DNA from: an uncultured Phycisphaeraceae bacterium
GTDB taxonomy: Bacteria; Planctomycetota; Phycisphaerae; UBA1845
DNA: 54,957 nucleotides
Direction of reading: 5' to 3'
Assembly: GCA_964405925.1 (NCBI GenBank)
Contig: CAYOQG010000003.1
Location: 1 to 54,957, forward strand
The notes beneath the pieces were generated by a model, which had not been told where the DNA came from, did not search any database, and was given only the letters and a program-made list of their open reading frames with translations. Position numbers and translations under genes: made by a program. Below, piece by piece: positions 1 to 54,957 of this stretch. Position 1 is the first letter of the stretch; each line of letters opens with the position of its first letter.

Positions 1-2235
1 GTCGATGACGATTGCATGGGTGGTTCTTGCGGCCAGTGGCGGGTGTGTTACGGCGGCGGCTTGGCGGGACAGGTCTGCCGCAACAACAGCGACTGCCCGA
101 GTGGCTCCTGCGTGCAGACCCCGCAGACCTGCCGTGGCGGAGCGAACCAGGGCAACATCTGCGACAGCGATCTCGATTGCCCCGGCGGCGAGTGCCACAA
201 CCCGTTGCTCTATGTGTACGGCATCGAGCAACAGCCCTATATCACAGAGGTTGCGACAGCCACCGTCACTCCCGCAGTAACTGACGTGGCCGTTGAGCTG
301 TTCAATCCATACAACGTTCCCATCGACTTGAGTGAGTACTACCTGGTCCCCGTCAACCTGACCATTGCAGGTTTCGACCCGGGGCTTCCGGCAAATCAGT
401 TTGGGCTCGGGAACATTTTGCTGCCCCCGAACGGGTTCCTGGTGTTCGGGAATCCTCCGGCAGGGACCTTTACCGGGCTACTGGATGTGAACCTGCCGGC
501 AGGTTTCCTGGCCCCGGTCGTAAACGGTGGGATCATCTATCTCATCCGAAAGGTGCCGTATAGCGATTACCCCGGTGGGCCTGTCGAAACCGTCGACGTT
601 GTTGTCGATCAATTCAACCTCAACACGCCGAACATCGCCAACCCATCGGCTCCTGGGCCTCCACCCCCTGCCGCGACGATCTACTCCGTCCAGCGCCGTG
701 TTGTGCAGACTGCCCCGTGGAAAGCCCCTGTTCCAGACGTCGTGGAACTCCCAGCCCAGGCCGGTGTTTCGCCGTCGCTGGGCACCTGGACGCCTGCGGC
801 GCTGGACAACCAAAACGTCAAGCCGGTGGAGGTTAACTTTGCGAATCGGATTGGCTTTGCCACGCAGCGGGATCCGCAGAACCCGCAGATCGTTTACCCC
901 GGCTCTTTCCCCACGACGGGCTCGATGCTGCTGTTGATGCGTCACGCGAACCGATCGCTTGATGACTACCGCCCGCCCAACCCGGCAAGGAGCGACGCCG
1001 GTCTTACCGACTTGGCGTTCACGACCTGGCTGGGCCGCACGATCAACGTCTACTCCCCAACGAATGCCATCCTGGCCACCCTTCCCGAGTGGCAGCAGAT
1101 CGACAACGGCCACATGCCCGTCTTTGATAACCTGGCGGTCGAGCGGTTCGAGTGTGTAGGTGGTGATAATGACCTTCTGCTTTGCCAGGGTGCAAACGTC
1201 GGCACGAACATCGGCTGTCCGAACGGTCTCTGCATGAACGTTCGCCGGTACGCCCACCATATTGATCCAGCCATCACCGACTTAGAGACCCGGGAGTCAA
1301 CGCGGGGCAAGCCGGGCAGCCTCAAGCACTTGCCCTGGGGCCAGCTCGTGTTTGACTACTTCACCGCACTGCCACTGCGCAGTCACGGTCCCTATGGTGA
1401 TCCGGATCCAGATCCTTACGTCGACTTGATGTACTCTGTTCCGCGTGTCGATCAGGACGGTCTGCGTGCTCACGGGCGGATCAACATCAACGCCGCCCCC
1501 TGGAAGGTCCTCGCCGGTGTGCCGATGGTGCCCCCGAACCACCTTCCAGAACCGTTCCAAGCCAACATAAGGTTGTATGCCGGTAACGATCCCGTCTGCG
1601 CGGGTGGACCGAACGCGGGGCAGGTATGCAACACGCACGGTGATTGCCCCAGCAGCCATTGCGTGGCTGTCTCCATCGGGGAGGCCCTCGCACAGGGAAT
1701 CGTCGCCTATCGTGAGGCACGCGGCGAGGGCCCACCGCCCAGGCCGATGCCGCCGAATCCTCCTGTCACCGGCGACTACGGCGAAGACGTCACGGGGCGT
1801 GGGTGGGGTGCTTGGACGCCCGCGTTTCGCCGCGGCACGGGTCTTATGACCATCGGCGAGCTCGCGAATGTCCGGCACGTGAACGCCCAAGCGGCGGGCG
1901 GCGGCAGCCCGTTTTCGTGGTATCGCATGGACAGCGGGATGATAGGCCAGGACTACATCGCTGCCATCGCCCTGCTCGCCTCGCTTTCGGACTGGGTGAC
2001 CGTCCGCTCGGACGTGTTCACGGTCTACGGCACCCTGCGCGGGGAGACAGACGACGAGATTCTCGGAACGAGCCCGTCACTGCAGGACAAGAAACTGGCC
2101 GGAGCCGACGTCGACTCGCGAGCCATCCGGTTCCAGGAGACCATTAACCGTTTGCCGACGTTCCTCGGAGCCCGCAAACCGGTGCGAATCGGCGAGCGCG
2201 TGATTAAGCCGTATCACGACGTTCGGAACGACTGA
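1..2235 (+). CDS. 5'-truncated GspK/PilX-like (type II secretion/pilus minor subunit-like) protein with a lamin-tail-like segment and inserted Cys-rich modules
   Basis: Frame is open from base 1 (VDDDCMGG...). GspK/HhH-like motifs HGRININAAPWKVLAGVP, LAQGIVAYRE, TIGELANV, VTVRSDVFTVY. LTD-like PYITEV...VELFNPYNVPIDLSEY. Repeated CxGGxNxGxxCxxxxDCPxGxC. Confidence 0.6.
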   Translation, partial: VDDDCMGGSCGQWRVCYGGGLAGQVCRNNSDCPSGSCVQTPQTCRGGANQGNICDSDLDCPGGECHNPLLYVYGIEQQPYITEVATATVTPAVTDVAVELFNPYNVPIDLSEYYLVPVNLTIAGFDPGLPANQFGLGNILLPPNGFLVFGNPPAGTFTGLLDVNLPAGFLAPVVNGGIIYLIRKVPYSDYPGGPVETVDVVVDQFNLNTPNIANPSAPGPPPPAATIYSVQRRVVQTAPWKAPVPDVVELPAQAGVSPSLGTWTPAALDNQNVKPVEVNFANRIGFATQRDPQNPQIVYPGSFPTTGSMLLLMRHANRSLDDYRPPNPARSDAGLTDLAFTTWLGRTINVYSPTNAILATLPEWQQIDNGHMPVFDNLAVERFECVGGDNDLLLCQGANVGTNIGCPNGLCMNVRRYAHHIDPAITDLETRESTRGKPGSLKHLPWGQLVFDYFTALPLRSHGPYGDPDPDPYVDLMYSVPRVDQDGLRAHGRININAAPWKVLAGVPMVPPNHLPEPFQANIRLYAGNDPVCAGGPNAGQVCNTHGDCPSSHCVAVSIGEALAQGIVAYREARGEGPPPRPMPPNPPVTGDYGEDVTGRGWGAWTPAFRRGTGLMTIGELANVRHVNAQAAGGGSPFSWYRMDSGMIGQDYIAAIALLASLSDWVTVRSDVFTVYGTLRGETDDEILGTSPSLQDKKLAGADVDSRAIRFQETINRLPTFLGARKPVRIGERVIKPYHDVRND

Positions 2236-2404
2236 GCGACACTGAGCCGCTCTATGGCGTTGCCCCCGGGGATGTTCTCGGCCTTCGATGGCTATTCGCT
2301 GCGATTTCATCATTCGCACGCGTCATGGCGACTCGCATATGACGTCTCGGGCGTCGTCCGGTAATGGCCACCTGGGAATGCGACCTGTTGGGGCCAAATG
2401 AGCG

Positions 2405-2434
2405 TTGGTATCCACCAGACACCACGTATATAAT
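2405..2434 (+). promoter_or_regulatory. Putative sigma70 promoter for the 2566 gene
   Basis: TTGGTA-N18-TATAAT in the intergenic region. Confidence 0.4.
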
Positions 2435-2565
2435 GGCAATGAGCCCTCGGAGGGGGTCGGTGGGGACGCTGCGGCTGTTGTCGCCACCGTGCTTTTTGGT
2501 CATGCCATAGCCTGTGGTTCGGCTGCGTGGGCCCTCTCCATCCACAACATGGGAGTTGAAGTACG

Positions 2566-5500
2566 ATGCGCAAGGACCGGTTTAGCTGTGGGACCGTGAT
2601 CTTCCTGTTCGGTTGCTTCGCGGCTGGGTTTGCTCAGGCAAATGACACCGTAGCGGACGCGCAGGCAAATGCCGAGCGCGAGGTCAGCGAGAGCGTCGCT
2701 CTTGAGACCGTGTCTGACCCCGAGCTTGCCTTCGTCGAGGGGATGACCTGCCTCGACATCGGTGGCTGGGAGGACGTCCGCCCAAGCCAGGCGCCGGAAC
2801 GCTTTCGTGGAAATGTCTATCGCATCAACTACGCGACGAACTTGACCGAAGTCAAGATGGAGTTGCAGATCTCCAACGGGGCTGAGGTGACGCTCGTGTT
2901 CTCCTTCCACCGCGCTCTGTCCGGTGACGGTCTTCAGACGTTTGAGCGTTTTGGCCGGCCGGACATTTCGGCAACGGTTGTTGGAACGGGGCTCCCCAAA
3001 GTGTATTCGCCCGGACCGTTGCCTACTCCGCTGAAGCTCTTGCCGGGATACGACTACCTGCTCGGCGTTTCGTGGTTCTCCACCGCGGTCAGCTTCGGTC
3101 GCGATGAACGTCCCTATCCCCGGTCTTTTCTGCACGGCGATGTCCTCGGTCTTGCGGTGCAGAATGTCGGCCCGCCGATCCCGGATACGTTCGGACCACT
3201 GGCCGTCTTCCAGTCTGGGGCGTATTCGATGGAGCTGTGCTTCGAGCCGGTGGCGGGCGCGTGCTGTCTGTGGACGGACGATCCTGATGACGATGATTGC
3301 GAGCTGCTCCTTGAAAGCCAGTGCACCGAAACTGGCAGCTACTTCCACGGTGAACGGGCCGCTTGCCCGGAAGTGTTCTGTCAGTTCGGTGTGTGTTGTT
3401 TCCCTTGTGGAGAGTGCGCGACAGACTACACACCCGAGACGTGCGAAGCCGAAGGGGGCGTGTGGTTTGGCCCAGGCGCTGAGTGTCCAGGTGATGCCTG
3501 CCCGGTGGTCACGGGTGCGTGCTGTGACGGGGCGTCTTGCACCGAGGTGTGCGTTGACGAATGCGAAGCGATCGGAGGCGAATACCTCGGCCATGGGACG
3601 ACATGTCACCCGAACTACTGCGCCGGGGCATGCTGTATCGTCGACCTCGGCTGTGCTGATCTCACGCAAGATGTCTGTGACCTTGTTGGTGGTTTCGGGG
3701 CATTCAGAGGCTTGGGTACAACCTGTGCCTCGCTCCCAACGGACCCCATCACTGACGAGTGCGGGGGCGCATGTTGCGCAACCTTGCTCGGTCAACCGCG
3801 ATGTATCCAAGTCGAAAGGCGCAGCGAGTGCTCGGAGGAACACGGGCTGACCAATCCCGTCTACATGGGCGACGCTATCATCTGTGACTCGGACCCTGAG
3901 AACCCGACATGCATTCCCGCCCCCTCGTCGGTCGCTTGCTGTATGCCCGACGGGGCATGCGCGGTGGGCACTCTGGACTTCTGCGACGACGCCATGGGAT
4001 TCGCTGTCGCCGGACAAACGACGTGTGACTCGGTGACCTGTGAAACCGTGTGCTGTGACGGCGGCGATTGCACTATGGTACCCGGCGATTTAGATTGTGT
4101 GAATGCCGGTGGTACGGTGAACGTGCTTGCCGATTCCTGTCTGGACGATCCGTGCACGACTCCTACCGGCGCATGTTGCTTTGCTGATCGTAGCTGTGAT
4201 CCTGACGTGACACGCGAGGTCTGCGAAGCGGAACCGGGACGCTTTGAACAAGGACTGACCTGCGTTCGGTGTGAAGAGCTGGGTGCCCTCGGGGCGTGCT
4301 GCCAGCCAAACGGCACGTGCGCCGATCTCGTTACGCAGGAAGAGTGTCGGGCCCTAGGCGGCGCGGACAGCAACTATAATGCAGGGATGTACTGCGACCA
4401 GGTCTCTTGCGCGCGGCGTGGGGCTTGCTGTGACTCGGTGGGCACGTGTTTCTTCATTCTTCCCGAGGATTGCAGCCGTATTCCTGGGGGGGCATATGTG
4501 GGGCCTGGTATTGCCTGTGCGGGCAGCACCTGTCCGACCGGGGCTTGCTGTGAAGAGAACGAATGCATCGAGCGGACCGCCCTCGGATGCGAGGCGTCCG
4601 AAGGCAAGTATCGCGGTGATGGAACTGAGTGCGATGAAACCGTGTTCTGTAGCGAAATCCCCGGAGCCTGTTGCGTCGGTGCCGGTGATTGTGAGGTTCT
4701 GACACCCCAGTGCTGCTTCGACGGTCAGGGTGTGTTTCAAGGACCCCTGAGCCGGTGCAGCCCTGAAGAGTTATGCGATCGGGGTGCTTGCTGTCACTTG
4801 GATGGCACTTGCGGCAGCGCTGTCGTGGTCTCAGAGTGCACGGGAGAACACGACGAGTTTATCCCAGGGGCGTCGTGCGCTGCGTGCGACGATCGCGGGG
4901 CGTGCTGCCTGCCGCACGGGAAATGCGAGAACGCTGTCGTCCAGGAGGACTGTGAGGACCCGGAAGGGCGCAACGGCGTCTACGACGGTGACGGAACGTT
5001 GTGTAGACCCAACTTGTGTGTTACGGGAGCGTGCTGCCTCCTCGACGGGTCGTGTGACGATAGCTTGACACAACAGGCATGTGAAGATGAAGCAGTCGGC
5101 GGCGCCTACCAGGGGCCTGGAACGCCGTGCGCTCCCGGGCTCTGCATCCGAGGAGGCTGCTGTCACCTGGATGGCTCCTGCGACGACTTCGTGGTGGAGT
5201 CCGAATGCATGGAGTTGTATGACGAGTTTGTGGCTGGGTTCGACTGCCGCGATTTCGGATGTCTTGCCGGCGGAGCATGCTGTATCGGTGGCACGTGCGA
5301 GGACAACATGCCCGAGGAGACCTGCGGACTTCAGGGCGGAACCTATACCGTGGACGGGACGCTCTGTACGTCAGACCTTTGCTTGCAAGGGGCATGCTGT
5401 CTACCAAACGAGACCTGTGACGACACGCTGACTCGTCAGTCGTGTGAGGCTGCCGATGGCCTGTATTTGGGAGAAGGGAGCGTCTGCGCGGGCACCGATT

Positions 5501-6444
5501 GTAGGCGGGGCTCCTGTTGCACCCCCGTTGGAGTTTGCACGGACCCGGTAGTCCCATCGCTGTGCGACGTGCCCGAAGACTTCAACCCGGGAAGTTGCGC
5601 ACACTTCCCCTGCGTGGGGCGCGGTGCATGCTGCCTGCCGGACGGTTCCTGCGCCATTCTCACGCGGAAGGCGTGCGTGAGTCAGCTCGGAACGTACGAT
5701 GGAGATGCGACGATTTGCGATCCTGAGGACCTGTGTCTTACCGGTGCCTGCTGCCTTTTGAATGGGAACTGTGCAAGCAAGACCAGACAGCGGTGCGAGC
5801 GTGGTGCGGGAACCTACGTTGGCCCGGACGTGCCGTGTGAGGCGGAAACGTGCGATCTGTGGGTTGCGGGCTCGGTCCCACCCGATTGCGGGATCGACGC
5901 TCGCCAGCCGTCCGAGCCTGACGGCTCCGACACCGCCGTCGCCCAATCGATCACCATCATATTCAACCGCCGAGTCGCCGATCTTCGGCCCGAGGATTTC
6001 ACCGTGGAAGTCTTTCCCGGTCCCGCGACGATACCGGTGGTTCTGCTCGTGACGATCGACGAGGAGGTGGCCACGCTCTACCTCAATCAACCGTTGGTCC
6101 CTCAGAGGTGGACGTGCTTCACGCACACTGATAGCGGTATCCGAACGTGCGTCGGTGTTCTGCCAGCCGATGTAAACGGTGACGGTATGAGCAACGGCGA
6201 CGACGTCGGTGCTTTGATCGACCATCTCAACGGTCTGGCAGACCCGCCTCTTGGGCTCTGGCAGTGCGACACGAACCGAAGTGGGGTGTGCACGCCCGCT
6301 GATCTGTTGCGGGCCATTGACCTGCTCAACGGGGCTGACGTGTACGAACCGGGGTGGATGGATGCAACGTTTGTGGACAATGAGCCCTGCCCGAATCCGC
6401 CGCCAAAGTCCGCAATCAGGGGGCTGTTTCGGACTGGGCGTTGA
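2566..6444 (+). CDS. Large secreted Cys-rich repeat protein (about 21 GACC repeats) with a C-terminal Ig-like plus dockerin-like module
   Basis: 1292 aa ORF with a signal peptide (…FAAGFAQA) and GGGAG RBS. Tandem ~40 aa G[AVGS]CC repeats. C-terminal DVNGDG and DTNRSG EF-hand-like loops. Confidence 0.85.
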   Translation: MRKDRFSCGTVIFLFGCFAAGFAQANDTVADAQANAEREVSESVALETVSDPELAFVEGMTCLDIGGWEDVRPSQAPERFRGNVYRINYATNLTEVKMELQISNGAEVTLVFSFHRALSGDGLQTFERFGRPDISATVVGTGLPKVYSPGPLPTPLKLLPGYDYLLGVSWFSTAVSFGRDERPYPRSFLHGDVLGLAVQNVGPPIPDTFGPLAVFQSGAYSMELCFEPVAGACCLWTDDPDDDDCELLLESQCTETGSYFHGERAACPEVFCQFGVCCFPCGECATDYTPETCEAEGGVWFGPGAECPGDACPVVTGACCDGASCTEVCVDECEAIGGEYLGHGTTCHPNYCAGACCIVDLGCADLTQDVCDLVGGFGAFRGLGTTCASLPTDPITDECGGACCATLLGQPRCIQVERRSECSEEHGLTNPVYMGDAIICDSDPENPTCIPAPSSVACCMPDGACAVGTLDFCDDAMGFAVAGQTTCDSVTCETVCCDGGDCTMVPGDLDCVNAGGTVNVLADSCLDDPCTTPTGACCFADRSCDPDVTREVCEAEPGRFEQGLTCVRCEELGALGACCQPNGTCADLVTQEECRALGGADSNYNAGMYCDQVSCARRGACCDSVGTCFFILPEDCSRIPGGAYVGPGIACAGSTCPTGACCEENECIERTALGCEASEGKYRGDGTECDETVFCSEIPGACCVGAGDCEVLTPQCCFDGQGVFQGPLSRCSPEELCDRGACCHLDGTCGSAVVVSECTGEHDEFIPGASCAACDDRGACCLPHGKCENAVVQEDCEDPEGRNGVYDGDGTLCRPNLCVTGACCLLDGSCDDSLTQQACEDEAVGGAYQGPGTPCAPGLCIRGGCCHLDGSCDDFVVESECMELYDEFVAGFDCRDFGCLAGGACCIGGTCEDNMPEETCGLQGGTYTVDGTLCTSDLCLQGACCLPNETCDDTLTRQSCEAADGLYLGEGSVCAGTDCRRGSCCTPVGVCTDPVVPSLCDVPEDFNPGSCAHFPCVGRGACCLPDGSCAILTRKACVSQLGTYDGDATICDPEDLCLTGACCLLNGNCASKTRQRCERGAGTYVGPDVPCEAETCDLWVAGSVPPDCGIDARQPSEPDGSDTAVAQSITIIFNRRVADLRPEDFTVEVFPGPATIPVVLLVTIDEEVATLYLNQPLVPQRWTCFTHTDSGIRTCVGVLPADVNGDGMSNGDDVGALIDHLNGLADPPLGLWQCDTNRSGVCTPADLLRAIDLLNGADVYEPGWMDATFVDNEPCPNPPPKSAIRGLFRTGR

Positions 6445-6626
6445 CGGGCCCGAGCGCGCAGACGTACGGACTTCTGAAGCATGGTGCTCCCTGGGCGGCT
6501 CCGCCAACCGGTCTCAGTCTTTGTTCGCCTGTGGATCAGCCTGTATTCGCGGTCATATACGTCTCGGCTTGTGAAGCGCGCACATCGATTGTGGCTTAAT
6601 GGGCGAAGGGCAACGGTTGCCACGGG

Positions 6627-7505
6627 CTACCCCGTCAGCGTGGCTTCTGCCTCAGTGACTTGATTGCTTAGGGTGCTACGAACACCGTCGAGCTGCTCTT
6701 GGGTGATGGCGATCGTGTCGAGCAGCTGTTCGGTTAGAGTTTCGTTCTGCGCCGTCAGATGGAACCCGGCTTTCTCCTGGCAGCAGAGGATGTCCGCCAG
6801 CTGGATCAGCGTCGCCATGTTCCTTAGCTCAACGCTCAAGGCCTGGGGGTTGTGATGGAAACCGACGGCAGCCCGCAAGTGTCTGGGGAACTTCCATTTG
6901 GTGGTCAGGCCCACGCCGAAAGCCTGATGGTCAGCCCCAATGATCTGCCGTTCCGTCTCCAGGAAGTTGCGACCGCCGTCAAGACAACGGTTGATCACCT
7001 CGGCAAACTCGTCGGGAAAGGTCTGACGTTCGACGAGCGTACCAATGTCATGAATCAGCCCGGCCACGAACAGCTCGTCGCTCATCACGGGGTGCGGTGA
7101 GATCTTGGCAATACTCCGGGCGGCAACGGCCACGGCTAGGCTGTGTCTCCAAAGGTCGGCGGCAGTGAATTGCTCGGAGATTCGTTTCCCCTTGAACAGT
7201 CGGGCGATGGACGCGGCGATGGCGATGTTCTTGACCGCCGAGAGTCCGAGGAGAATGATCGCCCGGTCCACACTGGCGACCTGCCCAGGCAGCCCATAGA
7301 ACGCCGAGTTCACAACCTTGAGCACTTTGACAGACAAAGCCGGGTCATTCTTGATGACCCCGTGCAGATCCCGGGCTGTGCTTTTGGCATCCTCCACGAT
7401 CTCGATGATCTTGATGGTCACTTCGGGCAGCGTCGCAAGATCGCCGACCGCCGCCAGCGCCTTCTCCACGATCGCCTTCGTGTTATCGGCTGTCTGTACT
7501 GACAT
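6627..7505 (-). CDS. HDOD domain signal-transduction protein
   Basis: LATLPEV, DPALSVKVLKVVNSAFYG, AIILLG, LWRHS, AGLIHDIG, W-x-FP, HH motifs. Confidence 0.93.
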   Translation of the reverse strand: MSVQTADNTKAIVEKALAAVGDLATLPEVTIKIIEIVEDAKSTARDLHGVIKNDPALSVKVLKVVNSAFYGLPGQVASVDRAIILLGLSAVKNIAIAASIARLFKGKRISEQFTAADLWRHSLAVAVAARSIAKISPHPVMSDELFVAGLIHDIGTLVERQTFPDEFAEVINRCLDGGRNFLETERQIIGADHQAFGVGLTTKWKFPRHLRAAVGFHHNPQALSVELRNMATLIQLADILCCQEKAGFHLTAQNETLTEQLLDTIAITQEQLDGVRSTLSNQVTEAEATLTG

Positions 7506-7565
7506 AGCGTGTCCTCAGACTCCTGTCTTGCCGTGCGCGGACCCTCCGGGTGTCCGTCTTCGGCT

Positions 7566-7593
7566 TTATCGTCACCGTGCCTGGACTGCGTTA
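7566..7593 (-). promoter_or_regulatory. Possible sigma28 (FliA)-like promoter for the HDOD gene
   Basis: Minus strand TAAC-N16-GACGATAA versus consensus TAAA-N15/16-GCCGATAA. Confidence 0.3.
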
Positions 7594-8771
7594 GTTCGAC
7601 ACATGATGGGGGTCTGCAACAACCGGTCGGCCTTGGTGCGAAGCCTGTCATCGAGCGGCGTTGTTTCAATGATCTCGGCAATGCGTGGACCGGTACAACC
7701 GTCTCCGTAGGCTGTTGGGGCACCGATTATAGGTCGTTTACGAAGGGCTCGCTCGATCGCATCACGGATCGATGCGCACGACTCGTCGGAGTCAACGATC
7801 GAGCGTGCCGCGCGCTGCCGCCCTTGCTGGCGTGGACCGATATTCACGACCGCGGTGCCTGCGGTGGCGGCTTCGATGATCCCACTCGAAGAATTGCCGA
7901 TCAGTACATCGGCTTCGATGAGCTTGCCCAGATACGTGTCACGGTCCAGCGAGCGGGCAGTGCGGAAGGTAGGCCGGGCAGGTCGGTCCTTGAATGGCTC
8001 GATGGCGTTGATGATCCCCTCATGGCCGCGATCGCTGTTCGGGTAGATGATAGTCCCGCCGAGGCCCGTATCGCGCACGGCGCGGAGAATCGCGTTCATT
8101 ACGCGGTGCTCGTAGGCTGCCGACCGCCCGCATGGATGTTGCAGGATGAGTGCCAGACCTGTGTGATCTCTCTTGCGCACAGGGCTCCTGAGCAACTCCA
8201 TCAGGCGGTCCAGCCCGGGAGCACCGACTTGATGCACGTGGTTGGGATCTTCGCCCATCCGGATGATACGCTGCCTCGAGTCCCGTGTCGCAGCCAGGTG
8301 GACGTGAGCCAGCTTCGTGAGCGCGTGCCGAAGGCTGTCATCAAAGTCACCGGGTGCAATGTCGCCCCCGTGGATGTGTGCCACAAACCGACCGGTGGTG
8401 ACCGCAGCCAGGGCACCGGCCATCGCCTCGATGCGGTCGCCAAGCACCACGACAATGTCCGTCTTGTCCTTTTCGAGGAACTTGGCGATCCCCAACACCC
8501 CACGCGATAATCCCGCAGCCTGGTCTATGGGGTCATCGTTGCCCGTCTGCATTCTGACGCGAGCGTCTATGGGCCATCCGTCACGGATGATCTCGTCCAC
8601 GGTGTGCCCGAACTTTCGGATCAAGTGCATACCGGTGACGATCAACCGTAAGCTCAAACCGCGGCGTCTCCTGATCGCCTCCATCGTCGAGCGAAGCAGC
8701 CCGTACTCCGCCCGCGTACCGGTTACGACGGCGACGCGGCGGACCTGTCGATGACGCGACGCGGCTCTCAT
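7572..8771 (-). CDS. neuC: UDP/GDP-N-acetylglucosamine-type 2-epimerase (hydrolysing), NeuC/LegG family
   Basis: VTGTRAEYGLL, GMHL, LGDRIE, HIHGGD, GNSSSGIIEA, G-x-RQQGR. Start placed at the ATGA overlap with the upstream stop. Confidence 0.92.
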   Translation of the reverse strand: MRAASRHRQVRRVAVVTGTRAEYGLLRSTMEAIRRRRGLSLRLIVTGMHLIRKFGHTVDEIIRDGWPIDARVRMQTGNDDPIDQAAGLSRGVLGIAKFLEKDKTDIVVVLGDRIEAMAGALAAVTTGRFVAHIHGGDIAPGDFDDSLRHALTKLAHVHLAATRDSRQRIIRMGEDPNHVHQVGAPGLDRLMELLRSPVRKRDHTGLALILQHPCGRSAAYEHRVMNAILRAVRDTGLGGTIIYPNSDRGHEGIINAIEPFKDRPARPTFRTARSLDRDTYLGKLIEADVLIGNSSSGIIEAATAGTAVVNIGPRQQGRQRAARSIVDSDESCASIRDAIERALRKRPIIGAPTAYGDGCTGPRIAEIIETTPLDDRLRTKADRLLQTPIMCRTNAVQAR

Positions 8772-10555
8772 TGGACCATGTCCCATGACAGCAGCGTGTC
8801 AGATGCGATGTCGACGGTGGCTGTTCGATCTACGATTTGATCGAAGTCCCCCGGCTCTATGCCTGTCCCGGGACGTTTGAGGGTAAGCATGTCGGGGGTA
8901 ATCCGTGTTCCGACCGGGATGTCCCTTGCGGCGACCACACTCCTGCCGGCGACCGCCCGAACCTCCTGCTGCTGCTCGAAAAGACCCACTTCTCCAGTCC
9001 CAAGAGCTTTCTCTGTCTCACGAACGGCTGCCACGTACTCGGCGAGCTGAGCTGGTGAAAGCGACATGGCGTGATCGGGACCCGAAACCGTCTGGTCCAA
9101 AGTCAAGTGCTTTTCCAGAACGCAGGCGCCAGCCGCAGCCGCCCACGAACCAACTTTCGTCGACGTCGTATGATCGCTCAGACCACACGGAACACCGTAC
9201 TTGCTTTCGAGTGCGTGGATTGCCCGTAGGTTGATGGCGTTAAGCGGTGTGGGATAGCAGCTTACGCAGTGCAGCAGGATCAGTCGGTCTCCCGCATCCG
9301 CTCGGCACATGCTTTCGACAGCCTTGTCGATTTCGTCGGCAGTCGATGCTCCTGTGGACAGGATGATGGGAAGCTGTGAAGCGGCGGCGCGATGAAGCAG
9401 AGGCGCGTTCGTCAAGTCCGTCGACGCGATCTTGATAGCCGGTGCGCGGAACTCGACCAATTGATCCACCTCTTGTACGCCGAACGGCGTTGCGAGGAAT
9501 ATCACCGACCGCTCATCACAGCGCTCCTTGAGCCTGCGGAACGAGGCCTCCGGGAGCTCGAGCCGTGACAACATGGCCTGCTGCGATGTTTCTCCACACC
9601 CTTTTTTCTGATAAGGGGCGGTCGCGGCAGATCGGGCAACCAGGCTCGCCGCCCGAAACATCTGGAACTTGACCGCATCAACACCGGCTTCGGCGGCTGC
9701 GTCCACCAGGCGGAGGGCGGTCTCCGTCGATCCGTTGTGGTTCACCCCGGCTTCGGCGATGATGAACGTCGGCAGGCCCGGCCCGACAAGGCGATGTCCG
9801 ATTGCCACCGGGTTGGCATGACCCCACGCGGGAACGCGTGGTAGCACATCGGCGTGTTGCCTCCGAAGGATGGCTTCTGCGATGAGCAGATCGACAGGCT
9901 CATCGATGTCGACGGCTTCATCACCTCGCTGGATGATGGCCCGGCGGTCCCTCCCCAAAAACGCCTGATGATCGTCGGGTGTTTCGAGTGCTCCAAAAAG
10001 CGCTTGGCGTGTTACGGCAGCCACGGCTCCGTCGTGGTAGTAAAGCGGATCGAGGTCCTGGCGACGGTAGATGCTGTTGGGTCTAAGCTGGCTCATGTGA
10101 TCACCGTCAAGTCGATGAAGCCAATCGGGATGCTGCTTGCTGACTGGGGCCACGCTGCGGACGGAGTCAGCCTTCGTGCGGATAAGGTGTTCAATCGCCC
10201 GGTCGATCAACCCCTCTGACCGCACGGGGATGTTGCCGTACAGGAGGACGACGATGTCGACGCGCTTGTCGTGCTTTGCCTCCCAACATTCAACGGCATG
10301 TCGGGCAGCGGCGTCCACCGTGGCCGTGTCGCTTGCCAGCGAAGGCGGCCTGTCGATCACCTCGATCTGCGCTTGCCGCGCCAACGCCTTGGCCGGTTCC
10401 GAGTCCGTCGTCAGCACCACACTCGTCAGCAGCCTGTTTCCCGCAGCGTGGTCAAACGTGTACTGAATCACCGGCTGACCGAGCAAGCTGCGCATACACT
10501 TCCCGGGTAATCCCCGGCTTCCTGCGCGCGCAAGAATAACACCTAACACCGTCAT
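8768..10555 (-). CDS. neuB: Fused CMP-nonulosonic acid synthetase (NeuA-like) / nonulosonic acid synthase (NeuB-like) with C-terminal SAF domain
   Basis: N-terminal ILARAGSRGLPGK...DIDEPVD (cytidylyltransferase). Then FIIAEAGVNHNG, AVKFQ, KIAS, LSTG, HCVSCYP, GLSDHT, EKHLTLD and KRPGTGI (SAF). Confidence 0.92.
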   Translation of the reverse strand: MTVLGVILARAGSRGLPGKCMRSLLGQPVIQYTFDHAAGNRLLTSVVLTTDSEPAKALARQAQIEVIDRPPSLASDTATVDAAARHAVECWEAKHDKRVDIVVLLYGNIPVRSEGLIDRAIEHLIRTKADSVRSVAPVSKQHPDWLHRLDGDHMSQLRPNSIYRRQDLDPLYYHDGAVAAVTRQALFGALETPDDHQAFLGRDRRAIIQRGDEAVDIDEPVDLLIAEAILRRQHADVLPRVPAWGHANPVAIGHRLVGPGLPTFIIAEAGVNHNGSTETALRLVDAAAEAGVDAVKFQMFRAASLVARSAATAPYQKKGCGETSQQAMLSRLELPEASFRRLKERCDERSVIFLATPFGVQEVDQLVEFRAPAIKIASTDLTNAPLLHRAAASQLPIILSTGASTADEIDKAVESMCRADAGDRLILLHCVSCYPTPLNAINLRAIHALESKYGVPCGLSDHTTSTKVGSWAAAAGACVLEKHLTLDQTVSGPDHAMSLSPAQLAEYVAAVRETEKALGTGEVGLFEQQQEVRAVAGRSVVAARDIPVGTRITPDMLTLKRPGTGIEPGDFDQIVDRTATVDIASDTLLSWDMVQ

Positions 10556-10566
10556 GGCTGTTGTAA

Positions 10567-10594
10567 TTATCGGTCGTTAGCTTGGCCGGCTTGA
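10567..10594 (-). promoter_or_regulatory. Putative sigma28 (FliA)-like promoter for the neuAB-neuC operon
   Basis: Minus strand TCAAG-N15-ACCGATAA, 11 nt upstream of the ATG. Confidence 0.5.
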
Positions 10595-10644
10595 TTGGCC
10601 CCGCCGAATTCAATCACAAAGGAACGCCGACTTGGGGAAGTACG

Positions 10645-10989
10645 CTACCTGAAGATGCTTCTGATCTTGTCCTGGATATCCGCCAGTACTTTCTTGGGTC
10701 CGACGCCCAGTCTTCTCTGCACCACCGTCGCGCTTAGCGTCATTAGCTTTGCCCACTTGACAGTCGACGAGCAACGCAGCTTGGTCTCCTCGAAGTACTC
10801 TTCGGTCTCTGAGATCAGATATCCGAATTGATCATGTGCGTCGACCCGGGAACTGATCGGTACGGCGACAAAGTCTTCCCCTTGATTGAACTTGGCGCTT
10901 GATATTACTAGGGCAGGGCGCAGCTTTGCGGCTGTCTGATCGGTGAACGGGTAACTCACAAGGACTATTTGGCCGGGATCAAACGGCAT
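10645..10989 (-). CDS. PemK/MazF family toxin (type II toxin-antitoxin endoribonuclease)
   Basis: GQIVLVSYPFTD...KLRPALVIS...VPISS...L...STV. Start at MPFDPGQ, overlapping the upstream small ORF. Confidence 0.88.
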   Translation of the reverse strand: MPFDPGQIVLVSYPFTDQTAAKLRPALVISSAKFNQGEDFVAVPISSRVDAHDQFGYLISETEEYFEETKLRCSSTVKWAKLMTLSATVVQRRLGVGPKKVLADIQDKIRSIFR

Positions 10990-11194
10990 CTCCGTCGTTC
11001 TCGCTATACTGCTCTTCCTCAGGGTCGCTCCAGAACTCAAGAGTCCCAGAAATCTCAACTGCGTTCATCATGTCGATTGTCGTTGCATCTGCGGGATGCA
11101 CAATCGTAGTTGAAAACCGCTGATACGAAGTCTGTGTCTTCAGTTCGGCTTCGGTTACCGCAACCGACGGAATGTACTCTGCCACGTTACTCAT
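10979..11194 (-). CDS. Putative antitoxin (small acidic protein)
   Basis: 71 aa, directly upstream of and overlapping the PemK gene. Acidic C-terminus LEFWSDPEEEQY resembles WxDxxEDxY-type PemK partners. GGGGGAG RBS. Confidence 0.65.
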   Translation of the reverse strand: MSNVAEYIPSVAVTEAELKTQTSYQRFSTTIVHPADATTIDMMNAVEISGTLEFWSDPEEEQYSENDGDAV

Positions 11195-11603
11195 GATCGC
11201 TCCCCCGATGCTTGAGCTTTTCAAGCGTGAAGGGTCTCATCATAAGAAGGTGCTCATTGCCCCAAAAGCGGATGTATTAAACGCCTGGCTCAGGGAACTT
11301 CACGTTGTTGAGAACGAAGTTCATATCCACCACGGCGACTGGGTCCGCCTTTTCTGGAAAAGGCCCTTCGAGTGAGACCACCACCCGATCGTCCTCACCG
11401 TGGACGATCTCTAGTTTAGCCTTGGATCCCTTACGGAGACCAGTAACAGACGCAAACACAGCCATCCGTGGATGTGTGACTGGAAACTCACGCGCCGCGA
11501 TGCGGTTGAACAAGCCCACCAGGGCCGTCTTACCGCCCGGCTCTTGGTAGATGTTGTCGCACACGACGAGCGCGATTGGAGTCGGCTTCACCTGGTTCGA
11601 CAT
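11187..11603 (-). pseudogene. DUF6941-like protein interrupted by one in-frame TAA at 11277-11279
   Basis: PIALVVCDNIYQEPGGKTALVGLFNRI N-terminus. After FPEPGV* the same frame continues YIRFWGNEHLLMMRPFTLEK...HE*, ending in overlap with the next start codon. Confidence 0.65.
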
Positions 11604-11811
11604 CGCCCTCTGCCTCCATGACGTACATGCTGCCCGATAACTCTTGGCTCACCGCCCGATGCAATTGTACGCGAATCCAAACGGACAGATCTTGGTTAGC
11701 GTGCTCCGCCGCCAGCTTGAACGCTTCTTTCTCGCCCTCAGAGACGCGCAAATCCAACCTCTGCCAGAGCTTCTCATCACGTGGCTTTGGCGGACGTCCT
11801 CGCTTCTTCAT
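11530..11811 (-). CDS. Ribbon-helix-helix DNA-binding protein (DUF1778/MobC-like)
   Basis: MKKRGRPPK...RLDLRVSEGEKEAFKLAAEHANQDLSVWIR. The ATG lies 6 nt after a -10 box. Confidence 0.75.
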   Translation of the reverse strand: MKKRGRPPKPRDEKLWQRLDLRVSEGEKEAFKLAAEHANQDLSVWIRVQLHRAVSQELSGSMYVMEAEGDVEPGEADSNRARRVRQHLPRAGR

Positions 11812-11817
11812 CTCTAA

Positions 11818-11887
11818 ACTGTACACACAAAAAACCTCGGATGCAACGCGAAAGGATCTTAAACAAGAAAGTTTTTGTGTGTACAAT
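11818..11887. promoter_or_regulatory. Back-to-back sigma70 promoters carrying a 14-bp inverted repeat (probable RHH operator)
   Basis: Minus strand TTGCAT-N17-TACAGT (11846-11818). Plus strand TTAAAC-N17-TACAAT (11859-11887). Inverted repeat TGTACACACAAAAA (11820-11833) / TTTTTGTGTGTACA (11872-11885). Confidence 0.75.
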
Positions 11888-11983
11888 TGTTTCAGCGAAA
11901 GCTGCCACTAACGTTGATTACCTTGTCCAAAAGCCCCTCAAAGAAAATGCCGCGCGCGGAAACGGCACACTGGGGACTGCGGC

Positions 11984-13651
<1,668 letters not shown>

Positions 13652-13973
13652 CGAGCGTTTCAAAGGCTCGCCCCCGGCGATCACCACTGTATGGCTTCTC
13701 GCGTGGGTATTCTGAAGCTTCTGGCGGTGCTGCATCGGCATCACGGCTGGCGGCTGCTCGCGGAACACGGCTTCGTCCGATGGCCCTGCGCAGCCAGCAG
13801 GGCGAGGCGGCAACGACCCCTCGTGCCGTCCTAAATTATCTCTCGGCAAACCTGCCCAGTCAACCGAAACCGGCGTTTGTTCTTCCCCAAGGAGTCATTG
13901 GTGCAGGGCGTTATTTGTTTCAGCCTCGTTGAACTTCGAAGGGTTTGGCAGCGTTTCGCTCGCTGCCAGGCTC

Positions 13974-15815
13974 CTATCGCTGCTCAAGGGAGTTGAGGCG
14001 TGAGACGAAGACCTTTGCAGCCTCGTTGTCCTCGCGGCCTTGGACAGCTTTGCGATATGCCTCGATCGTGTCCTCGAGGTAGTCCTGGTGGCCAAGCAGG
14101 GTCATGAGATACATCGTTCCCGCAGCCTGAGCGGCCAGCGTCCATTGTCTTCCGGTGTCTTTGTGGGCGGCTTCCAGCGTTTTCATGGCCTCCGTGACTT
14201 CGGCGACGCCCAGGTCCTGAGCCTCAAGGGCCTTCTCGCGTTCGGCTTGGCTATCGGCTTCGTCGAGCCCCAGTGTCTTAGCCACCACTGCCACGACTCT
14301 GGCGTTCAGCGAATAGGTGTTGTATCGATCACAATACACCCACGCGCGGGCGAGCCTGGCGTCGGCGATTTGGGCGGCGACGTACCCCTTCATCCAGCGG
14401 CTGTTGCCCTGGGTGGCGAACGGGTCCATCTCCGGGGACGACCCCGTCGCTCGGTCGGCCCCTTCGCGGAGCCACATATCTGTGGAATCGGTGGCCTGTT
14501 TGGCCGCCTCGGCACATTCCTCGAACGCGTCAAGCGCATCATCCTCCATGGTGAACGCCTCGGCATCGATCCTGTTGAGTTCTGCGTAGATCTCGGTGGC
14601 CTGTTCAGCCCCTTCCCCGATCCGGCGAACGGCCTCCTGCTGAGTTCCCAGATAGGCGTCCCTCATCGTCTGGAGCCGACCTATCTCACCACGCACGGCT
14701 TCAATGCCGCGTCGAAGGTCGTCGAGCCGGACGAGCAGCACATCGCGGTCATTTCGCTCGTGGAGGAGCCCGCGGCGGATGGTCAGGCCCGTGGTTGATT
14801 TGCCTTCCACGTAGCGGCCCAAGATATAGTCATGACTGGCATCGATATGGGCGTTTGGGTACGAGCCGTACATGAGCTGCTTGGCCTGTCGGTCGGCAGC
14901 ACGAAAAGCCGCTTCGAGCGTCTCGGATCGTTCCCGGAATCGCTCGCCCCCGTTCGGGTCGGAGAAGTCGATCCCCGCGACCCGGAGCTGTTGCCGGGCT
15001 GCATCCGCCTCTGCCCGCTTGGCTTCCGCGGTTTTAAGCTGAGCTTCAAGCTCCGCAATCCTGCGCTGCACGTCTGCCAGCGTCTTCTCATCCTCGACAA
15101 CAAGGGCGTCAATCTGAGCGGTCTGCTCGTGGAGTCGGCTGATCTCTGCATCGATGTTGCTACTGGCGACAAGTTCCCTCGCAGCGACCGATTCTGTCGC
15201 GGCAGCAGCCAACGCAATCAACTCGCGGCGGAAGCTGTCACCCGTGCGACGATAAAGCCGAGCCTGCGTGCGGTCTGCCATCCCCATCTGGCACAGAATG
15301 ACCGCTTTCAAGCGGGTCGCCTCTGCATCAAACCGTGATGACTCGTCACCCTCAGTGATTTCTAGAGCCTGCTCAACGGCTTGCAGAGCATCGTCAAGCA
15401 ACTCCTCGTTGCTTTGGACTAGTTGGTCTTGTCCGCGGATTCCGTCGCTAATTTGGCGGGTGAGATTGCTGTAGTTCGCACGGGCGGCCTGGGTGTCGCC
15501 CATAACCCAGTCGACTGGTTGGAATGCAGCCCACATGGCGCCGTGCGCTTCCTGGTACGCATCCGTCAAATCATCGGACACCACATCGGGTTCGAGCTCG
15601 AATCCTTGCTCGGCGAGGTCATCGGTTAGAAAAACCTTGTACGCCAAGCGGGGGTCATAGCGGTGAAGAAGGCGCCTGGCCCGTTCGACCTGGACTGAGG
15701 CCTCCTGCTCTACAGTGCGTTTTGACCCTTGGAGTGAGGGCAACAGGAGCCATCCGACTACGTATATGGCGACGGCCGCAGCGCAAATGACCCCGGCAGT
15801 GATATTCTTGTTCAC
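13974..15815 (-). CDS. Membrane-anchored coiled-coil/helical-repeat hypothetical protein
   Basis: 613 aa with an N-terminal hydrophobic segment, long Ala/Glu/Arg-rich heptad region, and GGAGA RBS before a GTG start. Confidence 0.8.
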   Translation of the reverse strand: MNKNITAGVICAAAVAIYVVGWLLLPSLQGSKRTVEQEASVQVERARRLLHRYDPRLAYKVFLTDDLAEQGFELEPDVVSDDLTDAYQEAHGAMWAAFQPVDWVMGDTQAARANYSNLTRQISDGIRGQDQLVQSNEELLDDALQAVEQALEITEGDESSRFDAEATRLKAVILCQMGMADRTQARLYRRTGDSFRRELIALAAAATESVAARELVASSNIDAEISRLHEQTAQIDALVVEDEKTLADVQRRIAELEAQLKTAEAKRAEADAARQQLRVAGIDFSDPNGGERFRERSETLEAAFRAADRQAKQLMYGSYPNAHIDASHDYILGRYVEGKSTTGLTIRRGLLHERNDRDVLLVRLDDLRRGIEAVRGEIGRLQTMRDAYLGTQQEAVRRIGEGAEQATEIYAELNRIDAEAFTMEDDALDAFEECAEAAKQATDSTDMWLREGADRATGSSPEMDPFATQGNSRWMKGYVAAQIADARLARAWVYCDRYNTYSLNARVVAVVAKTLGLDEADSQAEREKALEAQDLGVAEVTEAMKTLEAAHKDTGRQWTLAAQAAGTMYLMTLLGHQDYLEDTIEAYRKAVQGREDNEAAKVFVSRLNSLEQR

Positions 15816-15979
15816 CCTATAGTCTCCGTCTCTTGCACCGCTAGCGGCCGGACCAGGCAGCGTCTCGAGACGCCGCCTTAGCAGTCCATCCTTTCCCTCT
15901 GATGGGGGCGGTACCGGTCACGCCAGTCGGCAGCGTGTCACGTGTGTTGGGGCGCGGCGCCCGCCCACGTGGGAGGGAC

Positions 15980-16008
15980 ATTCTAAATCTGCCGGGACTT
16001 GGTTTCAA
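15980..16008 (-). promoter_or_regulatory. Sigma70 promoter for the 15815 gene
   Basis: TTGAAA-N17-TAGAAT on the minus strand. Confidence 0.6.
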
Positions 16009-16101
16009 CCAGACAAACGGTCGGACGCTCAGCGGGACCGCGTCCCCGACGCGATACCCGCATCGAACCCCTTGGCATCGGTCCCACGTCCGCGGGGACG
16101 G

Positions 16102-17667
16102 TCAGTCCGAGGCCTTATTTAGCTTCTCGACCTCGACAATATCGATCGCGATCGACCCGATCTTGGAGATCATGGGGAGGCTCAAGTCAGCTAGACCCGT
16201 GCTCTTGAGCGAGGAGGTCGCGAAGGCGATCCTGGTTGGACTGCACACGGTCTCCCGCAAGGCTGCGTCGACATCGACCCACCGTCCGTCTATATAGAAC
16301 TGGGTCCACATGTGGTAACCGAAGATGTCGTCCTGGCGCCCGAAGATCGGAACGTACGCGACGCCGACGGCCACACGCGAAGGCAGGCCGTTGATCCGAC
16401 CCAAAGCGGCGAGCAGGACCGCGTGTTCGCTGCAATCGCCCTCGCGCGTTCGGCACACCTCGCTCGCTGTCGCGAACCCGATGTTGAGCGTCTTGTTCGA
16501 GACGTAATCGGTCACAAATCGCCTAAGCCGGTCGGCAAGTGCGAACGGGTCAGCGTCGCCGTTACCGGCCCGCTTGGCCAGCTCGATAAGCTCCGGATCA
16601 CTCATGTTTATCATCAGGTTCGAGCTGAGGTACTCGTCCAAACCTTTTTGCCTCAGCGTGTCACCCTTTGACATATTCGGATCACTTGGAGTCTGCCTCT
16701 TGGCAGGTTTGTGCGGCATGCGAACGACCGTCAGTTCCACTGCTCCATCCGGTAGACGGGTGGGTGATTGCATATCCGTTGTGGGAATCTCAGAGAGGTC
16801 AACATCCGGTGCGGTGGCGTGTATCCGATACTTGACTCGCTTCAACTTCTTGGGATCAAGTTGTCGGTTGGCTTTGATCACCGTCTTCATGAACACTTCC
16901 GGTGGGACAAAGTCAGCGAGGGCGGTTCTTTGGTCGGTCGTGAGCATGACCATGTCTCCCAGGCCCGGGACGGGGAACTTCGCTTTCAAAGAGCGACCGT
17001 TTTCATCCACCCAAGAGGTCAGATCCATCTTACCCGTTGGTGCCTCGACCGTGACAAGGACCCGTTGGCCACGTCGGTTCATGCCGCGGTGCTCGAAGTC
17101 TTCCCACTCACCGATCTTTGTGGTGGCGGGGATGGGACCATCTTCGCGGAGTTCGGGTGAGTATGTTGTGATCGTGTATTGAGTCCCAGGTGTGAAACCA
17201 CGGAGGAGTCTCTCCCGATAGTCACCCCAGATCATCAAAGCTCCCGTTGGGTAGTCGTAGGTGTTTGTCTGGTCCATTCCGAGCTGGGACTTGACGATCG
17301 TAACCCGGCCGTCCTTGACCGTTCCCTTGACCGATGTCTTCATCACCGCAAGACTCATTTCAGATCCGAAGCTTACCGGAGTGCCGGTGAGTGTTTCTGT
17401 GGTCTCCTGCACCATTCGGATCTCGATCGGGCTCTCGACCCGCCCGATCTTCAACTGGGTGACGGTCTCGGTGTTGATCAGATCCCCCTCGCGGGCGATC
17501 GTAGACTGCATATAGCCGACCTTGCCCCCGGCCATGTAGACCTCTGCCCACTCATCCAGGAAGCGTCCCTGTGGCGGGTTATTCGGATCGATGACCTCTG
17601 CGCTGCAAGCCCAGACGCTGGCGGCAGGCCATAGGAGCAGCAACAGCATTGCGAGCAACCGTGTCAT
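16102..17667 (-). CDS. Secreted transglutaminase-like (Cys-His-Asp) domain protein
   Basis: Signal peptide MTRLLAMLLLLLW..., GDCSEHAVLLAALGR..GLPSR, YHMWTQ, WVDVD. GGAGA RBS. Confidence 0.9.
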   Translation of the reverse strand: MTRLLAMLLLLLWPAASVWACSAEVIDPNNPPQGRFLDEWAEVYMAGGKVGYMQSTIAREGDLINTETVTQLKIGRVESPIEIRMVQETTETLTGTPVSFGSEMSLAVMKTSVKGTVKDGRVTIVKSQLGMDQTNTYDYPTGALMIWGDYRERLLRGFTPGTQYTITTYSPELREDGPIPATTKIGEWEDFEHRGMNRRGQRVLVTVEAPTGKMDLTSWVDENGRSLKAKFPVPGLGDMVMLTTDQRTALADFVPPEVFMKTVIKANRQLDPKKLKRVKYRIHATAPDVDLSEIPTTDMQSPTRLPDGAVELTVVRMPHKPAKRQTPSDPNMSKGDTLRQKGLDEYLSSNLMINMSDPELIELAKRAGNGDADPFALADRLRRFVTDYVSNKTLNIGFATASEVCRTREGDCSEHAVLLAALGRINGLPSRVAVGVAYVPIFGRQDDIFGYHMWTQFYIDGRWVDVDAALRETVCSPTRIAFATSSLKSTGLADLSLPMISKIGSIAIDIVEVEKLNKASD

Positions 17668-17780
17668 TAGTGTGTCTCCGACAGTCGACCAACCGATCGT
17701 TTCGGTCGCTTGTCCGCACTCTGCTTGGGGCACCGACCCAAACCACGAGCTGACCCCAAACCCGACGGATCATATTCACG

Positions 17781-18539
17781 TTATCGCCCGAACCACTGTC
17801 GCATCTTGTGTAAAGTGGTGTCTCGCCCGGCTTGGGCGATCGACGTGGTGAGCGGGATATCTTTGGGGCAGACCTTCACGCAGTTCTGGGTGTTGCCACA
17901 ATCTGCGATGCCTCCGACGTCGGCGAGTATTTCCAGGCGATCCTCAGCCTCCCATTCTCCGGCGGGGTGCCTGTTGAACCGGATTGCCTGGGAGATGGCA
18001 GCAGGTCCGATGTACGGTGAGCGAGGGGTGACCTGCGGGCAAGCCTCCACACAGCACCCACAGGTAATGCAACCCGACAGTGAGTAAAGCTCTTCCTGTC
18101 GCGCAGACGACATGCGCGGCCCGGGACCCAAGTCGTGATAACCGTCAACGTGAATCCACGCCTTCACGTGTGCGAGCGTGTCAAGGATCAGACCGCGGTC
18201 AACAACCAGGTCACGCAAGACAGGGAACTTCGTCGTGGGGCTGAGCTCAATCCCCTCCCGCGACTCCTCAAGGAGTGAATCCACAAGGGCAGTGCACGCT
18301 TGGCGAACGTGGCCGTTAATCACCATCGTGCATGAACCGCACAGCTCCTGAAGACAGCAAGCCTCAAACGCGACCGGCGTGGTCTCGTGGTGATCCACCG
18401 TCATGGGATTGGCAGCGATACGCTGCAGCACGGTGATCACATTCATCCCGGATTCGTAAGCAAGCTCAAATACTTCCCAGCGGGATTGACTGTTTGGGGT
18501 TGGTTGTCTCAGGATTCTGACTTCGAAGGTCTCACGCAT
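17781..18539 (-). CDS. sdhB: Succinate dehydrogenase/fumarate reductase-type iron-sulfur subunit
   Basis: CLQELCGSC...C (2Fe-2S), DLVVD, CITCGCCVEACP, CGNTQNCVKVCP. GAGGA RBS. Confidence 0.92.
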   Translation of the reverse strand: MRETFEVRILRQPTPNSQSRWEVFELAYESGMNVITVLQRIAANPMTVDHHETTPVAFEACCLQELCGSCTMVINGHVRQACTALVDSLLEESREGIELSPTTKFPVLRDLVVDRGLILDTLAHVKAWIHVDGYHDLGPGPRMSSARQEELYSLSGCITCGCCVEACPQVTPRSPYIGPAAISQAIRFNRHPAGEWEAEDRLEILADVGGIADCGNTQNCVKVCPKDIPLTTSIAQAGRDTTLHKMRQWFGR

Positions 18540-18646
18540 CGATGTTCCTCGTTTGCAGTTTCCTTGTTTTGTGTCCGCCGTTTTCCAACCATCGGCGAAG
18601 CCAGCCCGGGCGTCGGGCCTTGGCATGGCGATCGACGATCTTCAAC

Positions 18647-20608
18647 TCAACCTTGTGTGCTTTGCTCCGACGGATGCAGCTCCCGCCAGACCCTCTCTAT
18701 GATTTCGCTTCCCTTCCGGCCCAGTGTTCCGGGTCTCGGTGGAAGCAAGCGGGTGTTTACAGCCTCATATTCGATCTCGGGACCGTCGGGTGTGTGGCGA
18801 GCCACGGTCGTTCTCAGCCATTTTTCGTTGTTCGCCTCGAACGCCCGGCACCAGGCCTCAGCCCGGTGACGCATCGTCGCCGGATCATCGGCGTCCGGTA
18901 AGGGCACTTCGCATTCCGGTTTGAAGTGGGTGCCGCGACATTCACCACGCAATAAAGCGCCCTTGGCGATAACCTTGGCAAGCGTAAGCATGTCGCCAAG
19001 TGTCCGGACAAAAATCAGATTCTGATTGAGCCAGTCCGACCTGTCTGAAAGGGTCACCCTCTCGTATCGCTCTTTCAGCTCGTCGATCTTCTCGAGGGTC
19101 ACACCAATGTCTTTGTCCCTCCGAACTGCCATAAGACTCTTGGTCATCGAATCTGCCAGTTCCCGGTGCAGTTCGTACGGATTCTCACCACCCTCGTTGC
19201 CCACGAGCTCACGCAGCCGCTTGGCATGGGGCGTGACAGCGTTATCAAACAGTGAGACCGGTTGATCCTCGGCGCTTCCGAAGGGAAGGGCTTGGACCCA
19301 ATTCACCACACTAGGTGCCACAATCAATCCGGAAAAGAGACTGCTCAAAAGCCCATTCCCGCTGAGGCGGCTGGCGCCGTGGTATTGGTAGTCCGCCTCA
19401 CCGACGACAAAGACACCCGGGACATTGCTATGGTGATTCCGCGTCGAACCGACAACGAGTCCCCCGGTTTCGCTCCTCTGCTCAAAGTCCGCCCACAGCC
19501 CGCCCAGAGAAGCATGGACACTCGGATAGACTTTCATGGGTTCAACATGTGGGTCGATACCCGTGGACTTTTGATAGACCTCCAGAAATCCATCCAGCTT
19601 GTCCAGCGTCTCCAGTGGCAAATCCGTGACATCAAGGTAAACGCAGGGGCGATCTCGATCCGCGCTTAAACCGCCCTTGACGCAAACGTCCACAAGTTCC
19701 CGCGTTGCGACGTCATCTGCAACAAGGTTGCCATACGCAGGGTAGCGCTCTTCGAGAAAGTAGTATCGATCGGTCGGTGGTATGGATGCCGGGTGGCGGT
19801 CATCCTGTGGGTTGCGCGGGACCCAAATGCGACCACCCTCACTGCGCACGCACTTGCTTACCACGCGGGCCTTGTCGGCACTCGGGACAGTTGTCGGGTG
19901 GAACTGGATGAATTCACCGTTGGCATAGTGGACACCATCTCTGTACGCTCGGGCGGCAGCGCTGCCGGTGGAAACGGTCGACGTCGCGTGATGGGCAAAG
20001 ATAGCCCCGCATCCACCGGTAGCCAGGATCACTGCATCGGCGGCGAAAGGCCGAATCTCCATGCTCACCAGGTCCTGCCCGACGACGCCACGGCAGTGAC
20101 CCTGGGCATCAAGAATCAAGCCGAGGAACTCCCACCTCTCAAACTTCTCGACCAGTCCTTCGACCTCCCACCGACGAACCTGCTCGTCGAGTGCGTAAAG
20201 CGTATGTTGCCCTGTGCCAGCGCCGGCGCAGACTACCCGAGCGAAGTGCTCGCCACCCAGACACCTTCGATCAACCAGACCCTCCGCCGTGCGGTCGAAG
20301 GAGACACCCAGTCGATCAAGCAGGTCTACGATCCGAGGACCCCAGGCACACATCTCCTTCACTGGGGGTTGATGTTGGAGAAACGCCCCCGTGCAGACGG
20401 TGTCCTCAAAGTGACTCCACTCGCTGTCACCGCGCTGTTTACCGAGGGCATTGACCGCATTGATGCCATCTTGGGCGCAGACGCTGGGCGATCGCCTGAC
20501 CGGAACCGCACTGATGAGGTAGATGCGGAGGCCGGCCTCGGCGAGTTTCATGGTGGTAGCGAGTCCAGCCACGCCACCACCCACAACGACCACATGCTGC
20601 TCTGCCAT
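18647..20608 (-). CDS. sdhA: SdhA/FrdA-family flavoprotein (Bacillus-type) with non-canonical active-site residues
   Basis: GGGVAG FAD loop, LATGG, EFIQFHPT, YFLEERYPAYGNL, HGASRL, ECRGTHFKP. Located between sdhC and sdhB homologues. Confidence 0.85.
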   Translation of the reverse strand: MAEQHVVVVGGGVAGLATTMKLAEAGLRIYLISAVPVRRSPSVCAQDGINAVNALGKQRGDSEWSHFEDTVCTGAFLQHQPPVKEMCAWGPRIVDLLDRLGVSFDRTAEGLVDRRCLGGEHFARVVCAGAGTGQHTLYALDEQVRRWEVEGLVEKFERWEFLGLILDAQGHCRGVVGQDLVSMEIRPFAADAVILATGGCGAIFAHHATSTVSTGSAAARAYRDGVHYANGEFIQFHPTTVPSADKARVVSKCVRSEGGRIWVPRNPQDDRHPASIPPTDRYYFLEERYPAYGNLVADDVATRELVDVCVKGGLSADRDRPCVYLDVTDLPLETLDKLDGFLEVYQKSTGIDPHVEPMKVYPSVHASLGGLWADFEQRSETGGLVVGSTRNHHSNVPGVFVVGEADYQYHGASRLSGNGLLSSLFSGLIVAPSVVNWVQALPFGSAEDQPVSLFDNAVTPHAKRLRELVGNEGGENPYELHRELADSMTKSLMAVRRDKDIGVTLEKIDELKERYERVTLSDRSDWLNQNLIFVRTLGDMLTLAKVIAKGALLRGECRGTHFKPECEVPLPDADDPATMRHRAEAWCRAFEANNEKWLRTTVARHTPDGPEIEYEAVNTRLLPPRPGTLGRKGSEIIERVWRELHPSEQSTQG

Positions 20609-20631
20609 AGTTGACCTACCGAGACGATTTT

Positions 20632-21411
20632 CTAGATGGTGCCCTCCTGTACACCATCACCGAACACGTACGACGCCGTGCTAGGTAGTTTCACCCGGTC
20701 ATTGTCTGCGACCCCGGTCCTCGCCGTGTCCAGGTCGAGCGTAGCGAGACCCCATACCGCCGCCAACCCCACGATGGCCAACACGATCCCGAAGACGGCG
20801 CAGACATAACCGCACGCGCGTTGCGTCCGCGGACGAATCGTAATGCCCCAGGTAATCAAAGCCGTCCAAACACCTGTAGCCAGATGGTAAACAGCCGCAA
20901 TCACGCCAATTGTATATACCGGTGGAACCAACCAGCTTGATTGGATGACGGCGGCGGTCGTACCAGGTGCCTCCAGCGGGTCAAAAACACCACCGCCGAG
21001 GGCCTTACCCAACCAGTGCATCTGCCAGAGGTGAAACAGGATGAACGCGAACGTGACGATCCCGGCCACCCGCTGAAGAACGAAGCGGATGTTGCCTGCG
21101 TAGTGGTACAAGTGGACGTTGACCTCGCCGCAGTACGTGATCTGGAGCCCCAACAAGGCGTGGAAAGCCAGCGGGATGAGGATGCCGAAAACCTCGACGG
21201 GGACCAGCAGCGATCCCAGCCCCTGAACAAGGTCGACGGTCCTCTGGTAGTCCACGCCTGGCTGGCCGGGAGCCAAAATGCTGGCATCAAGCAGCAGATG
21301 CAAACACAGAAACACGCCCACAGGGACGAGCCCGGTTAGCGAATGCAATCGGCGAATGAGGAAGTAGTGTGTGGCGCCGAAGCTTGCACGTTTGGGCAGA
21401 TGATCTGCCAC
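20632..21411 (-). CDS. sdhC: Di-heme cytochrome b558 membrane anchor (Bacillus-type SdhC)
   Basis: RRLHSLTGLVPVG, five hydrophobic helices, His ligands in HLLLD, FHALLG, FHLWQ and YHLATG, plus LITWGIT. Confidence 0.92.
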   Translation of the reverse strand: MADHLPKRASFGATHYFLIRRLHSLTGLVPVGVFLCLHLLLDASILAPGQPGVDYQRTVDLVQGLGSLLVPVEVFGILIPLAFHALLGLQITYCGEVNVHLYHYAGNIRFVLQRVAGIVTFAFILFHLWQMHWLGKALGGGVFDPLEAPGTTAAVIQSSWLVPPVYTIGVIAAVYHLATGVWTALITWGITIRPRTQRACGYVCAVFGIVLAIVGLAAVWGLATLDLDTARTGVADNDRVKLPSTASYVFGDGVQEGTI

Positions 21412-21516
21412 CTTGGCTTCCCCATTGTGGACGGTTAGCGAAACAGCTCGCTGTTGCTACCGCGTTTCAACAGGTTAGCACGGTGCGGCCCCAGCGTAGC
21501 CGGTGTATGGCGACGG

Positions 21517-21544
21517 ATTATAAGCCGCGGTTGACACCGGGCAA
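21517..21544 (-). promoter_or_regulatory. Putative sigma70 promoter of the sdhCAB-like operon
   Basis: TTGCCC-N16-TATAAT on the minus strand. Confidence 0.5.
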
Positions 21545-21688
21545 CCGGTGTTCCAAGGTCAGGACCCTCCGCGCGGTGGTCGCACGCGGTTCCCAGGCGA
21601 TGATCATCCAGACGGCTTGACCGCCGCAAAGGCGCGAAATACCCTACCGGTTTGACTGGTAAGTCCTGTGTTACGCACACATAATCCC

Positions 21689-22222
21689 ATGACGAAGTGC
21701 GGCCTGCCCAGTCCCGGGGCGCCGAAGCCGGGAGCTACCTTCCACCCCTTGGGGCCGCTCATTTTCCGCGTCGCCGCACGACGACCGGTCAGGGCCCGTG
21801 TGGCCGCCGGTGGTGTCTTCCTCGGATGTGCGACCTTGCTGATCGCTGCGAGCCAACTTCAGCCCGATAGCGCCGGTTTTGGATCGCATCAGCAGCTTGG
21901 CCTACCGCCATGTAGCCTGCTGGTCGTCGTCGGGTATCCCTGTCCAACGTGCGGCATGACTACGGCCTTCGCCCACGCCGTGCGTGGTCAGTTTGTGTCC
22001 GCCTTTCATGCCCAGCCGGCGGGCCTCGCCCTTGTGATCGGAACGGTCGCGGCAGCCTCCCTCGCCTTAAGTACTTTATTGACCGGTCGAGTCTGGGCGG
22101 TTAACTGGTACCGTGTTTCACCCACCTGGGTGGTGTTCGGCGTCGTGCTTCTTGTTATCGGCGGGTGGGTTTATAAGCTCGTTATGGGGATTGTGTCAGG
22201 GACCCTGCCGGTTACGAGGTAA
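21689..22222 (+). CDS. DUF2752 family membrane protein
   Basis: GSHQQLGLPPC......GYPCPTCGMTTAF motif and three TM segments. Confidence 0.88.
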   Translation: MTKCGLPSPGAPKPGATFHPLGPLIFRVAARRPVRARVAAGGVFLGCATLLIAASQLQPDSAGFGSHQQLGLPPCSLLVVVGYPCPTCGMTTAFAHAVRGQFVSAFHAQPAGLALVIGTVAAASLALSTLLTGRVWAVNWYRVSPTWVVFGVVLLVIGGWVYKLVMGIVSGTLPVTR

Positions 22223-22259
22223 TCATCGTTAGCAACATAACAGATTGGAGACACTTTTG

Positions 22260-22898
22260 ATGCGACCGGCGCACTTTCGGTGGACGTTCCTTGTTGTTCT
22301 ACCCTTCATCGTTTCATGTGCATGGCTCACGCCATTCGTGTTTGTTGGCGAACACAGGAAGAAGGTGATGCCGGAGTTTGACAAGCTGCACGAGAGCCGC
22401 GTCGCGATCCTCGTCTGGACCGATCCGTCAACACTCTTCGACTATCAACACGCCCGCCTCGAGCTGGCCACCTATGTGAGTGACAAGCTTCACGCCGAGA
22501 TGGCACAGCGGCGGCTCAACACCACCGTGGTCGATCCACGCGACGTGGAAGATCTGCTGCAAAAAAACGTCGATGCCCGGGTGGATCCACAGGCGGTCGG
22601 TCGAGCCTTCGACGCAGACTATGTTATTTATCTGGAAATCGTGAAGTTCCAGATTCGCGATCCCGACCAACCGCAGTTCTTGCAGGGACGAATTTACGCG
22701 TCAGTGTCGGTGCATGACATCCGTGCGGCCGAGGGCCAGCTCCGGCGGTTCGAGCTCACGCCGGTAGAGTGCGTCTATCCGGAAGGTGCGCCGGTTCTGT
22801 TAAGCGCGACCAACTCACCGTTGGTCCGCGAGGCCACCTATCGGAAGTTCGCGGAGTTGGTAGCGAGGAAGTTCTATGAGCACACCGTCGAGATGTAG
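22260..22898 (+). CDS. Putative lipoprotein (CsgG/TolB-N-like alpha/beta fold)
   Basis: GGAG RBS, signal ending IVSC, RVAILV...GRAFDADYVIYLEI...LQGRI pattern, ending ARKFYEH. Confidence 0.7.
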   Translation: MRPAHFRWTFLVVLPFIVSCAWLTPFVFVGEHRKKVMPEFDKLHESRVAILVWTDPSTLFDYQHARLELATYVSDKLHAEMAQRRLNTTVVDPRDVEDLLQKNVDARVDPQAVGRAFDADYVIYLEIVKFQIRDPDQPQFLQGRIYASVSVHDIRAAEGQLRRFELTPVECVYPEGAPVLLSATNSPLVREATYRKFAELVARKFYEHTVEM

Positions 22899-22974
22899 AC
22901 GAGCCACTGAAGGTGCAACCCCCGGCCGCAGGCAAAAACAGTCCCGACCTTGTTGGGGGCCTGCGCGGATTGCC

Positions 22975-23706
22975 ATGCGTGGGCGGCGTGTCGTTCGGCG
23001 AGATGGCTGCGGATTTTCAAATTCGTACGTATGTAATCTTGCATCCTGGACCGTCGCCATCACGCTCGTTAGCCTGCCGCTGCCCGGATGCGGCTACAGT
23101 CAGGGCGAGCTACTCTACTTCCTCGGTGTCGGGCGGGGCCAGAAGGTGGAAGCGAAGTTCCGCCTCACCGGCGGCCCGGTTATGATTCTCATCGATGACC
23201 CATCGGAACGCGTCGACTGGCCCGCTGCAAAGCAATACCTGTTTGACGATCTGGCTCAGGAGCTTCTCAAAAACAAGGCAGCCAAGAAGATCATCCCCCG
23301 ACAGACCGTCGAGCATCTTCGACAATCGATCCCCGATTTCGAGAAACGCGGGTGCCGTGAGATGGGAGAGCGCGCCGATGCCGACCGGGTGCTATGGATT
23401 CAGGTTCAGGATTTCCTGGCCGACCAGAACATCCAGGATCCTTCCGTCGCCGCCTACTTCGGCGTCACCGTGAAAGTCATCAACGCCGCCGAGAGTGAGA
23501 GTCGATCGCGTGTGCGTCTATGGCCTGCCAGTCCACGAGGTCATTTTGTCACCGTCAGCATGGGCGGCACTGAGGTGGCCATTGCGAAGACCAAAGACGC
23601 GATCTCGAAAGAGCTGGTTGCTCGGTTAGCCGTCGATATTGCCAAGCTCTTCTACGATCACCGTTTAGGCGACTTCGAACGTGAGAAACCAGCCCAAGGC
23701 CGGTGA
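22975..23706 (+). CDS. Putative lipoprotein, paralog of the upstream gene
   Basis: Lipobox LPGC, VMILID...GERADADRVLWIQV, ending IAKLFYDH. Start uncertain. Confidence 0.7.
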   Translation: MRGRRVVRRDGCGFSNSYVCNLASWTVAITLVSLPLPGCGYSQGELLYFLGVGRGQKVEAKFRLTGGPVMILIDDPSERVDWPAAKQYLFDDLAQELLKNKAAKKIIPRQTVEHLRQSIPDFEKRGCREMGERADADRVLWIQVQDFLADQNIQDPSVAAYFGVTVKVINAAESESRSRVRLWPASPRGHFVTVSMGGTEVAIAKTKDAISKELVARLAVDIAKLFYDHRLGDFEREKPAQGR

Positions 23707-23814
23707 TGCCTTGCACATTTGCCCGGCAGCAAGCCGCGGACGCAATGGACCCCGACGTTTTTGGGGGCCTGCGCGGAACGGCACTGCAATCAAGACTGAT
23801 ATGCTGAACCGTCC

Positions 23815-24957
23815 ATGATGCACATCTGTCACTTTTTTGATCGTTCGGCAGGCTGGGAACAGCGTGTCGGCCTCTGCCAACTGCTCGATCGATTGCCGGC
23901 CGATCAATACGAAAACCACCTCGCAGCGATTCATGGCAGCCCGCGAACCTCGCTTGGTTTCTTGGACCGTGCGATCGACGTTCTGCCTCACTTGGCGGAT
24001 TCCGCAGCCTTCAGTGGCCCCGCGGTCTCCCGATTCGTCGCAAAACGGAAGATCGATCTGATTCACGCCTGGGGTGTCGAGGCTGCCGCGGCTGCTCAAT
24101 CGGTCTCCGATACGCCGCTGCTACTTCAAATCTACGATCCCCTCGTCGCCACATGCGAGGTCAGACGGCTTCGAGCACTCGCCCACCGGCGGTGGGGCGG
24201 CTGCCTCCCCGCCGGGTTCGCCGTGGCATGCAACTGCGAGGTCGTTCGCCGACGTTTAGTCGAAGGGGGATTCCCGCAAGACCTTACCGTCGTGATACGA
24301 CCGGCTGTTGACTTTTCCGTCATCAACACGGCTCGTGGCGGTTCGCTCCGTGAGGATCTCGCTCTCACTTGGAACGATCACGTCGTTATCGTGCCTGAGC
24401 CCGTCTCGCGGGCAGCAGGGTCCCTCAAGGCTGTCTATGCCGTTTGCCTCCGCAATCACTTGAGCGGTGGTCTGCGCGTCATTGTTCCCGGCCATTCCCC
24501 TGAGCGGCGGCGGATCGAGCGCTTTGTCGCTAGGCTCCCTGTTTCAAGCCCGCTTGTGACAATATCGAGTCATATACCTTTCGAGCAATTGGTCAGCATT
24601 TCCGACACCATGCTGATCACGCCTTTGCGTGATATATCAACGACATCAATCGCTTGGGCCATGGCTGCGGGCGTGACCGTGATCGGAACCGCCACCTACG
24701 CAGTCTCGGAGATGATCGCCAACAAGGTCAACGGTTTGCTATTCAAGCACGGGCCCGACCGAGCGATGGCCGCCTCGCTCTCGAAGTTCCTGCAAGATCG
24801 CACGCGATATGAAGAAGTGAGACAAACCGCCCGCAGCCAGGCCTACGAAGTCTTCGGCCTCCGCCGCTACGTCGAGCAGACCGTGCAGCTCTATGACAAT
24901 TTGCTTTCCAGTCGATCAGCTGACCACGGTATCAGCGATTCGGCAATCGATGTGTGA
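23815..24957 (+). CDS. GT-B fold glycosyltransferase family 4-like protein
   Basis: DLIHAW, VIRPAVDF, AMAAGVTVIGT, EMIANKVNGLL. Confidence 0.8.
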   Translation: MMHICHFFDRSAGWEQRVGLCQLLDRLPADQYENHLAAIHGSPRTSLGFLDRAIDVLPHLADSAAFSGPAVSRFVAKRKIDLIHAWGVEAAAAAQSVSDTPLLLQIYDPLVATCEVRRLRALAHRRWGGCLPAGFAVACNCEVVRRRLVEGGFPQDLTVVIRPAVDFSVINTARGGSLREDLALTWNDHVVIVPEPVSRAAGSLKAVYAVCLRNHLSGGLRVIVPGHSPERRRIERFVARLPVSSPLVTISSHIPFEQLVSISDTMLITPLRDISTTSIAWAMAAGVTVIGTATYAVSEMIANKVNGLLFKHGPDRAMAASLSKFLQDRTRYEEVRQTARSQAYEVFGLRRYVEQTVQLYDNLLSSRSADHGISDSAIDV

Positions 24958-25013
24958 CGTTCTCGTCGCGGTGGATGGGCCGAGGCGGTGCTGGGACCTT
25001 CCGGCAATGCGTT

Positions 25014-26831
25014 TTACCACCCCACTGGTCCGTACTGACCGACGCAGTGATGCCCGATCTCTTGGCACGTGAAGATCCCGAACCACGCGCCTCCTTCTTG
25101 AGCGCAGCACGCCTGCGATGTATCGACGCATGTTGCATCCGGGAGGCAACAAGCTCTCTCGGGAGTACATCCCGTGCTCGGGCCGACGAAGGTTGCCCCT
25201 TCTGCCACACGACAGGCTTCGTTCAACTGCGCGCAGGTTGCATTGTCCAAACAGCAAGCGCCGCCTTCACATCCAACACCATCCCCGCCGAACACTCCGC
25301 CGGCTTGATCGCAGCACACGTCAGACATCGCAACGCACGAATCATCGGTCATGCAGCACCCTCCGACGGAGTCTTCGCACTCGTCCGGTATCATGTTGCC
25401 GTCCAAGTCGTCGCTTGTCCCTGATGCGATATCGCAGATGTCCTGCACGCTATTGGGTTGACAGTCTTCTTGAGGTTCGCACTCATCGGGAATATCGTTG
25501 AGGTTACGGTCGCTGCTCTGTCCGCACCCGGGAACGTCGCACGCACCACCGGGCGATCCGCAATTGATATCGCACCCATCAGCTATATCGTTCACGTTGC
25601 AATCGGCGCATACACCGGTCGGGTTCTCCAAAGCGTTCTGCAAGAAACGATTATCGAGCGCAGTGCCAATGTTGTACCCAAGTGTATCGCATGGACCGTG
25701 TGTATGGATCGCGTACACGAGCCCACGACACTCGTGTTCGACCGGTGATCCCGAGTTCCCGCCCTCCGTGTCGATGTCGTAATGTACTTCACCATTCCCG
25801 CCACCGACGTAGATTCCTTTCCCCGTTTGCTGTCGTCCACTATACGACGGATTGTCATCGTCGAATCCGTAACCGGTCATTGCCAACACCGTGTCGTCGG
25901 CATCGGGTACATCTGTCTTTGGAAGGCGATAAAACGCACCGTTCTGCCCTTCCAGCGGGGTATCATGTACCCAGTTTCCACGAACACCGAGAACGCACCA
26001 GTCATTCCCGGGCCCGCTGTCCTGGTAATGGCTCTGGGGCACGGATTCCTCATCGACCGGATACTGATCGCGGGGGGCAAAGTCGTTGAACTGCACGACC
26101 GCCGGAAACACCGGCATCCCTTCACAGTCTTCCCAATTGATCGCTGCGCAGCAGTGCCCGGCGGTCAGGAGCCAGTTCGGCCGCCCGTCGATCAGGAACG
26201 CTGTGCACGTCTCGAGAATCTCACATGCCGAGTCGATGAACAGTCGCATTCGTCCCGTGCGTGGATCGTCCGACGGTTGGCGATCGTCCGTCCCACATAT
26301 GCTCTTGAGCCCGCTGCCGGGATCATCCGTTCCGGTGACGATCCAGTCGACAATCACCCTGTTGCCGCCCGTATTCCTGTAAGCGAGCAGTTCCAACAGG
26401 ACCGAATCGCCGTTGAAAAACGCCGTCGTGTTGCGCCAATCACCCAACCCGCGCGAGTCCAGGAGCTGGAAGTCTGCATCTTCCTGCGACGTAATGCTGA
26501 GGTATGACTCGTTCCCAGCGGTCGCTGAGCCACTCAATTGCACGCTCGAGAAGTGCAGGCGCATCCAAGGCACCCCTTCGACCGCAATGATCTGCGAATA
26601 TACAACCACTGGTTCCTCGCCCTGTCCAGTGGCCGACACGACCCCTGAGTCGATATCAACTTCGTGTCTGTCAATGGAATTGTACCCTGGCATGGGCACT
26701 GGGTCGCCAAACCCCGCGTCTTCGAGCGTGGCTGCCATCAGCAATGCCAATGCCCAGTGCGACATGACCCACCAAGCATCCCTCGCGCAAATGGTTCCAG
26801 ACTGGATCCGCATTGATAGGAGCCTCATCAT
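25014..26831 (-). CDS. Secreted trypsin-like (S1) serine protease with Cys-rich C-terminal repeats
   Basis: Triad motifs LTAGHC, GNDW, DTEGGNSGSP. DCNxNxIxDxC repeats and three GxCC/RACC repeats. Strong GGAGG RBS. Confidence 0.9.
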   Translation of the reverse strand: MMRLLSMRIQSGTICARDAWWVMSHWALALLMAATLEDAGFGDPVPMPGYNSIDRHEVDIDSGVVSATGQGEEPVVVYSQIIAVEGVPWMRLHFSSVQLSGSATAGNESYLSITSQEDADFQLLDSRGLGDWRNTTAFFNGDSVLLELLAYRNTGGNRVIVDWIVTGTDDPGSGLKSICGTDDRQPSDDPRTGRMRLFIDSACEILETCTAFLIDGRPNWLLTAGHCCAAINWEDCEGMPVFPAVVQFNDFAPRDQYPVDEESVPQSHYQDSGPGNDWCVLGVRGNWVHDTPLEGQNGAFYRLPKTDVPDADDTVLAMTGYGFDDDNPSYSGRQQTGKGIYVGGGNGEVHYDIDTEGGNSGSPVEHECRGLVYAIHTHGPCDTLGYNIGTALDNRFLQNALENPTGVCADCNVNDIADGCDINCGSPGGACDVPGCGQSSDRNLNDIPDECEPQEDCQPNSVQDICDIASGTSDDLDGNMIPDECEDSVGGCCMTDDSCVAMSDVCCDQAGGVFGGDGVGCEGGACCLDNATCAQLNEACRVAEGATFVGPSTGCTPERACCLPDATCVDTSQACCAQEGGAWFGIFTCQEIGHHCVGQYGPVGW

Positions 26832-26861
26832 CCCTCCTTCCTCCGTTGCTGCCCTCTACGC

Positions 26862-27572
26862 CTAAGCCGACCCTGGATTCCGTTTTGCCAATAACGATCC
26901 AACGGTCAACAAGAGCAAGCCCATTACCACCAGCCCCCACTCGGATACGGTCGGGATCGGGACCCCGAGGCTTTCCAACCCCAGTCTCGACCCGGCAATC
27001 TCCCCGGTGAACGCACGCCATGTGAATTGGGGGTAATCAGGCTCGGCTCGGTGTGTTCGGATTTCAGCGCCGAATGCCTCGCTTGGATCATCAGCGTTCA
27101 GAACGTCCACGTTGTAGACCCCGGGCGCCCGTGGAATCACCACGTCGATGGCCCCAATGTGAACAGACTCCTCCGGCGAAAGCTCCAGGAAGAAGGGGGC
27201 GCACCCGCAGTCCACAAAATTCGCGATCCACGGAACCGGCAGACTCGGATAATGAAAATCGTCGTAGTAGTATCCCCCGTAGGGGAACGCGCTGAAGTCG
27301 AACGTGAACCACGGAGCGAGCGTTATCTCTGGATCAGTATCCGAGAAATCGAATTGAATCAACTCGAGCAGGACGTCGATCGTCGCCTCGCTGTGCAGCC
27401 AAACATGGATGGTCAGTTCCTCCCCACCCACGTAGGGGCCAGCGTGTTGCGGTACAAGCCCAACCCGTACCGCAACCTCCGCCTTGGCACCTGACACTAT
27501 CATGCCAAGGAAAAGGCCGATCATAACGCGCCGAATGATCTTCATCAAGCTCGATCGCGTGAAAGGGTCCAT
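26862..27572 (-). CDS. Secreted protein with IPTL-CTERM sorting signal (possible cohesin-like beta-sandwich)
   Basis: Signal peptide ...SGAKA. C-terminal IPTVSEWGLVVMGLLLLTVGSLLAKR. GGGAGG RBS. Confidence 0.85.
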   Translation of the reverse strand: MDPFTRSSLMKIIRRVMIGLFLGMIVSGAKAEVAVRVGLVPQHAGPYVGGEELTIHVWLHSEATIDVLLELIQFDFSDTDPEITLAPWFTFDFSAFPYGGYYYDDFHYPSLPVPWIANFVDCGCAPFFLELSPEESVHIGAIDVVIPRAPGVYNVDVLNADDPSEAFGAEIRTHRAEPDYPQFTWRAFTGEIAGSRLGLESLGVPIPTVSEWGLVVMGLLLLTVGSLLAKRNPGSA

Positions 27573-27623
27573 GATAAGCCTCCCACGGCTGACTTCGCTC
27601 AACGCAGAGTTGCCACTTTCAGC

Positions 27624-27652
27624 ATGGTAACGCCCCAGCCCTCAGGCGCCAA
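27624..27652 (-). promoter_or_regulatory. Putative sigma70 promoter for the IPTL-CTERM gene
   Basis: TTGGCG-N17-TACCAT. Confidence 0.35.
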
Positions 27653-27874
27653 GACAAGTTTTTGCTCTTTTTTTTGGCGCCGGTAAAGGAGTGCGGCAAG
27701 CAAGGAGCCTGGAGGCGGATATCCCCCGGAATACCGCGATCCCAGGGCTAGGACAACCGATGGCACTGCGTTTCACCCTTCACCCCTCGATTCAGAAGGG
27801 TGACGCGCGCACATTCGGAGCGAAGGTCGTAGATCCGGTCTTAGGCGGAATCGGACACCTGCCAGATGTTTCGC

Positions 27875-27904
27875 TTGCATGGGTACACCTACACCGGGTA
27901 GAAT
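27875..27904 (+). promoter_or_regulatory. Putative sigma70 promoter for the Asp-box protein
   Basis: TTGCAT-N18-TAGAAT. Confidence 0.5.
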
Positions 27905-28019
27905 CGCGATTGCAGACATAGGGAGCCGTTAATGTGGGCGAACGAAGACCACACCGAGCTCAACGTTGGGTTGAGCGGAGAGAATGCTCCCTCAATCCTG
28001 TCTTCGCGGCGGAAGAAGG

Positions 28020-30092
28020 ATGCGACTCTCACGAGCGATCTTTAGTGCTCTCGGTATAGGTTGTGTGTTGCTTCCGGGTTATGCCCAGCAACCGCTTGAA
28101 TCGACAAACAGGCAAATCAGTGCGTTGAGCGACTTCCGCGAAGCGTTGGATGATCCGCCCATTTTTGTGAAACGGTCCGATCAGCCGGTGTCGCCCGCAG
28201 TCGTGTGGACGCGCAGCACGCACGAGAGCATACAGGTGAACGTCGATGAATTCGGCAACAACATCGTCGGCGATGCCGCCAACGAACCGTCGATCGCGGT
28301 CGATCCGACCGACCCCAATCGTATGGCCATCGGCTGGCGGCAATTCGACACCGTTGAGAGCAACTTTCGTCAGGCCGGCTGGGGCTACACGGTTGACGGC
28401 GGCCAATCGTGGACCTTCCCCGGCGTCATCGACCCGGGCGTCTTCCGCTCCGATCCCGTGTTGGATTTCGACCTCGACGGTAACTTCTACTACTCGGCCC
28501 TGACAATCGACCCCTATTCGGTCGACATGCACAAATCGACCGACGGCGGTGTGACTTGGGGATCATTCGCTTACGCCTTCGGCGGTGACAAGCAGTGGAT
28601 CACCATCGATCGCACCGGCGGCATGGGCAGCGGGAATATCTACCAGGCGTGGAGCCCCTGGGGTAGCTGTTGTGGCGCCAATCTGTTTACGCGTTCCACG
28701 GACGGCGGGTCAACTTATGAGAACCCGGTTCCTGTTGCAGGCGATCCGTTTTTTGGCACATTGACCGTCGGTCCGGATGGAACACTCTACATCACCGGTT
28801 CGTCAGGATACCCATACGGTATTGGGAGTACCCTCCTGGTGGTCCGGTCGACGAATGCCCAGAACCCTCTTGCTACACCGACGTTCACCGTTGCGGCCGA
28901 GGTTGACCTCGGCGGCCCCCTCGGGCTCGGGACCACCCCTGGTCCGAACCCCGCGGGACTTCTTGGGCAGCCGTGGATTGCTGCGGATCATTCCGGTGGG
29001 CCGACCCACGGTAACCTGTACCTGCTGGCGTCGGTTGACCCGTCCGGCAGCGACCCGCTGGACGTTATGTTCTCACGCAGTACCGATGGCGGGTTTACGT
29101 GGAGTTCTGCCGTCAGAATCAACGGTGATCCAGTCGGCACGAACGCGTGGCAATGGTTTGGCACTATGTCGGTCGCACCCGATGGTCGGATCGACGTGGT
29201 GTGGAACGACACGCGTAACTCGGGCACCGACAACCTGTGTGAGCTCTATTATTCGTTCTCAACCGATGCGGGCGTGACTTGGTCGGAAAACGAGGTCATC
29301 AGTCCGATGTTCGATAGCCACGTCGGGTGGCCTCAGCAGAACAAGCTCGGCGATTACTATGACATGATCTCCGACAACACAGGTGCCAACCTCGCCTGGG
29401 CGGCCACGTTCAACGGTGAGCAAGACGTCTATTTCACGCGAATCCTTCCGTTCGACTGCAACGGCAACGGTGTTGATGACAGCGAGGACATCGCCCTGGA
29501 GAACAGCGCCGACGTGAACGAGAACGGCGTTCCTGACGAATGTGAGGGGCCTTTGGTGTTGGCTGAAGGGTGTCGTTATGTGGCGGCGACACCGGGCTTG
29601 GGGTCAGATCGCCTAGCTCTGCGGGTGACCTCGCCTGATTATCCCTGTCTGGACAAGTACGTGGCTGCTAATGGGCGGCTTACCGATTCGCCTGTTTATC
29701 GTACGGGCGATGAGTGGGGCACAGCCCACGTGCACGGACGAGACATCGTCCCTGCGACTACCTATGACGTGCTGATGGAATTCGAGGCCGGCGGGTCGAC
29801 CGGGCCCTTCACCGCGACCACTCCTGGCTGGGGCGACGCGGTTGGTGACTTCATTGACGGCCGATGGACGCCACCGAATGGCGTTGTGGACTTCAATGAT
29901 ATCGGTGCTGCGGCGGACGCTTTTAAGCATCTGCCAATCGCCCCGCCATGGCGACGGTGCGACGTCGCAAGCTCCGTGTCCGGGGCCGAAGAGATCCCCG
30001 AGGGTGTGATCGATTTTTCTGACATCGGCTACATCGTCGACGCCTTCCGCGGCAACGATTATCCATTCGACGGCCCGGGCGAGTGTCCATGA
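28020..30092 (+). CDS. Secreted BNR/Asp-box beta-propeller protein (sialidase-like fold) with dockerin-like C-terminus
   Basis: Signal peptide. Asp-boxes TVDGGQSW, STDGGVTW, STDGGSTY, STDGGFTW, STDAGVTW. GDYY, DCNGNGVDD repeat, twin DFxDI...DAF loops. Confidence 0.85.
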   Translation: MRLSRAIFSALGIGCVLLPGYAQQPLESTNRQISALSDFREALDDPPIFVKRSDQPVSPAVVWTRSTHESIQVNVDEFGNNIVGDAANEPSIAVDPTDPNRMAIGWRQFDTVESNFRQAGWGYTVDGGQSWTFPGVIDPGVFRSDPVLDFDLDGNFYYSALTIDPYSVDMHKSTDGGVTWGSFAYAFGGDKQWITIDRTGGMGSGNIYQAWSPWGSCCGANLFTRSTDGGSTYENPVPVAGDPFFGTLTVGPDGTLYITGSSGYPYGIGSTLLVVRSTNAQNPLATPTFTVAAEVDLGGPLGLGTTPGPNPAGLLGQPWIAADHSGGPTHGNLYLLASVDPSGSDPLDVMFSRSTDGGFTWSSAVRINGDPVGTNAWQWFGTMSVAPDGRIDVVWNDTRNSGTDNLCELYYSFSTDAGVTWSENEVISPMFDSHVGWPQQNKLGDYYDMISDNTGANLAWAATFNGEQDVYFTRILPFDCNGNGVDDSEDIALENSADVNENGVPDECEGPLVLAEGCRYVAATPGLGSDRLALRVTSPDYPCLDKYVAANGRLTDSPVYRTGDEWGTAHVHGRDIVPATTYDVLMEFEAGGSTGPFTATTPGWGDAVGDFIDGRWTPPNGVVDFNDIGAAADAFKHLPIAPPWRRCDVASSVSGAEEIPEGVIDFSDIGYIVDAFRGNDYPFDGPGECP

Positions 30093-30110
30093 TGCAGACT
30101 TGGATTTCAT

Positions 30111-30296
30111 GTAGCGTCACCCCTTGTGGGTGACGTGTTCCAGTGTCTCATAAGTCCGTGACCTTCTGAGCCGCATACCTTAGCCTGCGCGGATTCGCCA
30201 CGCAACAGGGTGCTCGCCATCCGAAGAGTGCCCCGTTCTTCGCGTAGCGAAGGGTGGCACACTCACCGCGCTCCACTTCTGTGCATGCAGGAGTGG
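30111..30296. repeat. Cluster of REP-like palindromes/hairpins between convergent genes
   Basis: GTAG+CGTCACCC-N5-GGGTGACG (30111-30135). GTGCC..CTTCGC-GTA-GCGAAG..GGCAC (30228-30260). CCACTTCTG-N6-CAGGAGTGG (30273-30296). Confidence 0.55.
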
Positions 30297-30369
30297 CAGG
30301 AAAGTGACACCCAACAGACGGATCCTTCCCCCGCCATTTCCTAACCGGAAACGATGAGGCATATTCCTC

Positions 30370-31212
30370 TCAGAGTGTGTGATCTCTGCGAAGTTCGCGA
30401 AGGTCGGTCTCCAGGTCTTGTCCCATCTTCTGGGTGTACACTCTGGCGATCAACCCGCAATTCTGCATTTCCACAAGTTTTCGCAGGTCGTTGATTCGGG
30501 TCTTCCAGGTGACGCCATCAGTAACGAGAAGCAAGTGGGTGTCATGTCGCTTTTGCTCAGCGATTCTTGCCATGTCACCAAGGATGTCGGTCTGCTTGCT
30601 TCCCGTTGCCCCATAGGCCTTTACCTCGATCAGTATTCGGGGGTCTTCTTTTGATGGAATAGCGAAGTCCGTTTTCTCGGTGCTCGTTCCGCTGGCTCCG
30701 ACGAATCGGCATCTCGTATCGAACCCAACATCGTTGAAAACCCGGAACAAAATGCCTTCTGTAAAATCCTCCAAGAATCGTCCACGGGCCTGACCCTTGA
30801 TGGCGCTTCCCCTTCCCGACTTCAGTCGTTCGATGAGAATATCTTGCCAAGAGATCGGAGTGTTGACCAGTTCGGTCATAGCCTGCAAAACCCCAAGTTT
30901 GTCGAGGCAAGCGACGAAGGCACATCTGTCGTTCTTGAATCTTGTGACACCGATGCTCCCAGGTCCGAGAAGTTCCTTTAGCCGTAGTGATAACTCATCC
31001 TTCGAGAGGTCGAGCACCAAGCGAATCGCGGTCAGACCAGTCCCGAAATCCTCATCGAGCAGGTGCTCGATGTCAGATCGGGTATATGCGCTTTTCTCGG
31101 GGATGGCGGCTATGACACGCGCCACGCACTCCGCATGTTCGTCTTTCCAGGACGTCTCGATACGAGAGAGTAGCTGGACGAGCTCGTCTACAGTTTGGCG
31201 GTATCGGCGCAA
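30370..31212 (-). CDS. Type II restriction endonuclease, DpnII-like PD-(D/E)xK family
   Basis: KTDFAIP...ILIEVKAYGATGSKQTD and LVTDGVTW. Starts 1 nt after the methyltransferase stop. Confidence 0.82.
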   Translation of the reverse strand: MRRYRQTVDELVQLLSRIETSWKDEHAECVARVIAAIPEKSAYTRSDIEHLLDEDFGTGLTAIRLVLDLSKDELSLRLKELLGPGSIGVTRFKNDRCAFVACLDKLGVLQAMTELVNTPISWQDILIERLKSGRGSAIKGQARGRFLEDFTEGILFRVFNDVGFDTRCRFVGASGTSTEKTDFAIPSKEDPRILIEVKAYGATGSKQTDILGDMARIAEQKRHDTHLLLVTDGVTWKTRINDLRKLVEMQNCGLIARVYTQKMGQDLETDLRELRRDHTL

Positions 31213-31213
31213 C

Positions 31214-32284
31214 TCAGCATCCTACGATGAGGTACTCGGTAACGCGGTTTCGTACCGCGGCCGCATGTGTCCCGAAGTAGTAACGGTGTGGTCTCTCGTA
31301 AACGGTGACGCTGGGTCGATGCCGGGTCATCGTGTCGACCAGTTTATCCAGGTCGGGATACCCGTTGGAGGAGTAGGAAAGCACCAGCACGCTGCGTTTG
31401 AACATCGAGAATAGTCTCTCGAAAGCCTCTAGCGCGGTTCGCCGGTATGAGAACGGGGTGAAAGGCTTCTTGATCTTTTTGACCCGACTGTCCTCGAGAA
31501 TAGTCGCGTCCTTCCAGTAGGATGAGATGCCTTCAAGGAAGTGATAGCGCTTAATGTAGCAGTTGTCGTCAGCCCGCGGAACATAAGGGGGGTCCAGATA
31601 GACCAGGTCGTAGTCGTTAGGCTCCAGCTCGAACACGTCACCCCGGACCGCCCGGTTCCGTCTCCCATTGTCGAAGGCGACCTCGTTGTAGACGCCGACC
31701 TGTTCGATGAAATGCTCCCGGAGGTCAAGGCGTAGATCGCGTCGGCCGTCCTTGTAGTGCCGCGGATCACCAGCGACCGTGAACACTCCGCGTGGCTGAC
31801 GTTTTGCGCATGACCTAATGAGTGCCGAGACAGCCAGGGCACGTTTATATGGATTTCTGAGTTTTCGAACGTTCCACCAGACTCGGTCCAGAAACCGAAG
31901 GTCCTCAGGGGTATAGAAAATCCCCGTGAACGTGGTTTCGATGAAGTGCTGGTGTCGCGGGTCGTAGGAGAGCAAAAACTCGACGTCGCCGTTGGTCAGT
32001 TGACGTCCAGGGTTTTCGATCGTCGCCTGGGCGATCGTAGCACTGAAGTTCAGGAAATCGTTGGCGGTTACTTCCCGCCCGAGTGCCTTGAGAAGGTACG
32101 CTACGCATCCCGAGCCCGAAAACGCATCCAGCGCCGTGTCGAACTCAATCTCGGAGAGCACGTCGTTAATCCACGGCAAGAGTCGGAACTTGCTGCCCAT
32201 GAACCGAAGTTGCGGGAAACGCCTGACGATTTCCGGGAACGGACGCGCGATTGCGAAGGCGAGCTGCTGCTGCGTATGGGTCAT
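31214..32284 (-). CDS. DNA N6-adenine methyltransferase (D12/Dam-like class)
   Basis: FMGSK, DAFSGSG (SAM binding), YLDPPY (catalytic), LSYS. AGGAGAG RBS. Confidence 0.93.
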   Translation of the reverse strand: MTHTQQQLAFAIARPFPEIVRRFPQLRFMGSKFRLLPWINDVLSEIEFDTALDAFSGSGCVAYLLKALGREVTANDFLNFSATIAQATIENPGRQLTNGDVEFLLSYDPRHQHFIETTFTGIFYTPEDLRFLDRVWWNVRKLRNPYKRALAVSALIRSCAKRQPRGVFTVAGDPRHYKDGRRDLRLDLREHFIEQVGVYNEVAFDNGRRNRAVRGDVFELEPNDYDLVYLDPPYVPRADDNCYIKRYHFLEGISSYWKDATILEDSRVKKIKKPFTPFSYRRTALEAFERLFSMFKRSVLVLSYSSNGYPDLDKLVDTMTRHRPSVTVYERPHRYYFGTHAAAVRNRVTEYLIVGC

Positions 32285-32309
32285 CCGACTCTCCTGGGCC
32301 GCTTTGGTA

Positions 32310-32338
32310 ATTCTACAAATGACCGATGAACAGTACAA
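32310..32338 (-). promoter_or_regulatory. Sigma70 promoter of the restriction-modification operon
   Basis: TTGTAC-N17-TAGAAT, 25 nt upstream of the chosen ATG. Confidence 0.6.
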
Positions 32339-32444
32339 GCATCGCCAAGGGGGATTGTGAGTTCTTCGCCGGAGGGGGGTGCCGTGGTTTGTCCGCCGTA
32401 GCTCGGTACTCGGCCCCCACTTGTTTCGAAAGATGCGCCGCTTG

Positions 32445-33584
32445 CTAGCACGGACGGTGGAGCGATGATCGAAACAGCGACTTGTATTCCTCTTCGATCC
32501 CCTTGACCCGGGATTGCAGGGCGTCGTCGCGACCCGTGTAGGTGCGCTTGGTTTGGGCGAGGGCGACGAACCAGCTCACTACGTGGTCGAAGTCGTTTAG
32601 ATCGACGTATTCCTGGGCTATTTTCTTGCGCTTTGTGTCACAGTTATGGTAGTTGCCGAGGGCGAGGCACATGCCTGTGGCTTCGTAGCCGAATAGACAG
32701 TAGGCACTGGCTTCGCACATTCCGCCGTCCATGAGTCGGCGCTGGTATTTGAAGCTTTTGTCGGTCTTGCGCAAGTCTTCTGCGACGCGCTGACAGTGGG
32801 CCGTGGCCGCCGAGAAATAAGTCGTTGCCCGATCGCCAACGCGGAGAATGGGCCCGTCGCCCATCTTGGCATGGGGAAGCTCGGAGCTGGTTTCCATGGC
32901 GACCACCAGACACTTCGCAGGGATCGTTTTCGACCGGCAGGCAGCGATGGCTCCGGCGAAGCCGACCTCCTCCGCCCGGGTGAACAGGAAGTACGCGTCG
33001 CAGCCGCGCTTGCTCTTGGTCAGCTCGTCAATCGCACCAAGCATCGCGGCTGCCCCGGCGAAATCGTCGCACACGGGGGCATAGATCCGCGTGTCCTTCA
33101 CCCTCGGTCCCGACAAATCCCACATGCCAATCGAACCTGGCGGCACCACCTCCACCACCTCGATCGTCGCGGTATCGACCACTTGTCGACCGCTTCTCGT
33201 GACTACGTTTACAGAACGGACCCGACCGCGGACCGTTGCGTCATTCACGTGGAAGCGCACCTTGCTTCCAACGAAGTACTCAGGCGGAACCCCGCCCCGC
33301 CACTTCGCTTGTAGATGACGCTTGGAGAGCATCTCATCAGCGACAAAACCCGGATGGTCGAGATGGGCTGTGATGCAGACGGGTCTGGCGACACGATGCT
33401 TGCTCTTGCGAACCCGCACCAGCAAATTGCCAACACGATCTCGCCGCAAGGTGACGTGACGTCTATCCATACAAAAGCGCTTGACACAATCGGCGACCAG
33501 GTGCTCCGCAAAAGGGGCTGTCGGGATCGACATAAGCTTACGGAGGATCTGCCGACTGGTCGAGCGCTGTTTCTTTCGAGCCAT
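32445..33584 (-). CDS. M20/M28/M42-clan dinuclear metallopeptidase/hydrolase
   Basis: AHLDH, CDD, AEEVG, METS and NYHN metal ligands. Confidence 0.85.
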   Translation of the reverse strand: MARKKQRSTSRQILRKLMSIPTAPFAEHLVADCVKRFCMDRRHVTLRRDRVGNLLVRVRKSKHRVARPVCITAHLDHPGFVADEMLSKRHLQAKWRGGVPPEYFVGSKVRFHVNDATVRGRVRSVNVVTRSGRQVVDTATIEVVEVVPPGSIGMWDLSGPRVKDTRIYAPVCDDFAGAAAMLGAIDELTKSKRGCDAYFLFTRAEEVGFAGAIAACRSKTIPAKCLVVAMETSSELPHAKMGDGPILRVGDRATTYFSAATAHCQRVAEDLRKTDKSFKYQRRLMDGGMCEASAYCLFGYEATGMCLALGNYHNCDTKRKKIAQEYVDLNDFDHVVSWFVALAQTKRTYTGRDDALQSRVKGIEEEYKSLFRSSLHRPC

Positions 33585-33679
33585 GCTACCTCATCCTTGT
33601 AGGACCCGACGCGCCGACCCGAATGTAAGTGTTCGGCCATCCTTTTTGAAGCTCAGTCGGCCGCGGATACTCTACCGGC

Positions 33680-34165
33680 TCACTCGTAGTGCTTCGCCAA
33701 TGCGTCGATTGCGTGGTCAAGGTGATCCGCGTATGTGGGATCGGCGTTTTGTTTGGCCTTCATCGCTGCCACCATCACCGCATGGTGATCGGCCAGTGTT
33801 TTGAGATACGTATCATACCCATCTGCGCCTGGCGACACGGGTTTGACTCTCTGTGTGAGAAAATACTCCGAGATCACTTCGATGATGTGCGAGGCGTGTG
33901 CTTCCTTTGTGTTGATCCAGCGGGTAGCCTGGTTCAGCGACTGGGCGTCATGCTTGCCTGCCAGCTCGTTGATGCTCGTCATCGCTTTGGCGATGGTCAT
34001 CGTATCCTCGTGCAGACGGGCGATCCGTGCCTTGTCGTCGTAAATCCCGCAAGGCACTTGACAGTGCGCGTCGGCGACCTTCGGCCTTGCCGTCCAAAGG
34101 GCGATGGTTGCCAGTAGCGTCAGGCTAACCAGCGATCCTCCCACCATGATGACGTAGCGCCTCAT
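33680..34165 (-). CDS. sodN: Nickel superoxide dismutase with an N-terminal export signal
   Basis: Ni-hook HCQVPCGIYD after VADA, RWINTKEAHA, YFLTQR. GGGAGAG RBS. Confidence 0.93.
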   Translation of the reverse strand: MRRYVIMVGGSLVSLTLLATIALWTARPKVADAHCQVPCGIYDDKARIARLHEDTMTIAKAMTSINELAGKHDAQSLNQATRWINTKEAHASHIIEVISEYFLTQRVKPVSPGADGYDTYLKTLADHHAVMVAAMKAKQNADPTYADHLDHAIDALAKHYE

Positions 34166-34237
34166 GATTGCTCTCCCGATCGTCGTAATGAAAAAAGGGC
34201 CCTTCCCTTCCGCCACGTTGCGGAAGAGTGGGGTGTG

Positions 34238-34265
34238 ATTTTGTACATGTGTCCTTGGATGTCAA
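34238..34265 (-). promoter_or_regulatory. Putative sigma70 promoter of sodN
   Basis: TTGACA-N16-CAAAAT. Confidence 0.45.
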
Positions 34266-34303
34266 GCCGGGCGGGTGAGCAGCCTGGGGCCGCTGTTCTC
34301 GCG

Positions 34304-34864
34304 TCAGTGCTGTACGGCTTTGGGGCGGAGACGACGGCTTAGTGCATCGTAGAATTGAAGGGCGACTGCCTGCTCGGCTTTGATCACCTCATTGGCACCC
34401 AGTTGCGATGCTTTCATGCCTTTGGAAGAGTAGTTGGTGCGAGCGATGATATTCAGCTCCGGGCGAAGCCGCCGGGCAAGCTCAATGGCGGCGAGAACTG
34501 CGTCTTCGTCAGGAATCGTCAGTGCCAGCAACGATGCAGTATTCAGACCCGCTTCGATCAACGTATCCGTGTCCGTTGCATTGCCCTGAATGATGTTCCG
34601 GCCGAGGGCACGCTGTGTTTCGACGGTGACAGGGTTCTGCTCGACGATGGTGTAGTGTATGTTCGACCGGTCGAGCAGGTCGGCGACGCATCTTCCTGCC
34701 AGGCCAAAGCCGACGACGATGACACCGCCTTCGATCTCTTCTCCGTCCTCGGCGGGTGCGAGCACCGGGGTCACCGTGAGTCGGGTCCCCTCCGGCCAGG
34801 CGACCGGGCCTTCAAGTTCAACACCGCCGTCGCGATACACGCCCTCTTGGGGTAGTCCCGCCAT
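34304..34864 (-). CDS. Stand-alone TrkA-N/RCK NAD-binding protein with an N-terminal AF2212/DUF104-like segment
   Basis: VIVVGFGLAG, VEQN, GNATDTDTL..AG, IIART, GANEVI. N-terminal GVYRDGGVEL..PV..PEGTRLTV. Confidence 0.85.
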   Translation of the reverse strand: MAGLPQEGVYRDGGVELEGPVAWPEGTRLTVTPVLAPAEDGEEIEGGVIVVGFGLAGRCVADLLDRSNIHYTIVEQNPVTVETQRALGRNIIQGNATDTDTLIEAGLNTASLLALTIPDEDAVLAAIELARRLRPELNIIARTNYSSKGMKASQLGANEVIKAEQAVALQFYDALSRRLRPKAVQH

Positions 34865-34998
34865 CAGAGTCCGCCTTTACCTCACAGGGGTGATCGAATT
34901 CGCCCACGGATCTACGTCCGGGCCACACCGGCATGTTCGGCGCGTCGGCTCGATCCTATCTCACTCTAATCGGCAGCCAAAGCCCTGCGGATCAGTGC

Positions 34999-36396
34999 CT
35001 AAGGCGTGTTTGGCGAGAACGTGCGGAGGGCCTCAGCTACCAGATAGAACGAGCCGGTGATACAGATTACATCTTCGCGTGTGATGGCGCTGGTTGCAAT
35101 CCGCATGGCGTCCTCCAGCGTGTCGGCGACCTGAGCCATCTTTCCCGAGTGCTCCGTGTAGAGGGCAGCCAGCTCACCCGGATCGGCCGAGCGTGGGGAC
35201 CCGGTTGAGGTGAAGATGATCTTGTCGGCCCCGATCTGGACCCGTCGGATCATGCCCGTGATGTCCTTGTCTTTTTGGCAGCCGAAGATCACGACCATGG
35301 AGTCATACGTGATGTGTTGCCCGATTGCCCGCATCAGCGCATCAATACTGGCAGCATTGTGTGCACCGTCGACGAGGATCCGCGGTTCCTCGCGAATCAT
35401 CTGGAGTCGGCCCGCTAGATGAACGTTCTCGAGCCCGGCCATCGCCTGCTGGTCATCGATTGGAAAACCACGTGATTTCAAGACGTCAAGCATGTTCAAC
35501 GCCAGTGTGCAATTGATAGCTTGGTGTTCACCGTAAAGCGGAACATGAAGGTGTTCGAACCGACTGTTGGGTGTGGTCACGCAAATACGCGCGTGCCGAC
35601 CCGCAGCCCGAGAGAACTCGAAGCGATAGCTGAAGTCCACGCCTTCGTCCGAGAAACGGAGTGATGCCTCAGCAGCCTCGGCGGCCTGGCGAATCACCTC
35701 CTTGACTTTCGCGGGCTGCGGTGCGCTAACTACCGGGACGCCTTTCTTGATGATCCCCGCCTTCTCCCGCGCGATCTGAGCCAAATCAGTGCCCAGTTGG
35801 GCAGTATGGTCATAGCTGATGCTGGTGAGGCCTACCACCTCTGGTGTGACCACGTTTGTGGCGTCCAAACGCCCCCCCATGCCAGTCTCGATGACTGCGA
35901 TATCCACCTTCTCGCTCTCGAAGTACTGAAACGCGACCGCTGTCAGCACCTCGAAGTACGTTGGTGGTGAGACTCGGGCGGCAGCCGTCACCCTCGCCGT
36001 CGCAGCCACGGCCTTCGTGAAGGCCTGTTCGGGAATCATTTCGCCGTCCACGACGACGCGCTCTCGAAGGTCCAATAAGTGGGGCGAGGTATACAATCCG
36101 ACCCTTAGGCCACACCCCCGGAGCATCTCCGCCAGCATTGTAGCCGTGCTGCCCTTACCCTTCGTGCCCGCAATGTGGACTGTCTTGAACGATCGATGAG
36201 GGTTCCCCAGCTCACCCAACAGACGGGTCATACGTGCGATGCCAAAGTTACCGGGCGTGTACTGGGTCCGCAGAACGCGCTCATAGTTGACGAGCGAGTC
36301 CAGGAAATTGACAGCAGAGCGAAACGTCCGAATCTGCGGTTTTTGGGATTTAGTCTTAGCGGCCCGTTTGGGTCTCGCGACGGTAGCTTTATTCAT
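34999..36396 (-). CDS. folC: Folylpolyglutamate synthase/dihydrofolate synthase
   Basis: HIAGTKGKGST, YTSPHL...ER, TYFE, ETGMGGRLDATN, DGAHN, TGSFY. Confidence 0.96.
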   Translation of the reverse strand: MNKATVARPKRAAKTKSQKPQIRTFRSAVNFLDSLVNYERVLRTQYTPGNFGIARMTRLLGELGNPHRSFKTVHIAGTKGKGSTATMLAEMLRGCGLRVGLYTSPHLLDLRERVVVDGEMIPEQAFTKAVAATARVTAAARVSPPTYFEVLTAVAFQYFESEKVDIAVIETGMGGRLDATNVVTPEVVGLTSISYDHTAQLGTDLAQIAREKAGIIKKGVPVVSAPQPAKVKEVIRQAAEAAEASLRFSDEGVDFSYRFEFSRAAGRHARICVTTPNSRFEHLHVPLYGEHQAINCTLALNMLDVLKSRGFPIDDQQAMAGLENVHLAGRLQMIREEPRILVDGAHNAASIDALMRAIGQHITYDSMVVIFGCQKDKDITGMIRRVQIGADKIIFTSTGSPRSADPGELAALYTEHSGKMAQVADTLEDAMRIATSAITREDVICITGSFYLVAEALRTFSPNTP

Positions 36397-36405
36397 TTAA
36401 GGGCT

Positions 36406-36434
36406 ATTATAACCGGACTTTGTTGGGAGGTCAA
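36406..36434 (-). promoter_or_regulatory. Near-consensus sigma70 promoter of folC (essentially leaderless)
   Basis: TTGACC-N17-TATAAT, 9 nt before the ATG. Confidence 0.75.
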
Positions 36435-36706
36435 CGCCGAACAACCCGCAAAGTCTGCGCGTTTGGCCAGGAGCCACCAGCAAACGCATCCTATAACCCT
36501 TTGTTACACATAATCTTAACGACGAGCTCGCCGACAACCCGCGGACCCATGGTCCACCGGGGCCAGTCTTGCGGAGCTGCCAGCCGCTACCCCCACCCGT
36601 CCCACGCCCTCGGCCCCCTCGCACACGTAGCCGCGCGGTTTGGTGTCGCTCGTACGATGTCTGTTCCGGAGCGCTTGAGCCGCGGCATTAAGCCATCTGC
36701 GGGCGG

Positions 36707-36735
36707 CTGCAAAGCTCCTCGACCCCAGGTACAAT
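36707..36735 (+). promoter_or_regulatory. Putative sigma70 promoter of aroB
   Basis: CTGCAA-N17-TACAAT, 10 nt before the ATG. Confidence 0.5.
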
Positions 36736-36745
36736 CACCCACACG

Positions 36746-37843
36746 ATGTTTGACTTCACGATTCAGTTTGGGACAGCTCGGACAAGCATTGCAGTCCGAC
36801 TGGATATTCTGTCCGAGGTCGGCAGGCTGCTGCGAACGCTTGCCCCTAACGATCCATGCCCGCGTTTGGGGGTCATAACGGACGCCCGCGTCGCTCCAAT
36901 CTACAGTGCGATCGTGATTCGGTCCCTGCGGGGTGCCGGGTTTGATCCGTTTCTGCATGAGCTGCCGGCGGGCGAGTCATCCAAGCAACTCGGAGTGGCG
37001 GAGTCGATGTATCAGTTACTGGCCCGATGGCAGCTCGGGCGAGACGGGATTCTCGTCGCCCTCGGTGGCGGGGTGGTGGGCGATCTGGCTGGCTTCGTCG
37101 CCGGCACATGGATGCGGGGCATTCGGTTCGCGGTTTTCCCGACCACTCTCGAAGCAGACGTGGACGCGTCGATCGGGGGAAAGACTGCCGTCAATCTTCC
37201 GGTCGGCAAGAACCTCGTCGGTGTATTCCATCAGCCGATTCTGGTGGCGATTGATCCGAAGTGTCTGCACACCCTGGACCTCCGGGACGTCCGGGCCGGC
37301 TTGGCTGAGTCGGTCAAACATGCCCTGATCTCGTCGGAGGACTTCCTCACGTGGCACGAAGATCAGGCGGACGCGATCTTGTCACTTCATGACGAGACCG
37401 TCACCGAGCTGGTTGTCAGGAACGTCAGGGTGAAGGCGGGGATCGTCGAGCAGGACGCCCGGGAGCAGACTCATACGCGGATGTTCTTGAACTTCGGGCA
37501 CACGATCGGGCACGCGATCGAGACATGCTGCGGTTTTTCGCTGCGTCATGGTGAGTGTGTGGCGCTGGGCATGTTGGCTGCCTGTAGAATGTCACTTACA
37601 ATGGGACTCCTGGAACCATCGGTCGTCGAGCGCGTGCAGGCTTTGCTGATGCGTTTCGGCCTGCCAACCGTTATGGAAACACCGATCGGGAACGACCGAA
37701 TCCTCGACGCGATCCACTACGACAAGAAGGTTCGTGGAGGAAAGGAGCAATTCGTGGTCTTGGGGGGAATCGGTCAGCCCGTCGTTCGCGATGACGTTCC
37801 CGAACCGCTGATTCGGGACTCCTATGAGTCGCTGCTTCCGTAG
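36746..37843 (+). CDS. aroB: 3-dehydroquinate synthase
   Basis: GESSK, GGGVVGDLAGF, PTT, DASIGGKTAVN, KNLVG, LNFGHTIGH, HGECV, DKK. Confidence 0.96.
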   Translation: MFDFTIQFGTARTSIAVRLDILSEVGRLLRTLAPNDPCPRLGVITDARVAPIYSAIVIRSLRGAGFDPFLHELPAGESSKQLGVAESMYQLLARWQLGRDGILVALGGGVVGDLAGFVAGTWMRGIRFAVFPTTLEADVDASIGGKTAVNLPVGKNLVGVFHQPILVAIDPKCLHTLDLRDVRAGLAESVKHALISSEDFLTWHEDQADAILSLHDETVTELVVRNVRVKAGIVEQDAREQTHTRMFLNFGHTIGHAIETCCGFSLRHGECVALGMLAACRMSLTMGLLEPSVVERVQALLMRFGLPTVMETPIGNDRILDAIHYDKKVRGGKEQFVVLGGIGQPVVRDDVPEPLIRDSYESLLP

Positions 37844-37947
37844 TCTAATCGGCGCTTGGCCTCCTCGCGGGCTCCCGACAGCGTCGGGTCCATTTCTGTC
37901 CGCGGCCCGGCGGATGATCCTGAAAACGGTGTCAGATCGACGCGCAT

Positions 37948-40900
37948 CTACGGACAGATCCCATCTGCCGTGGGCAGCCTTGTGTCAGTCCATGGGTCAA
38001 ACTGGTCGCCGCCGTTCAGAAGGTCGATTGTCCGCAGCATGTCGGCCGGTGTGACAGTTCCGGTTCGGTTAATGTCGCAGCGGTAGAGCATCTGATCGGG
38101 GCTCGGCCCGGCTTGGCATTGTTGATTCAGACAGCAGTCGACCATGGCGACCAGGTCATTCGGGTCGCTGGCGTCGTCACCGTTCACGTTTGCGGGGTGC
38201 GAGATGAACGTTCCCGTGTAGGATGCCCCGCCGTCTGCGGTGTAGGTGATTGTGGTCAGACCGCCCGCCGATATCGGTCTTAACAAGCCCAAGGTGAAGC
38301 TGCCGTCACCGTTATCGACGATGCTGGTGACGTTGTTTTCTAGGTCTTCGATAACCGTCTCACAGGTTGCCCAGCATCTCAGGTTGTCCGCCCCGGTGGG
38401 CGCTTCGACGATAATGGTGTCAATGCCCTGTCTGTTCGCTGCGGCCGCAGGTTCGTGCGGCTGGCGGGCATCAATGATTCCGTCGGGTGGGCTGACAAAG
38501 GTAACCACACCGTCCGGGCACGGCTCGCCGCACAGAGTGGGACACAGGATCTCGGCACCACATCCGGAACCCCCCACACCCGTGCCTGCACAGTTGTCGT
38601 CCCAGGCGACCTCACAACAAAAGGCATCACAAGCGCAGACGGTCTCGCAGCACAGTTCGTCGACGCAACCCGGTGTGCCTGCACTTTCGCAGCAGTCCGA
38701 AGAACCGGGACACGCGGGGTTGTCGGGCAACCCGCAGACCACGTTGAACAACCCTGGACCGCCCGCCGTCTCGGACGGCGTGCCTATACGGATCAGATAG
38801 TCTTGGCCGGCTACTGCGGTGAAGGATACCTGTGACTGCACCGGCTGATCCTCAAACCCACAGAAGTTGTCGTTACATGACAGAAGGTTGTCGCCAACGG
38901 GTGGTGGGCACGTATCACAGCCTTCGTAGACCGCCAGCTTGGTGTCGACGTCCGTCCGTCCGCACGTCCGCACGTAAACCTTATCTGTGCAGCTAGCCGT
39001 CCAACAGTACCAGACGTCACCAAAGATCTGTTGCTCTGCGTCGCCATCCCCGCACGCCTCGTGCGGTGGACCATCCGTGGTCGCCATGGTATTGTCGAAC
39101 GGGAAGTCACCTTCTCCGGTGACGGGCTCCGCCTCGACACAATGATCGTTCAACAGCGGGGCAAAACAGACGTCGATCGCACCGCCGGCGCAGATGTCAT
39201 CCCATTCGATGGTGCAACAGTCTGAGTCAAATGTGCAGACCGCCTCGCAGCAAAAGGCGTCTTCGCATCCCGGAGTTCCGTTGGCCGAGTAGCAGTCACC
39301 CGTAGCTCCCGAGCATTCAGGGCGGGGACATTCGAAATCGGAGCAGAACTTGCCCCAGGCCACGTCTCCGCCGAGACTCTCACACTGCTCGGGTGGCATG
39401 TCGTTGCAATTGCCAAGCCAGCAACAAGCGCTGGTTCCGCAAGGCGGAAAGAACTGCGCAGATTCGCAGGTCGCTCCGGCCTCCCAACGCCCGTCGCACT
39501 GTGCCAGCGTGATATCGTCGATGCACGTCCCGGCAGCATCGCTGCAGCATGCTCCCGTCGGCGGCGAACCTTGACACCACACCTGGATGTGAAAACTCCC
39601 CGCGGGATTACAGGGTGGAACGCGCGGACAGTTTTCCGGATTGAATCCATCGAACCAAAAGTTGGCGGCCCATTCGTCAGGTGCGTCTGGGTCGTTGAAA
39701 ACCGCAAAAGCGTCTCTTGTGGTCCCCGTGTCCGCCATACCACCGAGCAATGGCCCGGCAAGGTTGGAACTCGTGGAGAACACCACCCAGACTCTCTCGG
39801 GCAGGGTGATCCCTTCAAAGGGGCCCGCCAGCAGGGTGTGCGTCGTGAGATCAGACGGGATGTTTGTGAACTCCGCTGCCGTGCCGGTAATGGGCGCGAG
39901 TGGCAGATCGTCCCGCTCGTCGAGAGGCGTGCCCATGTCGTTGTTTGTCCAGATCTCCATGGACAAACCGAAGGGCTCGTTTCCCTCGCCGGTGACGGCC
40001 AGGTTGTAGGCAGCGACGTCGCATGGGGCGCCTGGTCCGAGGAGCAGGTCGTCGGCCCACATGGTGTCCGTTTCCACGAAATAGTAGTACCCCGTTCGGA
40101 AGCTGTTTTCGAACACCTTAAAAGTGGGATTGCAAGGGCTCTCGGCGCAGGTAGCCCCCGGGTGGAAGACCTCGAACCCACCCGTGCATCGGGCCTCTGT
40201 CGTATCCCTGCAATCTGTAAAGTCATCGCCAGAGCAACACGCGCCCGGCAAGCAAGGGTTGGGCGTACACGTGGTGAAAGCACCCTGCCAGATCCCGCCG
40301 GTGGTGATACAATCCGCCTCGATTAACTCGGTGCAAGTGACATCATCACAGCACGCCCCGGGCGGGTCCGGAAACTCTGAACAGTTGATGTTAGCCCAGA
40401 ATCCACCGTAAGGATCACCCCCGGTAACGGATAGAAGGACGCAGCCGAGAACCTGGTCGTCCTCCGACCAGAAGTCGCCGGTGAAACCGATCTCTGCCTC
40501 CTCGGCAAAAACCCAGCCGGAGTCGTCCGTCGAGAAGGTGGCTGCCAACCAGACTGTGGTGGGGATCGTCACCGGTGTATCAAGCGTCACTTCCAACGTT
40601 GTGGTGGTGAGAGCCGGCACATCGAGGAACTCGGCTTCGGTGCCGGCGATGATCGAGGACTCAGGGTTGCATGGATCACCGTTCCACAGCGCGGTGTCGA
40701 CGTTAAACACGGGGCTGCTGGTACCCTGGGAAAAGACCATCAGATCATAGAAAGCGACATCGCAGGGTCCGGAGCCGAGCTTGATGTCATCGGCCATCCG
40801 CTCACCTGCACGAGGTGCGTAGAAGAGTGATGGCGGGTCGATCTCATTACTGTAGACGATGATCCCGGGTGGCGCGCCCGCGACACTGCCGCCGCTGCCG

Positions 40901-41115
40901 AGTCGGTTTGGCGTCGTATTCTCGATGTTGATCGGCGTTGGCTGGATCGCGGCAACCGCCTTTGAAGTGACTAGCTGTGTTGTTTCTTTCCCTTGCGTCT
41001 TGCCTGAAACGGTATTCCTGCCCCGCGGAATGCGCCCCGCGTCCGAGGCAGCACTCGATATGACGGCGCAAACGCAGGCAATTACCAGACAAGTGTGACC
41101 TACCCTACGTTGCAT
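37948..41115 (-). CDS. Large secreted Cys-rich modular protein with a C-terminal Ig-like plus dockerin-like module
   Basis: Signal peptide, duplicated ADD..L..PCDVA.Y domain, four xACC repeats, two GTPGC.D..CC..VC..D..CC...WD..C repeats, NDHC...DVWY...DTKLAVY domain, IDARQP and NVNGD/DINRTG loops. Confidence 0.85.
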   Translation of the reverse strand: MQRRVGHTCLVIACVCAVISSAASDAGRIPRGRNTVSGKTQGKETTQLVTSKAVAAIQPTPINIENTTPNRLGSGGSVAGAPPGIIVYSNEIDPPSLFYAPRAGERMADDIKLGSGPCDVAFYDLMVFSQGTSSPVFNVDTALWNGDPCNPESSIIAGTEAEFLDVPALTTTTLEVTLDTPVTIPTTVWLAATFSTDDSGWVFAEEAEIGFTGDFWSEDDQVLGCVLLSVTGGDPYGGFWANINCSEFPDPPGACCDDVTCTELIEADCITTGGIWQGAFTTCTPNPCLPGACCSGDDFTDCRDTTEARCTGGFEVFHPGATCAESPCNPTFKVFENSFRTGYYYFVETDTMWADDLLLGPGAPCDVAAYNLAVTGEGNEPFGLSMEIWTNNDMGTPLDERDDLPLAPITGTAAEFTNIPSDLTTHTLLAGPFEGITLPERVWVVFSTSSNLAGPLLGGMADTGTTRDAFAVFNDPDAPDEWAANFWFDGFNPENCPRVPPCNPAGSFHIQVWCQGSPPTGACCSDAAGTCIDDITLAQCDGRWEAGATCESAQFFPPCGTSACCWLGNCNDMPPEQCESLGGDVAWGKFCSDFECPRPECSGATGDCYSANGTPGCEDAFCCEAVCTFDSDCCTIEWDDICAGGAIDVCFAPLLNDHCVEAEPVTGEGDFPFDNTMATTDGPPHEACGDGDAEQQIFGDVWYCWTASCTDKVYVRTCGRTDVDTKLAVYEGCDTCPPPVGDNLLSCNDNFCGFEDQPVQSQVSFTAVAGQDYLIRIGTPSETAGGPGLFNVVCGLPDNPACPGSSDCCESAGTPGCVDELCCETVCACDAFCCEVAWDDNCAGTGVGGSGCGAEILCPTLCGEPCPDGVVTFVSPPDGIIDARQPHEPAAAANRQGIDTIIVEAPTGADNLRCWATCETVIEDLENNVTSIVDNGDGSFTLGLLRPISAGGLTTITYTADGGASYTGTFISHPANVNGDDASDPNDLVAMVDCCLNQQCQAGPSPDQMLYRCDINRTGTVTPADMLRTIDLLNGGDQFDPWTDTRLPTADGICP

Positions 41116-41970
41116 CGTTTCCACCTTTTTTGCGTCTTGTCACAGAACCTTGGCACAACTGCCGATGAGCCAATTCCGATAGCGCCTTCCACCTCGCCGT
41201 ACTATCGGACGGCGCAAGTCATAACACGGACGAACCCAAAGGTTATTCATCGGCCCCACCATTTCATGGGTACAGTTCCCGCTCCCCGAGGACCGTGACG
41301 AGAGTTCACTCCATTTGACCGCGAAAGAACCCGGTGGGCAACCGACGCTCTTGGGGTTACGCTCGCTGCTTCTATCGGGCTGTCGCGGTTGGTACCCCTG
41401 GTGTGGTGCTCTCGATCCCCTGTTCACGAGTTATCGAGACCTCGGGCGGCCAACAACGGCTGCCCGAGGCGCGAGGCTAAGCTCCAGCGTCTCCCCATCC
41501 CTGTCCGCCCCACACGTTCTCGGTCCACCAGATCTGCCGCTATCGCGTGTGCTGCCCTGCACAGGATCCGGAGCGGCCGTGACGCTCAGAGGATGATAGG
41601 GACGGAGGGACCGAATAGTAAAGGTCCGGGGCCCTTTACGCTCGTGGGTGTCATCCCCTGAATCACCGGTTGAATCCGACTTCCTGGACGGTCCAGTAAT
41701 CTCTCCACTGCGCTGTCCGTTTTTCTGACACACCGTTTGAACCGCGGTCGGACGGAGTCGGCAACGCTCCCACCACACGCTGGGGGCCTGAGTCTGTCCG
41801 CTGGAATCGTGGGGTGGCCAGCCCCGCTGCAGGATACGACGAATCCCACCGATTTCCAAGCAATCCCTGCCGCGTCATGGGTCGTGTCCACCGAAGGGCA
41901 GACAATACCGGGCTGTGGCGGCCTCGCCGGCGCAGCCTCACGCGTCCGTCGTGGAGCGGTGATTGGCGGG

Positions 41971-43875
41971 TCAGGTTGTCTTTCGACTGCGGGATCGGGT
42001 GGGCTTTCTGCGGGTGAACGGTATCGTCAGTCGATAAGCGCCTTCCTCGAGCTCGCTTTCGACGGGATAACCGCAACGATGGAAGACACGCAACATGCCG
42101 TGGTTTTCAACCAGCACGTCAGCGGTAAAGCCGGCGATGCCGTGGGCGACGGCTGCGTCAACCAGGTTCTTCATCAGTTGGGTCCCGATCCCCTTACCCT
42201 GCCAATCATCCCGCACCAAAAACGCAGCATCGGCAAAGTTGGTCCGCGGGTCCTTGCTGTAGTGGACGATGCCGATGATCGGCGATCCTTCTGCGATGCC
42301 TGTCAGCACGACCAGTGCCATGTCTGCGTCGTAGTCGACACGAAGGAATTCCTGAAGCTTCTCGTGGGGCATGGCTTTGATCATTCTGAAAAAGCGATAA
42401 TGGATCGACTCGGGGGAGAGCTTGTAGAACATGTCCCTCAGAAGCGACTCGTCCGTCAGCTTCAGCGGCCTTAGGAAAACACGCGACTTATCCTTCAGCT
42501 CGATCCATCGCTCGAGTTCATCGGGATAGACCGGGGTCTGCATGGGCAGCTCGATCTGATCAGGATAGACGAGCTTTCGGGCCTTCGCCTCAGAGAGCAG
42601 CCACGGGCGAAACTTGGGGTGGGCAATCTGAATGAGAGCCATGGCACGCTCGCGGATGTTCTTGCCGTGCAGATAGGCAGCCCCGTACTCGGTCACGACG
42701 TAATGAACATCGCCGCGGCTGGTGACAACACCCGCGCCTTGCTTCAGATAGGGAACGATTCGGGAGAAGTTATCATTTTGGGCGGTGGCGGGCAGGGCAA
42801 TAATGGGCTTGCCGCCCTTGGACCGAGACGCGCCTCGCGTAAAGTCCACTTGTCCGCCAATCCCGCTGTAAAAAAGTGTGCCCAGCGAATCGGCACACAC
42901 CTGTCCCGTGAGGTCAACCTCGATGGCAGCGTTGATGGAGATCATCTTCTCGTTTTGGGCGACGATGAACGGGTCATTCGTATACTCGGTGGGGTGGAAC
43001 TCGATCAAGGGGTTGTTGTCGATGAAGTCGTAGAGCCTCCGGGAGCCCATGACGAAGCTGGCGACGATCTTTCCTCGATGCAGGGTCTTTTCCGAATTGG
43101 TGATCACACCCTTCTCGATCAAGGGGATGATGCCGTCGCTGAACATCTCCGTGTGGATGCCGAGATTCTTGAAGTTTTGAAGGTAGTGGAGAACCGCGTC
43201 GGGAATGGTCCCGATGCCGAGCTGAAGGGTGGCGTTATCCTCGACGAGGTTGGCGATGTGCCGGGCGATCCGCCTGGCGAGCTCGTCCGGTTCGCCCTGA
43301 GGTGCTTCAAGAATCGACCGATCGCTCGGCACCAGCTTGTCGATGTCCCGAACGTGGATGAAGCAATCGCCGAGCACCCGCGGCATCTGACTGTTGACCT
43401 CAGCGATGACGACCCGGGCGCATTCCGCACCGGCTTTGACGATGTCCGTCGATACCCCATAGCTGCAATAACCGTGCTCGTCCGGCTCGCTTACCGCGAT
43501 CAGGGCTACGTCAATCACCACTCGACCGCTTCGGAAGAGCCGCGGGATCTCGGAGAGAAAGATCGGCGTATAGTCTGCCCGCCCCTGGGCGACGGCTTCT
43601 CGAACGTTGGGGCCTATGAAGTAGGCGTTATGCCTGAACTGGCTTCCGAAACGCGGTTCGGCATAGGGGGCGACGCCCAGCGTCAGGATATGCACGAGTT
43701 CCGCGTCGCTCAGATCGCTGCGGGCGGATAGTGCCTCGACGAGGACCTGCGGCTCGCCCGCACCGGAGCCGATGAAAACCCGCTGACCATGTCGAACCGA
43801 CGCGACCGCTTCTTCGCCTGTCGTCACTTTGTCGGCGTAGCGCTCTTGCCATGCCTGGATCTGTTTTGCGCTCAT
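41971..43875 (-). CDS. Acetyl-CoA hydrolase/4-hydroxybutyrate CoA-transferase family protein fused to a C-terminal GNAT acetyltransferase
   Basis: LQLGIG.IP, HTEMFSDG, SGIGGQVDF, VTEYG. C-terminal SIHYRFF, VRDDWQGKGIGT, N.GML.VF. Confidence 0.93.
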   Translation of the reverse strand: MSAKQIQAWQERYADKVTTGEEAVASVRHGQRVFIGSGAGEPQVLVEALSARSDLSDAELVHILTLGVAPYAEPRFGSQFRHNAYFIGPNVREAVAQGRADYTPIFLSEIPRLFRSGRVVIDVALIAVSEPDEHGYCSYGVSTDIVKAGAECARVVIAEVNSQMPRVLGDCFIHVRDIDKLVPSDRSILEAPQGEPDELARRIARHIANLVEDNATLQLGIGTIPDAVLHYLQNFKNLGIHTEMFSDGIIPLIEKGVITNSEKTLHRGKIVASFVMGSRRLYDFIDNNPLIEFHPTEYTNDPFIVAQNEKMISINAAIEVDLTGQVCADSLGTLFYSGIGGQVDFTRGASRSKGGKPIIALPATAQNDNFSRIVPYLKQGAGVVTSRGDVHYVVTEYGAAYLHGKNIRERAMALIQIAHPKFRPWLLSEAKARKLVYPDQIELPMQTPVYPDELERWIELKDKSRVFLRPLKLTDESLLRDMFYKLSPESIHYRFFRMIKAMPHEKLQEFLRVDYDADMALVVLTGIAEGSPIIGIVHYSKDPRTNFADAAFLVRDDWQGKGIGTQLMKNLVDAAVAHGIAGFTADVLVENHGMLRVFHRCGYPVESELEEGAYRLTIPFTRRKPTRSRSRKTT

Positions 43876-44134
43876 GTCTGGCCCTTTGCCCGATAGTCAT
43901 TCGGTCCATGTGTGCTTAGCCCTGTGGTGCCCCGGCATCGCCCACCGCACTGACGACGCCCGAAGCACCTTCCTATCGTTCCGGGCTGCAATCTGCGTAC
44001 CGGACCGGCTAGGGACTTAATACTAGAAGCTACAGGCTGGGGACGGCGTCCGGGCAGGCCCCTGGTCACGAGCGACCGTCGCGTTTGCCCACGCAGCAAA
44101 GAAGAGGGCAGGCAGCAGCGCGTCAGGACGGACG

Positions 44135-45976
44135 TTACTGCTCATCGAGCTTCCGCAGTTGCCGCTCGATCCGACCGACGTTGAGGGAATCCTTGCTTCG
44201 TCGGGCGAGATCGAGAGCCCGATCCAGCGTCACCCTCGCTTCCTGTTTGCGACCCACGTGGGCGAGCACTTCTCCCTTCTTGAGATGCGCATAGTAGTAG
44301 TCGGGCGAAAGGGCGAGGGCGCGGTCGTAATTCTCAAGAGCTTCCTCAGGTTGTCCGAGGTCGCGATAGGCGTTGGCGAGGTTGATGAAGTTGGCGCGGT
44401 AGCTGGTTCTCGGGACGGTCTGGTACACCAGGATGTAACCCGGTATCAGGAGGGCCACCAGCACCACCAGCTGCCGCCATCGTCCGGAGACAAGCTGGTG
44501 ACAGACCCAGGTCAATGTCGCGGCTGCATAGATCATAAGGAATGGAACCATCACTAGGCGGTACCTGGCGATGACAAAGAACGCGAGGAGACCGGCTACT
44601 TGCGCTATGACAAACGCATACAGCAAACCGTGCTCTCTCCAACGTCGCCATGAGACGATCATGCCCGCGACCGCCAGCGGAAGAATCACACCAAAGGTCA
44701 GAAGCGGGAGATGCAAGAGTTTCGAGAATCGCTTTGAGAAGTAGTAATTGCGATTGTTGGGCACCTCGTAGGCGTTGACGATGTACTTGAGCTTGTTTCC
44801 TTCCAGGGTGAGCCACCCGCTAATGTTGCCCTGGATCTCTTCCACCGTCTTGCTAGTCCAGAAGCGCGATATTTCTGATGGTTTGACGTCGTCTCGTCCC
44901 AGTTCCTGCCTTGCGACGTCGGGGAAATTGGCTTCTTGATCGCGCACGCTGAGCCCCATGGGTCGGCCCTTGTAGTGAGCGCTGTTCATGTAGAGCCCTC
45001 TGGAACGGGCGTTGTTTCCGATGAAGAGGTTCGCACCCGCGTTGGACGTCAGCAGCACAAGGTCACCGCCGATCATCCAGTTGTGCAAGATTACAGGCGA
45101 GATGGTCACGAAAAACATGAGCGTGAAGCACGCGCAGGCAGGCAGCCACTTTTTCCAGCGGTAAAAACCGAGCCCGGCAATGATGGCCAAAACGGCAAGC
45201 GGTCCAAAGAGGACCACGTTTCCCCGCCCGCAGGCCGAGAGCCCGAAGCACAGACCTGCGGTTAGCCACTTCCAAATGGCGGGCTTTCGCGACCCAGATA
45301 CCATCAGCACCAGCATCAATAAATCGAGAAAGATGATCAGCGTAGCCCCAAGGATCAGACAGCTATAGAAGATGAACATGCCGTAGCACGCCGTGAAGAG
45401 CCCCGCAATCACCCCAGTGGCTGAGCCCAAGAGCTGCCTCCCCAAGTGATAGACAAGCCCCGCAGAAAGCGCTGATAGCAAGATCTGTACAACACACGCC
45501 GAAAGTGGGGACGGGCCTGTCACACTGTAAATGACTGCGAGAAAGTAAGGATACAGCGGTCCCAGATAGAACACCGGATTGCTCTTTCCCAACCAGTCGT
45601 CCTCTATGATCTTGACGGCCCAATGGTGGTACATGAACGGGTCCGTGTGCAGGTGCCTGAAGAACGGTGTACCGCTGACTTCGAACAGGTGCACCAAACG
45701 TAAGATAAGTGCGAGTCCAACGACGATCCAGAAAGCGATAGCGTATCGATTGAGAAACTCGAACCGTGAACCCAAACGTTCGAGGACTTCTGATCCGAAG
45801 GTCTGACCGATCGGACGATCGCCCTGATCTCGATCGGTTGGCGACCGAAGCCCCAGTTGGCTCAGGGCGCGCTCGACATCGGCGGGGCGCAGCTTCAGGC
45901 GATGTGCCATCTGCGCTATGGACATCCGCTCGTAGTGCTTACGGATGAATCGCTTCTGGTTCTTGTTGAGTTTCAC
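44135..45976 (-). CDS. GT39/ArnT-PMT-like integral membrane glycosyltransferase with C-terminal TPR and N-terminal HTH-like extension
   Basis: DPFMYHHWA, PLYPYFLA, multiple TM helices, GANLFIGNN, RYRL. TPR NLANAY...EEALENYDRAL. Confidence 0.85.
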   Translation of the reverse strand: MKLNKNQKRFIRKHYERMSIAQMAHRLKLRPADVERALSQLGLRSPTDRDQGDRPIGQTFGSEVLERLGSRFEFLNRYAIAFWIVVGLALILRLVHLFEVSGTPFFRHLHTDPFMYHHWAVKIIEDDWLGKSNPVFYLGPLYPYFLAVIYSVTGPSPLSACVVQILLSALSAGLVYHLGRQLLGSATGVIAGLFTACYGMFIFYSCLILGATLIIFLDLLMLVLMVSGSRKPAIWKWLTAGLCFGLSACGRGNVVLFGPLAVLAIIAGLGFYRWKKWLPACACFTLMFFVTISPVILHNWMIGGDLVLLTSNAGANLFIGNNARSRGLYMNSAHYKGRPMGLSVRDQEANFPDVARQELGRDDVKPSEISRFWTSKTVEEIQGNISGWLTLEGNKLKYIVNAYEVPNNRNYYFSKRFSKLLHLPLLTFGVILPLAVAGMIVSWRRWREHGLLYAFVIAQVAGLLAFFVIARYRLVMVPFLMIYAAATLTWVCHQLVSGRWRQLVVLVALLIPGYILVYQTVPRTSYRANFINLANAYRDLGQPEEALENYDRALALSPDYYYAHLKKGEVLAHVGRKQEARVTLDRALDLARRSKDSLNVGRIERQLRKLDEQ

Positions 45977-45985
45977 CTGCTTGCC

Positions 45986-46984
45986 TTATGACGTTGTCTT
46001 CTCAAGGAACGTTCGGATGACAGGCAGAATGCGCTCATGCGCGTCCTCGACAACGTAGTGCCCGGCGTTATCGAACCGGTGGACGGAAGCGCTTGGGAAC
46101 TGTCTGATCCATTCGGAAAGAAACTGCTCCGTGAAGCAGAAATCTCTCATGCCCCATAGGATGATCATTGGCCGATCTTCAAGCAGCGGCAGTTTGGCTT
46201 CAATACCCTGAATCACGCGGTGGCTGGGGATGCGGGTGCTCAAAGGAATGTCACGCACGAAGCACTGGATACCGACGCGACTGGCAACGCTGTCGTACGG
46301 TAGCAAGTACCCTTCTGCGACTGATGGTGCCATCCTCTTGCGCTTGGCACAGGCCATCCACAACGCCGCCCGAGCGAAGGCGTTGAGACGGCGGACGGCG
46401 ACATCTGAGACCAACGGCCAGCGACAGATGCGAATACGCAGGGGCATCCGACCTCGAAGAAACACCGCCGTGTTGAAGACAATAAACCGCCCAACGCGAT
46501 GACGGTGGCGCGTGGCCCACCCGAACCCGATGGGCCCACCCCAATCATGCACCGCCAATGTCACGTCATGCAGGTTCAGATGATCGATGAGCCGCTCGAG
46601 GTTGTCGATGTGTGTTGACAAAGTATAAGGGTATTCTTGCGGTTTATCCGACAACCCGCAGCCAATATGGTCTGGGACGATGACGCGGTACCGATCACGC
46701 AGTCCTTTAATCAGCTCACGGTAGTAAAAGGACCAGGTTGGGTTCCCATGGAGCATAACGATCGGTGACCCTGCGCCTTCGTCAATATAGTGCATGAAGC
46801 CACCGATGACCTCGAGATAGTGGGAATCAAAGGGGTATAGTCCACCGAGTCGAGCCAGTCTTGGATCGCGTCTGGTTGGTCCTTCCCCGGTTGATGGCGA
46901 GTCGGGAGACACGTTTGGCTCCGGTGTGGAGATGCCGCGATCACCAGTGGTTGTCGATGGCTGGACTGGCATGGGTGAAATCAC
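45986..46984 (-). CDS. oleB: OleB-like alpha/beta hydrolase (beta-lactone decarboxylase, haloalkane dehalogenase family)
   Basis: YPF, HGNPTWSFYYR, PDHIGCGLSDKP, HDWGG, WG.RDF.F, GHYVVED. GTGA overlap with oleA. Confidence 0.82.
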   Translation of the reverse strand: MISPMPVQPSTTTGDRGISTPEPNVSPDSPSTGEGPTRRDPRLARLGGLYPFDSHYLEVIGGFMHYIDEGAGSPIVMLHGNPTWSFYYRELIKGLRDRYRVIVPDHIGCGLSDKPQEYPYTLSTHIDNLERLIDHLNLHDVTLAVHDWGGPIGFGWATRHRHRVGRFIVFNTAVFLRGRMPLRIRICRWPLVSDVAVRRLNAFARAALWMACAKRKRMAPSVAEGYLLPYDSVASRVGIQCFVRDIPLSTRIPSHRVIQGIEAKLPLLEDRPMIILWGMRDFCFTEQFLSEWIRQFPSASVHRFDNAGHYVVEDAHERILPVIRTFLEKTTS

Positions 46985-48030
46985 CAGCGCACGCCAAGTA
47001 TGACACTGTTCAGTCCACTTCCGATACCGAGCATCGCGATGTCCTCGCCGCTGCGAGGCGGCATCTTCTCGATGCCCATTGCCATAGTCACAGGCAATGA
47101 GGCTGACCCGACGTTGCCGAGGAACTCGAACGTTGAAAAATCCCTGGATGAATCGAGCTCAAGGGCCTTGTAAAGCTCGTCGCGGTGGGTGACGCCGACC
47201 TGGTGACAGTAAGTACGATCGACGTCCTCGTTGCTCCAACCCATTGCTTCTTTGAACGCCCGCCACGTTTCACCCGCCAGTTGGCATCCGCTGACCAGAA
47301 GTGTCTCCGCTTGGGTCTGCATGCTCATCGATGCCTTGGCGTCAAAGCCGATGTCCCCACTGCCCCTACACAGGTTGTTATGCTCAGTGGCTGTCCGAAC
47401 CGTACCACCCAACAGGCAATGTCCGGTCTGCGTGACCGAGTCGTGGGTCATGACCAGCGCGACCGCGCCCGATCCGATCGTCAGAGAGGCGAAGGCAGCC
47501 TTGAACTCTTGGCGGGTCAGCTTTGTTGCTCTTAGAAGCTCATCGATCGTCGTGCGAACCAGATTGCGGCTGCTCTCGCCGGCAACAATCAATCCCTTCT
47601 TGACCTGCCCCAGCTCGATCATGTTCGCGAGCGAGATGATCCCGTTCAAGAACCCCAAACAGGCGTTGGAAATGTCATAGATGACCGCCCTGGGCGACAG
47701 CGAGAGGTTGTCATGGACCACAGACGCAGTCGCGGGTTCGAGAAAATCTCGGGAAACGGAAGTATGAATCAGACACTCGATCTCATCTGGAGACACACTC
47801 GATGCGTCCAACGCCCGACGACCTGCACGGGTGCTCGCATCGCTTGGCAACGTTCCCTCATCCCAAAACCGCCGCTCACGAATTCCGGTCATCAATTCGA
47901 GCCGCCCCTCGTGCACACCAAACCGCTCGTACACCTCGGCAAGCTCGCGCTCGATGTCCACCGATGTCACCACGTTCTCGGGCAGAACGTAGCCAAACGA
48001 CTCGAAACAAACGTGCTGGTACTTAAACAT
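46981..48030 (-). CDS. oleA: OleA-type thiolase-fold condensing enzyme (3-oxoacyl-ACP synthase III family)
   Basis: TGIRERRFW, EPATA, NACLGF, ASLTIGSGA, HQVG, GNVGSASLP, GIGSGLN. Confidence 0.88.
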   Translation of the reverse strand: MFKYQHVCFESFGYVLPENVVTSVDIERELAEVYERFGVHEGRLELMTGIRERRFWDEGTLPSDASTRAGRRALDASSVSPDEIECLIHTSVSRDFLEPATASVVHDNLSLSPRAVIYDISNACLGFLNGIISLANMIELGQVKKGLIVAGESSRNLVRTTIDELLRATKLTRQEFKAAFASLTIGSGAVALVMTHDSVTQTGHCLLGGTVRTATEHNNLCRGSGDIGFDAKASMSMQTQAETLLVSGCQLAGETWRAFKEAMGWSNEDVDRTYCHQVGVTHRDELYKALELDSSRDFSTFEFLGNVGSASLPVTMAMGIEKMPPRSGEDIAMLGIGSGLNSVILGVRW

Positions 48031-48222
48031 CCAAATCGAATCCGCAATACCGCCGATCACCACCTCCGCTGGCCGCGAAGCAACATTATAGCGAGTTAAG
48101 CCGATCTCGAAAGCGAAGCAAATGGCCAGCCCTCAACCGTTGAGCCATCCGATCCAGCCTGCGCTGCCTCATGGGGTAGTGAGCCATGAGCGACAGGCTT
48201 GATTCTGTGTATTGCCTCCCGT

Positions 48223-48291
48223 GATTGCGATAGAAGCGACGTGGATCTGAAGAGCGTCGTTGTTTTTCAGCGGGCGGTCACCGGACCGGGG
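48223..48291 (+). pseudogene. Possible decayed dockerin/EF-hand-like C-terminal remnant
   Basis: Translates as DCDRSDVDLKSVVVFQRAVTGPG, resembling DxDxDGDVDLxDFAxFQxxFTGP. Confidence 0.3.
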
Positions 48292-48581
48292 GTGAACCTG
48301 ACGCGGATCCTGCAAGGTGTGATAAAGCGCCCAACATCCAATCTTACCATTGGCCGACCCTTTCCACTCCACCATGACAGTGACCTTACCGGTCGTTGAC
48401 TTTGCCGGCCAGAGTGCGAACAACACCACGGAGGCATTTGTGTAGCTCGCTCTGACGGTGTGCAAAGAGACCGGCGAATCTCGAATTGCCCGCCGAAAGC
48501 CGCCAGCCGCACGAGCCTTCGGGGTAAGGAGCCTCTGCTGCCTCCATCGGAGAGGCGTCAGGAGGCCTTGGGGGAAAGAAG

Positions 48582-49379
48582 TTGTCGACGTCTCAGCATC
48601 ACCGCCGGCGCTATGCGCTCGCTGTCATCACCCTTACACTGGTGGCCACCTGGACCATCTCCGGTTGCGGGAACAACTTCGGGGGACCTACTGCACTGAG
48701 ACCCCTCTTCGTTGCTGAGTGCGGGACCGACACAGACAGAGTCGCGTCCGATCTTGTCGTGCTCGACTGGGATAGCACGACAAACGCAATCTATCCGGAT
48801 GATGAGTTCGAGCCGCTGGACCTGTCGGCGTTCGAGACAACCGACGGCGGCACCTTGGCGGACAACGCTGCCCTATTCAGGGAGCGAGTTCGCCGCCAGA
48901 TCACGACCATCTACTGTGACTATGATGGCCCTGGCATTTTTGTCGAGCACGGCCGCGGCGAGGATCTTGAGGCCACGGTCGTTCACATGACGCAAGCCTT
49001 GTCGCCGCTGGGTGGGACGCAGGTCGGTGAAGGAGAATACGATCGGTGCAACAGACAGCACGACAACTTAGCGGTCATTTTCGGCGGGCAGATTCTCGAG
49101 CTGGCCGGTGTTCGCACCTTTGACGAGTGGGTCCTCATCTTCGCGAACGTGACCGCCCACGAGATCGGCCATACCCTCGGCTTCGGACACGTTCAGCGCG
49201 ATCAGTGGTCAGGCGCATCACGTTCCTTATACGTCGAGCTGATGCTTGATGGCCATACCATACACGAGCTGGCAAGCGAACAACGCTTTGTCGAACAGCA
49301 GGATAACTGCGGTGACATCTGGCAGGGTTCGTCAAAGCGCGTCGTAACGTCGACGATTACAGGCCAGAGCGCAGAGTGA
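48582..49379 (+). CDS. Metzincin-type zinc metalloprotease lipoprotein
   Basis: Lipobox ISGC, HEIGHTLGFGH zinc motif, downstream LM Met-turn. Confidence 0.82.
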   Translation: MSTSQHHRRRYALAVITLTLVATWTISGCGNNFGGPTALRPLFVAECGTDTDRVASDLVVLDWDSTTNAIYPDDEFEPLDLSAFETTDGGTLADNAALFRERVRRQITTIYCDYDGPGIFVEHGRGEDLEATVVHMTQALSPLGGTQVGEGEYDRCNRQHDNLAVIFGGQILELAGVRTFDEWVLIFANVTAHEIGHTLGFGHVQRDQWSGASRSLYVELMLDGHTIHELASEQRFVEQQDNCGDIWQGSSKRVVTSTITGQSAE

Positions 49380-49488
49380 AGGTCACAGACGTGGGTGTCC
49401 CGTAGCGGAGCGACGCCTCCGTCTCATGCCCCCGGGTGTTCCCAAGCACAAGGACAACATCGGTTGACCTTGTGGGAGGCGACAAGCG

Positions 49489-51693
49489 TTATGGTGCCAA
49501 GATATCATCAGCGGGTCGGAACCGCGGCACGTTGACCTGCTGGCCTCGCTTGTCCATGCACCGATACTCGACTTGGTCGCTGGTGAAACCGGCGTCGCCT
49601 CGGATGACGATTTCCTTGCCGGTATCCGCCTCGAGTGCGGCGACGGCCGCGCGCTTCACGTTGAGAATACGATAGGCAATATCATATGCAACGGTCACGA
49701 CGACCTTTTGCACCTGTTCATGATTGGTGGCAACTTGGACGTTTCGCATGACGTCGAGGATCATCGAGCCGGGCATTTTGACCAGTCCCGTACCATTGCA
49801 GTGGGGGCAGTCGTGGTAGAGGTTGCGGTTGAGGGCCGGGCCCTGCCGCTGACGTGTCATCTCGATAATGCCAAAAGCGCTCATTCTGAGGATTTTGGCC
49901 CGTTCCTTATGTTTCTTGACTGCCTCGCGCAAGGCGCGCTCGACTGTACGTTTATGCCGATCAAGCCGCATATCGATAAAGTCGCACATGATCAATCCGC
50001 CCAGATCTCGCAGGCGAAGTTGCCGGGCGATCTCGTCGGCAGCTTCCAGGTTGATCTTGTATGCCGTCTCCTCGGCGTCTTCGGTGGTGCGGAACTTCCC
50101 GCTGTTCACGTCGATGGCGACCATGGCTTCCGTGCTGTCGATGACGATGGAGCCGCCCGACGGAAGCGGCACGTGTCGCATGTTGATCTTCTCGATTTCC
50201 TCCTCGATGTTGAACCGATGGAAGAGCGGCTCGCGCTGTTTGTACGCTTCGACGGTTGCCTTCGACCGTGGCAAGGCGATCTGTAGGAACTCCTCCGCCC
50301 GCCGGGCAGTCTGCTCGTCGTCCACGACGATTCGGGCAAAGTCGGTCGTGTACACGTCACGAATGGTGCGCGTGACCAAGTCTGATTCTTGATAGAGCTC
50401 AGCCGGGGCTGATTCCTGCTTGATTTGCTCCTTCACCGTCCTCCAAAGTCGTTGAAGATATTGCAGATCACGCTGCAGTTCGCGTTTGGTACGGCCCAGG
50501 CCGGCGGTGCGCATGATGAATCCCATCCCCGTTGGCAGGTCGAGCTCGTCAAGCATGTCCCGCATGATCCGGCGATCAGTCTCATCCTCGATTTTCCGCG
50601 ACACCCCGTGCCGGTTCATACCAGGCATCATGACCAAAAACCGCCCCGGCAACGAGAGATAGGTCGTCAAGGTGGGACCCTTGGTACCTACACCCTCCTT
50701 CGTGACTTGGACGATGACCTCTTGCCCGCGGCGAAAGCACTTCTGGATCGGCGGACGGTTATGGCGGGGAATCTTCCTTCCGACATCCTCAGATTCACCC
50801 TTCTTGTGGTCTGGGAAGTAGTGAGGTTGAACGTCGGAGATGTGTAAGAAGCCATTCTGCGTCAAACCGAAGTCAACGAAGACAGCCTGGATGCTGGCCT
50901 CGATATTCGTGACCCGTCCCTTGTAGATATTACCTACGTGCGACTGCGTGGCGGTGCGCTCGATAAACAACTCCTCCAGCTTCCCTTCGTGCAGAACGGC
51001 AATGCGACACTCGTCACCGGCGGAGACATTGATGAGCATTTCACGTGTGTCCGACGGCGCTCCATCTTTGGATGTCGCCTGCCCCTTCACTGCTTGTGCG
51101 GTGGGCGACGTCCTGGTGCCGACCGTCGTGTGTCCGGACGCGGTCTTCCTCCTACGTCTCGCCGTACGCGATTTCTCCACCGTCTTTGTCGTGGGCTGCT
51201 CGCGAGGGGAATCCTTGGTGGTTGATCGCTCGCTAGTCTGGGCGGTTGTTCCTGTCGTACGCTTACGACGGGTTGCTCGCCGCTGAGCTTTGGTGGTGCT
51301 CTGACCGGATACGGTTGTGGTTGCGGATGCCGTTGTCTGCGGCGAGTTTCCTCGGGTGTCCTGGTTGGCACTCGGCTCCCTGCCTGTGGCCACTGGAGGG
51401 GTTGTCTCTTTTGAATGTAATTCCCGTGAGGCCCGGCGTCGCATGTGCCTACGACCGGTCCGGTGTGTAGGCTGCCCATGAGGTTGCCTGCCCATATCAG
51501 CGACATCCACCTGCGTGGGGGGGGCGGGACCACCAGTTTGGGTCGACGGCTTGTCGGCGTGTTGGTCGTTTGCGCTCGATGTAGCCTGGGTCTTCTTACG
51601 CCGTCTGACCTTCCTCTTTGCCCGATTCGGTGTGTTGGTCTTGGTATTCGTCATGGATAGTACGTCGCTATCGACAGTTGTCGTTATTGCCAT
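49489..51693 (-). CDS. rne: Ribonuclease E/G family protein with a long basic N-terminal extension
   Basis: GNIYKGRV, AVFVDFG..NGFLHISD (S1), KGPTLT, IDVNSG, RLRDLGGLIMCDFIDM, CPHCNGTG Zn-link. Start uncertain. Confidence 0.92.
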   Translation of the reverse strand: MAITTTVDSDVLSMTNTKTNTPNRAKRKVRRRKKTQATSSANDQHADKPSTQTGGPAPPTQVDVADMGRQPHGQPTHRTGRRHMRRRASRELHSKETTPPVATGREPSANQDTRGNSPQTTASATTTVSGQSTTKAQRRATRRKRTTGTTAQTSERSTTKDSPREQPTTKTVEKSRTARRRRKTASGHTTVGTRTSPTAQAVKGQATSKDGAPSDTREMLINVSAGDECRIAVLHEGKLEELFIERTATQSHVGNIYKGRVTNIEASIQAVFVDFGLTQNGFLHISDVQPHYFPDHKKGESEDVGRKIPRHNRPPIQKCFRRGQEVIVQVTKEGVGTKGPTLTTYLSLPGRFLVMMPGMNRHGVSRKIEDETDRRIMRDMLDELDLPTGMGFIMRTAGLGRTKRELQRDLQYLQRLWRTVKEQIKQESAPAELYQESDLVTRTIRDVYTTDFARIVVDDEQTARRAEEFLQIALPRSKATVEAYKQREPLFHRFNIEEEIEKINMRHVPLPSGGSIVIDSTEAMVAIDVNSGKFRTTEDAEETAYKINLEAADEIARQLRLRDLGGLIMCDFIDMRLDRHKRTVERALREAVKKHKERAKILRMSAFGIIEMTRQRQGPALNRNLYHDCPHCNGTGLVKMPGSMILDVMRNVQVATNHEQVQKVVVTVAYDIAYRILNVKRAAVAALEADTGKEIVIRGDAGFTSDQVEYRCMDKRGQQVNVPRFRPADDILAP

Positions 51694-52352
51694 TGGATTT
51701 CCGTTCGACAAATTCGATGGTTGATGGCACGGGGGTCAAATCCCAAGAGAGCTGCGATCTCGGCTGGTCTGGCTGTCCCTTTGTTCGTACTGCTGAGCAC
51801 GAAATCGATCCCCCTGCCGTTGATCCGAAGGTCGACGATCGAAGGCCGGATGTCGATCAGGCGCTGCGTGCCGTTTTTCGGATCCCTTCGTTGTATGTTG
51901 ATGACTTTCGACTGTAGGATTTCTTGGATGCGCGACTGCATCGTTTCCTCTGCGCCATCCGAGAGCTCGAGACGATAGCAGGCCAGCGCTGGCCTCAGCC
52001 GCTCGTCAGTCCTCAGCTTTCGTCCCTTGACCATCTCGATGCCGGATGGTGTGGTCTCGTTTAGCTGGGCAGCCGCGTTTTCACCGTCAATGGGTTCGTC
52101 AAACTCGACCACGAGCGCCTCTTGGCTCGAGGCGACACCGACGGGGCGAGGAAGCGGGATTGAAAGGCGGGCGTGCGGGTTGAACCCCTCCGTAAACCTG
52201 ACCGGCAACCCTGCCCGAACCAGGGCACGTTCAAACGACCGCAGCATATCCCGATGAGCGAGGTAACGGATGTCCCCCTTCACGCAGTAGGAAAACACCC
52301 ACCGGTGGTGCTCATAGCGATCAGACGCCTTCCGTTTTGGCGAACACTCCAT
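51684..52352 (-). CDS. Radical SAM-associated protein (DUF2344/TIGR03936-like)
   Basis: GDIRYLAHRD..RSFERAL.RAGLP..FTEGFNPH, DIRP, RP.E. Located directly upstream of RNase E/G. Confidence 0.9.
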   Translation of the reverse strand: MECSPKRKASDRYEHHRWVFSYCVKGDIRYLAHRDMLRSFERALVRAGLPVRFTEGFNPHARLSIPLPRPVGVASSQEALVVEFDEPIDGENAAAQLNETTPSGIEMVKGRKLRTDERLRPALACYRLELSDGAEETMQSRIQEILQSKVINIQRRDPKNGTQRLIDIRPSIVDLRINGRGIDFVLSSTNKGTARPAEIAALLGFDPRAINHRICRTEIQWQ

Positions 52353-52520
52353 TGGCTTATCACGCCGGTCGGTCGTCCCCCCGCGGGAGATCGTCACAAT
52401 CTACCCGCTCGTTTTGTAGGGTACCTGATCGGTTGTTTCCCCTTTGCACCGACCGGCCCGGACCTTGATCCTTTTTTGCAGACTGTACCCTGCGATGAAC
52501 CGTGTCGCCATTACGTCACC

Positions 52521-54263
52521 CTATATCAGATCGTCCGGAAGCAGCTTACGGATCTCATCGCGCAAGAAGTTGGTCACCTGTCTCTCCGTTTCGAAACTCA
52601 AAGCCCGCCGGGCAACACGTTGTGCTTGAGTTGTGGTAACCAGGCGAATCAGTTTCTTGACCTCCGGGATATTGCCCGGTGCCATGGAGAAGTTGCGCAG
52701 GCCGATCCCCAGCAGGAAGAGCGTGTAGATCGGTTCCCCGGCCATCTCTCCACACAGGCTGCACTCGACGTTGGCCTGCGTGCATACGCGAACAACGTCG
52801 CGGAGGGCGCGGAGCAGCGCCGGATTCGAGGCCGTAAAATACTGCGACACGCGTTCATTGCCGCGGTCAACCGCCAGCAAATATTGAATCAGATCATTCG
52901 TTCCGATGCTGATGAAGTCTGCCTCTTTGCAGAAATCCTTGATCTGCAGAGCGGCGGCCGGTGTCTCCAGCATCATCCCGACCTTAATCTTCCCGTTACA
53001 CGTTATTCCCGCCTCTTCGAGGTCCTCCATGGCATCATGTAGAGCCATCTTCGCCTGGCGGTACTCCATGAGAGTGACGATCAACGGAAACATCAATCTC
53101 ACGTCGCCAAGAACGGATGCCCGGAGGATGGCTCGCAGCTGGGTCTTGAAAAGGTCCAGGTGCTGCAGGCTGTACCGAATCGACCGCAATCCCAGCATGG
53201 GGTTGCGCTCCTGCTCATAGCTTCTGGCTTGTGTGTACTTGTCGGCGCCGAGATCGAACGTGCGAATCGTAACCGGCCGACCCTGAGCACCCATAATCGC
53301 CTCTCGATAAGACTCATATTGTTCGTCCTCAGAGGGCGCTCCCTCCGGACGGAGATACAGAAACTCCGTTCGATACAGGCCGACCCCGTCTGCACCTCTC
53401 GTTGACCCAACATGCGACTCACGCGGGAACTCGATGTTGCTCCAGAGCTGCACGCGAACACCGTCACGGGTGACAGCGGGCAGGTCTCGCAGCTCATCGA
53501 GCTCTCCGGACAACCGGATATAGGCTGCTTCTCGCTCACGGTATTCCGCGAATGTCGCCTCGTTGGGGTTGGCAACCACAAGTTGGTTGGCACCGTCTAT
53601 AATGACCGTCTCCCCACCACTTATACGAGTGGAAACGTCATTGAGACCGATCACTGCCGGACGACCCCATGACCGAAGCAGGATGGCCGTGTGCGACGTG
53701 GCCGCCCCGGTGTCGAGCGCGACGCCGACGACCTTCGTTTCGGAAAGATGGGCGGTCTGTGTTGGCGTCAGATCGTGGGCGATGAGAATGACCGGTTTCG
53801 TTAGATGAGCGAGATCCTCTCGCGTTTCACCAAGAATGGCCCGAAGCAGGCGCCGTTCAATGTCCTGGACATCCCGAATGCGCTCCACCAGCAAAGGATC
53901 GGTCATTTGTCTGAACCTCTGCTGGTAGCTGCGCATGAACTTGCTGGTCGCGTAAGCGGCGGCGTAGTTCTGTTCGCGGATCAGCTTCTCGACGCTGGAG
54001 CGGAGACGCTCGTCCCTGAGTACACCGATATGCCACTCGAACACGTTTGCGGCGTCGCGGCCCAGGTGAGTATTCAGCCATTCCTCCTGGCCGTGCAGTT
54101 CCTCAATCGCCTTGGCGATGGCTGCATCAAGCCGGGCGACCTCATCGGGTACCTGCTGGGCGGGGATCTCCCGGTATGGAATCCGGTACTCCTCCGCTTC
54201 GAGGATCACAGCTTCCCCGATTGCGGTGCCAGGTGAGACCGAGATGCCGCGAAGGATCTCCAT
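52521..54263 (-). CDS. ptsI: Phosphoenolpyruvate-protein phosphotransferase (PTS enzyme I)
   Basis: GISVSPG, TSHTAI (phospho-His), GLYRTEFL, RTFDLGADK, NPMLGLR, SIGTNDLIQY, CGEMAG. Confidence 0.96.
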   Translation of the reverse strand: MEILRGISVSPGTAIGEAVILEAEEYRIPYREIPAQQVPDEVARLDAAIAKAIEELHGQEEWLNTHLGRDAANVFEWHIGVLRDERLRSSVEKLIREQNYAAAYATSKFMRSYQQRFRQMTDPLLVERIRDVQDIERRLLRAILGETREDLAHLTKPVILIAHDLTPTQTAHLSETKVVGVALDTGAATSHTAILLRSWGRPAVIGLNDVSTRISGGETVIIDGANQLVVANPNEATFAEYREREAAYIRLSGELDELRDLPAVTRDGVRVQLWSNIEFPRESHVGSTRGADGVGLYRTEFLYLRPEGAPSEDEQYESYREAIMGAQGRPVTIRTFDLGADKYTQARSYEQERNPMLGLRSIRYSLQHLDLFKTQLRAILRASVLGDVRLMFPLIVTLMEYRQAKMALHDAMEDLEEAGITCNGKIKVGMMLETPAAALQIKDFCKEADFISIGTNDLIQYLLAVDRGNERVSQYFTASNPALLRALRDVVRVCTQANVECSLCGEMAGEPIYTLFLLGIGLRNFSMAPGNIPEVKKLIRLVTTTQAQRVARRALSFETERQVTNFLRDEIRKLLPDDLI

Positions 54264-54386
54264 GAACCTGCCACACGCCTAAGCGCTCGCTCCATCGAGT
54301 GGGATACCAGGGGCCAGTAATCGCAACACGAATCGTATCGACGTTTGCCTTGCCACTCCCGCAGTTCCACACGTAGGCACGAGGGC

Positions 54387-54734
54387 CTACGAAGTTTGTT
54401 TGCCTGTGTTATTATCCGCAGCCTTGTCGGAAGACTCGGCTGTAACCATGGGAAATCCGCTTTCAACCAACGCCGTCAATGCGTCCACCGCTGCCAGGGC
54501 GTCATCCCCTCGGGCCTCGATCCTCAGCACGCATCCCATCGCCGCTTCCAGCAGAACCATCTGCATGGCGCTCTTGCCATCCACCACCTCGCTGGTGCGA
54601 GTTATGTTTTGGACCGTGATCGCCGATCGATATCGTGACGCGACATCCACAAACTGCGTCACCGGGCGGAGATGAAGCCCGCTCTCGTTTCGAATGGTCA
54701 CCTCGCGTACGACTTCGTTCGACGCATCCGACAA
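54387..54734 (-). CDS. ptsH: Phosphocarrier protein HPr
   Basis: NESGLHLRP (His15), VDGKSAMQM (Ser46), GDDA..A. GGAGAGG RBS before a TTG start. Confidence 0.93.
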   Translation of the reverse strand: MSDASNEVVREVTIRNESGLHLRPVTQFVDVASRYRSAITVQNITRTSEVVDGKSAMQMVLLEAAMGCVLRIEARGDDALAAVDALTALVESGFPMVTAESSDKAADNNTGKQTS

Positions 54735-54914
54735 TCGCGGTTTTCCTCTCCAGGCTACGGGGGTGAGTCTCCCATCTTGCCGCTTGGGGCACCAATCTAG
54801 TCGGGTGTTTCACACGTTCCGCGACGATCTGAACCGCATGCTTTAGCGCGCCCGAATCCGGCGGGCTTTAAGCCCAGGTCTGGATCATCGTCGGAGCATC
54901 CATGAAACGCGGTA

Positions 54915-54957
54915 CTAGTCATCCTGCAGCTCGTCTGCCTCCTCAATGAGTTCGAGG
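54915..54957 (-). CDS. C-terminal fragment of a gene running off the window, probably a PTS IIA-like protein
   Basis: ...LELIEEADELQDD* directly upstream of ptsH/ptsI. Confidence 0.45.
   Translation of the reverse strand, partial: LELIEEADELQDD

Follow-up and report, generated by a model that had tools for sequence, protein, structure and literature searches.

A three-gene cluster on the reverse strand of the window, the whole 54,957-nucleotide stretch of DNA analyzed here, has the sdhC-sdhA-sdhB order and SdhA fold of Bacillus-type SdhCAB architecture, as judged from open reading frames, profiles, and a predicted structure. Its three uninterrupted open reading frames encode a diheme cytochrome b558-type anchor (sdhC, 20632..21411; TIGR02046, 81.5 bits, below the cutoff of 96), a 653-amino-acid flavoprotein with a disarmed dicarboxylate site (sdhA', 18647..20608), and a three-Fe-S-cluster protein retaining every Cys (sdhB, 17781..18539), which probably starts at the ATG at 18539 rather than at 18626. 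Two conserved neighbors lie outside the complex and give context, a downstream transglutaminase-like gene that marks the ancestral sdh locus (16102..17733, reverse strand) and a divergent upstream DUF2752 gene (21668..22222, forward strand). The dinucleotide-binding motifs GGGVAG, ATGG, and GE are retained in sdhA', and its score of 561 bits exceeds the cutoff of TIGR01811, in line with the earlier note's warning that pipelines would mislabel it as a succinate dehydrogenase (SDH). Scores were below cutoff for NF006392 (745 versus 855 bits), the methylmenaquinol:fumarate reductase (MFR) model NF042982 (174 versus 1,100 bits), and the L-aspartate oxidase model TIGR00551 (210 versus 453 bits).

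The motifs RSPSVCAQDG, SKCVRSEGG, GNLVADDVA, HASLGG, and SRLSGNGL are all present in sdhA', and the named codons, all on the reverse strand, stand where the earlier note placed them: Pro41 (CCC, 20486..20488) for the covalent-FAD His (E. coli SdhA His45), Lys252 (AAG, 19853..19855) for Glu255, and Asp298 (GAT, 19715..19717) for the catalytic Arg286. Asp47 (20468..20470) replaces Gly51, Ala366 (19511..19513) replaces Tyr355, and the Ser404 equivalent is also replaced. The substitutions first listed are real, but Leu117 for Phe119 (20258..20260) and many more had been overlooked. Alignments to the solved FrdA of E. coli and SdhA of Chloroflexus upheld the mapping of the His, Gly51, Glu255, Arg286, and Tyr355 positions; roles of His44, Glu245, and Arg287 are described in sections of PMC5773532 and PMC10238741. 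As first reported, there is no frameshift, and the carboxylate-binding His242, His354, and Arg399 equivalents are retained (H237, H365, and R414); the Thr/Ser254 equivalent (S251) is kept too. The complex thus resembles Bacillus-type diheme succinate:menaquinone oxidoreductases (TIGR01811, NF006392, NF006391, and TIGR02046) in gene order, fold, three Fe-S motifs, and four heme His, but lacks the equivalents of the covalent His, Gly51, Phe119, Glu255, Arg286, Tyr355, and Ser404. Its nearest solved relative is the Chloroflexus aurantiacus SDH (PDB 9LAY).

The His45 and Gly51 changes are not assembly errors. A contig from another, independent sediment study (X4) matched positions 20460 to 20560 with 0 differences, so that Pro41 and Asp47 recur, and the probable source run (X1) covered 19797 to 20559 with 0 differences. 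The X1 coverage stops short of Asp298, and the X7 contig that spans this codon carries 11 differences whose positions were not itemized; Asp298 is, however, common to P0003, the only close homolog (79% identity). The changes are therefore not private to this assembly. P0003, whose annotated start seems to omit the first 12 residues, also shares Pro41, Asp47, and Leu117 among 30 derived residues at invariant columns common to P0001 and P0003, and both proteins retain the His242, Ser254, Arg258, His354, and Arg399 equivalents. The reciprocal E>K/R>D swap that the earlier note read as compensatory is not defining, because P0003 combines R>D with an intact Glu255; the swap could have arisen late, to balance charge, in this lineage alone. 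No further clade member came from a search with region 25 to 75, which returned P0003 alone; variant-specific DNA patterns had 0 matches in the genome and metagenome contigs searched, and an ESM Atlas search returned generic SDH clusters only.

Against canonical planctomycete SdhA proteins, to which it is 60 to 66% identical, sdhA' was changed at 64 of the 279 columns invariant in 22 family orthologs (22.9%), while leaving out any ortholog in turn gave at most 4.1%. The corresponding values were 9.6% for SdhB, 6.5% for SdhC, and 2 to 3% for neighbor genes. Loss was focused on the active site, with changes in 20 of 45 motif residues versus 35 of 195 other invariant residues (P = 0.0003), and 118 of the 120 best homologs were canonical at every motif. 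The electron-transfer subunits kept their metal ligands, as the earlier note had read them: all 13 SdhB Cys columns of the 2Fe-2S, 4Fe-4S, and 3Fe-4S clusters, and the four SdhC heme His (H38, H84, H127, and H176), assigned by analogy with part of PMC12663545. Substitutions N42D, H63Q, and N179T lie close to the hemes, and SdhB and SdhC were also accelerated about 1.3-fold. Six of the eight changes among 83 invariant SdhB columns fell at the predicted SdhA interface. No concentration of selection on that interface was found (6 of 38 interface positions changed versus 31 of 179 other invariant positions).

With Pro41 at the His45 position, covalent attachment of FAD is lost, as previously proposed, and the flavin would be noncovalent and of low potential. 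Judging from the residues, the disarmed complex would not oxidize succinate, because it lacks covalent FAD, and would not reduce fumarate, because it lacks the proton-donor Arg. This bears on a one-way menaquinol:fumarate reductase like the MFR of Wolinella, which we consider very improbable. Sections of PMC2680327 describe how an enzyme deprived of the covalent His can no longer oxidize succinate yet is still assembled and active, and the Wolinella/Campylobacter SdhABE complexes treated there are likewise annotated as SDH, lack the covalent-FAD His, and do not oxidize succinate, as presumed here; a sediment habitat also fits. However, those complexes reduce fumarate, are periplasmic, and have an SdhE-type anchor, while this copy has a diheme SdhC and has exchanged the proton-donor Arg for Asp and the relay Glu for Lys, and its MFR profile score is far below cutoff.

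The disarmed operon is the positional ortholog of the family's normal sdhCAB, as backed by position and tree. All 14 family loci fetched had sdhCAB beside the transglutaminase-like gene (12 loci), the DUF2752 gene (11 loci), or both. In five of five genus mates examined, the operon was gone and these two genes were adjacent; three of them (G001, G004, and G005) keep a 40- to 85-bp remnant, 82 to 91% identical, of the sdhB 3' end and following bases (17762..17846, reverse strand), in which no sigma-70 promoter was found. The second sdhA for which the earlier note advised looking is present on C186/C395 and canonical at all motifs. A second SDH is insufficient for disarming, since G009, G073, and G081 also have one. 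No disarmed copy was found among 15 further family and order loci, and apparent Arg286 changes in L073 to L075, L207, L209, and L211 were pairwise misalignments of other subfamilies. The genome also encodes menaquinone synthesis (futalosine MqnA/D family), a heme-copper oxidase, and a NadB-like protein (C130) with the motifs EAVRGEGA and LAPRDVV. The habitat of the carrier organism is sediment.

A key question is whether selection still acts on sdhA'. Contigs of related populations carried 32 synonymous and 29 nonsynonymous differences, giving a dN/dS of 0.26 to 0.36 (pooled 95% interval, 0.18 to 0.51), a range that rejects both 1 and 0.07 and that was drawn from the differences listed (40 of 49 and 21 of 24) on low-depth contigs of close populations, which push dN/dS upward. 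Canonical congeners gave 0.05 to 0.07, so that purifying selection on sdhA' is about fivefold weaker than on canonical SdhA. When neutral change was simulated to 0.14 changes per site, none of 400 runs left the sdhA frame free of stops. A dN/dS of about 0.3 together with intact frames means that sdhA' is not under free decay. Slow decay of a redundant paralog that serves no useful function, in which misfolded or truncated subunits of the membrane complex are only weakly selected against for as long as the genes are transcribed, until a clean deletion, would accommodate the relaxed dN/dS, the milder acceleration of SdhB and SdhC, and the deletions in all five genus mates. It also agrees with a screen of 100 family genomes, which yielded no second close copy (long matches reached 66% identity at best), and with the canonical motifs of all 40 additional SdhA proteins checked from the family and class. 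Nonetheless, we regard it as unlikely. The frames and all metal ligands have survived about 0.7 to 0.8 amino acid changes per SdhA column, and G005, the nearest genus mate by neighbor-gene identity, has a dS of about 1.8 at the second sdhA, ample time for operon deletion.

The earlier note proposed a different substrate, and a quinone-linked oxidoreductase with noncovalent FAD could, for example, hold through His354/Arg399 a carboxylate whose cationic end points toward Asp47/Asp298. Consistent with this are a long stem before the P0001/P0003 split (0.54 changes per column), the 30 shared derived residues with H237, H365, and R414 retained, and a dN/dS below 1. However, P0001 and P0003, the two full-length members known and thus weak ground for testing fixation, already differ at Glu/Lys252, Ala/Ser366, and Gly/Gln419, and differ at 9 of 45 active-site motif residues versus 28 of 195 elsewhere. 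Sites released before their split changed again in 15 of 45 cases, at a frequency similar to that of variable sites (47 of 113, P = 0.37), while still-canonical sites changed in 23 of 216. In population X7, 7 of 18 nonsynonymous changes fell on already-released columns, and the locus has gained no pathway or transporter gene. Known substrate switches also look different: urocanate reductase UrdA and L-aspartate oxidase NadB are SdhA-fold flavoproteins with changed substrates, but both lie outside sdhCAB operons, UrdA retains the proton-donor Arg, on which it depends, and its specificity residues are fixed (as described in parts of PMC7921117), and the NadB-like proteins in our set keep Glu and Arg.

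Disarming recurs in other bacteria. Among 89 full-length representatives of divergent SdhA (50% clusters), 64 lacked Arg286, Glu255, or both. These 64 kept GxGxxG, ATGG, Gly387, and mostly Asn403, and released the same columns (retention, 0.19 versus 0.54). Trees placed them in at least four origins and rejected a single clade, the SdhA trees being quick ones and a careful SdhB tree serving as a check. The changes His45>Pro and Gly51>Asp were each seen in 19 of the 64, which would suit a new substrate, but the 64 shared no consensus replacement at catalytic positions and 21 His-less relatives in the set retained both Glu and Arg. With released sites still drifting, a different substrate is not indicated, and we rate it as improbable, on a par with slow decay.

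The largest comparison came from the myxobacterial family of G117 (Byssovorax, presumably Polyangiaceae), in which 27 genomes with disarmed SdhA form one clade. Between 24 and 61% of invariant SdhA columns were changed in these genomes, and no consensus pocket was found inside the clade, a further point against a new substrate. Even so, sdhB adjoined the disarmed sdhA in 24 of the 27 and sdhC in 25, the 11 Fe-S Cys were retained with a single exception, two heme His were conserved in 25 of 25, and close pairs had a dN/dS of 0.26 to 0.32; distant GC-rich canonical pairs (0.34 to 0.40) are saturation biased and were left out as a control. Survival of frames and metal ligands along branches of close to 1.0 in these 27 species-level genomes, with SdhC at canonical constraint in most members, also speaks against slow decay. 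A second canonical SdhA/FrdA was found in 26 of 27 disarmed genomes versus 12 of 27 canonical myxobacterial controls, related genomes that are not independent; an initial contrast with 3 of 14 was overstated until controls were added. Across SdhB domains there was no gradient toward the membrane (37% versus 43%), though one appeared in motif loops alone (54, 40, and 20%). An order-wide myxobacterial sample (40 plus 9 loci) yielded no disarmed copy, and no accessory gene common to the planctomycete and myxobacterial loci was seen.

Complex II has precedents for roles beyond catalysis. According to parts of PMC10238741, E. coli fumarate reductase binds the flagellar switch and SDHA forms assembly intermediates; these roles belong to active enzymes that moonlight, not to dedicated disarmed paralogs. 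A noncatalytic flagellar-switch partner is the least probable of the explanations considered: the genome (G000) does encode FliG, but so do all six genus mates, and five of these were shown to be without the operon; FliG occurred in 15 of 27 disarmed myxobacterial genomes versus 9 of 20 motif-checked canonical ones.

The predicted fold of sdhA' (pLDDT, 93; pTM, 0.93) best matched SdhA/FrdA structures, and a predicted SdhA'-SdhB complex scored 0.93 (best control, 0.00; contact agreement, 95% or more; partner pLDDT, at least 91), a mark reached by 116 of 157 solved pairs and 2 of 215 mismatched pairs. SdhA fold and docking to SdhB are thus both predicted, and the docking result may reflect resemblance to complex II structures already solved. 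The comparisons give no clear sign of a stable new active site, none being seen at class level and this clade having two full-length members. A fold under purifying selection with its catalytic residues lost, the signature of a pseudoenzyme, was found, and the independent rise of such copies in other bacteria suggests that they are likely noncatalytic partners of an intact Fe-S/heme electron wire.

We therefore favor, with modest confidence, the explanation that sdhA' is a pseudoenzyme flavoprotein that likely caps a retained menaquinone-linked heme/Fe-S wire. The operon is the lineage's ancestral three-subunit SDH, which a second, canonical copy has rendered redundant. Its flavoprotein no longer has the residues needed for succinate/fumarate chemistry and would be kept as a folded, probably FAD-binding cap. 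The Fe-S/diheme wire would still exchange electrons with the menaquinone pool, possibly from menaquinol via heme, Fe-S, and flavin to oxygen or a protein partner, and the selected job would be a noncatalytic or unspecific electron hand-off. Against the pseudoenzyme, the kept His242, Ser254, Arg258, His354, and Arg399 with the shared Asp47 and Asp298 could fit a remodeled pocket equally well, and the five genus mates all do without the operon. The changes near the SdhC hemes, the ordinary conservation of the predicted SdhB interface, the lack of a domain gradient in myxobacterial SdhB, and the occurrence of second SDHs in genomes with canonical copies also weigh against it. A bolder and more doubtful proposal is that bacteria have repeatedly rebuilt a redundant complex II as a redox module with no substrate. 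Such a wire of two hemes, Fe-S clusters, and noncovalent flavin would sense the menaquinone pool or draw on it and pass electrons, or a redox signal, to a partner in the cytoplasm. The recurring His45>Pro and Gly51>Asp changes would then have been favored by selection, preventing flavinylation and shutting the dicarboxylate site.

We found no description of disarmed SDH copies in open-access full text, which does not establish their absence from print. Profile-based SDH calls can mislead in at least 27 of the 301 genomes sampled from one myxobacterial family. A respiratory complex kept without its active site, with several origins and on long branches, points to a complex II job beyond succinate chemistry, and disarmed copies are natural mutants for finding such a job. 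If the redox-module proposal is true, these copies would represent an unrecognized pseudo-SDH class in Planctomycetota, Myxococcota, and other phyla.

The sdhC (21411-20632), sdhA (20608-18647), and sdhB (18539-17781) genes on the minus strand of the window are uninterrupted open reading frames matching Bacillus-type succinate dehydrogenase (SDH) profiles. All substitutions that the earlier note had named, including His to Pro and Arg to Asp, were found at the codons it assigned, and alignment to FrdA and SdhA proteins of known structure showed which residues correspond to the covalent His, Gly51, Glu255, Arg286, and Tyr355. The E. coli SdhA numbering follows that note. The names of the closest homologues point to a planctomycete as the source, probably one of the Phycisphaerae. 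Pro41 and Asp47 were confirmed by a sediment-run contig from another study, and Lys252 by a sediment-run contig from the probable source run. Invariant columns were changed at 64 of 279 positions in SdhA, 8 of 83 in SdhB, 3 of 46 in SdhC, and 3 of 125 and 1 of 35 in neighbor genes; within SdhA, invariant residues were changed at 20 of 45 positions in active-site motifs versus 35 of 195 elsewhere. Equivalents of His242, His354, and Arg399 were retained, and throughout the complex the metal ligands are conserved, in contrast to the drifting substrate site. Roles of the replaced residues are described in PMC5773532, PMC10238741, and PMC2680327. The operon descends from Bacillus-type SdhCAB and would work like it, but its SdhA lacks two defining catalytic features, the covalent His and the proton-donor Arg with its relay Glu, and judged by its residues it ought not to be classed as a working SDH.

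Among the 120 best matches, a single close homologue (P0003, 79% identity) also has His to Pro, Gly to Asp, Phe to Leu, and Arg to Asp, so these substitutions are not private to this assembly; the other 118 are canonical. The reciprocal Glu-to-Lys and Arg-to-Asp swap is not a defining feature, because P0003 keeps Glu255 despite its Asp. This points to the swap as a late event, perhaps a charge compensation, specific to the window's lineage.

A second, canonical sdhA, whose presence the earlier note had raised, lies on contigs C186/C395 of the same genome, with all motifs intact and 43 to 45% identity. By tabulated matches in 100 family genomes, type I SDH (nearest the window's gene, 53 to 70% identity) occurred in 69, type II (as on C186/C395) in 29, and both in 3. 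Type I SDH was flanked by the window's neighbor genes in 14 of 14 loci fetched. All five genus mates examined lack the operon and have the flanking genes adjacent; in three of them a piece of the 3' end of sdhB survives. In trees the window SdhA and SdhB fall inside type I. Position, deletion scars, trees, and the second SDH together argue that the window operon is the ancestral SDH, made redundant.

The sdhB remnant (window 17762-17846) is 82 to 91% identical in genus mates with near-saturated synonymous sites, and part of it may belong to regulatory sequence of the transglutaminase-like gene. Screening it for sigma-70 promoters gave no match. Locus L067 (G081:C63, 4583-12673) carries a tandem sdhC-sdhA(type II)-sdhB-sdhA(type I)-sdhB-transglutaminase array with one sdhC and both SdhA proteins canonical. 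Type II SDH sits at the ancestral locus in L078 (G077) and L083 (G091), which suggests in-place replacement, and its presence in myxobacterial genomes G179, G420, and G460 makes it seem mobile between phyla. Elsewhere in the window, 11984-13849 encodes a sigma-70-family factor that is long (621 aa) because its N-terminal region is extended; family members also carry it close to the sdh locus. Large, probably secreted proteins are encoded at 25014-30092: a trypsin-like peptidase whose tail is Cys-rich, an IPTL-CTERM protein, and a repeat protein of 702 aa that resembles one on C186.

Synonymous to nonsynonymous differences in sdhA between related populations were 21:19 (among 40 of 49 differences listed) and 11:10 (among 21 of 24). 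The resulting dN/dS over listed differences, 0.26 to 0.36, answers the earlier suggestion that a decaying paralog would approach 1: selection persists. Canonical values were 0.05 to 0.07 for the closest pairs and 0.04 to 0.10 for type II within the genus, and the counts, when pooled, exclude neutrality as well as the canonical rate. In neutral simulations at 0.14 changes per site, the sdhA frame stayed open in 0 of 400 runs. Slow decay of a redundant operon, which would accord with its loss from each of the five genus mates and with an SdhB interface lacking special conservation, is an unlikely reading. Released positions (family-invariant columns already changed before the split between the window's SdhA, P0001, and P0003) differed again between these two proteins at 15 of 45, compared with 47 of 113 variable and 23 of 216 still-canonical columns; they are not re-fixed, varying like variable columns at three times the still-canonical rate.

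Disarmed SdhA proteins recur elsewhere. Among the 150 top-ranking representatives of clusters at 50% identity, the 89 with a length of 520 aa or more were retained; 64 lacked Arg286 and/or Glu255, 21 (mostly NadB-like by motif) lacked only the His, and 4 were canonical, in a library that overrepresents fast-diverging proteins, carries no genomic context, and may include misaligned rows or broken genes. The 64 keep the dinucleotide-binding glycines and have released the same columns as the window protein, with Pro at His45 in 19, Asp at Gly51 in 19, and no consensus at Arg286, His354, Tyr355, or Arg399. For 43 of 66 rows the nearest relative was a Sorangium/Polyangium SdhA. The SdhA tree implies at least four origins, and a single disarmed clade was rejected in SdhA and SdhB trees, using groups defined after viewing earlier trees; on these grounds the planctomycete and myxobacterial cases are independent.

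In the family of G117 (Byssovorax; Polyangiaceae inferred), 301 genomes were searched and 179 gave a strong match. Among 44 loci fetched for low score or odd range, 27 were disarmed, a lower bound. These form one clade in a FastTree SdhA tree (support 1.0) that SdhB trees do not resolve. The disarmed sdhA adjoins sdhB in 24 of 27 and sdhC in 25 of 27; neither lies within 10 kb in G414, and in the other exceptions the contig breaks off. All 11 Fe-S Cys persist bar one Cys to Ser, and the four heme His of SdhC persist at 25, 25, 24, and 20 of 25. Arg286 persists in 7 of 27, where other catalytic residues are lost, and G324 and G347 show an apparent stop near the match end. Close-pair dN/dS was 0.26 to 0.32 for SdhA, 0.16 to 0.29 for SdhB, and 0.15 to 0.19 for SdhC; active-site motifs (16 of 131 positions differing) were no more conserved than the remaining once-invariant columns (40 of 549). 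In 26 of 27 disarmed genomes there is a second SdhA/FrdA whose motifs are canonical (partial in G506 and G325), yet a second match, not always motif-checked, also occurs in 12 of 27 canonical controls, so redundancy looks necessary but insufficient for disarming.

An ABC permease cluster, apparently MlaE-like, often adjoins the disarmed operons (L238 and related; 12 of 21 disarmed versus 1 of 13 canonical loci). FliG was present in 24 of 60 genomes searched of this family, whose cultured members are not known to be flagellated. In L084 (G114:C28), L192 (G161), and L273 (G373), the sdhA of an otherwise canonical operon is broken into two or three reading frames, through assembly error or as a pseudogene.

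No published description of disarmed sdhCAB paralogues was found in open-access text. MFR likewise lacks the His but reduces fumarate (PMC2680327), and urocanate reductase changed substrate while keeping the Arg that the window SdhA has lost (PMC7921117). Action on a new substrate, to which the kept His242, His354, and Arg399 and the new Asp residues common to the window SdhA and P0003 would point, is unlikely. Two other readings, one-way fumarate reduction and a role at the flagellar switch, fitted poorly when tested.

Without the covalent His, flavin could not be bound covalently and succinate oxidation would not be expected; without the proton-donor Arg, neither would fumarate reduction. 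The window SdhA is predicted to adopt the SdhA fold (pLDDT 93), and predicted docking to SdhB scored 0.93 versus 0.00 for the best control, possibly through likeness to solved complexes; the docking mark was reached by 116 of 157 solved pairs, against 2 of 215 mismatched ones. Genes for menaquinone synthesis and for a heme-copper oxidase are present in the genome. Because fold and docking are predicted, ligands are kept while the site drifts, and these pathways are encoded, the somewhat favored reading is that SdhA has become a pseudoenzyme capping a heme/Fe-S wire that was itself retained; the wire would carry electrons to or from the menaquinone pool and may pass them unspecifically or to a partner.
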